64,000 nt of DNA from a virus. Lineage: Duplodnaviria > Heunggongvirae > Uroviricota > Caudoviricetes. The stretch is from the IMG/VR virus record IMGVR_UViG_3300037418_002962, positions 90,650-154,649 of that record; one strand, 5' to 3'. The notes beneath the pieces were generated by a model. The model was not told the DNA's origin. It did no database searches and was given only the letters and a program-made list of their open reading frames with translations. Below are positions 1-64,000 of the stretch, in pieces. Numbering within the stretch: the first letter of the stretch is position 1; each line of letters opens with the position of its first letter. The translations under genes were made by a program, and so were the position numbers.

Positions 1-8853: not shown

Positions 8854-9566
8854 TGAAATCATTCAAGCAAATCTTAAAAGAACGTGAAGAAGAACTTCTA
8901 GATCCTGATAGATGGGTAGGAACTGCAAAACACAATACAGTATCTTCACATTACATTGGGCATGATTCAGTAAATCCTAATCACTGGTATAATAAACAAC
9001 ACGGTCCTGGAAGTTCTTATGACATACCTAAAAGCATAACTCCAGAAGAGGCTGAATCTCTTAATGATTATGCATGGGGTTCATGGCATATTAATCATTT
9101 TCATAGGTCAGGTGGAGAAGTTCCTAAGCATTTTAGTGGAACTAAAGGTGAAATAGAACATCACACAAAGAACTTAGATTCTGTTTTAAATAAACACAGC
9201 CTTTCAAATAACTTTCATGTCTGGAGAGGATTTGCAGAACACAAAATAGTTCCTGCATTAAATCTCAAACCGGGAGATACTTTCCATGATAAAGGATTTG
9301 TTTCTACTTCAACCAATCCTAATGTTGCTAAAGGATTTACACCATTATCTCCAGGAATTGACCGACATTTATTTCATATTAAAGTTCCTAAGGGAAGTAA
9401 AGCATTGGCAATGGAGCATGTTTCATTTGGGGCTGGTGGAGAGAATGAAGTATTACTTCCAAGAAACTCAAAGTTCCGTTACGATAGCAGGGAAGAACAT
9501 CCCGCTCCTGAAGGGTCTAAACTAATTATCCATCATGTTACGCATATCCCAGAAAGTTCCGAATGA
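8853..9566 (+). CDS. capsid-targeted ADP-ribosyltransferase paralog 5
   Basis: MKSFKQILKE; YAWGSWHINHFHRSGG, FHVWRGF, DKGFVSTST, GENEVLLPRNSKFRYDS. Confidence 0.8.
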   Translation: MKSFKQILKEREEELLDPDRWVGTAKHNTVSSHYIGHDSVNPNHWYNKQHGPGSSYDIPKSITPEEAESLNDYAWGSWHINHFHRSGGEVPKHFSGTKGEIEHHTKNLDSVLNKHSLSNNFHVWRGFAEHKIVPALNLKPGDTFHDKGFVSTSTNPNVAKGFTPLSPGIDRHLFHIKVPKGSKALAMEHVSFGAGGENEVLLPRNSKFRYDSREEHPAPEGSKLIIHHVTHIPESSE

Positions 9567-10183
9567 AAACCTACAAAGAACTGCTAGAAAAATGGATTGG
9601 TGCTCGTAGAAGTGTACAGCAAGGATCTAGGCAGTACTTGAAGAATTATGGCAAGACAAACTTTGGCACCAGAATTCATGATTATGGAAATATTTTTGAT
9701 GATGAAATAAAATCTTTACATCATTACTCTAATGAAGGATATGATTCAATTAATAGACATTTAAGACATAATTCAAAGTTCCCTGCACATCCTGCAATTC
9801 AAGAACATATTAATAATATTGATTATGCAATCCATAAACATGAAACCAAACATGATATGCATGTATATAGAAGTCTTGGATGGCATGATCCAGAAATGAA
9901 ACCAGGAGATATTTACCATGACAGAGGTTTCGTTTCTACAACATTAAATAATCATTGGGGCACAGGAACAGGACATCTCATCCATATCAAGGTTCCTAAA
10001 GGTTCCAAGGCACTTTATCTAAACCAGAGAAGTCTTTCAAAACACTTTGGAGAACAGGAAGTATTATTGCCAAGAAATGCAAAATTCCGTTATGAAGGTT
10101 CAGAGAAAGTAAAAGACAAATATAATCAGGAAGGCACTCTTCATCATATGACATATCTAGGAACACACCATGAAGACACTTAA
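9563..10183 (+). CDS. capsid-targeted ADP-ribosyltransferase paralog 6
   Basis: MKTYKELLEKWIG (closest to T4 IPIII CTS MKTYQEFIAE); YDSINRHLRHNS, MHVYRSL, DRGFVSTTL, GEQEVLLPRNAKFRYEG. Confidence 0.8.
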   Translation: MKTYKELLEKWIGARRSVQQGSRQYLKNYGKTNFGTRIHDYGNIFDDEIKSLHHYSNEGYDSINRHLRHNSKFPAHPAIQEHINNIDYAIHKHETKHDMHVYRSLGWHDPEMKPGDIYHDRGFVSTTLNNHWGTGTGHLIHIKVPKGSKALYLNQRSLSKHFGEQEVLLPRNAKFRYEGSEKVKDKYNQEGTLHHMTYLGTHHEDT

Positions 10184-10808
10184 AGAATTACTTGAAGAAA
10201 CTAAAAGGTTTGAGATAGGAAGTGAAGATCCTATGCATGATTTTTCTAATGAGGATTATCATAACTTTAAAAAATTAAATAATCCTCATCAGCACAACAG
10301 CCTTTCTAATCATGAGACAAGATATCTAGGTGATTATGCTGGTTCTGGCTATTCTGCTGTTAATGATTATCATAGAGGAATGAGGGAAAGATATTTCGAG
10401 AAAAATCCATATACAGTAAATGGTATCAAGAACAAAACAAAACATTTAGATTCTGCCATAGGCAAGCATATTACTCTATATGATGCCCATGTCTGGAGAG
10501 GTATTACGCATAAATTAAAAGCAAAGAAGGGTGATATAATTCAGGATAAAGGTTATACGTCCACAAGCTTCAGGCCAAATGCTGCAATGGCATTTCTTGA
10601 TATGGAAAATAACCTTAGACATCATCTAATTCATATAAAAATTCCTGCATATTCCAGGGCAGTTTATATGCATCATAATAATTCTTCAGAAGAACAGGAA
10701 GTTCTTTTACCAAGAGGAAGTAAATTTAAATACCTTGGGAAAGAGAAACATCCAAGATATCCTAATATTACTATACATCATCTAGAGCATATTCCAGAGG
10801 AATCATGA
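10170..10808 (+). CDS. capsid-targeted ADP-ribosyltransferase paralog 7
   Basis: MKTLKELLEE; YSAVNDYHRGM, AHVWRGI, DKGYTSTSF, EEQEVLLPRGSKFKYLG; 14-nt overlap with upstream paralog. Confidence 0.8.
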   Translation: MKTLKELLEETKRFEIGSEDPMHDFSNEDYHNFKKLNNPHQHNSLSNHETRYLGDYAGSGYSAVNDYHRGMRERYFEKNPYTVNGIKNKTKHLDSAIGKHITLYDAHVWRGITHKLKAKKGDIIQDKGYTSTSFRPNAAMAFLDMENNLRHHLIHIKIPAYSRAVYMHHNNSSEEQEVLLPRGSKFKYLGKEKHPRYPNITIHHLEHIPEES

Positions 10809-11440
10809 TTACTTTTAAAGAATTACAAGAAAAATGGTTAGGATCTTCAAAACACAAAGCACAAGGTGCAGAACCTCTATCTAATGAAGAAATGCATAAA
10901 ATTGGTAATAAACTTCATGATCCACAGGAACTATCCGATATTGAAAAAAATCATTTAAGTTATTATACTGGTCCTGGACATTTATTAGTTAATGATCATC
11001 TAAGAGGAATTCGTACTTTTTCAGATCCTGATATTCATAAAGATATCAGCCAAATTAGTAATGCCATAGGAAAACATTCTACAAAACATGACGTTCATGT
11101 ATGGAGAAGTTATCATGATATTAAAGATTTAGGTCTTAAAAAAGGCGATATTTTCCATGATAAAGGATTTGTTTCTACTTCTTTAAGAAATAATCATAGT
11201 TCTCATATTCATACTCATATTATGCACATAAAAGTTCCCAAGGGAAGCAATGCAATGTATCTGAATCAGGAAAAAACTTCTAGTTATCCAGATGAACATG
11301 AAGTACTTTTACAAAAAGGAGCAAAATTCAAATATCATGGCGCAAAAACTCATGAAGTTCCTTTTCCAGCAGATATGAGAAATCCCACAAGAACAATGAC
11401 AATTCATCGTATGACCTATCTTGGTTCTGAAGATTCATAA
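10805..11440 (+). CDS. capsid-targeted ADP-ribosyltransferase paralog 8
   Basis: MITFKELQEKWLG; HLLVNDHLRGI, VHVWRSY, DKGFVSTSL, DEHEVLLQKGAKFKYHG. Confidence 0.8.
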   Translation: MITFKELQEKWLGSSKHKAQGAEPLSNEEMHKIGNKLHDPQELSDIEKNHLSYYTGPGHLLVNDHLRGIRTFSDPDIHKDISQISNAIGKHSTKHDVHVWRSYHDIKDLGLKKGDIFHDKGFVSTSLRNNHSSHIHTHIMHIKVPKGSNAMYLNQEKTSSYPDEHEVLLQKGAKFKYHGAKTHEVPFPADMRNPTRTMTIHRMTYLGSEDS

Positions 11441-11476
11441 TAAATATTATGAATAATTTTTCAAGCAGGTATTAAT

Positions 11477-14338
11477 TTGTCTAACGATTTTTCAAATAAA
11501 ATTTCGAGTCTTATCCCAGACCAGTTTCCTGAACTATATAAGCAGGAAGGGCAAAATTTTATAGCCTTCCTCAGGGCTTATTACGAATTTTTGGAGTTAC
11601 AAACTTCACCAGTTGGTGATCTTAGATCTCGTCTATCCTATATAGATATTGACGAAACTCTTGAGCAGTTCATCATTCATTTCAAAAACAAATACCTATA
11701 CAATATTCAGTTCTCTACTGCAAGTAATAAAAGATTATTCATCAAAAATTCTCTTGACTTTTATCGTTCTAAAGGTACCCCAAGGGCAATAGATCTGTTC
11801 TTCCGTTTAGTTTACGGATTGCCAGCAGAAGTATATTATCCCGGAGAAGATTTATTCAGGCTCTCTGATGGTAAATGGGTAAAGCCAAAATATCTGGAAA
11901 TTACCCCAACAGAAAATAATGTAGCATTCATTGGGCAGTTAGTGACAGGGCTTGAAACAGGAGCAACAGCATTTGCTGATAGATTAGTAAAAAGAAATAT
12001 CAATGGTAAATTTGTTGATATTCTTTTTGTAGAAAATATTATAGGAAATTTTACTATAGGAGAAAGATTAGTTTGCCCTGTATTAAATAAAGGAATGAAT
12101 CTTCCAAAGATTATTGGCTCTCTTTCTGGAGTTACTATAACATCAGGAGGAAGTAATTTTCAATTAGGCAATATTCTTGATATCGAATCTGCCTCTGGTA
12201 CTTCAGGAAAAGGAACTGTTGCATCTCTTGGATCACAGCAAGGTTTCGTGACATTTAATCTAATCGATGGTGGATTTGGCTATAAAGCAAATTCACAAGT
12301 TATAGTATCAAATACTGTTCTTGCTCTTAATAATACTGTCATATCAAGCACAACTAATTTTTCTCCTTTTAGTTTCTTTGAGACTGTTGTATCTCCAGTT
12401 GCAAATATCAATTACATTTCTTTGGCTGGTGGAAATTTAGTAGCTAATCAAACAATTAATGAATATACCACAGGAGTTCTTACAGGCACTGGAACTATCT
12501 TATCAGTTACTCCATCCAATACAACTGCCGGAAGTATTCTTGTTGCAATAGATAAACTCTCAAATAATTCTATCAGTAACTTACAAAGTAATACTAAGTT
12601 TTTTGTCACAGGCAATGTTATTTCTGCAAATATTGGTTCATATACAGATAGAACTGTTACAGGCAATGTAATGGGTATTTCTTCAAATTCAGACCTTTAT
12701 GTTGGTGAAATTACAGGAAGTTTTATTCTAGGAGAAACAGTATATCAATATAATGGAGCTAATATTTCAGGTTCTGGACAGATATCAACCATAATTCCAC
12801 AAGGAGTTGGGGCTATCTTATCCATAACAAATGTTAATGGAGTATTCGTTTCCAATAATCAGTTGTTTGCTAATACTACTGTATCTGGTGAACTGACTAC
12901 AGCATCTGCTAATTTAATTTCTGTATCTACAAGCATTGGATTAACAAATATTGGAACAGTTCCTTTCCAGAGTGGAGCTTTTCTGTTCGCCAATACATCA
13001 AATACCAGAGCAATTATTATGTCTTCTTCAGGAGGCAATGCAGCAACTTTTTCTGTTGGTGGAATCGATAATCAGGAATTGGTCTCAGAGAATACAGATC
13101 TATTGAGCGGTAATAACACAGGAGGAATTCCTTTCCTTAATGTGAAGGTAAATGGATCGAATGGAAATACAGGATTTGCAAATGGCCTTGGATTTCCTGC
13201 CATGCCATCTGGTACTATGAATACTCCTATCTGGGAATTATTAACATATCAGCAATATACTGTAGGCAGAATAAATTCCTTAACTAATATAAATCCAGGA
13301 CATAATTATACTGCAACTCCATTTGTTTGTGTCTATGATAATTATTCTGCTGCTTTAGAATTGTATGATTATACCGTGGAAATTTCTAACTCTACTTCTC
13401 AATTTATGGTTGGAGAAATAGTAACCCAAAACACAGTTATTTCTGGGCAGGAAACACAAATAAACTATTCTGCAATCACTGGAACTTTACAGAATGGGGA
13501 GCTTGTATATCAGAGCAATGGTACTGCAAATATTGCTACTGGACTTGTCGATATTTTCACATCTAATCCAAATACTGTTTATATTAATTATGTTCATGGG
13601 GTCTTCACCACAGGATTTCCTGTAGTAGGTGCAAGATCAAATGCAAGTATAACAGTTACTTCTGCAAACTCAACTATTAACAGAGTTAACAAAGCAGTTA
13701 TTAAAAGTATCACAAATGGTTCTATACTTGAATTAAAGAGACTTACTAAAGAAGAGATGGTTATTAATTCAAGTGCTTATCCGATAATTGGTAGCCAAAC
13801 AGGGGCAAGAGCCTATGTCATTGATGAAATAGAACCTTATGATCCACCACAAATAGGATTGAATGCTGTTGTTGATACAGACACAATCATTGCTAATGGA
13901 GTTATGACTGGTCTTTCTATTATTGGGACTGGATTTGGATTTTCTAATAATGAAATTGTAACAATAACTACAGAGGATAATTCCTCTATTGCAACTGGTA
14001 TAGTTTCTACTTCTTCTCTAGGATTTGGTCAGGGATATTATTCGTCTAATAAAGGGTTCTTAAGTGACTCGATATATCTTCTTGATTCTGATTTTTACCA
14101 GGAATATTCTTATCAGATTATTTCAAAATTACCATTAGATTATTATAAATCTCAGGCCAAGAAAGTACTCCATGTAGCTGGTACAAGAATGTTTGGTAAA
14201 GTAGATTTATCTTCAAATACTCAGAGTATAATTACAGAAATATCTGAAGGAAATTCTTCGATAACTGTTATTAATGGACAGTACAATCTATCAATTGGAG
14301 ATCTATCAGGATTTAATTTAGTTGCAGGAATTACATAA
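11477..14338 (+). CDS. gp7: baseplate wedge protein, gp7-like (TTG start)
   Basis: 953 aa; N-terminal NSLDFYRSKGTPRAIDLFFRLVYGLPAEV resembles remembered T4 gp7 C-terminal segment (SRSYDFYSTKGIEASYKFLFKVLYNEE); no in-frame ATG for about 195 codons, TTG at 11477 directly after an in-frame TAA. Confidence 0.55.
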   Translation: MSNDFSNKISSLIPDQFPELYKQEGQNFIAFLRAYYEFLELQTSPVGDLRSRLSYIDIDETLEQFIIHFKNKYLYNIQFSTASNKRLFIKNSLDFYRSKGTPRAIDLFFRLVYGLPAEVYYPGEDLFRLSDGKWVKPKYLEITPTENNVAFIGQLVTGLETGATAFADRLVKRNINGKFVDILFVENIIGNFTIGERLVCPVLNKGMNLPKIIGSLSGVTITSGGSNFQLGNILDIESASGTSGKGTVASLGSQQGFVTFNLIDGGFGYKANSQVIVSNTVLALNNTVISSTTNFSPFSFFETVVSPVANINYISLAGGNLVANQTINEYTTGVLTGTGTILSVTPSNTTAGSILVAIDKLSNNSISNLQSNTKFFVTGNVISANIGSYTDRTVTGNVMGISSNSDLYVGEITGSFILGETVYQYNGANISGSGQISTIIPQGVGAILSITNVNGVFVSNNQLFANTTVSGELTTASANLISVSTSIGLTNIGTVPFQSGAFLFANTSNTRAIIMSSSGGNAATFSVGGIDNQELVSENTDLLSGNNTGGIPFLNVKVNGSNGNTGFANGLGFPAMPSGTMNTPIWELLTYQQYTVGRINSLTNINPGHNYTATPFVCVYDNYSAALELYDYTVEISNSTSQFMVGEIVTQNTVISGQETQINYSAITGTLQNGELVYQSNGTANIATGLVDIFTSNPNTVYINYVHGVFTTGFPVVGARSNASITVTSANSTINRVNKAVIKSITNGSILELKRLTKEEMVINSSAYPIIGSQTGARAYVIDEIEPYDPPQIGLNAVVDTDTIIANGVMTGLSIIGTGFGFSNNEIVTITTEDNSSIATGIVSTSSLGFGQGYYSSNKGFLSDSIYLLDSDFYQEYSYQIISKLPLDYYKSQAKKVLHVAGTRMFGKVDLSSNTQSIITEISEGNSSITVINGQYNLSIGDLSGFNLVAGIT

Positions 14339-14368
14339 ATATTTGTTTATAAACTCTGAGGAATTTTC

Positions 14369-16390
14369 ATGACATCTTTTGATTCCAATAGATTAATTAC
14401 TAATGATTTGAAATTAATCAATGCTCAACAATTTTTTGAGTATGTAAACAATGGCAAATCAGCCAACTCAGGATTGTATATATTTGCTGGAAAATCTAAT
14501 GGATGGCCTTTAAATAATACTCCAGTTCCTAATAACTCTATCCAGGAGCATCTTGCAGACTATAGAAATATGTTGTTTGGGAAACAAATAACTAACAACA
14601 ATATATACATTTGTATCACAAGAAATGATTGGGAAGCAAATACAATTTATACGAAATATTCAGATTTTGATGGAGATCTTTGGTCCAAACCATTTTATGT
14701 TGGAGTTCTAGATGGTACAAGCTACAATGTCTTCAAATGTATTGATAACAACTCCAATTCATTATCAACAGTTCCACCAAATCTAGCAGATACTTCAGAA
14801 TCAGATACATTCTACCAGACATCAGATGGTTATCAATGGAAATATATGTATTCTATAGGAGGAAGTATATTTAGTAATTATGGAACGAGTAATTTTATTC
14901 CTGTTGTTCCTAATGCTAATGTAGCTGGAAATGCTGTTCCAGGAACAATCGATGTTATCAATGTAGCCAATAGTGGGGCATTTTATAATAATTATTATTC
15001 AGGACAGTTTAATTTCTCTGATATTCAGATAAACGGAAATACCATTAATTATAATCTGAGCAATACTGCTTCATCTAATAATGATTTTTATTCTGGCTCT
15101 CTCTTGCTTATTACATCTGGGACTGGGGCTGGACAGTATAAAAAAATTGTTTCCTACAATGTTACTGGAAATAACAAAATAGCAACAATAAATTCTGCTT
15201 TTTCTGTTATTCCTGATGTTACCAGCACTTATGTGATATCTCCATTAGTAGAGATATATGGAGATGGATATCAAACAGCAAATGCTGTTGCCAGAGCAAT
15301 TGTTAATTCTAATTCAAGTAATTCTATTTCATCTATTGAAATATTAAACAAAGGTGTTGGATATAATTATGCAACTGCTGTTGTTTTATCTTCCAATACA
15401 ATTCCAGCTTCAGGGGCAATTCTTGACCCTGTTGTTTCTCCTATTGGTGGTCATGGTTCAAATGTATATGATGAACTAGGTGGTACAAGAGTTGTTATTG
15501 GAAATATTTTTTCTGTTAATGAATCTAATACAATTACAACAAATAATAGCTATTCTCAAATTGGAATTATTAAAGATCCTTTATTTGCAAATGTAACTCT
15601 TAATATTCTGAATAGTTCAGGAACTCCAGGTTCTAATGGAACATTTTTACCAGGAGAAGCTATCTATCAGGTCACTCCAATTACTCTGGGAGGAACAGTA
15701 AGTATAGCACCAACATCAAATGTTGCAACAGGAACTCTAACTCAATTTAATAATTCATTTGATAATGGAGATTATATTTTATTCACATCTGGTTCTAATA
15801 CAGATATCAATAAAGTATCTACTATTGCAAACAATACTTCATTAACACTAGTAAGCAATTCTTCTTTCCTTTCTAATAATGCAAATGTTTCTATGGTTCA
15901 GGTAACTGCAAAAGGTAAAGCTATTTCCTTTAATGGAAATGCTGTTAATATGACCAATGTGGCAGGAATATTTACACAAGGATCTTTAATTGTTGGGGAA
16001 ACTTCTGGAGCAAGCGGTTATGTAAATAATAACCTCGTGGGCTATCTCTCAAAAGGATTTTCTACCTTTAATCAATTAACTTATGTTACAGGGACGATTA
16101 CAGGAACATTCATTACTAATGAAACATTTACTCAACAGTCAAGTAATTCTTCTGGATCTATTCATTCTTATGATGGAACTAATCTATATCTAACAGATGT
16201 GATTGGAAATATTAACATCAATGATACTATTGTCGGGGAAACTTCTGGAGCAATAATAAATATTACAACAAAATATACTGGTGATTTGGTAAAGGATTCA
16301 GGAGAGTTTCTTTATGTAGAAGATTTAGTGCAAAAAATTACAAGAGCAAGTGTCCAATCTGAAGCAATAAAAATTATTCTAGAATTTTAA
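14369..16390 (+). CDS. baseplate wedge protein, gp8-like N-terminal domain with long C-terminal extension
   Basis: 673 aa; loose resemblance to T4 gp8 (YIFAGKSNGWP..., YQWKYMY vs YVWEYLF); position after the gp7-like gene. Confidence 0.4.
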   Translation: MTSFDSNRLITNDLKLINAQQFFEYVNNGKSANSGLYIFAGKSNGWPLNNTPVPNNSIQEHLADYRNMLFGKQITNNNIYICITRNDWEANTIYTKYSDFDGDLWSKPFYVGVLDGTSYNVFKCIDNNSNSLSTVPPNLADTSESDTFYQTSDGYQWKYMYSIGGSIFSNYGTSNFIPVVPNANVAGNAVPGTIDVINVANSGAFYNNYYSGQFNFSDIQINGNTINYNLSNTASSNNDFYSGSLLLITSGTGAGQYKKIVSYNVTGNNKIATINSAFSVIPDVTSTYVISPLVEIYGDGYQTANAVARAIVNSNSSNSISSIEILNKGVGYNYATAVVLSSNTIPASGAILDPVVSPIGGHGSNVYDELGGTRVVIGNIFSVNESNTITTNNSYSQIGIIKDPLFANVTLNILNSSGTPGSNGTFLPGEAIYQVTPITLGGTVSIAPTSNVATGTLTQFNNSFDNGDYILFTSGSNTDINKVSTIANNTSLTLVSNSSFLSNNANVSMVQVTAKGKAISFNGNAVNMTNVAGIFTQGSLIVGETSGASGYVNNNLVGYLSKGFSTFNQLTYVTGTITGTFITNETFTQQSSNSSGSIHSYDGTNLYLTDVIGNININDTIVGETSGAIINITTKYTGDLVKDSGEFLYVEDLVQKITRASVQSEAIKIILEF

Positions 16391-16439
16391 ATTGTATAAT
16401 AAATATTAAATAATAAAATGGAATAGGGACCACATTTTT

Positions 16440-16976
16440 ATGCTTTCATATTATAATACTTTAGAGGAAATATGTTATTTATATTGGGTTCATTTACCTG
16501 AACATAAAGATATGTTTAATCAAGGATACATTGGTATTTCAAAAAATATAAAAGCTAGATACTCATCTCATAAAGGAAATAAATCTCATAAGTATTTAAC
16601 AGAAGCATTTAAAAATTACAAAGACAAAATCACTGTTACAACTATATTAAAAGGAACAAGAGAATATTGTTTAGAAATTGAGAATAAATTAAGACCAGAA
16701 AAAAATATTGGATGGAATGATCAAATAGGCGGGGGAGATCCGCCATCACATAAAGGTAAAGCTAAATCAGAATCATGGAAAAAATTGATGAGTGATACTA
16801 AAAAAGGAATTCCTCACCCATGGACTATAGAATCTAATAAAAATAGAATTCCATCTGCAAAAGGTAAAAAATGGTATCATGATCCTGTAACTAAATACAG
16901 TAGTTATTTTAACCCAGGAGAACAGCCTGAAAATTGGGTATTAGGAAGATTTTCTAGAAAGAGAGTTATATTATAA
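16440..16976 (+). mobile_element. GIY-YIG homing endonuclease (Seg-like) between baseplate and fibre genes
   Basis: YLYWVHLPEH...GYIGISKNIKARYSSH (GIY...YIG...R..H); basic NUMOD-like C-terminus. Confidence 0.6.
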
Positions 16977-16977
16977 A

Positions 16978-19900
16978 ATGCCATTAACAACTAATTTAGA
17001 CGAAGCTAGCTATTTTGATGATTATGATCCAACTAAGGATTATTATAAAGTATTGTTTAAACCTGGAGTAGCTGTACAGGTAAGAGAATTAAATCAACTC
17101 CAGACAATGCTTCAAAATCAAATTGAGCAGTTTGGCGATAACATCTTAACAAATGGAACAATTGTTGCAGGTTGTAACTTCACTTATAATCCTAATCTTT
17201 CTTATGTCAAGTTGATTGATGTACAGGGAGATGGAAATCCAGTTAATGTAAATAATTATAATAATTTTATCGCAACTGGTAGTATCACTGGCCTTACTGC
17301 ATATATTACAAATACAGTTTCCGGGTTCGTATCAAGCAATCCTGATCTTAACACTTTATATGTAAATTATACAAATGGAAATGATACATCAAATACTTTC
17401 GTTCCTAATGAAACTCTAAAAATATCAGATACAAATAATTCAATATGGGAAGTGGATATTAATAATGGTTCTTCGGGTTTCTCAAATACTGATACAATGG
17501 TATTTGTCTCTGCTATTACAGTGGCTAATACCTTGGGCGGAAATGCTTTTTCTAATTCTAGCAGTGGTTCTGCCAATTTTTCAGTAGGCCAAGTAATAAC
17601 TGGTGTTACTTCGAATGCATCTTTAACAATTTATGAAGTTAACACAACAATTAATGCAACTTCTCTTGTGCTTAAAGTAAAACCATCAGTTTCTCAGCTA
17701 TCAAACGGAACTGCCAATGTTCTATCCTGGACATTATCTAATGGAGAAAATATTTTTGTTACAAATGGTGTACAATATGCACAGGTAACATCAATTATTG
17801 GTGAAAATGCTCAAGGAAGTTTCACTACAGATTCTTCTGGTGCAATATTAACCACAGCAATGATAAATCGTGGTGAAGAATATTATTGCCCACCATATAC
17901 TAGCATTATCTCTACTACAGGGGCTATAAGCACTCTAAATTTATCTGCAAGAAATTATCTGGCAACCGTCAATGTTGCCTCAGTAACTAATGCAACAGGA
18001 TTTGCTTATGCCTTTGGAGTTTCTAATGGTGTTATTTACCAGAAGGGATATTTTTCAAGAGTAAATCCCCAGACTGTTGTTGTTACAAAATATTCAAATG
18101 TTCCAGATCAGGTATCAATCGGGTTCGATACTCTAGAAAGTATTGCAAATGCTTCTATAGATTCTTCATTATATGATAATGCAATTGGTAGTCCAAATGA
18201 AACTGCTCCAGGGGCTGATAGGCTTCAACTAACACCAACTCTTGTTGTTGTTCCAACAGTAAATGCCCAAGCTAATTCAGATTTCTTTTCTATTGTAGAA
18301 TTTAGTAATGGCTATCCATATATTCAAAGAAATCATACTCAATATAATGAAATTGAAGCAGAGATGGCATCAAGAGAATTTGATACTTCGGGAAATTTCG
18401 TTGTTACTCCATTCAATCTCTCTACAGTTTCTCCCTCTATACAGAATAATGAATCATTTGGGTTTAATATGGTTATTTCTCCGGGAGCCGGGTATTTAAA
18501 TGGGTTTAAAATTGAAACTGATGCTCAATATAGCCAAGGAGTAAATAAAGGCATTGATACTGTTATTAGAAGTAATAATGCAATGTCAATTAATTATGGT
18601 AATTACATACGAATTAATAATATTGGTGGCATGTTCCAGTTTCAATCAGGAGATGTTATTAGCCTTTATGATACTGCATGTAACTTTCTAGGGTCTGCAG
18701 CAAAATTTGGTGCTGCAATTTCTACTTCTGGACTTGGAAATCTTATTGGTACCGCAAGAATTCGTTCATTAATTTATGAAGGTGGGGCCGATGCGGGCCT
18801 TCCTGGTGCAATTTATAGACTTTATCTTTTCGATATTTCAATAAATCAGGGAAAGAATTTTGGAGCAACAAGATCTGTATTCTATAATAATGCAACAACT
18901 GGCAAGGGTGTAGCAGATATTGTAACGGATCTTACTCTTAATAATGGTGCAGTAATTTGTAAATTACATAATCCGACAAGTGCTAAAAATCAGTTAGTGG
19001 TTAGAGGCATAACAGCTATGAAAAATGCTAACACTATAAATTATACTTATAGAACAATAAGAAGTTCAAATTGTAATACTTCTGGTATTATTTCTATGCA
19101 ATTAACCAATCCAGGAGAAACTTTCCCTTATCCTCATGGTGCTGCATTATTACCAACTGATGTTGAAGATATTATTGTATTCCCAACAGCAAATGCTGTT
19201 GCAGTAGCCAATGCTGCCGGAACTATTTCTTGTAATACAACTTCTAATATAATTTCTGGTTCTGGAACTTCACTTACAAGTTTTGCTGTTGGTGATTATA
19301 TTCAAATCTATAATGGTGGTGGTTCTACCATTAGAAGATTAACCTCAATCACAAATGCTATTTCTGCAACAATAGATTCGAATTGCTCATTTGCTAATAC
19401 AACTGCAAGTTTTGCTACTGTTCTCCCAGCAAATATTATGATTCCAATTGCCACAAGGCCAGCAAGATCAGCAAATATTGATAGCACTGGTACTCTATTA
19501 ACAATTAATCTAGGAAATACTTTCTTAACAAATACTAGTGTTAACATGGCATTTAATGTTAATGTTGCAAATGCCCAGCCCTATCCTAAGGTGTCAACTC
19601 GTGGAGTATCTGTATATTTACAGGCAAATACAAATGCAGGAAATACTGTTGGGCCATGGCTTCTTGGTGCTCCAGATATTTTTAGATTACGTGGAGTATG
19701 GCTAGGTTCCAATACAACATTTACTGCCAATACAGGAACAAACGTAACTACAAACTTCTTTATCGATCATAATCAAAATAAAGATTATTATGATTTAGGA
19801 TATCTATATATTAAACCAACTTCTAATTATATTGTTCCAACCAATGGAGTTCTTTTAGTTGAATTTGATTGTTATCAACAAGGTGCTGGAACAGGATTTG

Positions 19901-21666
19901 GTTTTGATATTAATTCTTATCCTATAGATGATACTCAAACATTTTCACAGCTAATATCAAATAATGCTGTCAATACTTTAGAGATTCCAGAATTCTATGG
20001 GTCTACTTCAGAATACTTTGACTTAAGAGATGTATTTGACTTTAGACCAAGAGTTAAAATGACAGCTAACGTTTCTAGCATTGTAACAAATCCGAGTTAC
20101 CCTAGCACATCTGTAGCATTTGGTAATACTGCTGATCCAAATAATGATAAGAAATTTCCATTACCACAAAGTTCTATTTCTGCCACAATGGAAAGATATA
20201 CAAGAAGAACAGATCTTGTTGTTATTAACTCAAATTCAAATTTTCAAGTAATCAAAGGGAATCCTTCAGGAGTTCCAAAATCTCCACCACAAAACACAAT
20301 CGTGGTTGGTTATATGGAAATTCCTCCATATCCTTCATTACCGCAAGTTTTTTCTACTGATTTGAGCCTGATTGCTGATGTTGGTATAGCCAGTAATAAG
20401 TTTACTTATAATAGATTATCCAAGTATGCTATTTCACAGCCAACAACAGAATCATCTGTATTCCAAAGACAGCCAATGGGATATACCATGGAGGAAATTG
20501 GCACTTTACAATCAAGAATTAAAAATCTTGAATATTATATGGGGCTAACTCTACAGGCACAAGCAATTGCTTCTTCTGTTATTCCAAGTTCAAATGATCC
20601 TTCTCAAAATAGATTTAAATTTGGCTACTTTGTGGATGACTTTAAAACAAGAAATTATTCTGATGTCAATAATCCAGAATACAATGCAACTATTGTGAAT
20701 CATCAATTAACTGCAAAGAAAGACCATTTAAACATTCAGTTTGATTATGAAGTTCCACAACCCAGTAAAGTTGCTGTACTTCCTTACACTAACTATACAG
20801 TAATTTCACAAAAACTTGCCACTGCTGGAGACTCATCATCTAACAATCCTCCACCAGTTTATGATGGCACATTACATATAGAACCTGAATATTTCTCAGT
20901 AATTTCACAAATTGTCCGAAGTGGTGATGGAAAAGATAATTTGACTGTTGAAGGTGGTCCATGGACATCAACAGTCAATTTTACTGTCAGAAATGGTGTT
21001 CTTGTCAATTACATTACAAATAATTCTGGGATTGGTTCTAGTGATGGAAAGACACTTAAAGGTGTTACTCAAACAAATCAAGTAATTAATTTTGCCAATT
21101 CTTCTGTTACAGTAGATCCAAATGATGCCCCATCTCTGGCACAACTTGCCCAGGCCCTTGATGCAGGGTGGAGAGGGGCAATTACTCCATTAGACGGAAA
21201 TCAATATGTATCAGGAGATAGAGTTTTCCATCTAAATATTACTGGACTCAGACCAAATACAATTCATAAATTCTACTTTGGTGGCAATGATATGTCAAAT
21301 TCATGTATTCAGGAATTTAATCCAGATGATGGTATAAATACTACAACAAGTATTGGTACACCATTAAAGTCAACAGCAAAAGGCCAGATTAAATTTAAGT
21401 TTTTCTATACTTCGCCAATTACTGCGGAATTAGCAAATAATCAAATTCAATGGTCAGATGCTTTAGTTTATAGGTCTTATATGTCTAAGTTAGCAGGATT
21501 ACAAAAAATAGCAGTTACATCAGCAGATGGTCTTTCTTATGCTACAGGTACTGTTGATGCAATTGGAGTATATGGACCTAATGGTACCGTTCCTTGGTTT
21601 GTCGATGAACACAGTGCAAATGGTACAATCTGGACACCAGATTATACTGAAGGAGAAGTATTTTAA
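16978..21666 (+). CDS. very large virion structural protein (1562 aa), putative tail fibre or baseplate-associated fibre
   Basis: Asn/Thr/Ser/Gly-rich beta-type composition typical of fibre proteins; in the late operon. Confidence 0.5.
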   Translation: MPLTTNLDEASYFDDYDPTKDYYKVLFKPGVAVQVRELNQLQTMLQNQIEQFGDNILTNGTIVAGCNFTYNPNLSYVKLIDVQGDGNPVNVNNYNNFIATGSITGLTAYITNTVSGFVSSNPDLNTLYVNYTNGNDTSNTFVPNETLKISDTNNSIWEVDINNGSSGFSNTDTMVFVSAITVANTLGGNAFSNSSSGSANFSVGQVITGVTSNASLTIYEVNTTINATSLVLKVKPSVSQLSNGTANVLSWTLSNGENIFVTNGVQYAQVTSIIGENAQGSFTTDSSGAILTTAMINRGEEYYCPPYTSIISTTGAISTLNLSARNYLATVNVASVTNATGFAYAFGVSNGVIYQKGYFSRVNPQTVVVTKYSNVPDQVSIGFDTLESIANASIDSSLYDNAIGSPNETAPGADRLQLTPTLVVVPTVNAQANSDFFSIVEFSNGYPYIQRNHTQYNEIEAEMASREFDTSGNFVVTPFNLSTVSPSIQNNESFGFNMVISPGAGYLNGFKIETDAQYSQGVNKGIDTVIRSNNAMSINYGNYIRINNIGGMFQFQSGDVISLYDTACNFLGSAAKFGAAISTSGLGNLIGTARIRSLIYEGGADAGLPGAIYRLYLFDISINQGKNFGATRSVFYNNATTGKGVADIVTDLTLNNGAVICKLHNPTSAKNQLVVRGITAMKNANTINYTYRTIRSSNCNTSGIISMQLTNPGETFPYPHGAALLPTDVEDIIVFPTANAVAVANAAGTISCNTTSNIISGSGTSLTSFAVGDYIQIYNGGGSTIRRLTSITNAISATIDSNCSFANTTASFATVLPANIMIPIATRPARSANIDSTGTLLTINLGNTFLTNTSVNMAFNVNVANAQPYPKVSTRGVSVYLQANTNAGNTVGPWLLGAPDIFRLRGVWLGSNTTFTANTGTNVTTNFFIDHNQNKDYYDLGYLYIKPTSNYIVPTNGVLLVEFDCYQQGAGTGFGFDINSYPIDDTQTFSQLISNNAVNTLEIPEFYGSTSEYFDLRDVFDFRPRVKMTANVSSIVTNPSYPSTSVAFGNTADPNNDKKFPLPQSSISATMERYTRRTDLVVINSNSNFQVIKGNPSGVPKSPPQNTIVVGYMEIPPYPSLPQVFSTDLSLIADVGIASNKFTYNRLSKYAISQPTTESSVFQRQPMGYTMEEIGTLQSRIKNLEYYMGLTLQAQAIASSVIPSSNDPSQNRFKFGYFVDDFKTRNYSDVNNPEYNATIVNHQLTAKKDHLNIQFDYEVPQPSKVAVLPYTNYTVISQKLATAGDSSSNNPPPVYDGTLHIEPEYFSVISQIVRSGDGKDNLTVEGGPWTSTVNFTVRNGVLVNYITNNSGIGSSDGKTLKGVTQTNQVINFANSSVTVDPNDAPSLAQLAQALDAGWRGAITPLDGNQYVSGDRVFHLNITGLRPNTIHKFYFGGNDMSNSCIQEFNPDDGINTTTSIGTPLKSTAKGQIKFKFFYTSPITAELANNQIQWSDALVYRSYMSKLAGLQKIAVTSADGLSYATGTVDAIGVYGPNGTVPWFVDEHSANGTIWTPDYTEGEVF

Positions 21667-24008
21667 TGGCTAATATTCAGGTATTTGATATTGATAAAAC
21701 TGCAGTTCAGGGTTCTTCTGCTGTTTTCTTTACAGGAGTAAATTTATACTTTAAAAAAATTCCTAAAAGATACAACAATGCCAGTGGAATTCATGCTCCA
21801 GGAGTTTCTGTTTATCTTTGTTTATTTAGAAATAATATTCCAGATCCTACACAAAAACTTGTCGGGTCTACAGCAACAGTTGACTATGACTCGATACAGG
21901 TTTCTGATGATGGCTCAGTTGCTACTTTATTCGCTCCAATTCATGCCCCAATTCGTTTAAATACAGATCATAGATATGGTATTGTTATTAAGCCAGAAGA
22001 TCCAGGATTTGAACTATGGACAAACACAGCAGGAGATATTCTTGTAGATAATAACAATATATCAACAGGAACTGTCTCTCAAGGGGTAAGAAGATATTTC
22101 GAATATACAAATGCACAAAATATTAAACATCTAATAGGAGTTCATCTTAAATTTGATGTTCAGATTGCCAAATTTACTGCAAATACAGCCACAATTAATT
22201 TAGTCCCATCAGGATATGAATTTATCAACCTGCCATCAGGAAATAATACTAATTTTATGGGCGGGGAATTAGTATTCCAAGATTATTCAAATGCAACAAG
22301 CAATGTCACATTTAATCTTCCAGGTACAATTAATATAAATGCAGGTAACAACGTAATAGTTGGAACAAATACAAACTTTACTGTTTTCAGTTCTAATGAT
22401 TATATTGTCATTACTGGTGGAACAAATAAAAATGTTCTAAAAGTCAATAACGTGACTAATTCTACATTCTTAACTCTAAATGGTACTCCTACTTTTACCA
22501 GAGCAAGCGGTAACTATAAAAAGACTGCTATAGGTTCTGTTTATAAGTATGACCCTATTGGTAATTTATTAATTCTTAAAGATTCTAATGCCAATACTTC
22601 TGTATTCTTTAATTCTAAAGGAGTTTTAAATTATGTAATCAATACTCCTGGAAATAATTACAATAATGCAGATTTTATTATTGTTTCTGGTGGTGGGGCA
22701 ACAAAGAATGCAACAGCAAATATTATCACAAATGGCAATGGAGCTATTGTTGGTATTAATGTGTCTAACGCAGGAATTGGTTTCACCACAAATGGAACTC
22801 TAACAATTGCTAATTCTACAGGGGGAACTGCAAATGGAACAGGAGCTAATGTTACAGTAACTGGATATGGGTCCTATATTGTTGGTCCAGAATCTGGAGT
22901 TATTTCGCAAATTAGCAGTCTTAAAGATTATCCAGTACATCAATTCGATGCGCAAATCATGACTATGATCCCTTCTACAGGAATAGTTTCCGCCACTCAT
23001 AATTTTTCTAATACAACTTATTCAGTTGTAAATAATAACATTGACAATACAACATTACCTGGATTTAACACACTAAATTATGATGGAATAATTATGTCAA
23101 GATCAAACGAAGTCTTGAATAATGCTAACTTATTTCATTCAAACAGTTCTGCAATTATACAAACAACCTTACAGACTACAAATACTAATTCAACATTTGA
23201 TTCTCCATTATTTTATAAAGAGAAAATAGATGTTTTCGTTTTGAGTAATGAAATTAATAACACAGCAAACAACGAATGGCTTCCTCAGGGTGGGAATGCT
23301 ATTTCTAAGCATATTACTACACAGATACATTTCGCTAATAATGTTCTTGCTGAAGACCTAATTCTTTATGTAAATGCTTACAAACCTCCAAATACTGACA
23401 TTCAGGTTTATGCCAAAATTTATAACTCAAGTGATAATGATTCTTTCTCTGACAAATATTGGACACCAATGGTTCAGACAGATCCAAACACAAGCATCTA
23501 TAGTACTTCAAATAATACAAATAGTGTCTTGCAGTTTACCTATAATTTACCTTCACTTCCACCAATACAGAATACAATAACTGGATTTATTACTGCATCA
23601 AACAACAGCAATATCATCACAGGAGTTGGGACCAACTTCTCTACAGATCTTGTGGTTGGGGGACTGATTAAATTATATGACCCAAACTTACCAAATACAA
23701 GTTATATGGTAGCAATGGTTACAGGAATAACTAATTCTACTTCTGCAACAATTGACTCTGCCATTACAAATAATTCAATTCTTTTCTCTGGAACTGGTAC
23801 GACATCCGGTATTGGTCTGTCTAATCTTACATTAGATAATACAGCATTCCTTAATAACCAGAATTACAATATTGTACGTTATTATAATTCTTCTCTGGCT
23901 GCATTTGATACATACGATACTGTCCAATTTAAGTTGGTCTTTTTATCAAGCTCAAACAATGTTGTTCCAATCGTATCAAGCATTCAAGGATTAGGAGTAT
24001 CAGCATAA
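21666..24008 (+). CDS. virion structural protein (780 aa), putative tail fibre component
   Basis: Same composition; ATG overlaps the upstream stop (TAATG). Confidence 0.5.
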   Translation: MANIQVFDIDKTAVQGSSAVFFTGVNLYFKKIPKRYNNASGIHAPGVSVYLCLFRNNIPDPTQKLVGSTATVDYDSIQVSDDGSVATLFAPIHAPIRLNTDHRYGIVIKPEDPGFELWTNTAGDILVDNNNISTGTVSQGVRRYFEYTNAQNIKHLIGVHLKFDVQIAKFTANTATINLVPSGYEFINLPSGNNTNFMGGELVFQDYSNATSNVTFNLPGTININAGNNVIVGTNTNFTVFSSNDYIVITGGTNKNVLKVNNVTNSTFLTLNGTPTFTRASGNYKKTAIGSVYKYDPIGNLLILKDSNANTSVFFNSKGVLNYVINTPGNNYNNADFIIVSGGGATKNATANIITNGNGAIVGINVSNAGIGFTTNGTLTIANSTGGTANGTGANVTVTGYGSYIVGPESGVISQISSLKDYPVHQFDAQIMTMIPSTGIVSATHNFSNTTYSVVNNNIDNTTLPGFNTLNYDGIIMSRSNEVLNNANLFHSNSSAIIQTTLQTTNTNSTFDSPLFYKEKIDVFVLSNEINNTANNEWLPQGGNAISKHITTQIHFANNVLAEDLILYVNAYKPPNTDIQVYAKIYNSSDNDSFSDKYWTPMVQTDPNTSIYSTSNNTNSVLQFTYNLPSLPPIQNTITGFITASNNSNIITGVGTNFSTDLVVGGLIKLYDPNLPNTSYMVAMVTGITNSTSATIDSAITNNSILFSGTGTTSGIGLSNLTLDNTAFLNNQNYNIVRYYNSSLAAFDTYDTVQFKLVFLSSSNNVVPIVSSIQGLGVSA

Positions 24009-24009
24009 A

Positions 24010-24225
24010 ATGATATTTGATAATTGGAGATCAAATGAAGGGGTCATGCAAAATCAGGATCTTTCCGAGTACCAAAGAATCTTGGAAGCCAGAAAGAAAA
24101 AAGACATGGCTGATAATCTTCAAGGACAGATAAACCAAATAAAAAAGGAACTTGCAGAGTTAAAGACAATTGTAACAAATTGTTGTGATTATTGTAAAGA
24201 AAAAAGGATAGCAATTAATGAGTAA
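24010..24225 (+). CDS. small coiled-coil protein with C-terminal CCDYC motif (possible fibre assembly or linker protein)
   Basis: 71 aa; lies between two fibre-like genes and overlaps the next start. Confidence 0.35.
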   Translation: MIFDNWRSNEGVMQNQDLSEYQRILEARKKKDMADNLQGQINQIKKELAELKTIVTNCCDYCKEKRIAINE

Positions 24226-25807
24226 GGCAACTGCTAATTTAGATTTCACAACAGCTACTCTTGTTGATGTCATGAACCTTATTGATACTATTGCATATAG
24301 TCTTTCAACAGAGATAATAACTGCAAATTCAAGTCTAGGAACAACCACTGGCAATGCTCAATTAATTGGTGCATTTTCTGCCAATCAAATTTATGTAGAA
24401 AATTATATTTCTGGTGGGAATTCAACTGTTACAGCAAATCTTGTAGTTAATTCTGGAGTTACTGTTGCAGGAAATGTTGTTGCAGGTAATTCTACCTCTC
24501 TCCATGTTTATAATGGAAATATTAATATTACTTCAACTACCAATACAGTAAATCTAAACGTTTCTGGAAATACTAAATTAGGTTTGGTTAATACAGGAGT
24601 AATAAATTCTGGAAATGTTAACGTTACAGGATATGTAAACGCAAGTGGTGCCGGGATCTTTAACTCTCTGACTGTAAATACATCAATTTCTGGAAATAAT
24701 TTAACATTATCTGGCAATATTTCTGCTGGAAATAGCACTTCTGCACATTTCTTAAACGGCAATGTATATGCAAATAATATTTTTTCTTTTGGTAATTTAG
24801 AAGTAGACGCTAATTTTCTAGTAATAGGAAATTCTACATTTAGTGCAAATGCATCATTTGCTGCTAATACCAATACAAATATTGCGGGAACTCTAACAGT
24901 TACAGGAAATACAGTTCTAGGAAAAACCAATACAGGAGTAATAAATTCTGGAAATGTTAACGTTACAGGATATGTAAATGCTTCTGGTAATGGAGTATTT
25001 TTAAATATAAATGCAAACACAGCTTCTGTTAATGTTCTTTCGGTTTCTGTAAATGTAACTGCAGGTAACTCTACATCAGTTCATACTTTTAATGGAAATT
25101 TGCTTTCCAATAACTTTAATGCTCAAAATATAAATGCAAACAACTTAACCATTGCAAATAATACAACATTTAATGGAAACGTTGTATTTTCTGCCAATAC
25201 ACTTGCTACATTTAATGGTAATGCCAATTTCGTTTATGTAAATGCTACTAGCCTTCATGTTAATGGGAGCATGTCTGTTGATGTTGGTTTAGTTGTTGGG
25301 AATAATGTAATTGTTAATAATAATCTAACAGTAGATAATACCTTAACGGTTCAAAATAATTTTTCTGTCCAGAATATTTCGAACTTTAACGGGAACACAA
25401 ATTTAAATGCTAACGTTGCTATTGCTGCAAATGTTAGTATGAGTTATAACGTCTTAAAACAGCCTTTATTATCTGCTCCAAGATTGACTACACTAACTAC
25501 AAATGTTGGGTCTACTTATACAGTAAGCCTACCAGATGCTGATATTTTTAATTTAACACTTAATGCTAATTCTACTTTCACAATCGTAGACACAGGAGCT
25601 ACATATGGAGGGGAAACTACATTTATTATTACCCAAGGAACTGCAAACGGTCATCATACAATTACTTGGCCTGCAAAAGTAAAATGGTCAGGGGGAGGAT
25701 CTGGCCCTACCTTATCAACAGGATTAGGACAGGTTGATGTTATTAAAATGACAACTCCAGATGGGGCAACATTCTATGGATGGCTTGTTGCTGCAAATGT
25801 CAGCTAA
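24218..25807 (+). CDS. tail fibre-like protein with internally duplicated beta-helix repeats (529 aa)
   Basis: Repetitive N[VI]TGYVNASG / GNSTS motifs; contains the exact 50-bp direct repeat. Confidence 0.55.
   Translation: MSKATANLDFTTATLVDVMNLIDTIAYSLSTEIITANSSLGTTTGNAQLIGAFSANQIYVENYISGGNSTVTANLVVNSGVTVAGNVVAGNSTSLHVYNGNINITSTTNTVNLNVSGNTKLGLVNTGVINSGNVNVTGYVNASGAGIFNSLTVNTSISGNNLTLSGNISAGNSTSAHFLNGNVYANNIFSFGNLEVDANFLVIGNSTFSANASFAANTNTNIAGTLTVTGNTVLGKTNTGVINSGNVNVTGYVNASGNGVFLNINANTASVNVLSVSVNVTAGNSTSVHTFNGNLLSNNFNAQNINANNLTIANNTTFNGNVVFSANTLATFNGNANFVYVNATSLHVNGSMSVDVGLVVGNNVIVNNNLTVDNTLTVQNNFSVQNISNFNGNTNLNANVAIAANVSMSYNVLKQPLLSAPRLTTLTTNVGSTYTVSLPDADIFNLTLNANSTFTIVDTGATYGGETTFIITQGTANGHHTITWPAKVKWSGGGSGPTLSTGLGQVDVIKMTTPDGATFYGWLVAANVS
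24590..24639 (+). repeat. exact 50-bp direct repeat, copy 1, inside the fibre gene
   Basis: aatacaggagtaataaattctggaaatgttaacgttacaggatatgtaaa, identical to 24929-24978. Confidence 0.85.
24929..24978 (+). repeat. exact 50-bp direct repeat, copy 2 (339 nt downstream, in frame)
   Basis: identical to 24590-24639. Confidence 0.85.
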
Positions 25808-25835
25808 ATATATTTTTAATTAAGTGAGGTATAAA

Positions 25836-26123
25836 ATGGAAATTAATGATAGATTTGATAATTTGGGATTTTATAAGACAAATGATTTCTCAATTTTAAC
25901 GGGAGGAACAGTTACAAAATGTGTTGAAACTAAAAATTTTAGTGATGTAAATTATGTAACCGAAGAAAAATCCTGCGATTCTGAATGTTATAATAATTCT
26001 GACATCATTGAGAATCGTAAATGGTCTATTGAAAAATGGATTGCAATGAACCCTAATATTTATAGACCAGACTTTACGGAAATTGATGCAATTTTCCAGT
26101 ATATTACCAAAGGGAAATTCTAA
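25836..26123 (+). CDS. hypothetical protein (95 aa; start at MEINDR, which has a GAGG RBS)
   Basis: ORF track; RBS supports the internal ATG over 25824. Confidence 0.4.
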   Translation: MEINDRFDNLGFYKTNDFSILTGGTVTKCVETKNFSDVNYVTEEKSCDSECYNNSDIIENRKWSIEKWIAMNPNIYRPDFTEIDAIFQYITKGKF

Positions 26124-26145
26124 AAATTTAAATCCTTTCCCATTA

Positions 26146-26153
26146 TATAAATA
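26146..26153 (+). promoter_or_regulatory. T4-type late promoter TATAAATA
   Basis: Exact TATAAATA 27 nt upstream of ORF 26180. Confidence 0.5.
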
Positions 26154-26179
26154 TATAAGAAAATTGGAAAAGGATTTAA

Positions 26180-26833
26180 ATGAGCTACAGACAAAATTTA
26201 GTCATAGAGCAAGGCTCTTCTTTTAATACTACTATAGTTCTCCATAATTCAAATGGAGATAATATAACTTTCTCTAATACTTCAACAGCTATTGGAACTT
26301 TAAGGAAAACTTATTCTTCTGCAAATTCTGTTGGGTTTGCAGTGACATTATCCAATACTGGCGTTAATTTGTCAATGGATGCTAATACAACTGCATTTAT
26401 TTATCCTAATAACATTTATCTTTATGATGTTCTAGTTACCGATTCTGCAACCGGGCTAAAAACAAGAATTATAGAAGGACAGGTAAGAGTTACAGCAGCA
26501 ATTACCGATCAAGTCTTTATTACAACCTATCCCTATCCTATTCCTCCACTGTTTTCTAATGAAAATTCTAATTTCAATGTAATCCAAGGAACAAAAACTT
26601 ATTATTGTGATAGTAGTAATGGGATAATAATTGCAACCCTACCAACTGGCCCAACTATTGGTGATATCTATTTCTTCAAGGATGTTACGGGTGCTGCAGG
26701 AAATAATCCTATTGAACTCAATGGTAATGGATTAAATATTGATGGTTCTCCAACAAGTAATGGATTTATTCAGGTTGCGTATGGTTGGGGAAGAGTCGAA
26801 TTTAATGGAACACAATGGAGTAGAATAGGATAA
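26180..26833 (+). CDS. hypothetical late protein (217 aa)
   Basis: ORF behind a late promoter; beta-rich. Confidence 0.45.
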   Translation: MSYRQNLVIEQGSSFNTTIVLHNSNGDNITFSNTSTAIGTLRKTYSSANSVGFAVTLSNTGVNLSMDANTTAFIYPNNIYLYDVLVTDSATGLKTRIIEGQVRVTAAITDQVFITTYPYPIPPLFSNENSNFNVIQGTKTYYCDSSNGIIIATLPTGPTIGDIYFFKDVTGAAGNNPIELNGNGLNIDGSPTSNGFIQVAYGWGRVEFNGTQWSRIG

Positions 26834-27054
26834 TGAAAAGTTTTATTAATATACTTTTTCTCTTTGTCTTGTTAGTTTCTGGAATTTCTTTTGCACAGGT
26901 CCCAAATCCTGCAAACATTGATTCGCCAATTACTTCAGGAACTATTTCAATATCTGCAGATACTTCTTTTGCCTGTTTTAATATAACTTGGACTGCTCCT
27001 AATACTGATAATTGGTATGTTGTAGCTAGAATTAAAACTATAGAAGCTTATTAA
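26833..27054 (+). CDS. small secreted protein with cleavable signal peptide
   Basis: MKSFINILFLFVLLVSGISFA-QV: hydrophobic h-region plus AxA-like cleavage site; no LxE tag. Confidence 0.45.
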   Translation: MKSFINILFLFVLLVSGISFAQVPNPANIDSPITSGTISISADTSFACFNITWTAPNTDNWYVVARIKTIEAY

Positions 27055-27254
27055 TCTTCCTTCTCAAATTCTGCAATACAGCCATCAATTAATTTACGAA
27101 CATTATAATAAGCCTCAATTTTTCCTTCTATTTTTGAAAAAGTAGAGGTTCCATATTCAGCATAAAGCAAATCTTGACTTGCAGTATTCATGTAACTTTG
27201 AACTTTATTTCTAAGCAGTTTTAATAATGCTACTTCTCTGTCTTGCCAGTTCAT
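27051..27254 (-). CDS. hypothetical protein (67 aa)
   Basis: ORF track; first gene of the leftward block. Confidence 0.35.
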   Translation of the reverse strand: MNWQDREVALLKLLRNKVQSYMNTASQDLLYAEYGTSTFSKIEGKIEAYYNVRKLIDGCIAEFEKED

Positions 27255-27706
27255 TTCATAAACTCCGAAGTAAATTCAACCTGATCCACAGTAACTCCAG
27301 CTTCTTCAAATAATTGAAGAGCCAATGCATTCTGTTCTTTCCATCTTTCCTTATATTGTGTTCCACCAATAGGGAAAACAACTCTCTTGATACCATTGGC
27401 AATAATATGAGATGCACAATGAGCACAAGGATTGTCTGTCACATACATTGTCATTCCAGTAACATCTTTATTACATCTAATGAGGCAATTTTCTTCTGAG
27501 TGGAGAATAATTTTATATTTCAATTCACGATTATCAAGTCTTTCATCTGAATCTTCAATATTTTTAGGAAATCCATTATATCCGGTTCCTATAATATTAT
27601 GATCATGATCAACTATAATAGCTCCGCATTTGGTGGATTTATCCTTACTCCATTGAGCAATTTCATAAGTTAATTTAAGAAATCTTTCATCCCATTTATC
27701 AATCAT
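27251..27706 (-). CDS. cd: dCMP / cytidine deaminase family zinc enzyme
   Basis: HSEENCLIRC (H[AS]E) and PCAHCASHII (PCxxC) zinc-binding motifs. Confidence 0.7.
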   Translation of the reverse strand: MIDKWDERFLKLTYEIAQWSKDKSTKCGAIIVDHDHNIIGTGYNGFPKNIEDSDERLDNRELKYKIILHSEENCLIRCNKDVTGMTMYVTDNPCAHCASHIIANGIKRVVFPIGGTQYKERWKEQNALALQLFEEAGVTVDQVEFTSEFMK

Positions 27707-27996
27707 TACACACTTCCTTTCGAAAAATCTAATTCTTCAACAATTTCTCCATTACTTCTCACATTCCATCCATGCTTACAAGAAATACAGCAAAGATAAG
27801 CATTAAATCTATTTCTATCATTAATAATCAAGATGCCATCTTTATTATAATGGTCTGAAACTCCGGCGCAGGTTGTCATCTGAACTCTTGCAGAGATACA
27901 ACAATCATCTCTGATACATTTATCAGTAACAGTCTTAATTACCGATACAGGTACTTTATCACTAACTTGCCAAAAAGCTGCTAGTTCTTTATTCAT
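27706..27996 (-). CDS. Cys-rich hypothetical protein (96 aa)
   Basis: 10 Cys; ATGA coupling to neighbours. Confidence 0.35.
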   Translation of the reverse strand: MNKELAAFWQVSDKVPVSVIKTVTDKCIRDDCCISARVQMTTCAGVSDHYNKDGILIINDRNRFNAYLCCISCKHGWNVRSNGEIVEELDFSKGSV

Positions 27997-28181
27997 TTAA
28001 ATTCCTCCACTCTTAAAATAGAACTTGGTGGAAACCAAATATTCTTCCCAGGAGGAATATAACCATACTTACAAATATTTTCCATCCTTAAAGAAAACTT
28101 ACATTCTATATTTTCATAATAAATGCGCCCTCTATTGCTAGGAACTGCTTCCTCCTTAATCCAAATTGCTATCATTATCAT
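27993..28181 (-). CDS. hypothetical protein (62 aa)
   Basis: ORF track, overlapping junctions. Confidence 0.3.
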   Translation of the reverse strand: MIMIAIWIKEEAVPSNRGRIYYENIECKFSLRMENICKYGYIPPGKNIWFPPSSILRVEEFK

Positions 28182-28423
28182 TCTTCCAATACTCCATAAA
28201 TATCAAGTTTCTTAAAAGCCTCATTAATCAGACTTCTTTGTTGCCTGTCCGTTAATTGCCCATTACCCATTCTATAAGAATAAGAGTAATCACAAATTTT
28301 CTTAATAATATCTTGCATCTTTTCAGCATCCATCCTAATTGATGCTTGCATATTGATGTAATGCATCAAATTTTCATAGACCTTAAGTCTCTTACTTTGC
28401 GAAATCATAATATTCCTTGGCAA
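28178..28423 (-). CDS. hypothetical protein (81 aa)
   Basis: ORF track. Confidence 0.35.
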   Translation of the reverse strand: MPRNIMISQSKRLKVYENLMHYINMQASIRMDAEKMQDIIKKICDYSYSYRMGNGQLTDRQQRSLINEAFKKLDIYGVLEE

Positions 28424-28542
28424 GATTAATTATATTAAATAAATCTGAATCAGAAACTCCCTCATATTCCCATAGTGGTAGAGTTTCTTCTTTTTCCTTT
28501 AAGTTCTCAATAATTTCCTGGAAGCTAGTCAAAGATATTCTC

Positions 28543-29421
28543 CTATCTTAAAGAAAATTTAGTGTCATAAACAGTTTTAGCAGTTTCTTTTTCTTCTTCA
28601 TAAAAATTAGAATTATTATAATGTTTCAAATCTACTTCAAATTCTTTTTCCCATTTAGGATCTTTAAGGATTTCTTTAGCTGCTTCATATCCATAGATTT
28701 CTTTTAGGGCCATTGGAAATGTTGAAGCTTTTTTAAATAAACTACTAGTTCCTGTAATATTAATAATAGTATTATCTAGAGAAGCAATTGCATTGTCAAT
28801 AGAAAAATCTTTATTAATATCTAAAGAAATTGCTTCTCCATATTGACCACCAATCTGATTCTTGAGTTCTTCCCAATTGTTTATATTCTTGAAAGAACAT
28901 GCCAGAATTACTTTAAGATATTCTGATGTGGCAATAGTATAACCTTTTTCCTTGTATTTTTCAATACGCATTGCAGAACCAAGAGGAAATTCTGTTCTAT
29001 GATTAAATCTTAGTTTTCTTGCTGCAATATCTCTGGTGAAATTTTCATCACAAAAGAATTCTTTTGTTCCCAAATCAATTGCTCCCATACAACAAGAGAA
29101 ATCAAACTTATTGAAAATATCCTGTGCAGTTGGAAAGAAATCAAAGCACATAAGTTGAATTACATTACCTTTTCCCTGAGAATCAACAAATGTAGCTGCT
29201 CTTGGAGTAATTGCAACATTCCACCAACCATCTAGATACATTGTAGCTAATGATTCAAGAAAGGCTTCCTTAGTCTTAAAATAAAGGTCATAATCTCTGA
29301 CAGGCTTTCCCGTAATTACACTAGTAATTGCTCCACCAGAAAGAAATGTATCTTCCCATTTACCGATTTTATTTTCAATTTCCGTTATTAGATTATTAAT
29401 TTCTTTATTAAACTGTTTCAT
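28543..29421 (-). CDS. polymerase-beta-type nucleotidyltransferase-fold protein (start at MKQFNKE, AAAGGAG RBS)
   Basis: GGAITSVITGKPVRDYDLYF fits the hG[GS]x(9-13)Dh[DE]h NTase signature; about 292 aa. Confidence 0.4.
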   Translation of the reverse strand: MKQFNKEINNLITEIENKIGKWEDTFLSGGAITSVITGKPVRDYDLYFKTKEAFLESLATMYLDGWWNVAITPRAATFVDSQGKGNVIQLMCFDFFPTAQDIFNKFDFSCCMGAIDLGTKEFFCDENFTRDIAARKLRFNHRTEFPLGSAMRIEKYKEKGYTIATSEYLKVILACSFKNINNWEELKNQIGGQYGEAISLDINKDFSIDNAIASLDNTIINITGTSSLFKKASTFPMALKEIYGYEAAKEILKDPKWEKEFEVDLKHYNNSNFYEEEKETAKTVYDTKFSLR

Positions 29422-29605
29422 TATTTCTCCTTTTAATTTCACTAATATGAATTCCTAATTTATTATCATTTGTTACATAAAATGCTAATCTATAATTTCC
29501 ACATAAAATATTTACTTCTTTGTAAGTATCTCCAAATTCATCAAAGCTAATTCTAGAAATTGTTGCTCCTGTAACTTTTTGTAATTCTTTATTTAAATCT
29601 ATCAT
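29408..29605 (-). CDS. hypothetical protein (65 aa)
   Basis: ORF track; GAGGAAAA RBS. Confidence 0.35.
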   Translation of the reverse strand: MIDLNKELQKVTGATISRISFDEFGDTYKEVNILCGNYRLAFYVTNDNKLGIHISEIKRRNNETV

Positions 29606-29655
29606 TTTTCCTCACATCATCTTGTCAAATAAATAATTAAAAATGGGGGTGGCTA

Positions 29656-29949
29656 ATGAATATTTTTCTGAATATCTATAACTTTTTCTTAAAGATAGAC
29701 AGAAAAATAAATTATCTTCTTGGTCCTAGAGCAAATAATCCATATGCTGGTGATGAAAATTTTACCGTAAGTCAGGTATGGGGGAAATATCTAGAGCAAG
29801 ATCCTTACGGACATCCTAGCCTTTGCGTTATTTGTAAATTTCTTACTTATATTGATAACGCTATAAGGTATTTTTTCAATCTACCATACATTTCCAATCA
29901 TTGCAAGGATGCAATTGACTTTAATAATGACTCCATATCAACTTCTTGA
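29656..29949 (+). CDS. hypothetical protein (97 aa)
   Basis: ORF track; short rightward islet. Confidence 0.3.
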   Translation: MNIFLNIYNFFLKIDRKINYLLGPRANNPYAGDENFTVSQVWGKYLEQDPYGHPSLCVICKFLTYIDNAIRYFFNLPYISNHCKDAIDFNNDSISTS

Positions 29950-30541
29950 ACTTGACCAAAACAATTACACTATCGATGATTTAAAGAAAGCCTATAGAAA
30001 AGCCTGTCTGAAATATCATCCAGATGTCAATAAAGATTCTAATGCCTCTGTAATATTCAGAGAAGTTAATTCTGCATATGAATTTCTAAAGGATAATTAT
30101 GGTAAAGTTACCGTAAAGGTTCCTGAGTACAAGGCTCCAGATATTAAAAAGGAAAAGCCTGAATACGTAAATAAAACTGGCTGGAAAATTTATGATAAAC
30201 ATCCTCCACCACCATTTCCTAAAGATCCCGGAAATCCTTTAGATAGGATGTTTACCGATGAAGATAAATTCAATCAAGAAAAAATAAAAGCCACTAAAGA
30301 AACTACAAAATATTTTGATAGAAAAGGATATTTCTGTAGACAAATTAAATTCAATAAAACAACAAATAGCAGATATTTAAAAATTCCAGGTCCATTAATT
30401 CCTAGAGATACAGAGGTTCTTTGTATAGACATTGAAAATAATAAAGAATTTTCTGTATTCTTAAAAGCAGGAAGTGTTTTACCTATAAGGGTAAATAATA
30501 ATTTTATTATAGAGCCTGAACTTCCTTTTAACAGACGCTAA
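29927..30541 (+). CDS. J-domain (DnaJ-like) protein
   Basis: YQLLELDQN..DDLKKAYRKACLKYHPDVNKD...AYEFL = J domain with HPD tripeptide; C-terminal 140 aa unknown. Confidence 0.65.
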   Translation: MTPYQLLELDQNNYTIDDLKKAYRKACLKYHPDVNKDSNASVIFREVNSAYEFLKDNYGKVTVKVPEYKAPDIKKEKPEYVNKTGWKIYDKHPPPPFPKDPGNPLDRMFTDEDKFNQEKIKATKETTKYFDRKGYFCRQIKFNKTTNSRYLKIPGPLIPRDTEVLCIDIENNKEFSVFLKAGSVLPIRVNNNFIIEPELPFNRR

Positions 30542-30690
30542 TTTTCTTCTTTACAAAGTTCCTCAACCTGATGGAGGTATTCTATTGCAGCATTTCTCTG
30601 TTCTGTACTGAGATGATGAAGGTTGGCAGTTTCAACTTCATACTGTGCTGCAGCTAGTCTAGGATTGTAACGTTTTTTATTTTCTGCCAT
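30538..30690 (-). CDS. small hypothetical protein (50 aa; not in ORF track)
   Basis: GGAG RBS 5 nt upstream of ATG; MAENKKRYNPRLAAAQYEVETANLHHLSTEQRNAAIEYLHQVEELCKEEN. Confidence 0.3.
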   Translation of the reverse strand: MAENKKRYNPRLAAAQYEVETANLHHLSTEQRNAAIEYLHQVEELCKEEN

Positions 30691-30779
30691 CTTTACTCCT
30701 TAAATATCAGTGCTATAAAAATATTTATTGGTCTTATAGTACAATGAGAAGAATAAAGTCTAATGCAATTTTTGCATAT

Positions 30780-31148
30780 CTAATAGCATTCTTTAATCTT
30801 CCAATGGAATCTCATTGTTCCGGGCATTTCACATACTAAATGCTTTCCTCTCAATGATTTTAGTGACCATTCATCATAAAAGAATCCTTCTCTTTTTAAG
30901 AGAATCTTCAAAGATTTATATAAATTCATAGAGTAAAGAGTTTCTTCATCTCCTAATTTAGTTACAAGGAGACAATCATTTAGGATATCATATCCTTGCA
31001 CTACCAATACTTGGTTGGTTCTGCCTGAACTTTTTATTAAATTCAAAGTAGGATATATTTTGTCAATCACTTTAGATTTCATCCAATACAAGTTCAGAAA
31101 TTGTATATTCTCCATATAATTGATCTTTTTCATAAATTCCAATAGCAT
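30780..31148 (-). CDS. hypothetical protein (start uncertain; internal ATG 31082 or 31115 possible)
   Basis: ORF track; overlaps the next gene. Confidence 0.35.
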   Translation of the reverse strand: MLLEFMKKINYMENIQFLNLYWMKSKVIDKIYPTLNLIKSSGRTNQVLVVQGYDILNDCLLVTKLGDEETLYSMNLYKSLKILLKREGFFYDEWSLKSLRGKHLVCEMPGTMRFHWKIKECY

Positions 31149-31251
31149 CTTCCGCTTTTTCTTTGGAAGAAAATATACCTTTGATTATATGATAATCATC
31201 AAATTCATGTCTATCATAATTATGAAAATAAACGATAAAAACCTTAGTCAT
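31072..31251 (-). CDS. hypothetical protein (59 aa, start at MTKVF with AAAGG RBS)
   Basis: Internal ATG of track ORF 31072-31431; upstream gene stops just before the RBS. Confidence 0.35.
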   Translation of the reverse strand: MTKVFIVYFHNYDRHEFDDYHIIKGIFSSKEKAEDAIGIYEKDQLYGEYTISELVLDEI

Positions 31252-31273
31252 TGAATCGCCTTTCTGCTTATAA

Positions 31274-31522
31274 CTAAATTCCTCTATGAACATAAAATCT
31301 CGTAACCAATTCACCATGGAATGTAACAGATGCAAAAGATTTGTCAAGGTCTTCTGACCATACATTCCATAAAATTGTTTCCCAAGGCTTATCCATAACC
31401 CAATTTTTGATATACTGGATAGCCACTTCAAAATTCTCTACATCTGTGATGTAAAGCTTATGAGAAGAATTATGTTCTTTTTTGTATAGTCTTAGAGTTG
31501 TCATAATTCTTCTCAAGCTCAC
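31274..31522 (-). CDS. hypothetical protein (82 aa)
   Basis: ORF track. Confidence 0.35.
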   Translation of the reverse strand: MSLRRIMTTLRLYKKEHNSSHKLYITDVENFEVAIQYIKNWVMDKPWETILWNVWSEDLDKSFASVTFHGELVTRFYVHRGI

Positions 31523-31528
31523 TTCAAT

Positions 31529-32446
31529 CTACTTCTGATTCTGATCAGAAACCTTAGAATCCACGTTCATGAATGGCATGACATTGCTTAGCATAGAAGT
31601 TGGCAATTTACCATCCCAACGGTCAGCCTTATGAAGGTCTACAAGACGTGGATTGGCAGACAGGGCATCAGCCTGTGCCTTGATTGCAGTGGCCTGTGCA
31701 GCACCCTGAATTTCAATGGCCTTTGCTTCTGCAGTAGCTTGTAGAATTCGTGCATCGGCAGCACCCTTTGCAGTTGCACGAACAGCATTGGCTGCACCTT
31801 CTGCTTGAATTGCAGCAGTCTCTGCATCCTTCTGTGCCTGCTGCTTTGCATACTCCTTGGCTTCTACACCAGCCTTTGCGGTAGCTGCCTGACTGATAGC
31901 ATTTCGATAACTCTCAGTATATTGCATATCAGAAAGCTGGAAATCTGTCACTTCTACTCCAAGTGACTTTGCATCATTCTGGAGTGTTGCCTTAATCAAA
32001 TCACGCAACTCACCACGCTTCTCTGCAACAGATGAAACGTTAACTTTGCCCATCTGTGACTTGAGGCGATCAATAGTCATGACGTATAGACGATCTCGAT
32101 AATCGCGAACATTTGTATAAACAAACGATACATTTGCTGCAGGAATTCGATAAAATACATTAAATGTAACATCTACTTCCTGATTGTCAATTGTATAAGT
32201 ATTAACTCCTGTAGGATATCCTGTAGAAGGATTAATGGGATGTACCTCCTGAATATCAGTCAAAAATGTTTCTGTAGAATTGACAAATGGCAACTTAAAA
32301 TGAAGCCCAGAATCCGCCACATAAGAAATCTGGCCGAAACGAGTTACTACAACAGATTCATTTGGCTGAACTGTAAAATAGCTCATTGAAAACAGGATAA
32401 CTGACAAAAATGCCAGGACACCAAAAACAATAAAACTAGGTTTCAT
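31529..32446 (-). CDS. SPFH / band-7 (HflK/C-stomatin-prohibitin-like) membrane protein
   Basis: N-terminal transmembrane helix followed by SYFTVQPNESVVVTRFGQI...GLHFKLPFV, the classic SPFH-domain opening; Ala/Gln-rich coiled coil at the C-terminus; GC about 50%. Confidence 0.7.
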   Translation of the reverse strand: MKPSFIVFGVLAFLSVILFSMSYFTVQPNESVVVTRFGQISYVADSGLHFKLPFVNSTETFLTDIQEVHPINPSTGYPTGVNTYTIDNQEVDVTFNVFYRIPAANVSFVYTNVRDYRDRLYVMTIDRLKSQMGKVNVSSVAEKRGELRDLIKATLQNDAKSLGVEVTDFQLSDMQYTESYRNAISQAATAKAGVEAKEYAKQQAQKDAETAAIQAEGAANAVRATAKGAADARILQATAEAKAIEIQGAAQATAIKAQADALSANPRLVDLHKADRWDGKLPTSMLSNVMPFMNVDSKVSDQNQK

Positions 32447-32483
32447 AATATATACTCTCCTTTTTAAATGTTAAAATTATAAC

Positions 32484-33020
32484 TCAGTCTTTTACTAACT
32501 TCTTTGCTGTATCAGGATATTTCTCAAGAAGACGCTTAAGATTCTCTCTTTCGGCTTCTTCTTGTCTTTTACGAATAGCTTCATTATGGGCATTCACTCT
32601 ATCAAAATACATTTTTGACATATCTGGTCGTTCTTTCCATAGTTGATCCATTTCTTTTTTCATATCCTTAAGCCTATGAGTCGAATGTTCCAGATACCAG
32701 TTAATTCGCTCAAAAAGCCATTCCTGTTTAATAGCGATAATCTTCTCATGGTTCAGAATATCAATATCAGTGATTTCACCTTCAGGGCCAAAAATTCCTA
32801 GAATCTTATAGGTATCAAGAAGCTCTCCCAGATGATGCTTCTTTTCCCATTCAAGCTGTTCCTTATACCTACCAAGGATAACAGTTACAGTATGACCGAT
32901 CAATTGGGAAAGAGTATTACCAGAAACCTTCTTGGTATCTTCTAAATCCGAATGAAGGCCATAATATTCTGCAGAACCTTCCCAATTATGGTAACGTTCC
33001 ATGATACAATTATAGAGCAT
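32484..33020 (-). CDS. hypothetical protein (178 aa)
   Basis: ORF track. Confidence 0.4.
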   Translation of the reverse strand: MLYNCIMERYHNWEGSAEYYGLHSDLEDTKKVSGNTLSQLIGHTVTVILGRYKEQLEWEKKHHLGELLDTYKILGIFGPEGEITDIDILNHEKIIAIKQEWLFERINWYLEHSTHRLKDMKKEMDQLWKERPDMSKMYFDRVNAHNEAIRKRQEEAERENLKRLLEKYPDTAKKLVKD

Positions 33021-33179
33021 TTAGTTATCCTTAATGAGTTTCTTCAATTTAAACCTAAGTTCGGTAAGATCCTTGAATGTCTTACAGCCAGGAAGCAAAG
33101 TCTCTTGAATAGAATTGACCATTGAAATCATAGTTTCAATCTTTCCAAGATCACTTTCGTCTAACCAAAGTTTAGCCAT
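33021..33179 (-). CDS. small hypothetical protein (52 aa; not in ORF track)
   Basis: Fits exactly between neighbours: its stop TAA abuts the downstream ATG, and its start overlaps the upstream stop by 8 nt. Confidence 0.3.
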   Translation of the reverse strand: MAKLWLDESDLGKIETMISMVNSIQETLLPGCKTFKDLTELRFKLKKLIKDN

Positions 33180-33483
33180 CTTCAATTACCTTCAGTTCCG
33201 AGATAAGCTTGTTACACAACTCAGCAGAATTTGTAAAACGCCCCTGAAAGCTATAACATACTTCGGTTCGGCCATCATAATGATTATAGATAACCTTGTC
33301 AAGGTCTACAACTTTACCTTGGATATTCAACTCAAAGATAAGCTTATCATTGGAGTCAAAAACCAAAATTTTATCATCCTGTACTCTATAGATTGCTCGA
33401 CAGTTTAGGCCAGAACTCTTCAAAGCCTCGGATATTCTGTAACAAATCTTATATGACATTTGGAATTCCTTCAAAGGTTGCAT
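33172..33483 (-). CDS. hypothetical protein (103 aa)
   Basis: ORF track; preferred over the plus-strand ORF 33115-33408. Confidence 0.4.
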   Translation of the reverse strand: MQPLKEFQMSYKICYRISEALKSSGLNCRAIYRVQDDKILVFDSNDKLIFELNIQGKVVDLDKVIYNHYDGRTEVCYSFQGRFTNSAELCNKLISELKVIEDG

Positions 33484-33739
33484 GGAATGGAAAAATTTTA
33501 ATGAACTCTTTTTGAGAAAGAAAATTCATATATTTTTCAGGAACTTCAATGATAATTTTCATCCCATCAGGGACTCTTGTATTAAATGTACATATAACTA
33601 AATGCCAGCCTTCCCTATTTCGGACAAGTTTAGTTCCTTGCCGTTGCATAAAGGAAATCACTTCCCATCCGTTTACAATTGGAACAGGATATTTATAGAC
33701 ATACTGAGATGCCTTAGAGGATTTGATAAAATGTGTCAT
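33449..33739 (-). CDS. hypothetical protein (96 aa)
   Basis: ORF track. Confidence 0.4.
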   Translation of the reverse strand: MTHFIKSSKASQYVYKYPVPIVNGWEVISFMQRQGTKLVRNREGWHLVICTFNTRVPDGMKIIIEVPEKYMNFLSQKEFIKIFPFHATFEGIPNVI

Positions 33740-33743
33740 TGTT

Positions 33744-34037
33744 TTAAGGAGTTATAAGTTCCACAAAGTCTGAATAGTAATAATACACATCATTAAGTCC
33801 AGAACTATGACCATGTTCCCATGCCAATTCAAAAAGCCTTTTGCTCTTTGGATGTCCAACAACACCAAATTCTTGTTCAAGATCACCACGGAATATTTCA
33901 TTCCACATTTTACTACAGGCAATATGATAATCGTTCATAACTTTATAACGATCATCCTTAGATAGATTTTTAGTTTCCTGTGGAAGAGGAACCTCATATG
34001 CTCTAGCAGCAATCTTGGCTTTTACATCAATCGACAT
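33744..34037 (-). CDS. hypothetical protein (97 aa)
   Basis: ORF track. Confidence 0.4.
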   Translation of the reverse strand: MSIDVKAKIAARAYEVPLPQETKNLSKDDRYKVMNDYHIACSKMWNEIFRGDLEQEFGVVGHPKSKRLFELAWEHGHSSGLNDVYYYYSDFVELITP

Positions 34038-34038
34038 T

Positions 34039-34230
34039 TTAGTTCTCCAATAAACAAAAAGTTTCTAAAATTTTCATTTCATAAACGTCATTATCATAAG
34101 TATATTGAATATAATACTCAATTCCATCTTTTGTATTCTCTTCACTAAGAACTTCTCCAACAAGAAGCTCATTATGAATGATAAATTTGATTGTCTTATG
34201 CGATTTCATCTTTATCTCCATAAAGTTCAC
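34039..34230 (-). CDS. hypothetical protein (63 aa)
   Basis: ORF track. Confidence 0.35.
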   Translation of the reverse strand: MNFMEIKMKSHKTIKFIIHNELLVGEVLSEENTKDGIEYYIQYTYDNDVYEMKILETFCLLEN

Positions 34231-34330
34231 AATTTTGGGAATTAGAATCCTTCATGCGAATTTTATCATCAACCGAAAACTTAGGCATCTGATCTCTCCA
34301 AAGAATTTGAACATCAAGGATAGTACCTTT

Positions 34331-34639
34331 TTAGGGATATGTCAAGACCCTTTTACGATATCTTTTTGGGTTATCTTCAAAAACAGTCTTAATGACACAA
34401 TAAGCATGGCTATACAATGCTATAATAGTTTTATCACGGTAATAAAGCTTATACAGAGAATCCTTAAAAGAAGGATTATTGGGATCTTTTTGGTCCCTAA
34501 TCAAATCTGCAGCACCAGGCCTTATGATATTAATCCAGTTTTTATATAATTTTTCATCTAGCTCAACACCATAACGTTGTTTGGCTCTCTTACGAGTATG
34601 CTCAAAATAGACTTTACTCTTCTGTCCATTCGTCTTCAT
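34331..34639 (-). CDS. hypothetical basic protein (102 aa)
   Basis: ORF track; last gene of the leftward block. Confidence 0.4.
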   Translation of the reverse strand: MKTNGQKSKVYFEHTRKRAKQRYGVELDEKLYKNWINIIRPGAADLIRDQKDPNNPSFKDSLYKLYYRDKTIIALYSHAYCVIKTVFEDNPKRYRKRVLTYP

Positions 34640-34653
34640 TTATCCTTCCATAT

Positions 34654-34661
34654 TATAAATA
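34654..34661 (+). promoter_or_regulatory. T4-type late promoter TATAAATA upstream of the neck gene
   Basis: Exact TATAAATA 30 nt upstream of ATG 34691. Confidence 0.55.
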
Positions 34662-34690
34662 TATTAGCATAATTCTAGGAGATATATCAT

Positions 34691-35434
34691 ATGGCTGTTC
34701 CAATTACAAGAGAAGGCTTCAAACTTAATGCTTTAAGGCGTTTAGGTTGGCCCACAATAAAGGTGAATTTAGACGATGACACGATTGAAGATCGTATTGA
34801 TGAGGCTCTAGATTATTTCTATCAGTTTGCCTTTGATGGCACAGAACAGGTTTATTATACAGTCCAACTAACTCCTACAGATATAACCAATAGATATCTC
34901 ACAATTCCTACGAGTATTCAAGGTGTTTCAAGAGCACTTCTGCCAAATACCGGATTAATTAATGGTGAAGATATGTTCAATATCCGTTATCAGATTGCCA
35001 TGAACGATATCTATTCAATTTCTTCAATTTCAATGGTTCCATACTTTATGGTCATGGAACAGCTTTCACTAATCGAAGAAGTCCTTATAGGAACAGATCC
35101 AATCCGTTTTAGCAGACACACAGGAAGATTATATATCGATACAGATTGGGCATTTCTTTCTGCAGGCAATTTCGTAATCATTGAGGCATGGCAACAGATT
35201 GATGCAGATGCAAATCCTTCAATCTGGTCTGATAGATGGTTACAAAAATATGCAACTGCACTAATCAAGAAGAATTGGGCAGATATCTTGATTAAATTTC
35301 CGAATATGCAACTTCCAGGTGGAATTACCTTTAATGGTCAAACAATCCTACAAGAAGCTAAGGAAGAAATTTCAAAGTTAGAAAAGGAAATGCAGGATAC
35401 CTACTCACTTCCACCACAATCATTCTTATTCTAA
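34691..35434 (+). CDS. gp13: neck protein, gp13-like
   Basis: LNALRRLGWPTIKVNLDDDTIEDRIDEALDYF resembles remembered T4 gp13 ([28 protein letters not shown]); position before gp14/gp15. Confidence 0.5.
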   Translation: MAVPITREGFKLNALRRLGWPTIKVNLDDDTIEDRIDEALDYFYQFAFDGTEQVYYTVQLTPTDITNRYLTIPTSIQGVSRALLPNTGLINGEDMFNIRYQIAMNDIYSISSISMVPYFMVMEQLSLIEEVLIGTDPIRFSRHTGRLYIDTDWAFLSAGNFVIIEAWQQIDADANPSIWSDRWLQKYATALIKKNWADILIKFPNMQLPGGITFNGQTILQEAKEEISKLEKEMQDTYSLPPQSFLF

Positions 35435-35443
35435 GGATTTATT

Positions 35444-36160
35444 TTGCCTAATCACTATTTCGACAATTTCAATTACCAGCCTGAACAGGATCTTGTTGAA
35501 GATCTTATCATAGAATCAATTGGTATCTATGGTATTGAGTGTTATTATATTCCAAGAGTTCTAAGAAAATTTGACCAACTCTATGGTGAAGATCCAATTT
35601 CTACTTACGAAAAGGCATATCTTATCGATATGTATATCAGGAATGTTGAAGGCTTTTCAGGCCAGGGAGATTTCTTGTCCAAGTTCTATTCCCAGATTAG
35701 AGATTCAATTACCTTCACGGTTGCTAAGAGAACCTTCAATGAGCTTATCGGAACTCCAGAAAATTTCACCAGAGCCAGGGAAGGGGATTTAGTCTGGTTC
35801 CCATTAAACAAGAAATTATTCATTATCAAGTTTGTTGAGCATGAGGCAATATTTTATCAATTCGGGAGCTTACAGACTTATGATCTTAAGTGTGATTTGT
35901 TTGAATATTCTAATGAGAAATTTAATACAGGTGTGCCAGAAATCGATATCTTCCAACAGGAATTCTCATTTGCCATGACAGATGATGCAATTGAAACTCA
36001 GGATAATAGTATTCTTACTACTCAGGATGGGCAACCATTGGTATCAAATGATTTTGATTTTGGTAAACAGACTGGAGAAACCTTTGAGGATAATGATACC
36101 ATTACTACCCAAGCTAGTGACATTATTGATTTCAGTGAATCGAACCCCTTCTCGGAATAA
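35444..36160 (+). CDS. gp14: neck protein, gp14-like (acidic C-terminus)
   Basis: 238 aa; synteny between gp13-like and gp15. Confidence 0.4.
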   Translation: MPNHYFDNFNYQPEQDLVEDLIIESIGIYGIECYYIPRVLRKFDQLYGEDPISTYEKAYLIDMYIRNVEGFSGQGDFLSKFYSQIRDSITFTVAKRTFNELIGTPENFTRAREGDLVWFPLNKKLFIIKFVEHEAIFYQFGSLQTYDLKCDLFEYSNEKFNTGVPEIDIFQQEFSFAMTDDAIETQDNSILTTQDGQPLVSNDFDFGKQTGETFEDNDTITTQASDIIDFSESNPFSE

Positions 36161-36162
36161 AC

Positions 36163-36846
36163 ATGAAATCATTTAAACAGTTATTTGAAAATCATGAAGA
36201 ATGGCTAGGAACTGCAAATCCTAAAGATCTAGAAACAGGCGAAGGAATATTTGCCTCTGATGGACCACCACATCATATAGTTTCTGCTTCACAGAATTTA
36301 CATCAAAGACATAATTTTACTCATGATGAATTTACTAGTGTTAATGCATATATTGGAGCAAATAACCTACCAGAAAATAATATGTTTAAAGGATATAGAG
36401 CAATTAATGGACATTTAAGAGGAACTTTACATTCAGATGCAACTCTTCCTTCATTTCATCTAAAAAATCTAGATAAAAATCTTTTAGATAAACATATCAG
36501 TAATTTAGATTCTGCTATTGCTAAACATACAACAGAACATCCAATTCATTTATGGAGAGGATTTCATAGAGATGCTAGAGTTCAGGATTTAACACCTGGA
36601 GATATTTTTCATGATAAGGGATTTGTCTCTACGACAACAGATCCTAGTTATGCAAAACAAATGAGGCATGTAGTAGCTCATATTAAAGTCCCGAAAGGAT
36701 CTAAAGCGTTAGCTGTTAACAAGTATCATTTTGATAATGATTGGGAACATGAAGTATTACTTCCAAGAAACTCCAAGTTTCGCTACGAAGGTTATACAGA
36801 TCATGGAACAACAAGGATTCATCATCTAGAACATATTCCAGAGTAA
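36163..36846 (+). CDS. capsid-targeted ADP-ribosyltransferase paralog 9
   Basis: MKSFKQLFENHEEWLGTANP; YRAINGHLRGT, IHLWRGF, DKGFVSTTT, WEHEVLLPRNSKFRYEG. Confidence 0.8.
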   Translation: MKSFKQLFENHEEWLGTANPKDLETGEGIFASDGPPHHIVSASQNLHQRHNFTHDEFTSVNAYIGANNLPENNMFKGYRAINGHLRGTLHSDATLPSFHLKNLDKNLLDKHISNLDSAIAKHTTEHPIHLWRGFHRDARVQDLTPGDIFHDKGFVSTTTDPSYAKQMRHVVAHIKVPKGSKALAVNKYHFDNDWEHEVLLPRNSKFRYEGYTDHGTTRIHHLEHIPE

Positions 36847-37160
36847 TCCTTAGAGGCAACCTACGGTTGATCCCTTACGGGATAACTTTTAGGTTTTGTT
36901 AACGATAAAAGGAATTTAAAATTATAAAGTACTTCATGAAGACACTTCATTATACACACATTAAAAAACCTGTCAAGTACTTTTGTCATAAATATTTAAG
37001 AATTCAAGTAAAAACTTGTGGATAACTTTGAGAGGCAAATAAAATATTCGGGCATACTTTCTTCTATTCATCTATACGCAACTATACGATAGCATTTGGA
37101 AGTTTATTTTCCAATATTTACATTAATCGAACAGATACCTCTAGTGATACTGTCCAGACA

Positions 37161-37868
37161 ATGGAAGTTCCTTGTAACTACGGTCCAAAAGAAAAATTTC
37201 TTGCCAGACTTTTATCTGATCCAGATCTTAAAAGACCAGCAATGGTTTTGCCAAGAATTGCTTTTGAGATTACTTCAATTCAATACGATTCTTCTAGAAA
37301 ATTAATCACAACTAATAAGGTTGTTAGGAACAATCCTAAAGGTGGTACTTCTACCTTATATTCTCCTGTACCTTATAATTTTAATTTCAATCTCTATGTC
37401 ATGACTAAGAACATTGAAGATGGCACTAGAATTATTGAGCAAATCCTTCCATATTTTACTCCAACCTACACAGTGACAGTTAAAGTTGTTCCACAATTAA
37501 ATATTACCCATGATGTTCCAATTACTTTAAATTCTGTAGAGAATATGGACTCTTATGATGGTTCTTATGAGGAAAGAAGAGCTATTATCTGGACTCTTGG
37601 GTTTACCTTGCAGGGTTGGTTGTATGGACCTACTACAAATAATGTAACGAACATTATCAAAAAAGTTACCATCAATTTCTTTGCACCTACTACAAATACT
37701 GCAATAGAAGGAATTGGAATTACATCAGTAAGCGAGGGGTTCATCATGACACCAGGGCAAGATGCAAACGGAAATCCCACACAAAATTCTTCAATAGCAA
37801 TAAATTATAAGGATGTTCAGCCCGATACTCCTTATGCGTTTATTTACGATTTTTTTAGTAATGATTAA
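37161..37868 (+). CDS. gp15: tail sheath stabiliser / tail completion protein gp15 (coordinates from first ATG; conserved N-terminus continues upstream to 37032 with no canonical start)
   Basis: RIIEQILPYFTPTY, AMVLPRIAFEITSIQYD, IWTLGFTLQGWLYGP match remembered T4 gp15 (QIVEQILPYFQPHF, ETILPRINLHLVDFSYN, EWSLTFEVNGWMYPP). Confidence 0.8.
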   Translation: MEVPCNYGPKEKFLARLLSDPDLKRPAMVLPRIAFEITSIQYDSSRKLITTNKVVRNNPKGGTSTLYSPVPYNFNFNLYVMTKNIEDGTRIIEQILPYFTPTYTVTVKVVPQLNITHDVPITLNSVENMDSYDGSYEERRAIIWTLGFTLQGWLYGPTTNNVTNIIKKVTINFFAPTTNTAIEGIGITSVSEGFIMTPGQDANGNPTQNSSIAINYKDVQPDTPYAFIYDFFSND

Positions 37869-37870
37869 TC

Positions 37871-38497
37871 ATGAAGACATTTAAAGAATTACTTAAAGAA
37901 AGCAATGAACATTGGGTTGGAACTACAAATCCTGATATTAATACTGTCAATATTCCTCAAAGTAACAATCATAATTATAGAGAAAATTTCCTATTAGATA
38001 AAAATGACCATTATAATCTTAATGACCATGAGAGAGATGCGGTAGAAGATTATGTGTCATCTGCTGCTTTAATAAATTCTCATCATAGGCATAATGATGT
38101 TCCTGAAAAATGGCATAATTTATTAAATGAGAGAACAAAGCATCTGGATTCTGCTCTAAATAAAAATAGAACAAGACATAATGTCCATCTCTGGAGAGGT
38201 ATTATAAGAGATGATAGTAAAAAAATATTACAGGATCTTAATCCAGGAGATACTTTCCACGATAAAGGCTATGTTTCTACAAGTTTTTCTCCAGATGCAG
38301 CAGGTGGTTTTGGTTCTCATCTTTTTCATATAAAAGTTCCTAAAGGGAGCAGAGCGTTAGTTCCATCTTATCATGGTTTGGGTAAAGCACATGAGCAGGA
38401 AGTAATATTACCGAGAAATTCTAAATTTAGATATTTAAATTCTGAAAAAATTAATGGAACTAACATACATCATTTAGAACATATACCAGAGGATTAA
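37871..38497 (+). CDS. capsid-targeted ADP-ribosyltransferase paralog 10
   Basis: MKTFKELLKESNEHWVGTTNP; ALINSHHRHND, VHLWRGI, DKGYVSTSF, HEQEVILPRNSKFRYLN. Confidence 0.8.
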   Translation: MKTFKELLKESNEHWVGTTNPDINTVNIPQSNNHNYRENFLLDKNDHYNLNDHERDAVEDYVSSAALINSHHRHNDVPEKWHNLLNERTKHLDSALNKNRTRHNVHLWRGIIRDDSKKILQDLNPGDTFHDKGYVSTSFSPDAAGGFGSHLFHIKVPKGSRALVPSYHGLGKAHEQEVILPRNSKFRYLNSEKINGTNIHHLEHIPED

Positions 38498-38501
38498 AAT
38501 T

Positions 38502-40656
<2,155 letters not shown>

Positions 40657-40663
40657 ATAATGG

Positions 40664-41293
40664 ATGAACAATCCATATACTTATATCTATTTTGATCCTT
40701 CTAGAGATTTTGAACCCTTTTATGTTGGTAAAGGGAACGGTAGAAGATACAAAAGACATCTAACTAGAAAAGATATGCATCCAATGACTCACAGAATTCA
40801 GAAAATGCTGAAAGAGAATATTGAGCCTATAATTAAAATTATAGAATGTTCTACAGATGAAAATGCTCTGAATTTAGAATCTGCTTTAATTAGAATATTT
40901 GGCAGAAAAGATTTAAATAAGGGTCCATTGCTAAATCTAACTGATGGTGGTGAAAATCCTCCAAGGTTGTTTGGAGAAGACAATGGATTTTATGGTAAAA
41001 ATCATAGTGATGAAACAAAGGATAAGCTTAGAAAAGCTAGATTAGGAAAAAAGCTCTCTAAAGAAGTCGTGGAAAAAATGGCGTTGGGCCATAGAGGAAT
41101 TCCATGTTCAGAAGCAGCAATAGCAAGTACAGCCAAGAGATTTCTTATTATTTTCCCAGATGGGCATGAAGAAGAAATTATAAACATGAGGAAATTCTGC
41201 CGAGAAAACGATTTAAGTTATAGAAATATGAAAAGAGTTTTGAGAGGCGAAAGGAAACAACATAAAGGATTTAAAGCAATAAAACTAAGTTAA
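40664..41293 (+). mobile_element. GIY-YIG homing endonuclease (Seg-like) between terminase and sheath genes
   Basis: YTYIYFDPSRDFEPFYVGKGNGRRYKRH (GIY-YIG + R..H); NUMOD3-like GKNHSDETKDKLRKARLGKK; C-terminal IIFPDGHEEEIINMRKFCRENDL...KGFKAIK DNA-binding module. Confidence 0.8.
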
Positions 41294-41353
41294 ATCCTTA
41301 AATTCATAAATAATAGGAATGAATTGAAAGAATTATATTTAGGAGTTTTGCAT

Positions 41354-43681
41354 ATGGCTTTCCAAGTTTCACCAGGAATTCAAACAAACGAGATCGATAT
41401 TACCACAATCGCAACAGCCACTGCTGCATCTCCAGGAGGGCTTGCAGGATTATTCCGTTGGGGAAGTGTTGGTACCGTAACTTTAGTAACATCAGAAAAT
41501 GATCTTGTAAATAAATTTGGTAAACCAACAAATTTTAATGCCGAAACTTGGTTTACTGGTGCAGATTTCCTTGCATTTTCCAATGCTCTAAACATTGTTC
41601 GTGCAGCTAATACTACAGGATTTTCCAATACTAATGCTGTTACTCTATCAAATTCCACAACAGGATCAATTTCTTCTGTAGGTACTGGAATTTCTAACAA
41701 TATTCTTGTAGCTGGTCCTGGAATTCAGACAGGAACTCTTGTAACTAATGTTCAAGCAAATTCAACCGTAACTACATTTAATCTAACAAAGGCTACTACA
41801 AATACTGCTCCAGGTTCACTATTATTCTATAGCGGAAATACTACATTCTCTGCAATTGCAAATTCTTCAGCAATTTCTAAATCCCTATCAACTTATGTTG
41901 TAAAAAATGCTGATTATTATCCTGTTGCTGCTCCAAATTTTGAGCTTGGAGTTGTAGAGTATGTTGCAAAATATCCAGGCGCACTGGGCAATTCTCTAGC
42001 TGTTTCTCAGTGTGAGACTGCAAATCAGTATACAAGCACAATTAATCTTCTAAATTACAATGGCAATACTTCTGCTAATACTACAAATACTGCATTTGTT
42101 ATTAATACAGGAACAAACTTTGCCACAATTTCAGTAGCAAATACTACTGGTGCAAACGATATTGTTACTGCAAACCTTGCAGGACAGATTGCCTCTGCTA
42201 TTTCTCCAGGAGATTACATTCTTGTAGGAAATACAACAATCGGTACTTCTTATATGCAGGTAAATTCTGTTAGTAATGTTGTTGTACAGAATACAGTTAT
42301 AAATGCTGTTTCTACAAATACTGGTACAGCTTCGTTTACTCTTACATTCAACAGTCCATATGTTCTAAGCTCCAATGTTTCAATGACTTCCTTTAATCGT
42401 TATTGGCAGTATTTCAATAATGTTTCTGGTGCTCCAGCCCAGTCTGCTTATCAGGCTGCACAGGGAAATACTGCTGCTAATGATCAGATGCATGTTGTAG
42501 TTATTGATAAAGGTGGATTATTTACTGGTGTTCCGGGTCAGATCCTCGAAACTTTTGCAAATCTTTCTAGAGCCACTGACAATAAAAATCCAGATGGAAC
42601 AAGCAATTATTATGCTACTGTATTGAATAATGAATCAGCTTATATTTGGTATGCTTCAGATAGAAATGGTGCAGCTTCAAATACTTCACTAAATCTAACT
42701 AGCAGCACAAATCTAGATCCAATAACCCTAAACTTTAATCTAGGTTCAGATGGAGATGATGAAAATACTGTAAGTTTCGGTACACTTGCTTATGGTTATG
42801 ATAAGTTTGCATCTGACCATGTAACAGTTGGTCTAATTATGGCTGGAAAATCTGTAGGCGGTACTTATGGTGAACAGAATGCCAATTACTATATTGATAA
42901 CATCGTTTCTAAACGTCTAGATTGTGTAGTTTTTACTTCTGCTCCTGCAAATACTGTTGTTCTTTCTGCTGGCGCACAACAGGGCAATCAGTTAACCAAT
43001 GTAATCAATTGGTCAAATGCTCTTAGAGCTTCTTCATATCTATTTGTTGATACTGGTTATTATTACAGATACGACAAATATAATGATATTTATCGTTGGA
43101 TTCCTCTAAATGGTAATGCTGCAGGTTGTTGTGCTTATACAGATAAAGTAAGAGATCCTTGGTATTCTCCAGGTGGATTTACTAGAGGTCAGCTAAAGAA
43201 CATCATCAAACTTGCTTGGAATCCAAAGAAAGCTGATAGAGATATTCTTTATCCTGCTGGAGTAAATCCTGTTGTATCATTTGATGGTCAGGGAACAATT
43301 CTTTATGGCGATAAGACTCACCTAATTGGCGATAATAGTGCATTCTCAAGAATTGGTGTCAGAAGACTCTTTATTACTCTAGAGAAATCAATTTCTGTTG
43401 CAAGTCAGTTCCTATTGTTTGAGTTCAATGATATTTTCACTCAGACACAGTTTACTTCTACAGTAAATCCTTATCTAAGGCAAGTAAAAGGTAGAAGAGG
43501 CGTTACCGATTATGCAATCGATCTAAGTGGTAATACACCAGATATTGTTGATTCTGAACAGTTCGTTGGTAATATTTTCATTAAACCAGCAAGAAGCATT
43601 AATTATGTAACTCTAAACTTCATTGCTACTCCAACAGGCGTATCATTTAACGAGTTTATTGGTATAGTTGGTGGCTCTTAA
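41354..43681 (+). CDS. gp18: tail sheath protein gp18
   Basis: MAFQVSPGIQTNEIDITT...FRWGSVGTVTLVTSENDLVNKFGKP matches remembered T4 gp18 N-terminus (LSPGIELKETTVQST...FQWGPAFQIKQVTNEVDLVNTFGQP); start at the ATG with an AGGAG RBS. Confidence 0.85.
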   Translation: MAFQVSPGIQTNEIDITTIATATAASPGGLAGLFRWGSVGTVTLVTSENDLVNKFGKPTNFNAETWFTGADFLAFSNALNIVRAANTTGFSNTNAVTLSNSTTGSISSVGTGISNNILVAGPGIQTGTLVTNVQANSTVTTFNLTKATTNTAPGSLLFYSGNTTFSAIANSSAISKSLSTYVVKNADYYPVAAPNFELGVVEYVAKYPGALGNSLAVSQCETANQYTSTINLLNYNGNTSANTTNTAFVINTGTNFATISVANTTGANDIVTANLAGQIASAISPGDYILVGNTTIGTSYMQVNSVSNVVVQNTVINAVSTNTGTASFTLTFNSPYVLSSNVSMTSFNRYWQYFNNVSGAPAQSAYQAAQGNTAANDQMHVVVIDKGGLFTGVPGQILETFANLSRATDNKNPDGTSNYYATVLNNESAYIWYASDRNGAASNTSLNLTSSTNLDPITLNFNLGSDGDDENTVSFGTLAYGYDKFASDHVTVGLIMAGKSVGGTYGEQNANYYIDNIVSKRLDCVVFTSAPANTVVLSAGAQQGNQLTNVINWSNALRASSYLFVDTGYYYRYDKYNDIYRWIPLNGNAAGCCAYTDKVRDPWYSPGGFTRGQLKNIIKLAWNPKKADRDILYPAGVNPVVSFDGQGTILYGDKTHLIGDNSAFSRIGVRRLFITLEKSISVASQFLLFEFNDIFTQTQFTSTVNPYLRQVKGRRGVTDYAIDLSGNTPDIVDSEQFVGNIFIKPARSINYVTLNFIATPTGVSFNEFIGIVGGS

Positions 43682-43689
43682 TATAAATA
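43682..43689 (+). promoter_or_regulatory. T4-type late promoter TATAAATA upstream of gp19
   Basis: Exact TATAAATA 25 nt upstream of ATG 43714. Confidence 0.55.
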
Positions 43690-43713
43690 ATATTAAAACA
43701 GGAGATAAAGTAA

Positions 43714-44265
43714 ATGACATTTAATATTAATGACTTAAGAGCAGATTATAAGCTAGGTGGGGTAAGACCTACTCAGTTTTCTATCCAGCTAACTAATCCT
43801 TCAACTTCAACTGCTGATATTCATATTCCTATGAGATGTACTGCTGCTTCACTTCCTGCTTCAAATCTTGGAGTTATTCAGGTTCCTTATTTCGGAAGAA
43901 TGAAAAAATTAGCTGGTGACAGAGTATTCTCTGAATGGACTGTTACAATGCGTGATGACGAAGATTTTGCTGTCAGAGATTCATTAGAAACTTGGTCAGC
44001 ACAGATTAATGCTCTTCAGGCAAATATTAGAGGCTTTCCAACTTCTGAATCTGCTGATTATCAGACTGATGCGACTGTTACTCAGTTTAGTAAAAAAGGT
44101 GATGCATTAAGAACATATACCTTTATTAACATTTGGCCTCAGATTATTACTGCTATTCCTCTAGATTGGGGTCAGACAGATACAGTTGAATATTTCCAGG
44201 TTGTATTCCAATATGACGAATATTATCCATCAGGCAAAACTGGAAATGCTGGAGGCTTCATTTAA
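43714..44265 (+). CDS. gp19: tail tube protein gp19
   Basis: 183 aa after gp18; DRVFSEWTVTMRDDED resembles T4 gp19 (DRTFDDWTVTVMNDEA). Confidence 0.75.
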   Translation: MTFNINDLRADYKLGGVRPTQFSIQLTNPSTSTADIHIPMRCTAASLPASNLGVIQVPYFGRMKKLAGDRVFSEWTVTMRDDEDFAVRDSLETWSAQINALQANIRGFPTSESADYQTDATVTQFSKKGDALRTYTFINIWPQIITAIPLDWGQTDTVEYFQVVFQYDEYYPSGKTGNAGGFI

Positions 44266-44284
44266 TAATTTTTAAAGGATTATC

Positions 44285-44292
44285 TATAAATA
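44285..44292 (+). promoter_or_regulatory. T4-type late promoter TATAAATA upstream of the portal gene
   Basis: Exact TATAAATA 28 nt upstream of ATG 44320. Confidence 0.5.
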
Positions 44293-44422
44293 CTTAGTTA
44301 ATCCTTTAAATTCTTTATAATGGAGTATAGTCCTGAAACTTTTTGGTTACGAGATAAAAAAATTACAAGCTCCAGAGCTTCCATCATTTGTTCCAACTAA
44401 GGCAGAACCAGATGATGGTGCA

Positions 44423-45922
44423 ATGGTCATTTCTGGTGGTGGAGTTTTCGGAACCTATGTTGATATTGATGGTTCCATTAGAGGCGAAGCAGAACTAGTA
44501 AATAAGTACAGAGAAATTGCAGAGCATCCAGAAGTAGAATCTGCAATTGATGATGTCGTTAATGAAGCTATTGTAATTGATGATGATGAAGATATTATCC
44601 AAATCGATTTAGATAAAGCTAAAATCGGTAATCAAAATATTCCTGTAAATATCCAGAAACTGATTACAGATGAATTCGATAATGTTTTAAACATGTTAGG
44701 ATTCAGGGCGAATCCCTATGAAATATTTAAAAGATGGTATATAGATGGAAGAATTTACTTCCATGCTGTTGTAGACCCTGCAAGAATTAAGCTCGGTATC
44801 CAAGAACTAAGATATATCGATCCCAGAAAAATTAGAAAAATTAGAGAAACCAAAAAGGAATTAGACCCTCTTTCAGGGGCAACTATTACTAAAGTTGTTA
44901 ATGAATATTATATTTACAATGAAAAAGGATTTGGTAATTCAAGTAGTGGTGGTAATAATGCTGCAGGAAGTCTTAATACTGGTATAAGAATTGCTAAAGA
45001 TGCAATTATTCAAGTAACTTCTGGCCTTTCTTCTTCAAGAGGGGATTTGATTTTATCATACCTACACAAAGCAATCAAACCTGTAAATATGTTGAGATCA
45101 ATGGAAGATGCTCTAGTAATTTACAGAATTTCTAGATCTGCAGAAAGAAGACTGTTTTACATTGAAACTGGTCATATGCCAACGATGAAGGCAACTCAGT
45201 ATATGAGAGATCAGGCCACCAAATACAAAAATAAAGTTGTTTATGATTCAGAGACTGGTCAAATAAAATCTGACCGTAAATGGGCAACAATGCTTGAAGA
45301 TTTCTATATTTCTAGAAGAAATGGGCAAGGAGATGAAATTACTACCCTTCCATCAGGTGGAAATCTTTCCCAGATGGATGATGTTCTATATTTCAAAAGA
45401 AATCTTTACAGATGTCTCAATATTCCTGTTACAAGAATTGATCCAGATTCCATGTATAATTATGGAAGAGAAAATGAACTTACCAGAGATGAAGTAAAAT
45501 TTTCAAAGTTCATTATGAGATTAAGAAGCAGGTTTGCTACTTTATTCACTAAAATTCTTGAAAGGCAATTAGTTCTAAAGGGAATTATGTCAATTGAAGA
45601 ATTTAATTCAATGGCAGATGGTATTAAATATAACTTTGCCAAGGATAATTATTGGGAAGAATTAAAGGAAACCCAAATTATTACTGAGAGAATGAATGTT
45701 CTTCAGGCAATTGCTCCATGGATTGGAAGATTTTATTCCAATAAATGGGTAAGACAAATAGTTCTAAAACAAACCGAAGAAGAAATGGCAGAGATGGATA
45801 TGGAAATTATTGAGGAAATGAGTAATCCACAATATCTACCACCAGAGGAAGATCCTGAATCGCAACAAGCAAGAGGAATGCAGATGCCTCAACAGGAACA
45901 ACCACAAGGAAAGCCCCAATAA
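44423..45922 (+). CDS. gp20: portal vertex protein gp20 (coordinates from first in-frame ATG; about 34 conserved codons continue upstream in frame to 44321)
   Basis: FKRWYIDGRIYFHAVVDPARIKLGIQELRYIDPRKI matches remembered T4 gp20 ([36 protein letters not shown]); 499 aa. Confidence 0.85.
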   Translation: MVISGGGVFGTYVDIDGSIRGEAELVNKYREIAEHPEVESAIDDVVNEAIVIDDDEDIIQIDLDKAKIGNQNIPVNIQKLITDEFDNVLNMLGFRANPYEIFKRWYIDGRIYFHAVVDPARIKLGIQELRYIDPRKIRKIRETKKELDPLSGATITKVVNEYYIYNEKGFGNSSSGGNNAAGSLNTGIRIAKDAIIQVTSGLSSSRGDLILSYLHKAIKPVNMLRSMEDALVIYRISRSAERRLFYIETGHMPTMKATQYMRDQATKYKNKVVYDSETGQIKSDRKWATMLEDFYISRRNGQGDEITTLPSGGNLSQMDDVLYFKRNLYRCLNIPVTRIDPDSMYNYGRENELTRDEVKFSKFIMRLRSRFATLFTKILERQLVLKGIMSIEEFNSMADGIKYNFAKDNYWEELKETQIITERMNVLQAIAPWIGRFYSNKWVRQIVLKQTEEEMAEMDMEIIEEMSNPQYLPPEEDPESQQARGMQMPQQEQPQGKPQ

Positions 45923-45930
45923 ATCATTTA

Positions 45931-45938
45931 TATAAATA
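45931..45938 (+). promoter_or_regulatory. T4-type late promoter TATAAATA
   Basis: Exact TATAAATA 22 nt upstream of ATG 45960. Confidence 0.5.
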
Positions 45939-45959
45939 TTGAATAATAAGGAGATAATT

Positions 45960-46163
45960 ATGGCAGAATCACAGGTATTTACATCAGCAGATATTGTTAA
46001 AGCAGCAGCAGAAAATGATGCACTAAATGCAAAATCAGCTTTTGGTAACATTATGTTAGATAAAATTAGAGATGCAATTGCTGGAAAAAGAGAAGAAATG
46101 GCTAGTACATTGCTGACAACTCCAGAAAATAATACAGAAGTAGAGGTTACAGATAATGCCTAA
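45960..46163 (+). CDS. small prohead core protein, gp67-like (67 aa; MAESQVF start with AAGGAG RBS)
   Basis: Position between portal and protease as in T4; the track start at 45939 lacks an RBS. Confidence 0.4.
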   Translation: MAESQVFTSADIVKAAAENDALNAKSAFGNIMLDKIRDAIAGKREEMASTLLTTPENNTEVEVTDNA

Positions 46164-47592
46164 TCCAATTTTATCAAAAATTCTAGAACTATATGTTCCT
46201 AAGACTCAAGGAGAAAAAGAGTTTTGGAACCTTCATGTTATTAAGAAAGTAAATAATGATCCAAAGACAAATATGGACAGTACTTTCCAGGCCACAAATA
46301 TTGCTGTTGATACCTCTAGACCAGCAGATAAAAAAGTAAAGTCTGACTATGATACTTTATCTGGAAATGAAGATGATAAAGTTGCAGAAGATTTTTCGGG
46401 AGTTCTTGGACTTTCGGAAGCAGCATGGGTAGTTTCCAAGCCTCTTGATACTATTTCTGGAGTTAAAGAAGGTCCAATTGTTGTAGTAAATATGAAACAT
46501 GGACAGAAGAAAATTGGGCTAGTTCGTAGACCAAATCAGCTAGGTCCAAATAAAGATAACAAGAAGGCTGGCGATTATAGCAAGACTTTCGTAATTAAAC
46601 ATAAACCAACAGGAAGAAGTTTTACTTTATATACTGCTGCTGGTACTCCAAGAATTCGTGCATATGGGCATGATGACAAGGATCTTACACAGAAACTAAA
46701 AGATTACTTAGAAGAAAATCTTAGCTATGAGTATGACATTACTCATGGAGTTTTTCTAGGCGAAGAATTCACTCCAAATAAAGTCTATCATATCGGTAAA
46801 GATGATGATAGAGGATATTTTATTCCTAAGTCAAAACAAAAAAATGGCAAGTGGGCTGGACTGCAATTTGATGGTGGTGCAGCAGGAAGATCTGCAAAGA
46901 AACCAACAAAGTATGCTTATGATCCTCATCCTAGTTGGAAAGAAACACCAGACCATGAAATTCCAAAACATATAAAGCCATATATTAATGAAGAATTTGA
47001 GAATGATGGTGATCATGATGCAGATGACGATGAAGTATCATTTGATGTTCCAACCTTTATTAAGGCTCTAGAATGGGCCAGAGAAGATGCAAATAAAGAT
47101 AGCAATCTTCATATTTTTGCTGAAAATGCAGTAAAGCTAAACAGATGTGCCAAAATGGAAGATTGGGATAAGCTTGTTGAAGGAACTAAAGGTGCTGATG
47201 AACCTGTAGACGAAGAATTTTATGAACTTCCAGTATTTGAACAGATTGAACTAAATGCTGATTCTGGACAGGACTTTGACATTACTTTCAAGAATGGAGA
47301 TATTCTAACAATTTCTCCAGATAAAGCCAAGTCAATTCTTGAAAACAAAGAAATTAATCAGGAATTACTTTCAGAATCAATCGAAACATTTAACGAAGAA
47401 GCTGGCCTAAGGCTTATTGATACTCATGAAGAAGGCAATAAGAAAGCCAAGGTCTACAAAAATTATCATTGGGGAGAATATCAGGTTAAGTTCCATACCG
47501 ATGGAAAACATCACAAGGATGCTGATTATCATACAGATGATGAGGATGATGCCCATGGTACTGCAAAAAATTGGTTAAGGAATAGTAAATAA
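46156..47592 (+). CDS. large acidic prohead core / internal protein (478 aa)
   Basis: Position in the head-morphogenesis cassette; very acidic C-terminal half (DGDHDADDDE...); N-terminal KILELYVPK with LxE-type sites. Confidence 0.4.
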   Translation: MPNPILSKILELYVPKTQGEKEFWNLHVIKKVNNDPKTNMDSTFQATNIAVDTSRPADKKVKSDYDTLSGNEDDKVAEDFSGVLGLSEAAWVVSKPLDTISGVKEGPIVVVNMKHGQKKIGLVRRPNQLGPNKDNKKAGDYSKTFVIKHKPTGRSFTLYTAAGTPRIRAYGHDDKDLTQKLKDYLEENLSYEYDITHGVFLGEEFTPNKVYHIGKDDDRGYFIPKSKQKNGKWAGLQFDGGAAGRSAKKPTKYAYDPHPSWKETPDHEIPKHIKPYINEEFENDGDHDADDDEVSFDVPTFIKALEWAREDANKDSNLHIFAENAVKLNRCAKMEDWDKLVEGTKGADEPVDEEFYELPVFEQIELNADSGQDFDITFKNGDILTISPDKAKSILENKEINQELLSESIETFNEEAGLRLIDTHEEGNKKAKVYKNYHWGEYQVKFHTDGKHHKDADYHTDDEDDAHGTAKNWLRNSK

Positions 47593-47960
47593 TGGCTATC
47601 ATCAATAACAGACTTGGACGTTCAGCAACTATTAGACTAACAGCAAATGCTACTATTAATATGTCTAGCCTTGCAGTTACTAATTCAGGAATTTCAAATG
47701 TTTCCGAGACAGTTGCAGGAGCTACAATTACAAGAATCTGGTGGGTAGGAAATACAACAATTTCTAGAGGCGCTAATCTTGTTTTTCAGGCACCAGCAGG
47801 AACTTCAGGTGCTTGGTTATTAGATGGAAATCCCATTACAGATTTTTCTTCAGCTAATCTTGTATTTACTGTTGATGCAGGAGGAACTGTTGTTTGTGAA
47901 GTTCATAAACAGGAAAATACTCCAATTACTTCACCAAATACTAATTATATTAGCTATTAA
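47592..47960 (+). CDS. hypothetical beta-rich head-cassette protein (122 aa)
   Basis: ORF track; ATGA-type junction. Confidence 0.4.
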   Translation: MAIINNRLGRSATIRLTANATINMSSLAVTNSGISNVSETVAGATITRIWWVGNTTISRGANLVFQAPAGTSGAWLLDGNPITDFSSANLVFTVDAGGTVVCEVHKQENTPITSPNTNYISY

Positions 47961-47970
47961 AAGGAATAAA

Positions 47971-48285
47971 ATGTCAGGTTTAATGGATATCTACACTAAG
48001 CAAATTTCCAGAGATGCTAATAAGATAGAGGAAAGCATGTATCCAAATTTGGAAAAGGATGAAGGAGAATTTAGAAATATTTTACAAAAGCATGGCTATG
48101 TAAAAGGATTACATGGGTTTGAAATGATCCATCCTAAAGAAGGACATTTAGTAACAATTTTCGATAATAAAGATGGTAAAATTTTTGTTAGTCATAAATT
48201 CAATAAAGAACCACATTATACAGTGAAATTTCATGATCCTGCTAGCCTAAATAATTACCTGCATCATCATATTAGTAAGGAATAA
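47971..48285 (+). CDS. small head-cassette protein, paralog A (104 aa; MSGLMDIYTKQISRD)
   Basis: Real ATG inside track ORF 47824-48285; paralogous to 48941-49420. Confidence 0.45.
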   Translation: MSGLMDIYTKQISRDANKIEESMYPNLEKDEGEFRNILQKHGYVKGLHGFEMIHPKEGHLVTIFDNKDGKIFVSHKFNKEPHYTVKFHDPASLNNYLHHHISKE

Positions 48286-48288
48286 GAA

Positions 48289-48939
48289 ATGAAGCTACTC
48301 AGAGATTACTTAACAGAAGATATTGAATACTTAACAGAAGATAAAGAGGGCGTAAAAAATCTTTATATTACTGGTCCATTCATGATGGCTGAAAAGATTA
48401 ACAGGAATGGCAGAGCTTATCCATTATCTATTCTTGAAAGAGAAGTAGCAAGATATATCAAGGAAAAAGTCAATGAAAATATGGCATGGGGGGAGCTAAA
48501 TCATCCACAAGGCCCACAAATTAATTTCGATAGAGTTTCCCATAGAATTGTTGAATTAAAACAAGATGGAAATTGCTTCTATGGCAAGGCACTTATTACT
48601 AATACTCCATGCGGAAATATTGTCAAGGGATTAATTGAATCTGGTGGGAAAGTTGGTGTTTCTTCAAGAGGAATGGGTTCTCTAAAACCAATGAGAGAAG
48701 GCCATAATGAAGTACAGGACGATTATTTTCTAGCAACTGCTGCAGATGTTGTTGCAGATCCTTCAATGCACACTGCATTTGTTAATGGCATCATGGAAGA
48801 AAAAGAATGGATATTCGAATCTGGTGTGTGGAAAGAAGCAGAGCTAGTTGCTGCTAAACAGGAAATTCATAGAGTTTCTAAAAGTCAGCTAGAAGAAGCC
48901 AAATTGTCACTATTCAAGAAATTCCTAGGGAGTCTGTAA
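48289..48939 (+). CDS. gp21: prohead core protein and protease gp21
   Basis: LYITGPFMMAEKINRNGRAYP...WGELNHPQGPQINFDRVSHRIVEL...VGVSSRGMGSL matches remembered T4 gp21 (IYISGKFMEAEIKNRNGRIYP...TGELEHPESPSINTERISHVITKL...LGVSSRALGSV). Confidence 0.9.
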   Translation: MKLLRDYLTEDIEYLTEDKEGVKNLYITGPFMMAEKINRNGRAYPLSILEREVARYIKEKVNENMAWGELNHPQGPQINFDRVSHRIVELKQDGNCFYGKALITNTPCGNIVKGLIESGGKVGVSSRGMGSLKPMREGHNEVQDDYFLATAADVVADPSMHTAFVNGIMEEKEWIFESGVWKEAELVAAKQEIHRVSKSQLEEAKLSLFKKFLGSL

Positions 48940-48940
48940 A

Positions 48941-49420
48941 ATGTCAAATATGGAAATGTATATGCAAAGAATTTCTAGGGATGTCAAGGCAAAAACTTGT
49001 GGATATTTAGAGGAAGCAATTGTAACCCCAAACAGTTCTGGTCAGGGATATGATGAGGATCATGTGGAAAATCCATATCATCATTTGCTTACTCAACATG
49101 GATTTATTTACAGCCATTCCACCCCAGTAACACATCTAATGACTGTTTATGACAAGGATTGGGATAAGAAAACAGGAAAGAAATTTATTTATCACACATA
49201 TAAGAAAGGCGAAAGAAATATTTCCGTTCATATCGACCCAGATTCTACTTGGCAATACAAATCACCAAAAAATAAATTCAAATGGTCTGGTTCAAAGTCT
49301 TCTGCATCAGGAAGGCATAAAGAAGGCAATGATGTAGAATCTCTACAAAAGTATTTAAAGAATATTAGAAACGTCAAAGAAGACTATGAAGAAGGTCTAG
49401 AATCCTTCTTAAATAGTTAA
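48941..49420 (+). CDS. small head-cassette protein, paralog B (159 aa; MSNMEMYMQRISRD)
   Basis: Shares its N-terminal motif and central L..HG[YF]....H block with 47971-48285. Confidence 0.45.
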   Translation: MSNMEMYMQRISRDVKAKTCGYLEEAIVTPNSSGQGYDEDHVENPYHHLLTQHGFIYSHSTPVTHLMTVYDKDWDKKTGKKFIYHTYKKGERNISVHIDPDSTWQYKSPKNKFKWSGSKSSASGRHKEGNDVESLQKYLKNIRNVKEDYEEGLESFLNS

Positions 49421-49436
49421 GTAAAAATTTCAGAAA

Positions 49437-49444
49437 TATAAATA
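49437..49444 (+). promoter_or_regulatory. T4-type late promoter TATAAATA upstream of the scaffold gene
   Basis: Exact TATAAATA 30 nt upstream of ATG 49474. Confidence 0.55.
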
Positions 49445-49473
49445 TATAAGAATTACTAAGGAGATTTAATAGA

Positions 49474-50559
49474 ATGATAAAGAAAACTGAAACAGTAAAA
49501 GAAGATATGACTCCAGCACAGGCAAGTCTAACTCCAGCTTCACATCCAACTGGTCAGGATCTTGATCCAACTCGTAATGCCATGATGGCCTATGCCATTC
49601 AGGTAATGGGTGGACTAGAAAAAGGCGATCTTTCCCGTTTCCTAGAATCTCTTGCCCAGATTGGACAGGAAACAGCAGTTCTTCCACCAACAGCAGATGC
49701 AAATGCAAATCTATCAACAATTGCTGCAAAGCCATCTGATGCAGTTAAGGAAGATGTTGCTCTTCTTTTTGCTGGTGAAGATCTTACTGAAGACTTCAAG
49801 AATAAAGCAGCTTCCCTAGTAGAAGATGCAGTAGCTGTAAGAGTTGCACTTGAGAAAGTAAAGCTTGATGAAGAATACACAAAGAATCTTGAGGAAGCTT
49901 ATAAGAAAGTAACCGAGATTGAAGAAGAATTCGAAACCAAGTTAGTAGAAGCCTGTGAAAATTATGAAAAGGAACTTTCTGAAAAGGTAGACGAATATCT
50001 AAATTATGTTGCTACTGAGTGGATGAAAGAAAATGAAATTGCTATTGAAGCTGGTATTAAAACAGAAATGACAGAAAGCTTCATGGAAGGTCTAAAGAAT
50101 CTTCTTACTGAGCATTATATCGATATTCCAGAAGATAAAGTAGATGTTTTATCTAATCTTTCAAGCAAAGTTGAAGAGCTAGAAGCAAAGCTAAATGAAT
50201 CTGTAAATGAAGTTATCGAGCTAAAGAAAGAAGCTCTTAACGTCCAGAAGGGTTCAATCGTAGCAGAACTTGCAGAAGGTCTACTTGCAACTGAACAGGA
50301 AAAATTCAAGACACTTTCTGAGAGCATTGATTTCAATGGTGATACAGAGTCATTCAAGAAAAGACTTGCAGTTGTAAAAGAGAATTACTTTAAGAAAACT
50401 GTAACATCTGTAATTAATGATACCGTTATTACTGAAGATGTTGCTTATACAGAAGACGGTAAATTAGTAGAAACAATTGCTGAAGAGATTAAACCAACTG
50501 TACTAGAGCCAGTAATGAATAAGTACGTTAGCGCAATTTCTAGAGGTAAGAAACTCTAA
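49474..50559 (+). CDS. gp22: prohead core scaffold protein gp22
   Basis: 361 aa, Glu/Lys/Ala-rich predicted coiled coil, between gp21 and gp23. Confidence 0.7.
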   Translation: MIKKTETVKEDMTPAQASLTPASHPTGQDLDPTRNAMMAYAIQVMGGLEKGDLSRFLESLAQIGQETAVLPPTADANANLSTIAAKPSDAVKEDVALLFAGEDLTEDFKNKAASLVEDAVAVRVALEKVKLDEEYTKNLEEAYKKVTEIEEEFETKLVEACENYEKELSEKVDEYLNYVATEWMKENEIAIEAGIKTEMTESFMEGLKNLLTEHYIDIPEDKVDVLSNLSSKVEELEAKLNESVNEVIELKKEALNVQKGSIVAELAEGLLATEQEKFKTLSESIDFNGDTESFKKRLAVVKENYFKKTVTSVINDTVITEDVAYTEDGKLVETIAEEIKPTVLEPVMNKYVSAISRGKKL

Positions 50560-50570
50560 AAACTGAGAAA

Positions 50571-50578
50571 TATAAATA
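50571..50578 (+). promoter_or_regulatory. T4-type late promoter TATAAATA upstream of the major capsid gene
   Basis: Exact TATAAATA 44 nt upstream of ATG 50622; AAAGGAG RBS. Confidence 0.6.
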
Positions 50579-50621
50579 ATATTAACAAAAGCTTAAAAGG
50601 CATTAATTAAAGGAGAAAGCA

Positions 50622-51989
50622 ATGGCCGAATATATTACCGAGGAACTAGTTAGAAAGTGGAAGCCTGTTCTTGAGCATCAAGACCTTGCCCCAATTAAAG
50701 ATCCTCACAAGCGCGCAGTAACTGCAACTGCTCTTGAAATGACCGAACAGGCCATTGCAAAGGATGCTTCTTATAACCCAATGACCCTATCAGAAACTGC
50801 CCCAACTAACTCAGTTGCTTCTGGTGGTGTTGCTAACTTCGATCCAGTATTGATTAGCCTTGTTAGACGTTCTCTACCAAATCTAATTGCCTATGACATC
50901 TGCGGTGTTCAGCCAATGACAGGTCCAACTGGTCTAATCTTCGCAATGCGTTCACGTTACAATGATATGGCTAACACAGAAGCCCTATATACTGAAGCCA
51001 ACACTGCATGGTCAACTGTAGTTGATGGTTCCAATACTCAGGGTTCCAAGATGGTTGGTAATATTCCTGGTAATACCTCACAGGTTTCAAACCTTGCTGC
51101 TACTGGCCTATATAACTATGCTGGTGCAATGACTACAGCACAGGGTGAAGCTCTAGGTAGCTCTGGTAACGTTGCAATTCCACAGATGGCTTTCTCAATC
51201 GAAAAGGTTTCTGTAACTGCTGAAACTCGTGCTCTAAAGGCTGAATACTCAATCGAACTAGCACAGGATCTAAAAGCCATTCATGGTCTAGATGCTGAAA
51301 CAGAACTAAGCAATATTCTTTCTGCTGAAATTCTTGCTGAAATCAACCGTGAAGTTGTTCGTACCATTAACGTTGTTGCAACTCAGGGTGCAACAGAAGG
51401 TACAGTAACCTCAGGTATCTTCGATCTAGACACTGATTCAAATGGCCGTTGGTCAGTTGAGAAGTTCAAGGGTCTAATGTTCCAGGTAGAGCGTGAAGCT
51501 AACCAGATTGCCAAAGCTACTCGTAGAGGCAAAGGTAACATGATGATCTGTTCAAGTGATGTTGCTTCTGCACTTCAGATGGCTGGTGTTCTTGATTATA
51601 CTCCTGCTCTAGATGCAAATCAGCTAATGGTTGATGATACTGGCAATACTTTTGCTGGTGTTCTAAACGGTAGAATTCGTGTCTATATCGACCCATACGC
51701 TGGTGGTCAGAATCCTGCAGTTGGTCAGTATATGACTGTTGGTTTCAAGGGTGCTAATGCCTTCGATGCCGGTCTATTCTACTGCCCATATGTGCCACTC
51801 CAGATGGTTCGTGCAGTTGATCCAGGCAGCTTCCAGCCAAAGATTGGGTTTAAGACTCGTTATGGCATGGTAGCCAATCCATACGCACAGGGTAGTGCAA
51901 TCTTCGCACCAAATACATTCCCTGCAAATGGTCTAGTTGCTGATACAAATGTGTATTATCGGAGAGTACTCGTCACAAATCTCTTTTAA
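50622..51989 (+). CDS. gp23: major capsid protein gp23
   Basis: LVRKWKPVLEH and VRRSLPNLIAYDICGVQPMTGPTGLIFAMR match remembered T4 gp23 (LLNKWKPLLEG, VRRAIPNLIAFDICGVQPMNSPTGQVFALR); GC-enriched codon usage. Confidence 0.9.
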   Translation: MAEYITEELVRKWKPVLEHQDLAPIKDPHKRAVTATALEMTEQAIAKDASYNPMTLSETAPTNSVASGGVANFDPVLISLVRRSLPNLIAYDICGVQPMTGPTGLIFAMRSRYNDMANTEALYTEANTAWSTVVDGSNTQGSKMVGNIPGNTSQVSNLAATGLYNYAGAMTTAQGEALGSSGNVAIPQMAFSIEKVSVTAETRALKAEYSIELAQDLKAIHGLDAETELSNILSAEILAEINREVVRTINVVATQGATEGTVTSGIFDLDTDSNGRWSVEKFKGLMFQVEREANQIAKATRRGKGNMMICSSDVASALQMAGVLDYTPALDANQLMVDDTGNTFAGVLNGRIRVYIDPYAGGQNPAVGQYMTVGFKGANAFDAGLFYCPYVPLQMVRAVDPGSFQPKIGFKTRYGMVANPYAQGSAIFAPNTFPANGLVADTNVYYRRVLVTNLF

Positions 51990-52010
51990 TATCAACAACT
52001 TAGGTAAAGT

Positions 52011-52040
52011 AAAAAGGGGAACTTCGGTTCCCCTTTTTAT
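52011..52040. terminator. bidirectional intrinsic terminator between convergent genes
   Basis: AAAAAGGGGAAC-TTCG-GTTCCCCTTTTTATTT: 7-bp GC-rich stem, tetraloop, A-run 5' and T-run 3'. Confidence 0.75.
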
Positions 52041-53428
52041 TTGAGGATAAATCTGTAAGTTCCACAGTTCCAGATCCTTATAGCTCCTAAGGTATCCATA
52101 ATATCCTTTTCACTCATCTCTTTATTAAATTCCTTTAGCACTCTCTTTGTAAATTGAGTTCTGTTTACTCTTCTGTAGCAATTATCAACCAAATAAGAGT
52201 AGGCAGGAGGATTGATTTTTTCTAATAAAAATCCATTTTTCACATAAACATTTCCATTAGAATAACTAATATCAGCATAAGAGACAATAAAACCTTTATG
52301 TTCCTTTCTGAAGTTAGATAGTAACTTTGAAAATCCTCCTACAATATTACAGTTCATTTTGACCGAATATCTAACCAATTCCCAATCAACTTTTTTGTTA
52401 AAACGGGATTTCGAAAAGGACATTAGTGCTACCAGTTCATTTTTAAAGAACAATCCATTATAATATTTTGCCTTTGAAAATCCTTGAATATGATTTTCAT
52501 CAAGAAATTTTCTGGCATCATTATATTCTACAGAATTAACAACACAGTTTCTCGCAAATATCTTTCTGGAAGATTTTCCTAATTTATTAGAAATCATTGA
52601 TTTTACGATATCTTGTTTATATCTCCAGTCATCTTCCCAAATATGATAAAGCATAATGCCTTTATCCAGACAGGCTTTGGTTTTGTTGTAATGGTCTAAT
52701 TTACCTTTCCATATTTCAGAATGATAGTAAAGACCATTAAATTCATAAGCAATGTTTTTTGAAGGAATGAAAATGTCCAGTTCCCCTTTTATTAAATTCC
52801 TTACTGAGTGAGTTGCATCAGGACAAATCTCTTTTATGAACTCAAAGACTTCTTGCTCTGCCTTTGATCTTTTGTTGAATTTCCGAGGATAGCTATTAGA
52901 ATCTTTGGCAGGTATTCCATGCTTTTTAATAAAGATCTGAACGGTTGATAGAGAGGTTCCTAGCTTTTCAGCTATCTGTCTCATATCCATACCCTGATAC
53001 ATTTCTTCAATTTTAGATTTATCTTCCAAGATGAGTTTTACTTTATAGTCAGATTCGTTATATCTAACTTTAGGAAGATCATGAAGTTTGATATACTTTC
53101 TCACAGGAACAGGAGAAATCCCAAGTTCATCTGCAATAGTCTCTACAGATTTCTTTAGAGTGATCCTATGGTTGTAAAGCCAATCGTAATCCTTTAAGAG
53201 AATTTCTTTGTCTTTAGCAATAGTTTTATTGGCCCTTGAGCATTCAGGACCACAATACCGTGCAAACCCATTTCCAGGATACGCCTTATCATAGGTGGTA
53301 GGCTTTCCACATACACATTTCGGTATCTTATTTACTGAATCGATATTATTTGCTGTACAGTAAATAAGGAAAGGTTTTGGTAGCTTACATTTATAAATTT
53401 CAAAAAGAAACTCTAACTCAATGCTCAT
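52037..53428 (-). mobile_element. multidomain freestanding endonuclease (zinc finger + two HTH + Vsr/DUF559-like PD-(D/E)xK nuclease + unknown C-terminal domain), probable homing endonuclease
   Basis: CVCGKP...CGPEC zinc-binding; IADELGISPVPVRKYI and IAEKLGTSLSTVQIFI HTH-like; ELDIFIPSKNIAYEFNGLYYH = Vsr/DUF559 D..K.A.E..G..H motif. Confidence 0.5.
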
Positions 53429-53649
53429 TATCTATTTAGGCTGTCCTTAATGGCTGATGCCAGAAGGTAAATACACCATGTAGAATGATTGATCTTAGAG
53501 GGATCATCATCCCAAAAGCAATAGCCTTCACAATAATTGCAATCTAGATATGCATTCCTTCCTTTTTCCACTTCTGAAAAATGATTTGATGTGATTGCGT
53601 TACACAAAGCTTCAAGATCCTCTCTGGCTATCTGTACAGTATCACTCAT
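53428..53649 (-). CDS. hypothetical Cys-rich protein (73 aa)
   Basis: ORF track; ATGA coupling on both sides. Confidence 0.35.
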   Translation of the reverse strand: MSDTVQIAREDLEALCNAITSNHFSEVEKGRNAYLDCNYCEGYCFWDDDPSKINHSTWCIYLLASAIKDSLNR

Positions 53650-53801
53650 GGAAGCTCCCGATAAATCTTCTTATATGTCACAAGGATAAAGAACGCTACA
53701 CAAAACATCTCAAACCAATGGCTGGAAATATACCAACCTAGAGAGAAAATGCCAAGGGTTATCAGAGATGCTATCAGTCTATCTTTATTATTTTTGCTCA
53801 T
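53646..53801 (-). CDS. small single-pass membrane protein (51 aa; not in ORF track)
   Basis: MSKNNKDRLIASLITLGIFSLGWYISSHWFEMFCVAFFILVTYKKIYRELP; chained to both neighbours by ATGA overlaps. Confidence 0.3.
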   Translation of the reverse strand: MSKNNKDRLIASLITLGIFSLGWYISSHWFEMFCVAFFILVTYKKIYRELP

Positions 53802-54289
53802 AAAGAAATCTCTATCCCATATTTCTCCCTAACCCAATCAGGAATATTTCCATGAGTAGGAATATTAAAAGAACCATTAGGAGGAATCCAGACTTTCAAC
53901 ATTTCTGCAAATGCTAATTCTTTTGAATGATAATCATCTCCATAGACATCCCAGAATGAGCCAGTTCCAGGACCTTTAGAATACCTTAAGAATTTTGAAT
54001 TATCACTATCTTTCCAGTAATTATCAATAATTACGAAATTATCACCTTTAAAAATTGTTGTAGTAACCTCTCCTGTATCTTTGTTCCATAGAGCCTTGGT
54101 TGGAATAGGTAGATGTGAATTCCATCTAATGACACACCTTGTAGAAGTATCATCTTCAGCATATTTGGCTTTATACTCAGGAATAATTTCACATTCCCAT
54201 TGCCATTCCATACTAAAAAGAGATGCCAGAAGCCTATCCGAGATACCTAGAAGGCTGGAGATAGGATGCTTTGGAATGAATATTTTCAT
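53798..54289 (-). CDS. hypothetical protein (163 aa)
   Basis: ORF track. Confidence 0.4.
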   Translation of the reverse strand: MKIFIPKHPISSLLGISDRLLASLFSMEWQWECEIIPEYKAKYAEDDTSTRCVIRWNSHLPIPTKALWNKDTGEVTTTIFKGDNFVIIDNYWKDSDNSKFLRYSKGPGTGSFWDVYGDDYHSKELAFAEMLKVWIPPNGSFNIPTHGNIPDWVREKYGIEISL

Positions 54290-54597
54290 GGTTCAATAAT
54301 CTCCTTCAATTTCTCAAAGTTATTCACAATGAATTCTGATAGGTTATCAATAAAATTTTCCCTGCTATATCTTACGTCATCATTCCAATAATCATTTGTG
54401 TTCCATGGAAAAATTGTGATGTTCTCTCCCTGTAAAGAAGAAAAATCGCTATCCAAATGTCTAATATTTCTTATAAAGGTTCTGACTTCATTGTAAACTT
54501 CATACGTATCAAGCTCTTTATCACGCGCCTCTGCACTCCCCTTGCTTGCATGAAGAGAACCATCAGAAGCCCTAAACATTTTCACTTCATCAACCAT
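54286..54597 (-). CDS. hypothetical protein (103 aa)
   Basis: ORF track. Confidence 0.4.
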   Translation of the reverse strand: MVDEVKMFRASDGSLHASKGSAEARDKELDTYEVYNEVRTFIRNIRHLDSDFSSLQGENITIFPWNTNDYWNDDVRYSRENFIDNLSEFIVNNFEKLKEIIEP

Positions 54598-55162
54598 TTG
54601 TAAATTTCTCCTGCAGTTTTGGGAAAATTTCCTTGTGATAGAAAACTCTCCATTCCTGATAATTGTTAAACAATATCTTAACAGCTTTTAGCATATTTTT
54701 CCAGCTAATTCCTTCTGGTTCTAGAGTCTGACACCAAAACTTCTTCTGATGCTTCATAATGTTGGGATCATCATCAAAAATGACGTACCTATCAACCTCA
54801 GGATGCCTATTAAGCCATTCCTGAATCTGCTCTCCCCTGGAACCATCAAAGTCTGCAGTACACCAATCCTCATGGAATGTGCCAGTCCATCCAAAAAACT
54901 TCAGATGAGCTACCATTTCCTCAAAGGTATAAAACTTTCTCCAGCTTGAGCTAAGAACGAAAAAGGTATTGGAATCCGTCAGGGCATTGAGCAGGCCAAT
55001 CCCTTCCCGGTCCAGGGAGGACATTTCCCCATAAGCAGAAGCTTGGGCAAAATGGGATCTGAAGGTACACAGAACCCCATCGATATCAAGAAAAATAATT
55101 TTCAAAATAATTATCCTTTTTACAAGTAAATCCTTTATGTTGAATTTGTCCTCCAATCGCAA
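54590..55162 (-). CDS. HAD-superfamily phosphatase, possibly 5'(3')-deoxyribonucleotidase (NT5C-like)
   Basis: IIFLDIDGVLCTF = HAD motif I (hhhhDxDGVL); 190 aa fits the NT5C size. Confidence 0.45.
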   Translation of the reverse strand: MRLEDKFNIKDLLVKRIIILKIIFLDIDGVLCTFRSHFAQASAYGEMSSLDREGIGLLNALTDSNTFFVLSSSWRKFYTFEEMVAHLKFFGWTGTFHEDWCTADFDGSRGEQIQEWLNRHPEVDRYVIFDDDPNIMKHQKKFWCQTLEPEGISWKNMLKAVKILFNNYQEWRVFYHKEIFPKLQEKFTNG

Positions 55163-55361
55163 CTTTGTTCAATGCACTACGAGATAGATTATTCTTTTTA
55201 CAAAATTCTGACAAATTTCCAACTCTTATCTCATGCCCATCAGGAAAAGTTACAATATAAGAACAAGCATAAAGCTTACGTGAATACAGACCCTTTTTTG
55301 AATTTCTTTTGTTTCTCATAGAGTAAGCAGGAATATTTTCCAATAAAGAGAAATTTCTCAT
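55086..55361 (-). pseudogene. nuclease-less homing-endonuclease C-terminal DNA-binding module (remnant or standalone)
   Basis: VTFPDGHEIRVGNLSEFCKKNNLSRSALNKV...HKGFTC matches the C-termini of the HNH (6310-7020) and GIY-YIG (40664-41293) genes; no catalytic domain; overlaps the 3' end of the upstream gene. Confidence 0.4.
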
Positions 55362-55563
55362 ATCTTCACAACCATGGCTTTAGCTTCTTATTCAATCTAT
55401 TGGTTTCTGCTACCTTTTTCTCCTTATCTAGAATCCATTCTGGAGTTCTGATAAGATGTTCAGCCATACCTTCACATAGATTGCAAATGGTCTTATAATC
55501 AAGACACCTAGAGCAAACCCAATTTCCATCAGTTATAGACAAAATTACTCCTTCTACTTAAAT

Positions 55564-55640
55564 TTGGTGGGCCAGAGGAGACTCGAACTCCTAAACATTT
55601 GATTTTGAGTCAAATTGCTATACCAATTCGCATACTGGCC
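55564..55640 (-). tRNA. tRNA, apparent anticodon CAA (nominally Leu/UUG) but class-I structure (5-nt variable loop)
   Basis: Minus-strand GGGCCAG-TA-TGCG..GG..GCA-A-TTTGA-CTCAAAA-TCAAA-TGTTT-AGGAG-TTCGAGT-CTCCT-CTGGCCC-ACCA: 7-bp acceptor stem, GTTCGAGTC T-loop, U33, A37, encoded CCA. Confidence 0.75.
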
Positions 55641-55658
55641 CTTTAAATTGTATTTAAT

Positions 55659-55961
55659 CTAATCCAGTCCTAGAGCCTTTTTCTCTTCATCTGTAAGTTT
55701 GGCAAGAGCCTTCTGCTTAATCTCATGATTTTGTTTTTCAGTCATATCAGCCTCAGAAGACACAATATAATGCTCTTCAATTCTCCAATCACCATATTTT
55801 TGTGTAGACCATTTGGCCTTTCTTCCCATTATTCCAGTCTGTTTATCCATAAACTTTACACATTCTGCCCAATTATCCCAGATAGAATGCAAGAGCATTG
55901 GCCCTCTGCCTTCAGTCATATCGGAATTATAATACAGCCCATAAACAATTTTTTGTGACAT
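55659..55961 (-). CDS. hypothetical protein (100 aa)
   Basis: ORF track. Confidence 0.4.
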   Translation of the reverse strand: MSQKIVYGLYYNSDMTEGRGPMLLHSIWDNWAECVKFMDKQTGIMGRKAKWSTQKYGDWRIEEHYIVSSEADMTEKQNHEIKQKALAKLTDEEKKALGLD

Positions 55962-55962
55962 T

Positions 55963-57159
55963 TTACTTTACCTCCTTGCAACGGGAAAGAAGAGTAGCCT
56001 TCACTCCCTTATATTCGTCATGCTTCTTCACAGTGGCCTTAAGCTTTACAGTGGAACCAATCTCCAGATCCTTGGAGGTAGAGAACCACTTGAACTGATT
56101 CCCGTTCTCATCATACATCATATGGAGAGAAGAATGGCCGAAATCAGATTCAATCGGAATGATGGACTTTACAGTCAGGGTAAACTCAGAACGTTCTCCA
56201 ACAGTCCCAACCCAATCAGAAGCAGGAGCATTCTTGCGCTCTTCAATCTTGAGCAGTTCGCGACCATAGGCGAAAGGAATGGCAGCAACCAGACCATAAG
56301 CCCTCTCATTGACAAAGCCATGGCGGGTAACAGCCAGGAGGTTCATGAGAAAATCATTGGCAGTATTGGGGTCAATTTTGCTGGCCCAATCAATGGCATC
56401 TTCCGCAAACTTCCGATTCTCATCGGTAATCTTCAGGAATTTTTCGTAATACCGGGTAGAATCCTTGGTTTCTGCTACACCACGAAGAACCTGAACTGCT
56501 GTATAGCAAGTAGCCATCCTGCCATCAATATCTGCATTCTTCTTAGAAACCCAACCATATTCCTGAATTGCAGCATGGCAGGCAGAAACAAACTCAGTGA
56601 TTTCATAACCACTCCAGCTACCACCACCAATAAAATCCTCATGCTCTTCAAGGAACTCATTAAGAGCAGAAAGCATCGTGCAACGAGCAGCCATCTCATC
56701 AGCAGAGATATGACCAAGGAAATCGGCAATGCACTGCCTACCAACCTGGATATAACGTCCATCCTCATGATTCAGGACAAAGACATCCTTGCGCTGGCGC
56801 TTCTTACCGCAATGCTGGCAAGTGCTATCCGTATTGAAGTAGGAACGGGGAACCTCACAGCCAGGAACCGCCCGCACCAGATTGATACCGTCAAGAAGCT
56901 CAACAGAGGCAATTAGGGACCAACCATTGATCTTGGGAGGGGAACCAGCAACCGAGATGTTGACCATGGGAGTCTTGGCCTTCTTTTCGAAAGACTCGCC
57001 TTCAACAATCTTCAGCCTTCCCATAACCTCATAGAAAACTTCAGAGATTTCCAGGACAACAGGCTCCTGCCCAAGACGCTTTGCGCGCTTGTTCAGCTTG
57101 GCAACATGCTCCTGAATACGGGAGAGATTTTCAACCGGAATTTTGTAGGAGTTGGTCAT
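55963..57159 (-). CDS. hypothetical protein (398 aa) on a GC-rich (about 50%) island
   Basis: Long ORF with a Cys cluster (CQHCGKK...GRQC); composition very different from the flanking 30% GC DNA. Confidence 0.5.
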   Translation of the reverse strand: MTNSYKIPVENLSRIQEHVAKLNKRAKRLGQEPVVLEISEVFYEVMGRLKIVEGESFEKKAKTPMVNISVAGSPPKINGWSLIASVELLDGINLVRAVPGCEVPRSYFNTDSTCQHCGKKRQRKDVFVLNHEDGRYIQVGRQCIADFLGHISADEMAARCTMLSALNEFLEEHEDFIGGGSWSGYEITEFVSACHAAIQEYGWVSKKNADIDGRMATCYTAVQVLRGVAETKDSTRYYEKFLKITDENRKFAEDAIDWASKIDPNTANDFLMNLLAVTRHGFVNERAYGLVAAIPFAYGRELLKIEERKNAPASDWVGTVGERSEFTLTVKSIIPIESDFGHSSLHMMYDENGNQFKWFSTSKDLEIGSTVKLKATVKKHDEYKGVKATLLSRCKEVK

Positions 57160-57237
57160 TTCTCAAATCCTTGTTTCAATCAACAAAGATAATATAACCA
57201 ACTCCTACTGTGATGTCAATAGATTCAGAAATTATTT

Positions 57238-57419
57238 TTACGGTTCTCGAACGAGAGTAGCCTTATCCCCATCCCAATTTTCTTCATAAATGTATTTCCG
57301 CCGACCACTACCAGAATCATAGCTATCGGAAAGTTCTTTGGCATCCTTTAGATGTCTAAAATGCCAAACATGCGGTGCGATATTCGGATTTAGACCCATG
57401 ATAACAACAATGTACATTT
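57238..57419 (-). CDS. small hypothetical protein (60 aa; MYIVVIMGLNP start with AAGGAG RBS)
   Basis: Internal ATG of track ORF 57238-57612; upstream gene stops 2 nt before it. Confidence 0.35.
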
Positions 57420-57421
57420 CC

Positions 57422-57892
57422 TCACTCCTTGAAATTTGTATTTGAAAAAGTCTGAATATTTTCAAGAACTTCTTCATGTTTAGCATAAAGTTCCAGGATA
57501 TAATCCCTAACCTCAAGAGCCTTTTCCTTGGAAATCCAGATGAAGTTTTTATCACACTTCCTACCCATCTGAGTAGACATAGCGATAAAATATCCATCAA
57601 AATAGTAAGCATAATAGCCTACTACCGAATCAGTACACAACCATGTAGCGATAGGATATGCCTTAAGCCTTTTATTGAATTCATCATCTGCTTCCTTGTT
57701 CCAAAAATAACCTAGGCCAGTTTCAAGTTCCGATACAAAACTCTCCATATTGACCCAATATTCTGGATTATTCAGATCTACCCGAGCCTTGATGGCTTCA
57801 ATAACATCATCAGAGGAAAAGATTTTTTCCATAACCGCCTTTGCTGCAGCAGTTTCCTCATTGTATCGCTTAACTGATTCTTCCCATGACAT
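57422..57892 (-). CDS. hypothetical protein (156 aa)
   Basis: ORF track. Confidence 0.4.
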   Translation of the reverse strand: MSWEESVKRYNEETAAAKAVMEKIFSSDDVIEAIKARVDLNNPEYWVNMESFVSELETGLGYFWNKEADDEFNKRLKAYPIATWLCTDSVVGYYAYYFDGYFIAMSTQMGRKCDKNFIWISKEKALEVRDYILELYAKHEEVLENIQTFSNTNFKE

Positions 57893-57904
57893 ATTCAGAT
57901 CTCC

Positions 57905-58330
57905 TTAATTTTCATTGCGTTCAGCAGGAAGTTCTACCTTAAGGCCAAAATTTACCTCAGTACGTATATGAACAGCATATATCTCTTTGATAATATTATA
58001 AAAATCATCAAAGTTAGGACCCAGAGTGGGAGAAAACATCAACCTATTAGAACCAAAATCCTTCACAACCTTAAGTTCTAAAAGCTTCTGGCATAAAGCA
58101 TCTCCCGTCATATAGATATTAGTATCATGCTTGAGTTCACTCATAAGTTCGTAAACTTCATCCAGGTCCCATTCAAGGCCATCAATTTTAATGGTGCGGA
58201 CAGGAGGGGGAGTCCTGCTACTCAAGGAAAGCTTAATTTTCATCTTTGGAATTCCTCTTTTTACGTTTATAGACACGCTTACTCGCGACAATCCTTTGAC
58301 GAAAAAGATTGTCGCGCAAAGCTTTAGCAA
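57905..58330 (-). CDS. hypothetical protein (141 aa)
   Basis: ORF track. Confidence 0.4.
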   Translation of the reverse strand: MLKLCATIFFVKGLSRVSVSINVKRGIPKMKIKLSLSSRTPPPVRTIKIDGLEWDLDEVYELMSELKHDTNIYMTGDALCQKLLELKVVKDFGSNRLMFSPTLGPNFDDFYNIIKEIYAVHIRTEVNFGLKVELPAERNEN

Positions 58331-58415
58331 TAGGATTCTTCTTAGGCTTCAGTTTCATAATGAAGCCATTATACAGATTATTTTGCCCCATTGCAATAGC
58401 AAAGAAAGAATATTT

Positions 58416-58958
58416 TTATGCAGCCAAAAGGTTGAACTCCTTGGAAAGGTAACACTTCCTTCCAGTCTTTTCCTTGTGCCATTTGTTCATAAGCAAAACT
58501 TCATTGTAAAGAGCTTCATTTTCCCAAGGCCATTCATAATATTCTGAATTGTCAATATCATAAAGCCTATCTTCCCAATAAAAATTATTATCAGTGATCT
58601 TATGCTTAAGTCTCCCTGTCATATATTGAGACAGATGAGTTAGCTCATGCATCACGGTAGAGTGAAAAATTTTTTCTTCCTGGTTATTCGAGATGAAAAT
58701 TTCAAATTCCCGAGGCTTAACCCCTCTATCAACCCATAGGCAGATCCCTGCCAAATCTTCCATGGTTAGGCCAGGGACATCATCCTTGGTTATCCTCTTT
58801 GTAATGTTCAATGTTAAAAACAACTTATCAATTAAATTTTGAGTGATAACCTTAGGAATTGTCCATTCAATTATCTCTTCAATTACCGCTCTCTGGAGCT
58901 TCGTTCCACCAGAAATGTCAAATTGCATTCTGGCCTCTATCATAAGAGGTAAAGACAT
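58416..58958 (-). CDS. putative zinc metallopeptidase (HExxH; SprT/WLM-like size)
   Basis: VMHELTHLSQY = HExxH zincin motif; 180 aa. Confidence 0.4.
   Translation of the reverse strand: MSLPLMIEARMQFDISGGTKLQRAVIEEIIEWTIPKVITQNLIDKLFLTLNITKRITKDDVPGLTMEDLAGICLWVDRGVKPREFEIFISNNQEEKIFHSTVMHELTHLSQYMTGRLKHKITDNNFYWEDRLYDIDNSEYYEWPWENEALYNEVLLMNKWHKEKTGRKCYLSKEFNLLAA

Positions 58959-64000: not shown

Follow-up and report, generated by a model that had tools for sequence, protein, structure and literature searches.

A putative T4-type capsid-targeting leader shared by at least 25 small phage ADP-ribosyltransferases and an unrelated repeat protein

The window analysed here is a 64,000-nucleotide stretch of viral DNA (IMG/VR record IMGVR_UViG_3300037418_002962, positions 90,650 to 154,649). 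It carries ten open reading frames (ORFs) whose products begin with closely similar short N-terminal sequences, termed the tag. Nine of the ten are complete ADP-ribosyltransferases (ARTs) of the R-S-ExE type (PF03496, Pfam E-values of 1e-16 to 1e-27), and the tenth is a repeat protein. The tagged genes are interleaved with the baseplate genes gp5, gp25, gp6 and gp7, and abut or overlap gp25, gp6, gp14 and gp15:

2..367 (+), ART paralog truncated by the window start, 3′ part only (HMM E-value 1e-38)
803..1516 (+), tagged ART, tag at 803-832 (MKSFREILEE), begins 1 nt after a gp25-like gene
1513..2256 (+), tagged ART, tag at 1513-1542 (MKSFKNYLKE), overlaps the preceding stop codon
2256..2927 (+), tagged ART, tag at 2256-2285 (MQSFKILLEK)
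4799..6313 (+), LRV/HEAT-repeat protein, the tagged non-ART putative cargo, tag at 4799-4828 (MKSFSQLLEA)
8853..9566 (+), tagged ART, tag at 8853-8882 (MKSFKQILKE), start overlaps the gp6 stop codon
9563..10183 (+), tagged ART of 206 residues, modelled with AlphaFold2 (AF2), tag in the first 13 codons at 9563-9601 (+) (MKTYKELLEKWIG)
10170..10808 (+), tagged ART, tag at 10170-10199 (MKTLKELLEE)
10805..11440 (+), tagged ART, tag at 10805-10834 (MITFKELQEK), followed by gp7
36163..36846 (+), tagged ART, tag at 36163-36192 (MKSFKQLFEN), between gp14 and gp15
37871..38497 (+), tagged ART, tag at 37871-37900 (MKTFKELLKE), between gp15 and gp16

All ten N-termini listed in the first-pass annotation are present in the window exactly as listed, and its claim that every ART paralog of the window is tagged holds: a six-frame HMM search of the window found no untagged ART, and the nine tagged proteins are the only complete ART ORFs. 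The annotation had counted eleven tagged proteins, which is explained by the ART cut at the window start. The N-terminus of this paralog can be read from an overlapping contig, L083, whose positions 13755-14034 are 100% identical to window positions 1-280; it is MKSFKQLTEI, at L083 13486. The arsenal is far larger than eleven. L083 (100% identical in the overlap) adds 16 further tagged ARTs, and the phage has at least 25 of them, 202-279 residues long.

All 24 complete paralogs have the STS motif, and a strict motif search recovers the E-x-E motif from 23 of them and the motif around the arginine from 22; the R, S-T-S and E-x-E motifs are invariant in a 17-sequence alignment (A1). In the AF2 model of the 9563 ART, the tag is a low-confidence short helix (pLDDT below 50 for residues 1-11) and is connected by a disordered linker (residues 16-31) to a VIP2/C3-like core, on which it is not packed. 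The top Foldseek matches are VIP2, Plx2A, Certhrax and C3bot, and hhalign matches the core to T4 Alt (97.6%) over Alt residues 408-515 only. The tagged ARTs are single-domain proteins: Pfam detects no other domain above the cut-off, and no MuF, in any of them, and the one sub-threshold match beside two ART models is an FA domain on the 1513 protein. Not all ART relatives are tagged: MuF-type ARTs and multi-ART polyproteins have no tag. Proteins containing 6-12 ART domains give the best matches to the ART profile; the IMG/VR search with this profile and tblastn of isolated phages returned distant ART domains (at most 39% identity) in which the N-terminus is not covered. A first scan of metagenomic contigs for relatives gave none, and a second scan gave three ARTs, all untagged, of which two lie on ~880-kb contigs.

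The 504-residue product of the 4799 gene, whose ATG is preceded by GAGGA at a distance of 7 nt, consists of a conserved α/β domain (residues ~30-260) and LRV/HEAT repeats (residues 270-504), with residues 1-7 disordered. This protein has more than 260 homologs. The tag is retained in its ortholog from another phage (L084) and is found in 72 of 120 homologs, including that of Ralstonia jumbo phage RsoM2USA. When the pattern MKTFKE[FL] was searched for in IMG/VR, 96 of 123 matches fell at ORF starts and represented ~62 cargo families, with a strong enrichment of glutamate at position 9 or 10. Many of these tagged ORFs are small and basic, T4-like core genes are present at 35 of 120 tag loci, and at least ten tagged ORFs occupy the gp20-gp21 interval, where gp67/68 are found in T4. 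A 71-residue tagged ORF from this slot had no tblastn match among isolated phages. The tag is thus portable, being found on ARTs, the LRV family and the ~62 IMG/VR families.

The tag is exactly ten residues long, always begins at Met1 and has the consensus M-[KI]-[ST]-[FY]-K-[EQ]-[LIFY]-[LI]-x-E. As the first-pass annotation proposed, every window tag ends in an LxE-type site: [LI]-x-E terminates at residue 9 or 10 in 10/10, the glutamate being split evenly between residues 9 and 10. The same holds for 47 of 56 family tags, a few members having no [LI]xE within the first 12 residues; this shifting register and these exceptions speak against a capsid-targeting role. In these 56 sequences the information content is 1.2-3.5 bits over positions 2-10, being highest at positions 4, 5, 2 and 7 (F4 3.5 bits, K5 2.8, K2 2.3, hydrophobic residue 7 2.2), and has dropped to 0.4 bits by residue 11. 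F, Y or L occupies position 4 in 55 of the 56 sequences, and L, F, Y, I or M occupies position 7 in all 56; the set was pre-selected for hydrophobic residues 4 and 7. Among the 24 paralogs, the tag has a pairwise identity of 0.50, on a par with the 0.43-0.73 of the catalytic blocks, whereas the 20-30 residues that follow, which form the hypervariable, disordered linker, have 0.07-0.16. Tag codons vary synonymously and the DNA upstream of the tags is unrelated; selection on the tag acts on the peptide, not on the DNA. Directly behind the tag is a second conserved motif, E-x-W-L-G-T, with an invariant G13 in alignment A1. This motif falls outside what a capsid-targeting sequence (CTS) model explains.

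The window tags stand well clear of chance. Their leave-one-out log-odds are 14-27 bits, compared to a best score of 5.1 bits among the other 363 Met-starts in the window and of 4.9 bits among the 10,726 Met-starts of unrelated phage loci totalling 1.1 Mb. ORF 26833 (MKSFINILFLFVLLVSGISFAQ) also has a tag-like start, but it is hydrophobic and resembles a signal peptide, and was rejected as cargo.

The T4 internal proteins (IPs) IPI, IPII and IPIII reportedly carry a capsid-targeting sequence, described by Mullaney and Black in 1996. In the T4 record, IPI begins with MKTFKEF, and IPII and IPIII with MKTYQEFIAE. The close resemblance of the window N-termini to these leaders, noted in the first-pass annotation, is borne out by a BLOSUM-averaged profile built from the ten window tags alone: IPI scores 16.9 and IPII and IPIII 16.4, which gives them the first three places among the 440 Met-starts of a 60-kb portion of T4, and all 10,726 background Met-starts score below them (maximum 13.5). 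A low-pseudocount PSSM, in which the T4 IPs reach only 0-3 bits because residues absent from the ten sequences are penalised, was replaced by this profile. The first 50 kb of cyanophage Syn9 contain no tag. Mutational data cited in PMC9026906 assign targeting by the T4 CTS to residues 4 and 7, and its processing to residues 8 and 10; the positions conserved here (4, 7, 8 and 9/10) are those important in T4.

Both partners of such a sequence are encoded by the same phage as the tags, next to the major capsid protein:

48289..48939 (+), gp21-type prohead serine protease (Peptidase_S77, 121.8 bits, cut-off 27)
49474..50559 (+), gp22 scaffold, 15 [LI]xE sites versus 7.9 expected
50622..51989 (+), gp23 major capsid protein, candidate maturation site L-S-E58 (L-T-E65 in T4)

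The gp21 homolog announced at 48289 is confirmed by its Peptidase_S77 match and by 41% identity to T4 gp21, with which it also shares the motifs GELNHP and GVSSRG; the homolog itself begins with a tag-like sequence, MKLLRDYLTE. It is the presumed tag-removing enzyme, and gp22 is its presumed substrate as well as the core to which the tags would bind. The cut specificity of this protease is predicted by analogy to T4 and from the one candidate site in gp23. A census of [LI]xE sites, observed versus shuffled, shows a modest depletion in the mature cargo (31 observed versus 47 expected, ratio 0.66, P 0.006) and no sites in the LRV protein (0 versus 3.2 expected, ratio 0). The ratio is 1.9 in the gp22 scaffold, 2.6 in the gp21 protease, 1.14 in untagged multi-ART polyproteins and 1.18-1.33 in all other gene groups. 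In an independent set, the tagged ART cluster representatives, the depletion is not significant (ratio 0.85, P 0.10).

Two motifs resembling T4 late promoters accompany the tagged genes:

4766..4773 (+), T4-late-promoter-like CATAAATA, 33 nt upstream of the LRV cargo gene
34654..34661 (+), late-promoter-like TATAAATA, 37 nt upstream of gp13

The latter heads the block gp13-gp14-ART-gp15-ART-gp16-gp17. On the + strand, 10 of 18 ATAAATA sites are located 15-55 nt upstream of start codons (P ~1e-10), one of the ten preceding the LRV gene, and equivalent late-type sites precede three ART arrays on L083. The total count of TATAAATA shows no excess over shuffles (12 versus 10.5); for this motif only the positional test, not the overall count, is informative. 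Sigma-70-like sites are not enriched, and no early-type promoters stand out. Operon position and the NATAAATA motifs suggest that the tagged genes belong to late structural operons.

The tag is probably a T4 IP-type CTS that is removed by the gp21-type protease and loads the ARTs and the LRV protein for injection. The tagged genes would be transcribed late, in operons of baseplate, neck and head genes. During prohead assembly, the cargo would dock on the gp22 core through its short N-terminal helix, which is amphipathic with hydrophobic residues 4, 7 and 8, and the protease would then cut behind the [LI]-x-E glutamate (residue 9/10), freeing the cargo inside the head. The mature proteins would remain with the DNA and be ejected into the next host. 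From the sequences we infer all of these stages, i.e. packaging, core binding, cleavage, retention and injection, as well as enzyme activity of a cargo that would comprise at least 25 small Alt/VIP2-family ARTs of the arginine (R-S-ExE) type and one LRV/HEAT protein with a domain of unknown function. Because an IP-type leader is present on at least 25 ARTs and a repeat protein, a large ready-made enzyme cocktail is probably injected with the DNA, and, with more than 25 cargo species passing through one tag, each would be present in few copies per head.

Other roles for the leader were weighed against this one. The second conserved motif behind the tag would suit a leader that is mainly an inhibitory or safety propeptide that holds the toxic ARTs inactive in the phage-producing cell and whose removal by the protease activates them, with targeting residing elsewhere, e.g. 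in the W-L-G-T motif. We regard this as unlikely: a tag of identical type is found on cargo that is neither enzymatic nor related, namely the LRV protein and numerous small basic ORFs, the AF2 model places a disordered linker between the tag and the ART core instead of packing them together, and in T4 the ten residues suffice on their own for the loading of foreign proteins, GFP among them (PMC9026906). The tagged proteins could also be extra scaffold or core parts that serve in assembly and are then degraded or expelled, not injected, much as T4 gp67 and gp68 are cut into fragments (PMC5694885), and small tagged ORFs of other T4-like contigs do sit at the gp67/68 core-protein position. This is decidedly unlikely, because the conservation of catalytic motifs counted above would be pointless in a disposable scaffold. 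Internal [LI]xE sites are, moreover, depleted in the cargo and enriched in gp22 and gp21, and the homologous T4 Alt is retained and injected.

The interleaving of the tagged genes with gp5, gp25, gp6 and gp7 raises the question of whether their products belong to the tail or baseplate as cargo, or are early cytoplasmic takeover enzymes akin to T4 ModA/ModB, with a leader that serves translation or some other localisation. This is very unlikely given that in T4 the tag addresses the head and that on other contigs it marks ORFs in the gp20-gp21 head module, while late-type motifs, and no conspicuous early-type promoters, head the operons; a signal at the mRNA level is disfavoured because codons vary while the peptide is kept. 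Finally, some shared sequence is expected because the ARTs are paralogs in tandem arrays, and the common N-terminus might be no more than an inherited helix of a duplicated ART clade with no targeting role. Such inheritance is the most improbable account of all and conflicts already with the LRV protein and with the cargo families of IMG/VR: the tag occurs on non-homologous proteins and on the T4 IPs, its identity of 0.50 contrasts with 0.07-0.16 in the flank, and the multi-ART polyproteins and MuF-type ARTs are untagged.

Viewed as an IP-type CTS, the tag shares with the T4 IPs an N-terminal leader of ~10 residues (MKT[FY][KQ]EF in T4), hydrophobic residues 4 and 7, the [LI]-x-E motif as a candidate cut site and its presence on otherwise unrelated cargo in a phage with a gp21 protease. 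The T4 cargo consists of three small non-enzymatic inhibitors of GmrSD restriction, encoded outside structural operons (PMC9026906, PMC3012670, PMC12373910), whereas here it comprises at least 25 enzymes and a 504-residue repeat protein, whose genes are embedded in operons for the baseplate, neck and head. T4 is only a distant relative of this phage (protein identities of 41% for gp21 and 36% for gp23), and the head genes of the latter show ~70% nucleotide identity to those of Melnitz and HTVC008M.

T4 Alt, an ADP-ribosyltransferase that is packaged in the head, retained and injected, is a 682-residue protein with a large N-terminal region, encoded by a single gene and present at ~40 copies per head. 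The ARTs described here have a homologous catalytic domain of the R-S-E type and would likewise be delivered with the DNA, but they are ‘mini-Alts’ with an IP-type tag, multiplied at least 25-fold. They do not have the features of Alt orthologs (~680 residues, the Alt N-terminal region, ITE-6/C-terminal processing). The first-pass annotation had placed the tag on Alt as well as on IPI, IPII and IPIII; the T4 record bears this out for the three IPs but not for Alt, which has no IP-type tag, begins with MELITE and is processed elsewhere, by cuts at ITE-6 and LTE-619 that remove six and 63 residues, respectively (PMC5694885). MuF-fused ART toxins and polyvalent virion proteins are another route for ART domains into heads (PMC9503650, PMC5512222). 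Their ARTs enter either covalently fused to a structural domain of the head or within a single giant polypeptide, whereas the tagged ARTs are not fusions and each is a separate small protein with a putative cleavable address tag. The ejection proteins of phiKZ and SPN3US resemble the cargo proposed here in being head-internal, in forming paralog families and in being trimmed after glutamate by a gp21-family protease, as is predicted for the tags, but their propeptides are mostly longer than 100 residues, are cut at A/S/G-x-E and have no common ten-residue leader (PMC5694885).

A broader reading is tentative. The at least 25 Alt-like ARTs, whose differences would be concentrated in loops beside the catalytic motifs, might form a diversified head-loaded library that, once injected, ADP-ribosylates many host or defence proteins simultaneously and ahead of any phage gene expression, as a pre-emptive broad-spectrum counter-defence, and the leader might be a universal portable cargo address across the T4 superfamily (T-even, marine, freshwater and jumbo phages). 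If the address were universal, the injected proteome of uncultured phages could be read straight from sequence. If it is a reliable mark, the tag would serve as a predictor of injected proteins in uncultured T4-like phages, and dozens of unknown cargo families are flagged by it already. The comparison also bears on the route of T4 Alt into the head, Alt being devoid of the IP-type tag that its relatives here carry. Because all ARTs appear to share one loading route, the phage is a test case for limited head loading with many cargoes and for ART diversification in an arms race. As examples of ART-rich viruses, a 2022 survey of 21,191 viral proteomes named Bacillus phage G, with at least 10 ARTs, and Bodo saltans virus, with 12 (PMC9503650); beside these, at least 25 is an unusually large arsenal.

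The sequence under study belongs to a 243,684-bp JGI contig (G+C 34.6%) of an uncultured T4-like myovirus, whose head genes share ~68–72% nucleotide identity with those of Methylophilales phage Melnitz, pelagiphage HTVC008M and cyanomyoviruses. The window has a T4-like gene order (gp25, gp6, gp7, gp8 ... gp13, gp14, gp15, gp16, gp17, gp18, gp19, gp20, gp21, gp22, gp23), in which gp25, gp6, gp14 and gp15 are abutted or overlapped by genes whose products carry the N-terminal tag. All ten tagged N-termini read in the first-pass annotation were found in place. Nine belong to PF03496 ADP-ribosyltransferases (ARTs), and the remaining one to a different cargo protein:

4799–6313: tagged non-ART cargo with C-terminal LRV/HEAT repeats (LRV protein)

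An HMM built on the nine ARTs and run over all six frames retrieved a single extra ART, truncated by the window start, and no untagged ART in the window, in agreement with the proposal that every ART is tagged. A 73-aa ORF with a tag-like start (26833–27054, MKSFINILFLFVLLVSGISFAQ) was rejected as cargo, its sequence being hydrophobic and signal-peptide-like.

On the plus strand, 10 of 18 ATAAATA sites fall 15–55 nt before a start codon, positions that make up 3.5% of the sequence (P ~1e-10). They head gp7, gp8, gp13, gp18, gp19, gp22, gp23 and the LRV gene, and three ART arrays located upstream of the window have equivalent motifs in front of them. Sigma-70-like sites show no enrichment. Host-acting enzymes, if made late, are sensible only if packaged, a logic long accepted for T4 Alt. 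Homing-endonuclease-like genes are inserted among the structural genes, in an arrangement similar to that of the T4 seg and mob genes:

6310–7020, minus strand: homing-endonuclease-like, PHROG hit
16440–16976, plus strand: homing-endonuclease-like, PHROG hit
40664–41293, plus strand: third candidate, judged by sequence only

The tags score 14–27 bits (leave-one-out log-odds), whereas no other Met-start in the window exceeds 5.1 bits, and unrelated phage loci (1.1 Mb, 10,726 Met-starts) reach 4.9 bits at most. Pairwise comparison of 24 complete ART paralogs gives a mean identity of 0.50 for residues 1–10 and of 0.25, 0.07 and 0.16 for the three ten-residue blocks that follow; only the catalytic blocks (R, STS and ExE) reach 0.43–0.73. 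The upstream DNA of the ten tagged genes is unrelated and their tag codons vary synonymously, which argues for selection on the peptide and against a DNA or mRNA element or recent gene conversion.

T4 N-termini (from NC_000866), cut site marked by a slash
Internal protein (IP) I: MKTFKEFTSTTTPVSTITE/A
IPII and IPIII: MKTYQEFIAE/A
Alt: MELITE/LFDE
gp24: MAKINELLRE/S

With a profile built from the ten window tags only, the three T4 IPs take ranks 1, 2 and 3 of the 440 Met-starts found in a 60-kb part of T4, and with scores of 16.4–16.9 they exceed every background Met-start (maximum 13.5), which bears out the suggested resemblance to the IP capsid-targeting sequence (CTS). In 56 distinct family N-termini, information is highest at F4, K5, K2 and Phi7 and the signal stops at residue 10. 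The L-x-E-type ending ascribed to the tags is likewise found, as [LI]-x-E up to residue 9 or 10, in 47 of the 56; the register of the putative cut site is not fixed (residue 9 in some tags, 10 in others). In T4, mutagenesis assigned residues 4 and 7 to targeting and residues 8 and 10 to processing (reviewed in PMC9026906). The informative tag positions fit this map, so the two appear to share one grammar. T4 Alt, which the first-pass annotation had counted among carriers of such a tag, has none; its processing takes place at ITE-6 and LTE-619 (PMC5694885, where the role of its propeptides is left as a question).

The ART arsenal extends beyond the window. The overlapping Logan contig L083 (13755–14034 identical at 100% to window 1–280) adds 13.75 kb upstream, and its positions 1–14034 hold 16 further ART genes flanking a gp5-like gene (L083 9060–10004). 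The locus start truncates the sixteenth ART; 14 of the 15 readable N-termini are tag-like (e.g. MKRLKEFIAE, MKTLKQLLEE) and one, MKFQEINELIK, is atypical. The phage thus has at least 25 ARTs: all window ARTs are tagged, as proposed, but the tagged set is larger than the eleven proteins first counted. This number exceeds the counts for both ART-rich examples of a survey: Bacillus phage G, with at least 10, and Bodo saltans virus, with 12 (PMC9503650). A strict motif search of the 24 complete paralogs found STS in all, ExE in 23 and the arginine motif in 22; the ART at L083 12770, in which this search found no ExE, may be inactive. A library of 1.84 billion proteins contains ~39 single-domain cluster representatives of the same architecture, nearly all tagged. 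The strongest relatives by ART profile (P0133–P0171) are giant untagged polypeptides (2,000–4,350 aa, 6–12 tandem ART domains), which correspond to the tandem gene arrays in fused form.

In the AlphaFold2 model of ART 9563, named by its start coordinate (mean pLDDT 80), the tag is a short low-confidence helix (residues 1–11, pLDDT <50), followed by disordered residues 16–31 and a confident VIP2/C3-like core. The ART core and the catalytic domain of T4 Alt (Alt residues 408–515) are homologous by hhalign (97.6%, E 5e-12). Most ARTs have a post-tag motif, (E/K)-x-W-[LIV]-G-[TS], at about residues 12–17 (window 839–860, 9599–9610 and equivalents), the glycine of which is invariant in a 17-sequence alignment; the LRV cargo lacks it. 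A C-terminal motif, HH[LV]T[HY][IL][PG]E.., is also conserved (window 1490–1516, 9540–9566, 10780–10808, 36820–36846, 38470–38497). In about one third of the ARTs it gives an I-P-E site 0–3 residues from the C-terminus, which recalls the C-terminal processing of T4 Alt. The ARTs at 1513 and 10805 take their GAGGA ribosome-binding site from the last codons, CCAGAGGAA, of the gene before.

The LRV protein is tagged although unrelated to ARTs. Residues 1–7 of its model (pLDDT 91) are disordered. Its highly conserved N-terminal alpha/beta domain (residues ~30–260; invariant W142, S144, C145 and R191, near-invariant H129-P-x-D-V-A-G-M-S) has no Pfam, PHROG or PDB assignment and is also found in jumbo phages Atu_ph07, RsoM2USA and Lu11 and in Erwinia and Dickeya phages. 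The ortholog in a different phage (L084) starts with (TTG)KTFKEILEA in a conserved ART-ART-gp25-LRV-ART-ART-ART arrangement. The family has >260 members. A tag-like M-x-x-F-K-x-F-[IL]-K-E start is present in 72 of the 120 listed, among them the member in Ralstonia jumbo phage RsoM2USA, which begins MKTFKQFLNT.

Scanning IMG/VR for DNA encoding MKTFKE[FL] gave at least 120 loci, and 96 of the 123 matches listed are ORF starts. The listed tagged ORFs group into at least ~62 cargo families. Many of these resemble the T4 IPs in being small and very basic, and E stands far above background at position 9 (22 of 62) or 10 (25 of 62). T4-like core genes occur on 35 of the 120 short loci listed. In at least 10 contigs a tagged ORF lies between gp20 and gp21, the interval occupied in T4 by the genes of gp67 and gp68, two prohead-core proteins. 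The tag thus appears to be a widespread N-terminal address among T4-like phages and not a quirk of one gene family. One recurrent tagged family, MKTFKEF..ESSLSRIKSKSDKGG.. (~160–240 aa), adjoins gp16/gp17 (L099, L100, L106 and other loci; H77, H82–H86) and is also present in isolated cyanophages P-TIM68, S-N03, S-H34 and S-CREM2. The S-CREM2 member is annotated as a SAM hydrolase and, if this is correct, would be a packaged anti-restriction enzyme.

The mechanism is probably that of the T-even CTS/gp21 system (PMC9026906, PMC3012670, PMC12373910), with loading, cleavage, injection and enzyme activity as predictions. ART delivery via the head is already known from Alt, MuF fusions and polyvalent proteins (PMC9503650). 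What is new is an IP-type address tag on Alt-type catalytic domains made as separate small proteins, the multiplication of such putatively addressed ARTs to at least 25 within structural operons of a phage only distantly related to T4, and evidence for the same tag on many cargo families among environmental T4-like phages.

The gp21 homolog annotated at 48289 indeed belongs to Peptidase_S77; it shares 41% identity with T4 gp21 and retains the motifs of the catalytic region. In the capsid protein, L-S-E58 is a candidate site.

[LI]xE sites compared to composition-preserving shuffles
Mature regions of 24 cargo proteins: 31 observed, 47 expected; ratio 0.66; P 0.006
LRV protein: 0 observed, 3.2 expected; ratio 0; P 0.037
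gp22 scaffold: 15 observed, 7.9 expected; ratio 1.9; P 0.004
gp21 protease: 9 observed, 3.4 expected; ratio 2.6; P 0.004
Tail, head-shell, core-region and minus-strand genes: ratio 1.18–1.33
Untagged multi-ART polyproteins: ratio 1.14
Tagged LRV family: ratio 0.64
Tagged ART cluster representatives from the database: ratio 0.85; P 0.10, not significant

Of the sites left in the cargo, many are in the linker or among the last three residues. This distribution of sites, which is suggestive only, is that predicted for exposure to an [LI]xE protease.

The N-terminus of the protease itself (48289–48340, MKLLRDYLTEDIEYLTE) is tag-like, with a profile score of 9.8 that 19 of the 10,726 background Met-starts reach. 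Unlike it, gp21 homologs in 11 IMG/VR T4-like contigs start with MKLITE.. or a close variant, resembling the MELITE of T4 Alt (cut at ITE-6). Three genes near that of the protease may encode untagged prohead-core or internal proteins, analogues of gp67/68:

46156–47592: 478-aa protein between the portal and protease genes, N-terminus MPNPILSKILE, without Pfam hits
47971–48285 and 48941–49420: two small paralogs flanking gp21, with a common N-terminal motif Y-x-[KQ]-[QR]-I-S-R-D; KIEE ends at residue 22 in one and YLEE at residue 25 in the other

Follow-up and report, generated by a model that had tools for sequence, protein, structure and literature searches.

Leader-bearing ADP-ribosyltransferase genes on either side of gp15 in an uncultivated T4-like myovirus: candidates for packaged and injected effectors

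Results

The gp13-gp17 block and its two ADP-ribosyltransferase genes

We identified two intact ADP-ribosyltransferase (ART) genes, ART9 and ART10, on either side of gp15 in the neck and terminase block gp13-gp14-gp15-gp16-gp17 of an uncultivated T4-like myovirus, of which a window of 64,000 nucleotides was analysed (Table 1). The open reading frames and their Pfam matches bear out the original prediction, and the ten family members found by tblastn in the window agree with the numbering of the two paralogs. Neighbouring genes were named by Pfam and PHROGs profile searches. ART9 starts 2 nt past the gp14 stop and ART10 2 nt past the gp15 stop, and 4 nt separate the end of ART10 from the start of gp16. 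The large terminase subunit is 45% identical to those of cyanophages and pelagiphages, and the relation to T4 is distant. A megablast search with the 6.6-kb block gave no matches in 50,697 phage genomes, and thus there was no close cultured relative for comparison; the relatives compared below are all metagenomic.

Table 1. Positions of the genes and sequence features discussed, in window coordinates
Feature	Position	Strand	Evidence or remark
ART paralog 1, C-terminal part	2-370	+	tblastn; gene start lies upstream of the window
Three tandem ART paralogs after gp25	803-1516, 1513-2256, 2256-2927	+	tblastn; catalytic residues aligned
LRV/HEAT-repeat protein, 504 aa	4799-6313	+	Leader MKSFSQLLEA; no similarity to ARTs
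Four tandem ART paralogs, gp6 to gp7	8853-9566, 9563-10183, 10170-10808, 10805-11440	+	tblastn; catalytic residues aligned
TATAAATA, T4-type late-promoter-like motif	34654-34661	+	29 nt upstream of gp13
gp13 (neck / head-tail adaptor)	34691-35434	+	PHROG 211, E 4e-37; Pfam Phage_T4_gp13 precomputed on identical product
gp14 (neck protein)	35444-36160	+	Pfam T4_neck-protein, E 6.8e-36
ART9 (ART paralog 9), 227 aa	36163-36846	+	R-S-E class mono-ADP-ribosyltransferase; leader codons 1-10 at 36163-36192, MKSFKQLFEN
Two adjacent 5-bp hairpins (CAACC-TAC-GGTTG, ATCCC-TTAC-GGGAT), then T-rich tract	36857-36900	+	Read from sequence, present in fold
ATGAAGACACTT, 12-nt copy of a leader-gene start (M-K-T-L)	36936-36947	+	Shuffling P about 0.001; opens a 29-codon ORF without ART similarity
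Perfect sigma-70 consensus promoter (TTGACA-16 nt-TATAAT)	36949-36976	-	Leftward, antisense to ART9
CATAAATA, late-promoter-like motif	36987-36994	+	49 nt upstream of inferred gp15 start
gp15 (tail sheath stabiliser / tail terminator)	37044-37868, inferred ATA start	+	Pfam T4-gp15_tss, E 3e-62
ART10 (ART paralog 10), 208 aa	37871-38497	+	Leader codons 1-10 at 37871-37900, MKTFKELLKE
gp16 (small terminase subunit)	38502-38870	+	PHROG 445, E 9e-20
gp17 (large terminase subunit)	38872-40656	+	Pfam Terminase_6N and Terminase_6C
gp21-type prohead protease (Peptidase_S77)	48289-48939	+	PHROG 207, E 5e-71; T4 gp21 structure 5JBL, E 2e-20

The Pfam family ADPrib_exo_Tox (PF03496) matched ART9 at E 2.5e-18 and ART10 at E 4.1e-21, both above the cut-off of 23.4 bits (scores of 66.6 and 75.7), and the two proteins share 41% identity (E 2e-41). 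They belong to a set of at least 28 paralogous ARTs in this one phage. Each of the nine full-length copies in the window has R132, S156-T157 and E195-x-E197 (ART9 numbering), and the Arg, the Ser and the second Glu are invariant across 31 family members; a conserved W-L-G-T motif follows the N-terminal leader. In the AlphaFold2 model of ART10 (pLDDT 87.6), a helix at residues 4-11 and a low-confidence linker precede an ART core that begins at about residue 50. The best Foldseek fold matches of this model were C3bot1 and Vip2 (probability 1.00), with E of about 2e-12, TM of 0.6-0.7 and 20-25% identity against toxins of the C3/Vip2 type. T4-like phages were absent among the tblastn matches to the ARTs. 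Judged by sequence and modelled fold, ART9 and ART10 are mono-ADP-ribosyltransferases of the C3/Vip2 type with intact catalytic residues. They carry the E-x-E motif, and their activity is therefore probably arginine-directed.

The gp15 start and the spacer behind ART9

The spacer between ART9 and gp15 had been described as 300 nt of non-coding DNA. It is shorter, about 197 nt (36847-37043), with gp15 starting earlier on a non-AUG codon. Ahead of the first canonical ATG (37161), 39 in-frame codons contain no stop and can be aligned with the gp15 N-termini of five relatives, and the putative ATA start stands 8 nt behind a GAGG (37032-37035). The closest relative, L012, has an ATT start behind AGGAG at the equivalent position. 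In addition, the start region is identical in a second assembly, and the T4-gp15_tss match on gp15 begins at profile position 34. From these alignments it is likely that gp15 begins at the ATA.

The same spacer was predicted to contain a decayed ART gene start. We did find 12 nt, ATGAAGACACTT, that repeat the opening four codons of the family and match the paralog at 10170 exactly over its first 12 nt (13 nt counting the preceding C), but an ART origin could not be upheld, as tblastn at E values up to 10 detected no further ART resemblance in the spacer. A prefix of at least 12 nt of any of 27 leader-gene starts arose in 25 of 20,000 shuffles of the spacer, and, apart from real leader genes, the plus strand of the window has no other such site. 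Given this shuffling probability, its uniqueness and the missing ART similarity, it is plausibly what is left of a leader-bearing gene, which need not have been an ART.

The two hairpins behind ART9 hint weakly at a terminator-like end of a gp13-gp14-ART9 unit. They fell below the threshold of an intrinsic-terminator scan and were not called, the RNA fold of the spacer was not stabler than its own shuffles (z = -0.79), and Rfam returned no matches in the spacer and a single tRNA in the whole window. The minus-strand promoter is the only 12/12 match to the sigma-70 consensus in the window. As a speculation, it could be left over from a homing endonuclease, such as the one that occupies this slot in L012; compared by eye, the two spacers have no evident similarity.

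Late-promoter-like motifs

The motif YATAAATA, which we take to be a late promoter on the basis of the T4 consensus, is intergenic in 12 of its 15 occurrences on the plus strand, most of them 0-50 nt upstream of late genes; its total count is not above chance, and only this placement is informative. It stands ahead of gp13 and gp15 and not ahead of the ARTs, and no promoter of their own was found for ART9 or ART10. Probably, TATAAATA starts a putative gp13-gp14-ART9 late transcript and CATAAATA a putative gp15-ART10-gp16-gp17 transcript. No strong Shine-Dalgarno sites precede the ARTs, which appear to rely on translational coupling.

An N-terminal decapeptide resembling the T4 capsid targeting sequence

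All paralogs start M-K-[T/S]-F-K-[E/Q]-L-L-x-E, with a consensus of M-K-T/S-F-K-E/Q-L-L-E/K-E. The capsid targeting sequence (CTS) of T4 is MKTYQEFIAE (PMC8442874), in which residues 4 and 7 matter in targeting and residues 8 and 10 in processing (PMC9026906). In a set of 50 leader genes, taken from this phage and from related ones, the commonest residues at positions 1 to 5 were M (50), K (38), T (23) or S (13), F (42) or Y (3) and K (42), followed at positions 6 to 10 by E (19) or Q (18), L (23) or F (11), L (26) or I (16), E (25) or K (13) and E (27); hydrophobic-x-Glu ends at residue 9 or 10 in 46 of them. Both ART9 and ART10 have hydrophobic or aromatic residues at positions 4 and 7, as in the T4 CTS. 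ART10 has L8 and E10. ART9 has F8 and E9 with Asn at position 10, and its cleavage site, possibly L7-F8-E9, is therefore less canonical. The leader codons vary synonymously (Ser TCA/AGC/TCC; Leu TTA/CTT/CTA/CTG), and therefore constraint acts on the peptide. Residue by residue, the leader closely resembles the T4 CTS where targeting has been mapped and, less uniformly, where cleavage has been mapped, and we interpret it as the counterpart of that signal.

Since the leader pattern was built from the ARTs, their match to it is circular, and only matches on other proteins are independent. Such matches exist. The LRV/HEAT-repeat protein carries one, with 0.035 such matches expected per shuffled window. 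Acb1 homologues carry the leader ahead of a Pfam domain that begins at residue 15, and the copy of this phage starts MKTFKHFIAE, 7/10 identical to the T4 CTS. In one relative, L002, the leader heads a DUF6321 protein and three unknown proteins, and the N-terminus of the gp21-type prohead protease (MKLLRDYLTE) fits a loosened pattern. Beyond these phages, the leader DNA pattern alone found at least 120 loci in IMG/VR. Of the matches examined, 81 of 82 open ORFs of at least 30 aa, and none of the 82 is an ART. Homologues of window proteins occur at 48 of 120 loci, about 40 being T4-type late genes, and the recurrent slots are gp16/gp17, gp13/gp14, upstream of gp13 and downstream of gp23. Among cultured phages, the T4-like cyanophage P-TIM68 encodes a basic protein with the N-terminus MKTYKEFIQD. 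On this sequence evidence the leader is portable, an add-on that heads unrelated proteins before complete domains.

Slot occupancy and turnover in related phages

As had been assumed, the core block is otherwise conserved and is contiguous in many relatives (e.g. L003, L004, L006 and L013-L015). Comparison with related phages, proposed as a check, showed that occupancy of its slots differs even in L012, whose gp15 is 66% identical by BLASTP. There, the gp14/gp15 slot holds a minus-strand GIY-YIG homing endonuclease, and the slot of ART10 (gp15/gp16) holds an unrelated, leader-bearing 191-aa unknown protein. A ParB-like identity, suggested by a DHHRL motif in this protein, was dropped after sequence searches of Pfam, PHROGs and the PDB came back empty. 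The predicted turnover of family members is seen in L007, where an ART at 2768-3201 is broken into two pieces, a leader stub of 44 aa and a C-terminal fragment of 80 aa; between two related phages, the order of orthologous ART genes differs. A gp15 scan of metagenome contigs yielded two distant loci only.

The prediction also raised the case of the same arrangement with unrelated genes in relatives, as a sign of an ancient fixed arrangement. The slots do recur with unrelated cargo; this cargo has the same leader, and we read them as an internal-protein-like cassette site, neither anciently fixed nor a mobile element. The gaps between late structural genes are best explained, from these comparisons, as exchangeable slots for leader cassettes.

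Discussion

A proposed route from late operon to host cell

The ARTs are probably late-made, head-packaged and injected effectors that bear a CTS-like leader and occupy exchangeable cassette slots. According to this proposal, which draws on analogy with T4, ARTs without promoters of their own would be read through from the late operons gp13-gp14-ART9 and gp15-ART10-gp16-gp17. The leader would dock the ART onto the scaffolding core while the prohead assembles, and the gp21-type protease would cut it off after Glu 9 or 10 (hydrophobic-x-Glu). The mature ART would be retained in the head and ejected along with the DNA, and could then ADP-ribosylate host proteins ahead of any phage gene expression, like T4 Alt. 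Over time, slots between late structural genes would allow leader-tagged cargo to be gained, lost, swapped and diversified. The same genome encodes the head machinery (gp21-type protease, gp22, gp67 and gp23), and its gp23 maturation site, M-T-E↓Q, aligns with L-T-E↓A of T4. T4 Alt itself is a head-packaged, gp21-processed and injected ART (PMC9026906), and in phages more generally ART genes frequently neighbour head genes, with packaging predicted for their products (PMC9503650).

Besides the less canonical cleavage site of ART9, several points speak against packaging. Mature ART9 and ART10 (22-25 kDa) have a near-neutral pI of about 6.7, unlike the small basic internal proteins of T4. The ART genes are not grouped but spread through the baseplate, neck and terminase genes, and the 26 of 28 in the baseplate module could equally suggest a link to the tail. 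In addition, a short amphipathic M-K-T-F-K-E-L start could serve another common purpose.

Alternative readings

The ARTs might be expressed late but remain unpackaged, acting in the producing cell in late protein modification or in exclusion or abortive functions, with the N-terminus a family feature or a translation-initiation element. Well-translated genes often have AT-rich 5' ends and an AAA or AAG second codon, and the lack of strong ribosome-binding sites with apparent translational coupling would fit as well. T4 itself has small unpackaged ARTs in ModA and ModB (PMC9503650). Nevertheless, we regard this reading as unlikely: the leader sits on unrelated proteins ahead of complete domains, as in Acb1, is conserved at the peptide level through synonymous codon changes, agrees with the T4 CTS at functionally mapped positions, is echoed at the N-terminus of the prohead protease, and is concentrated beside T4-type late genes in many phages.

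The original prediction saw the two genes as mobile or recently acquired cargo. Such cargo could have come in through a mobile element, co-conversion with a homing endonuclease or horizontal transfer. What holds is that slot occupancy varies among relatives and that the family turns over; the leader-gene relic in the spacer and the abundance of homing endonucleases nearby (40664-41293 and three more in the window; two flanking the gp15-gp16 region in L012) would also suit it. Recent acquisition found no support, because the two ARTs, at 31-33% GC, differ little from the window (34.6%) and match the genome. Nor did recent duplication or transfer, since the best non-self BLASTP matches among 5.8 billion proteins were 43% (ART9) and 46% (ART10) identical, and the family tree is star-like, with copies in this genome sharing 35-49% identity. 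A mobile element is likewise unsupported, given the absence of flanking direct or inverted repeats and of promoters belonging to the ARTs, and junctions only 2-4 nt from the neighbouring genes. The nearest endonuclease is 2.2 kb off, and neither ART abuts one in this phage. A search around the ART genes for common junction sequences, proposed as a check, gave no shared non-coding junction, only the coding leader at the 5' end and a conserved 3' end encoding ...HHLTHIPE. We therefore consider mobile or newly acquired cargo improbable.

It is very unlikely that the leader targets the tail or baseplate, making the ARTs tail-associated effectors loosely like the cargo of contractile injection systems. 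The gene distribution invites this view, with 26 of the 28 genes inside the gp53-gp5-gp25-gp6-gp7 baseplate module and the same placement in relatives L007-L009. However, the closest known analogue of the leader is the head-targeting CTS, the protease with a leader-like N-terminus is that of the prohead, and other T4-like phages cluster leader ORFs after gp23 and at gp16/gp17, among head and packaging genes; we know of no tail-loading signal of this kind in T4. It is extremely improbable that the ARTs are lysis-released toxins against eukaryotes (grazers, or an animal or protist host of the bacterium) that modify actin or Rho like the C3, Vip2 and iota toxins: the closest solved structures (C3bot, Vip2, Certhrax and CDTa) all have eukaryotic targets, but identity to them is only 20-25%, signal peptides and cell-binding components are absent, and 28 copies in a lytic-type T4-like genome, with a leader common to the anti-bacterial-immunity enzyme Acb1, point to bacterial targets.

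Implications if the ARTs are packaged and injected

Returning to packaging and injection, we lean, with rather less assurance, towards a broader version, in which environmental T4-like phages would load and inject any protein furnished with a portable CTS-type decapeptide. This lineage would be an extreme, with at least 28 ARTs, Acb1 and other tagged proteins, an arsenal as broad as a bacterial secretion-system repertoire, and late-gene gaps as its slots. If the leader works in capsid targeting, a simple rule (M-K-T/S-F-K-E/Q-hydrophobic-aliphatic-x-E at the start of an ORF in a late cluster) would single out injected "first-strike" proteins among the ORFs of thousands of uncultivated T4-like phages and turn many ORFans into candidate anti-defence effectors. 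The leader could extend the T4 protein-delivery toolbox beyond coliphages. The 28 tagged ARTs would be by far the largest ART repertoire that we found reported; a survey from 2022 singles out Bacillus phage G for its 10 or more (PMC9503650). ADP-ribosylation of many host targets, or of variant targets across hosts, might then be a major pre-emptive strategy, and tagged Acb1 would deliver anti-CBASS activity ahead of phage gene expression.

Comparison with known systems

ART9 and ART10 share their fold and catalytic motifs with C3 exoenzyme, Vip2 and iota-like toxins (PF03496), but differ in being phage-encoded at 20-25% identity, without secretion or translocation components and with the extra N-terminal leader and W-L-G-T motif. 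They resemble T4 ModA and ModB as small, single-domain R-S-E ARTs in adjacent paralogs, with one weak match only (phrog_832, E 1e-4). The T4 Mod genes are not known to lie in late structural operons, nor the Mod proteins to be packaged.

In PeSL and internal-protein-locus shuffling in T4-like phages (Arbiol 2010; Comeau 2014; Repoila 1994, as cited in later work), variable accessory genes are likewise swapped at set points flanked by conserved genes. A PeSL combines a promoter with a stem-loop; such repeated units flank early genes in hyperplastic regions and are reportedly rare in structural regions. The spacer behind ART9 has a PeSL-like trait in its stem-loops and perfect sigma-70 promoter. 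In contrast to PeSLs, the junction here is the coding leader itself together with the neighbouring core genes, and the sole sigma-70 promoter points the opposite way.

T4 Alt is also an R-S-E class ART and a late gene product, and being packaged, gp21-trimmed and injected it has the very function proposed here. It differs in size (about 680 aa, about three times ART9 and ART10), in being encoded by a single-copy gene, and in its propeptide, which has 7 residues and is not an internal-protein-type CTS. Similarity to Alt is marginal and confined to the catalytic core (PHROG 802, E 8e-10 and 1e-4); these weak matches, the size of 208-227 aa and the absence of T4-like phages among the tblastn matches speak against ART9 and ART10 being Alt orthologues.

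The T4 internal proteins (IPI, IPII, IPIII and more than 30 T-even variants) offer the closest likeness in the leader. As here, a leader of about 10 residues, MK-T-aromatic-x-E-hydrophobic-aliphatic-x-E, is common to unrelated proteins, the genome has a gp21-type prohead protease, and the cargo is highly variable between related phages, which suggests a role in an arms race. The cargo itself differs, consisting here of enzymes of 23-28 kDa (ARTs and Acb1) and a 56-kDa repeat protein, whereas that of T4 consists of small basic inhibitors. Internal-protein genes of T-even phages are confined to two loci (PMC2839356), whereas the genes here are scattered, promoterless and far higher in copy number. 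The ARTs are neither small and basic nor in dedicated internal-protein loci, and may thus be said to work like internal proteins without being classical members of that set. By this analogy, we infer that the leader-tagged ARTs vary a known theme, that of T4 Alt combined with the internal proteins.

Two intact ADP-ribosyltransferase genes around gp15

The window derives from a T4-like myovirus of about 35% G+C, and the Logan assemblies of SRR35144446 and a JGI contig of 243,684 bp contain the same DNA. No close sequenced relative emerged: a megablast comparison of the gp13-gp17 block with 50,697 phage genomes gave no match, and cyanophages and a pelagiphage supply the best large-terminase matches, at no more than about 46% identity. 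Also encoded are gp22, gp67 and gp23; the maturation site of gp23, M-T-E|Q, aligns with L-T-E|A of T4. Two genes, ART9 and ART10 (paralogs 9 and 10), lie on either side of gp15, and the original prediction that both encode ADP-ribosyltransferases (ARTs) was borne out by matches to Pfam ADPrib_exo_Tox (E = 2.5e-18 and 4.1e-21, respectively).

Coordinates of genes and other features in the window
Feature	Position	Strand	Remark
ORF, 600 aa	2968-4770
LRV/HEAT-repeat protein, 504 aa	4799-6313
Homing-endonuclease-like gene	6310-7020	-
Homing-endonuclease-like gene	16440-16976	+
gp13	34691-35434	+
gp14	35444-36160	+
ART9	36163-36846	+
Spacer after ART9	36847-37043		197 nt
Sigma-70 consensus promoter	36949-36976	-
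gp15	ends 37868	+
ART10	37871-38497	+
gp16	38502-38870	+
gp17	38872-40656	+
GIY-YIG homing endonuclease	40664-41293	+
gp18	from 41324	+
ORF, 478 aa	46156-47592
Homing-endonuclease-like gene	52037-53428	-
tRNA gene	55568-55641	-	Rfam RF00005, 61.9 bits; within minus-strand gene block

Ten members of the ART family were detected in the window, and the catalytic Arg, Ser-Thr and Glu-x-Glu are retained in all nine full-length copies. ART9 and ART10, which are 41% identical to each other, are almost certainly intact ARTs. The AlphaFold2 model of ART10 (mean pLDDT 87.6) comprises a short N-terminal helix (residues 4-11), a low-confidence linker and, starting near residue 50, an ART core modelled with confidence. 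The model is structurally most similar to C3 exoenzyme, Vip2, Certhrax and Vis, in agreement with a PDB sequence search. From what is known of the clade, the E-x-E motif points to arginine as acceptor residue. In related toxins, the loop just before E-x-E helps to set substrate choice. This loop is the most variable part of our ART alignment, which would fit paralogs having different targets. The ARTs are also histidine-rich (8.5-10% of residues), with a conserved tail H-H-L-T-H-I-P-E or H-H-L-T-Y-L-G.

Four homing-endonuclease-like genes of the GIY-YIG/NUMOD and HNH types lie in or next to the late structural region, and such genes occupy other junctions in relatives. A family search with the 600-aa ORF, which lies in the late cluster between ARTs and the LRV/HEAT gene, returned no match, and only the C-terminal 54 aa of the 478-aa ORF, which lies in the late cluster between gp67 and gp21, match a PHROG, of unknown function.

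A leader peptide shared by unrelated late-cluster proteins

Every ART paralog opens with a near-identical decapeptide, the leader, which resembles the T4 capsid targeting sequence (CTS) MKTYQEFIAE (PMC8442874). It reads MKSFKQLFEN in ART9 and MKTFKELLKE in ART10, and MKSFREILEE, MKSFKNYLKE, MQSFKILLEK, MKSFKQILKE, MKTYKELLEK, MKTLKELLEE and MITFKELQEK in other ARTs. In mutants of the T4 CTS, targeting was found to depend on residues 4 and 7, and cleavage by the gp21 prohead protease on residues 8 and 10 (PMC9026906). We tabulated 50 leader genes of this phage and related phages. At most positions the commonest or second-commonest residue is that of T4 or a conservative substitute for it, and in 46 of the 50 a hydrophobic-x-Glu motif ends at residue 9 or 10. 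Since the codons differ synonymously, it is the peptide and not the DNA that is conserved.

The ART-leader pattern has one further match in the window, at the start of the LRV/HEAT-repeat protein (MKSFSQLLEA), against 0.035 matches expected in each shuffled window. The leader also heads four proteins of one related phage (L002), one a DUF6321 protein and three unknown, a 191-aa unknown protein in another (L012), and homologues of the anti-CBASS phosphodiesterase Acb1 in a relative (L007 3941-4432) and in this genome (L017 8010-8501). In Acb1 it lies within 14 residues that precede a complete domain and is thus an add-on, because the Pfam domain begins at residue 15. The Acb1 of this phage opens MKTFKHFIAE, identical to the T4 CTS at 7 of 10 residues, and this tagging suggests that an anti-CBASS enzyme may be delivered with the DNA. 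In addition, the N-terminus of the gp21-type protease of the window, MKLLRDYLTE, matches a slightly loosened leader pattern, echoing a published suggestion that T4 gp21 carries an N-terminal propeptide with a CTS-like role (PMC9026906). Judged from these sequences, the leader is not merely a feature of the ART family, and it is very probably a portable module of unrelated late-cluster proteins.

Searching IMG/VR with a degenerate leader-DNA pattern alone, we recovered at least 120 loci (L019-L138). The pattern opened an ORF of 30 aa or more in 81 of the 82 matches examined, and none of the leader ORFs examined was an ART. Homologues of window proteins were found, among the matches listed, at 48 of the at least 120 loci, and about 40 of these were T4-type late genes. 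Among the matches listed, leader ORFs recur in the gp16-gp17 and gp13-gp14 gaps, as well as upstream of gp13 or downstream of gp23. Several phages among these matches carry two or three tandem leader ORFs between gp16 and gp17, and the cargo behind the pattern is very diverse among the matches listed. For one of the recurrent leader families, homologues exist in cultured T4-like cyanophages; the one from Prochlorococcus phage P-TIM68 (AIR93461, MKTYKEFIQD...) is very basic, like T4 internal proteins. One cargo family has an S-CREM2 cyanophage homologue annotated as S-adenosyl-L-methionine hydrolase. No mention of these leader sequences was found in a literature search that covered mainly papers outside subscription journals.

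Copy number and age of the ART cassettes

The same genome continues directly upstream of the window (window position 1 is position 12323 of locus L018). There, in L017 1-20609 and L018 1-12602, lie 19 further ART genes, eight of them in a run, interspersed with gp53, gp5, an Acb1 gene and two endonuclease genes of the minus strand. In the joined 87.7 kb, a profile search identified 28 plus-strand ART ORFs and none on the minus strand. Bacillus phage G was singled out in a 2022 survey as having at least 10 ARTs (PMC9503650). A public protein catalogue also holds giant proteins (P0149-P0160) whose length reaches 4,350 aa and which contain as many as 12 tandem ART domains that fit the ART-family profile; P0150 has 11 matched stretches in 2,156 aa, and P0161 has four in 801 aa. 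These proteins (P0149-P0161) are fused, rather than separate, ART arrays.

ART9 and ART10 were originally taken for mobile or recently acquired cargo. The contents of the slots, the gaps between late structural genes, do vary between relatives. The gp13-gp17 block runs without interruption in L003, L004, L006 and L013-L015, and in L012, the closest relative (gp15 66% identical), a minus-strand GIY-YIG endonuclease lies between gp14 and gp15 and a different leader-tagged protein between gp15 and gp16. At the DNA level, the window and L012 stay similar to the end of gp15 and on over the leader, up to about codon 10, where the similarity stops. Orthologous ART pairs of the window and L009, another related phage, are 53% and 60% identical; their order is swapped, and the LRV/HEAT gene has another position relative to them. 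A decayed ART was also seen in L007 (2768-3201), as a 44-aa ORF with the leader and family start (MIRFRAFLTEKVEKVLGTEE...) followed by an 80-aa ORF whose match to the ART domain is confined to the domain's C-terminal third.

Several features of the ARTs argue against recent acquisition. Their GC content (31-37%) is at genome level, their family tree is star-like (35-49% identity within this genome), and close hits are absent: BLASTP against 5.8 billion proteins gave none above 46% identity to ART9 or ART10, and sequenced phages gave none above 30% identity to ART10. Because slot variation is combined with native GC, a star-like tree and this absence of close hits, the ARTs are, as read from sequence, old, fast-diverging cassettes in variable slots and not recent mobile cargo.

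The gp15 start and proposed transcription of the block

A 300-nt non-coding stretch holding a decayed ART start had been described after ART9. The actual spacer is shorter (see table), because gp15 likely begins at an ATA at 37044, 8 nt after GAGG, and not at the ATG at 37161. The Pfam match of gp15 starts at profile position 34, and the 39 in-frame codons upstream, which include no ATG, GTG or TTG, align residue by residue with the gp15 N-termini of relatives. The homologous position in L012 (1014-1161) has ATT after AGGAG, an independent assembly is identical at the gp15 start (window 37029-37161), and gp15 of more distant relatives starts with ATG. Since conserved codons precede the first ATG, gene callers shorten gp15 to 235 aa in the window and 231 aa in L012. 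Regarding the decayed start, the spacer does contain ATGAAGACACTT at 36936, 12 nt that also open the paralog at 10170. This site is unusual by shuffling (P about 0.001) and is the sole such plus-strand site outside real leader genes; it encodes M-K-T-L alone, and no ART similarity was found elsewhere in the spacer.

The T4-type late-promoter-like motif YATAAATA closely precedes gp13 (34654), gp15 (36987) and most of the other late genes, and lies upstream of none of the ARTs. ART9 and ART10 each begin 2 nt past the stop codon of the preceding gene, and ART9 is followed by two small hairpins and then a T-rich tract, scoring under the terminator-scan threshold. From the motif placement, these junctions and the structures after ART9, we propose that late transcription may proceed in two units, gp13-gp14-ART9 and gp15-ART10-gp16-gp17. 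A promoter of perfect sigma-70 consensus (TTGACA and TATAAT, 16 nt apart) is directed antisense into ART9. No other site in the window matches at 12/12, and no gene on the minus strand comes after this promoter; 10 of the 11 promoter-like sites scoring at least 11/12 are on the minus strand, several within plus-strand late genes.

Comparison with known systems

T4 Alt is an ART that is made late, packaged in the head, trimmed by gp21 and injected (PMC9026906), and phage ARTs encoded beside head genes have already been proposed as packaged (PMC9503650). We propose that the ARTs described here act like Alt and follow the same route, using the delivery signal of the T4 internal proteins (IPs), which have the leader alone in common and are anti-defence proteins (PMC12373910, PMC3012670). 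By analogy, the leader probably mediates head packaging, cleavage and injection, although every step from packaging on is drawn from similarity to T4 and from gene context. In contrast to the T4 internal proteins, the IP-type leader is found here on ARTs, Acb1 and other enzymes. Whereas T-even IP genes are located in two loci (PMC2839356), the genes here are dispersed among structural genes. Compared with known IP and Alt systems, the copy number is very large, and the system occurs in distant environmental T4-like phages.
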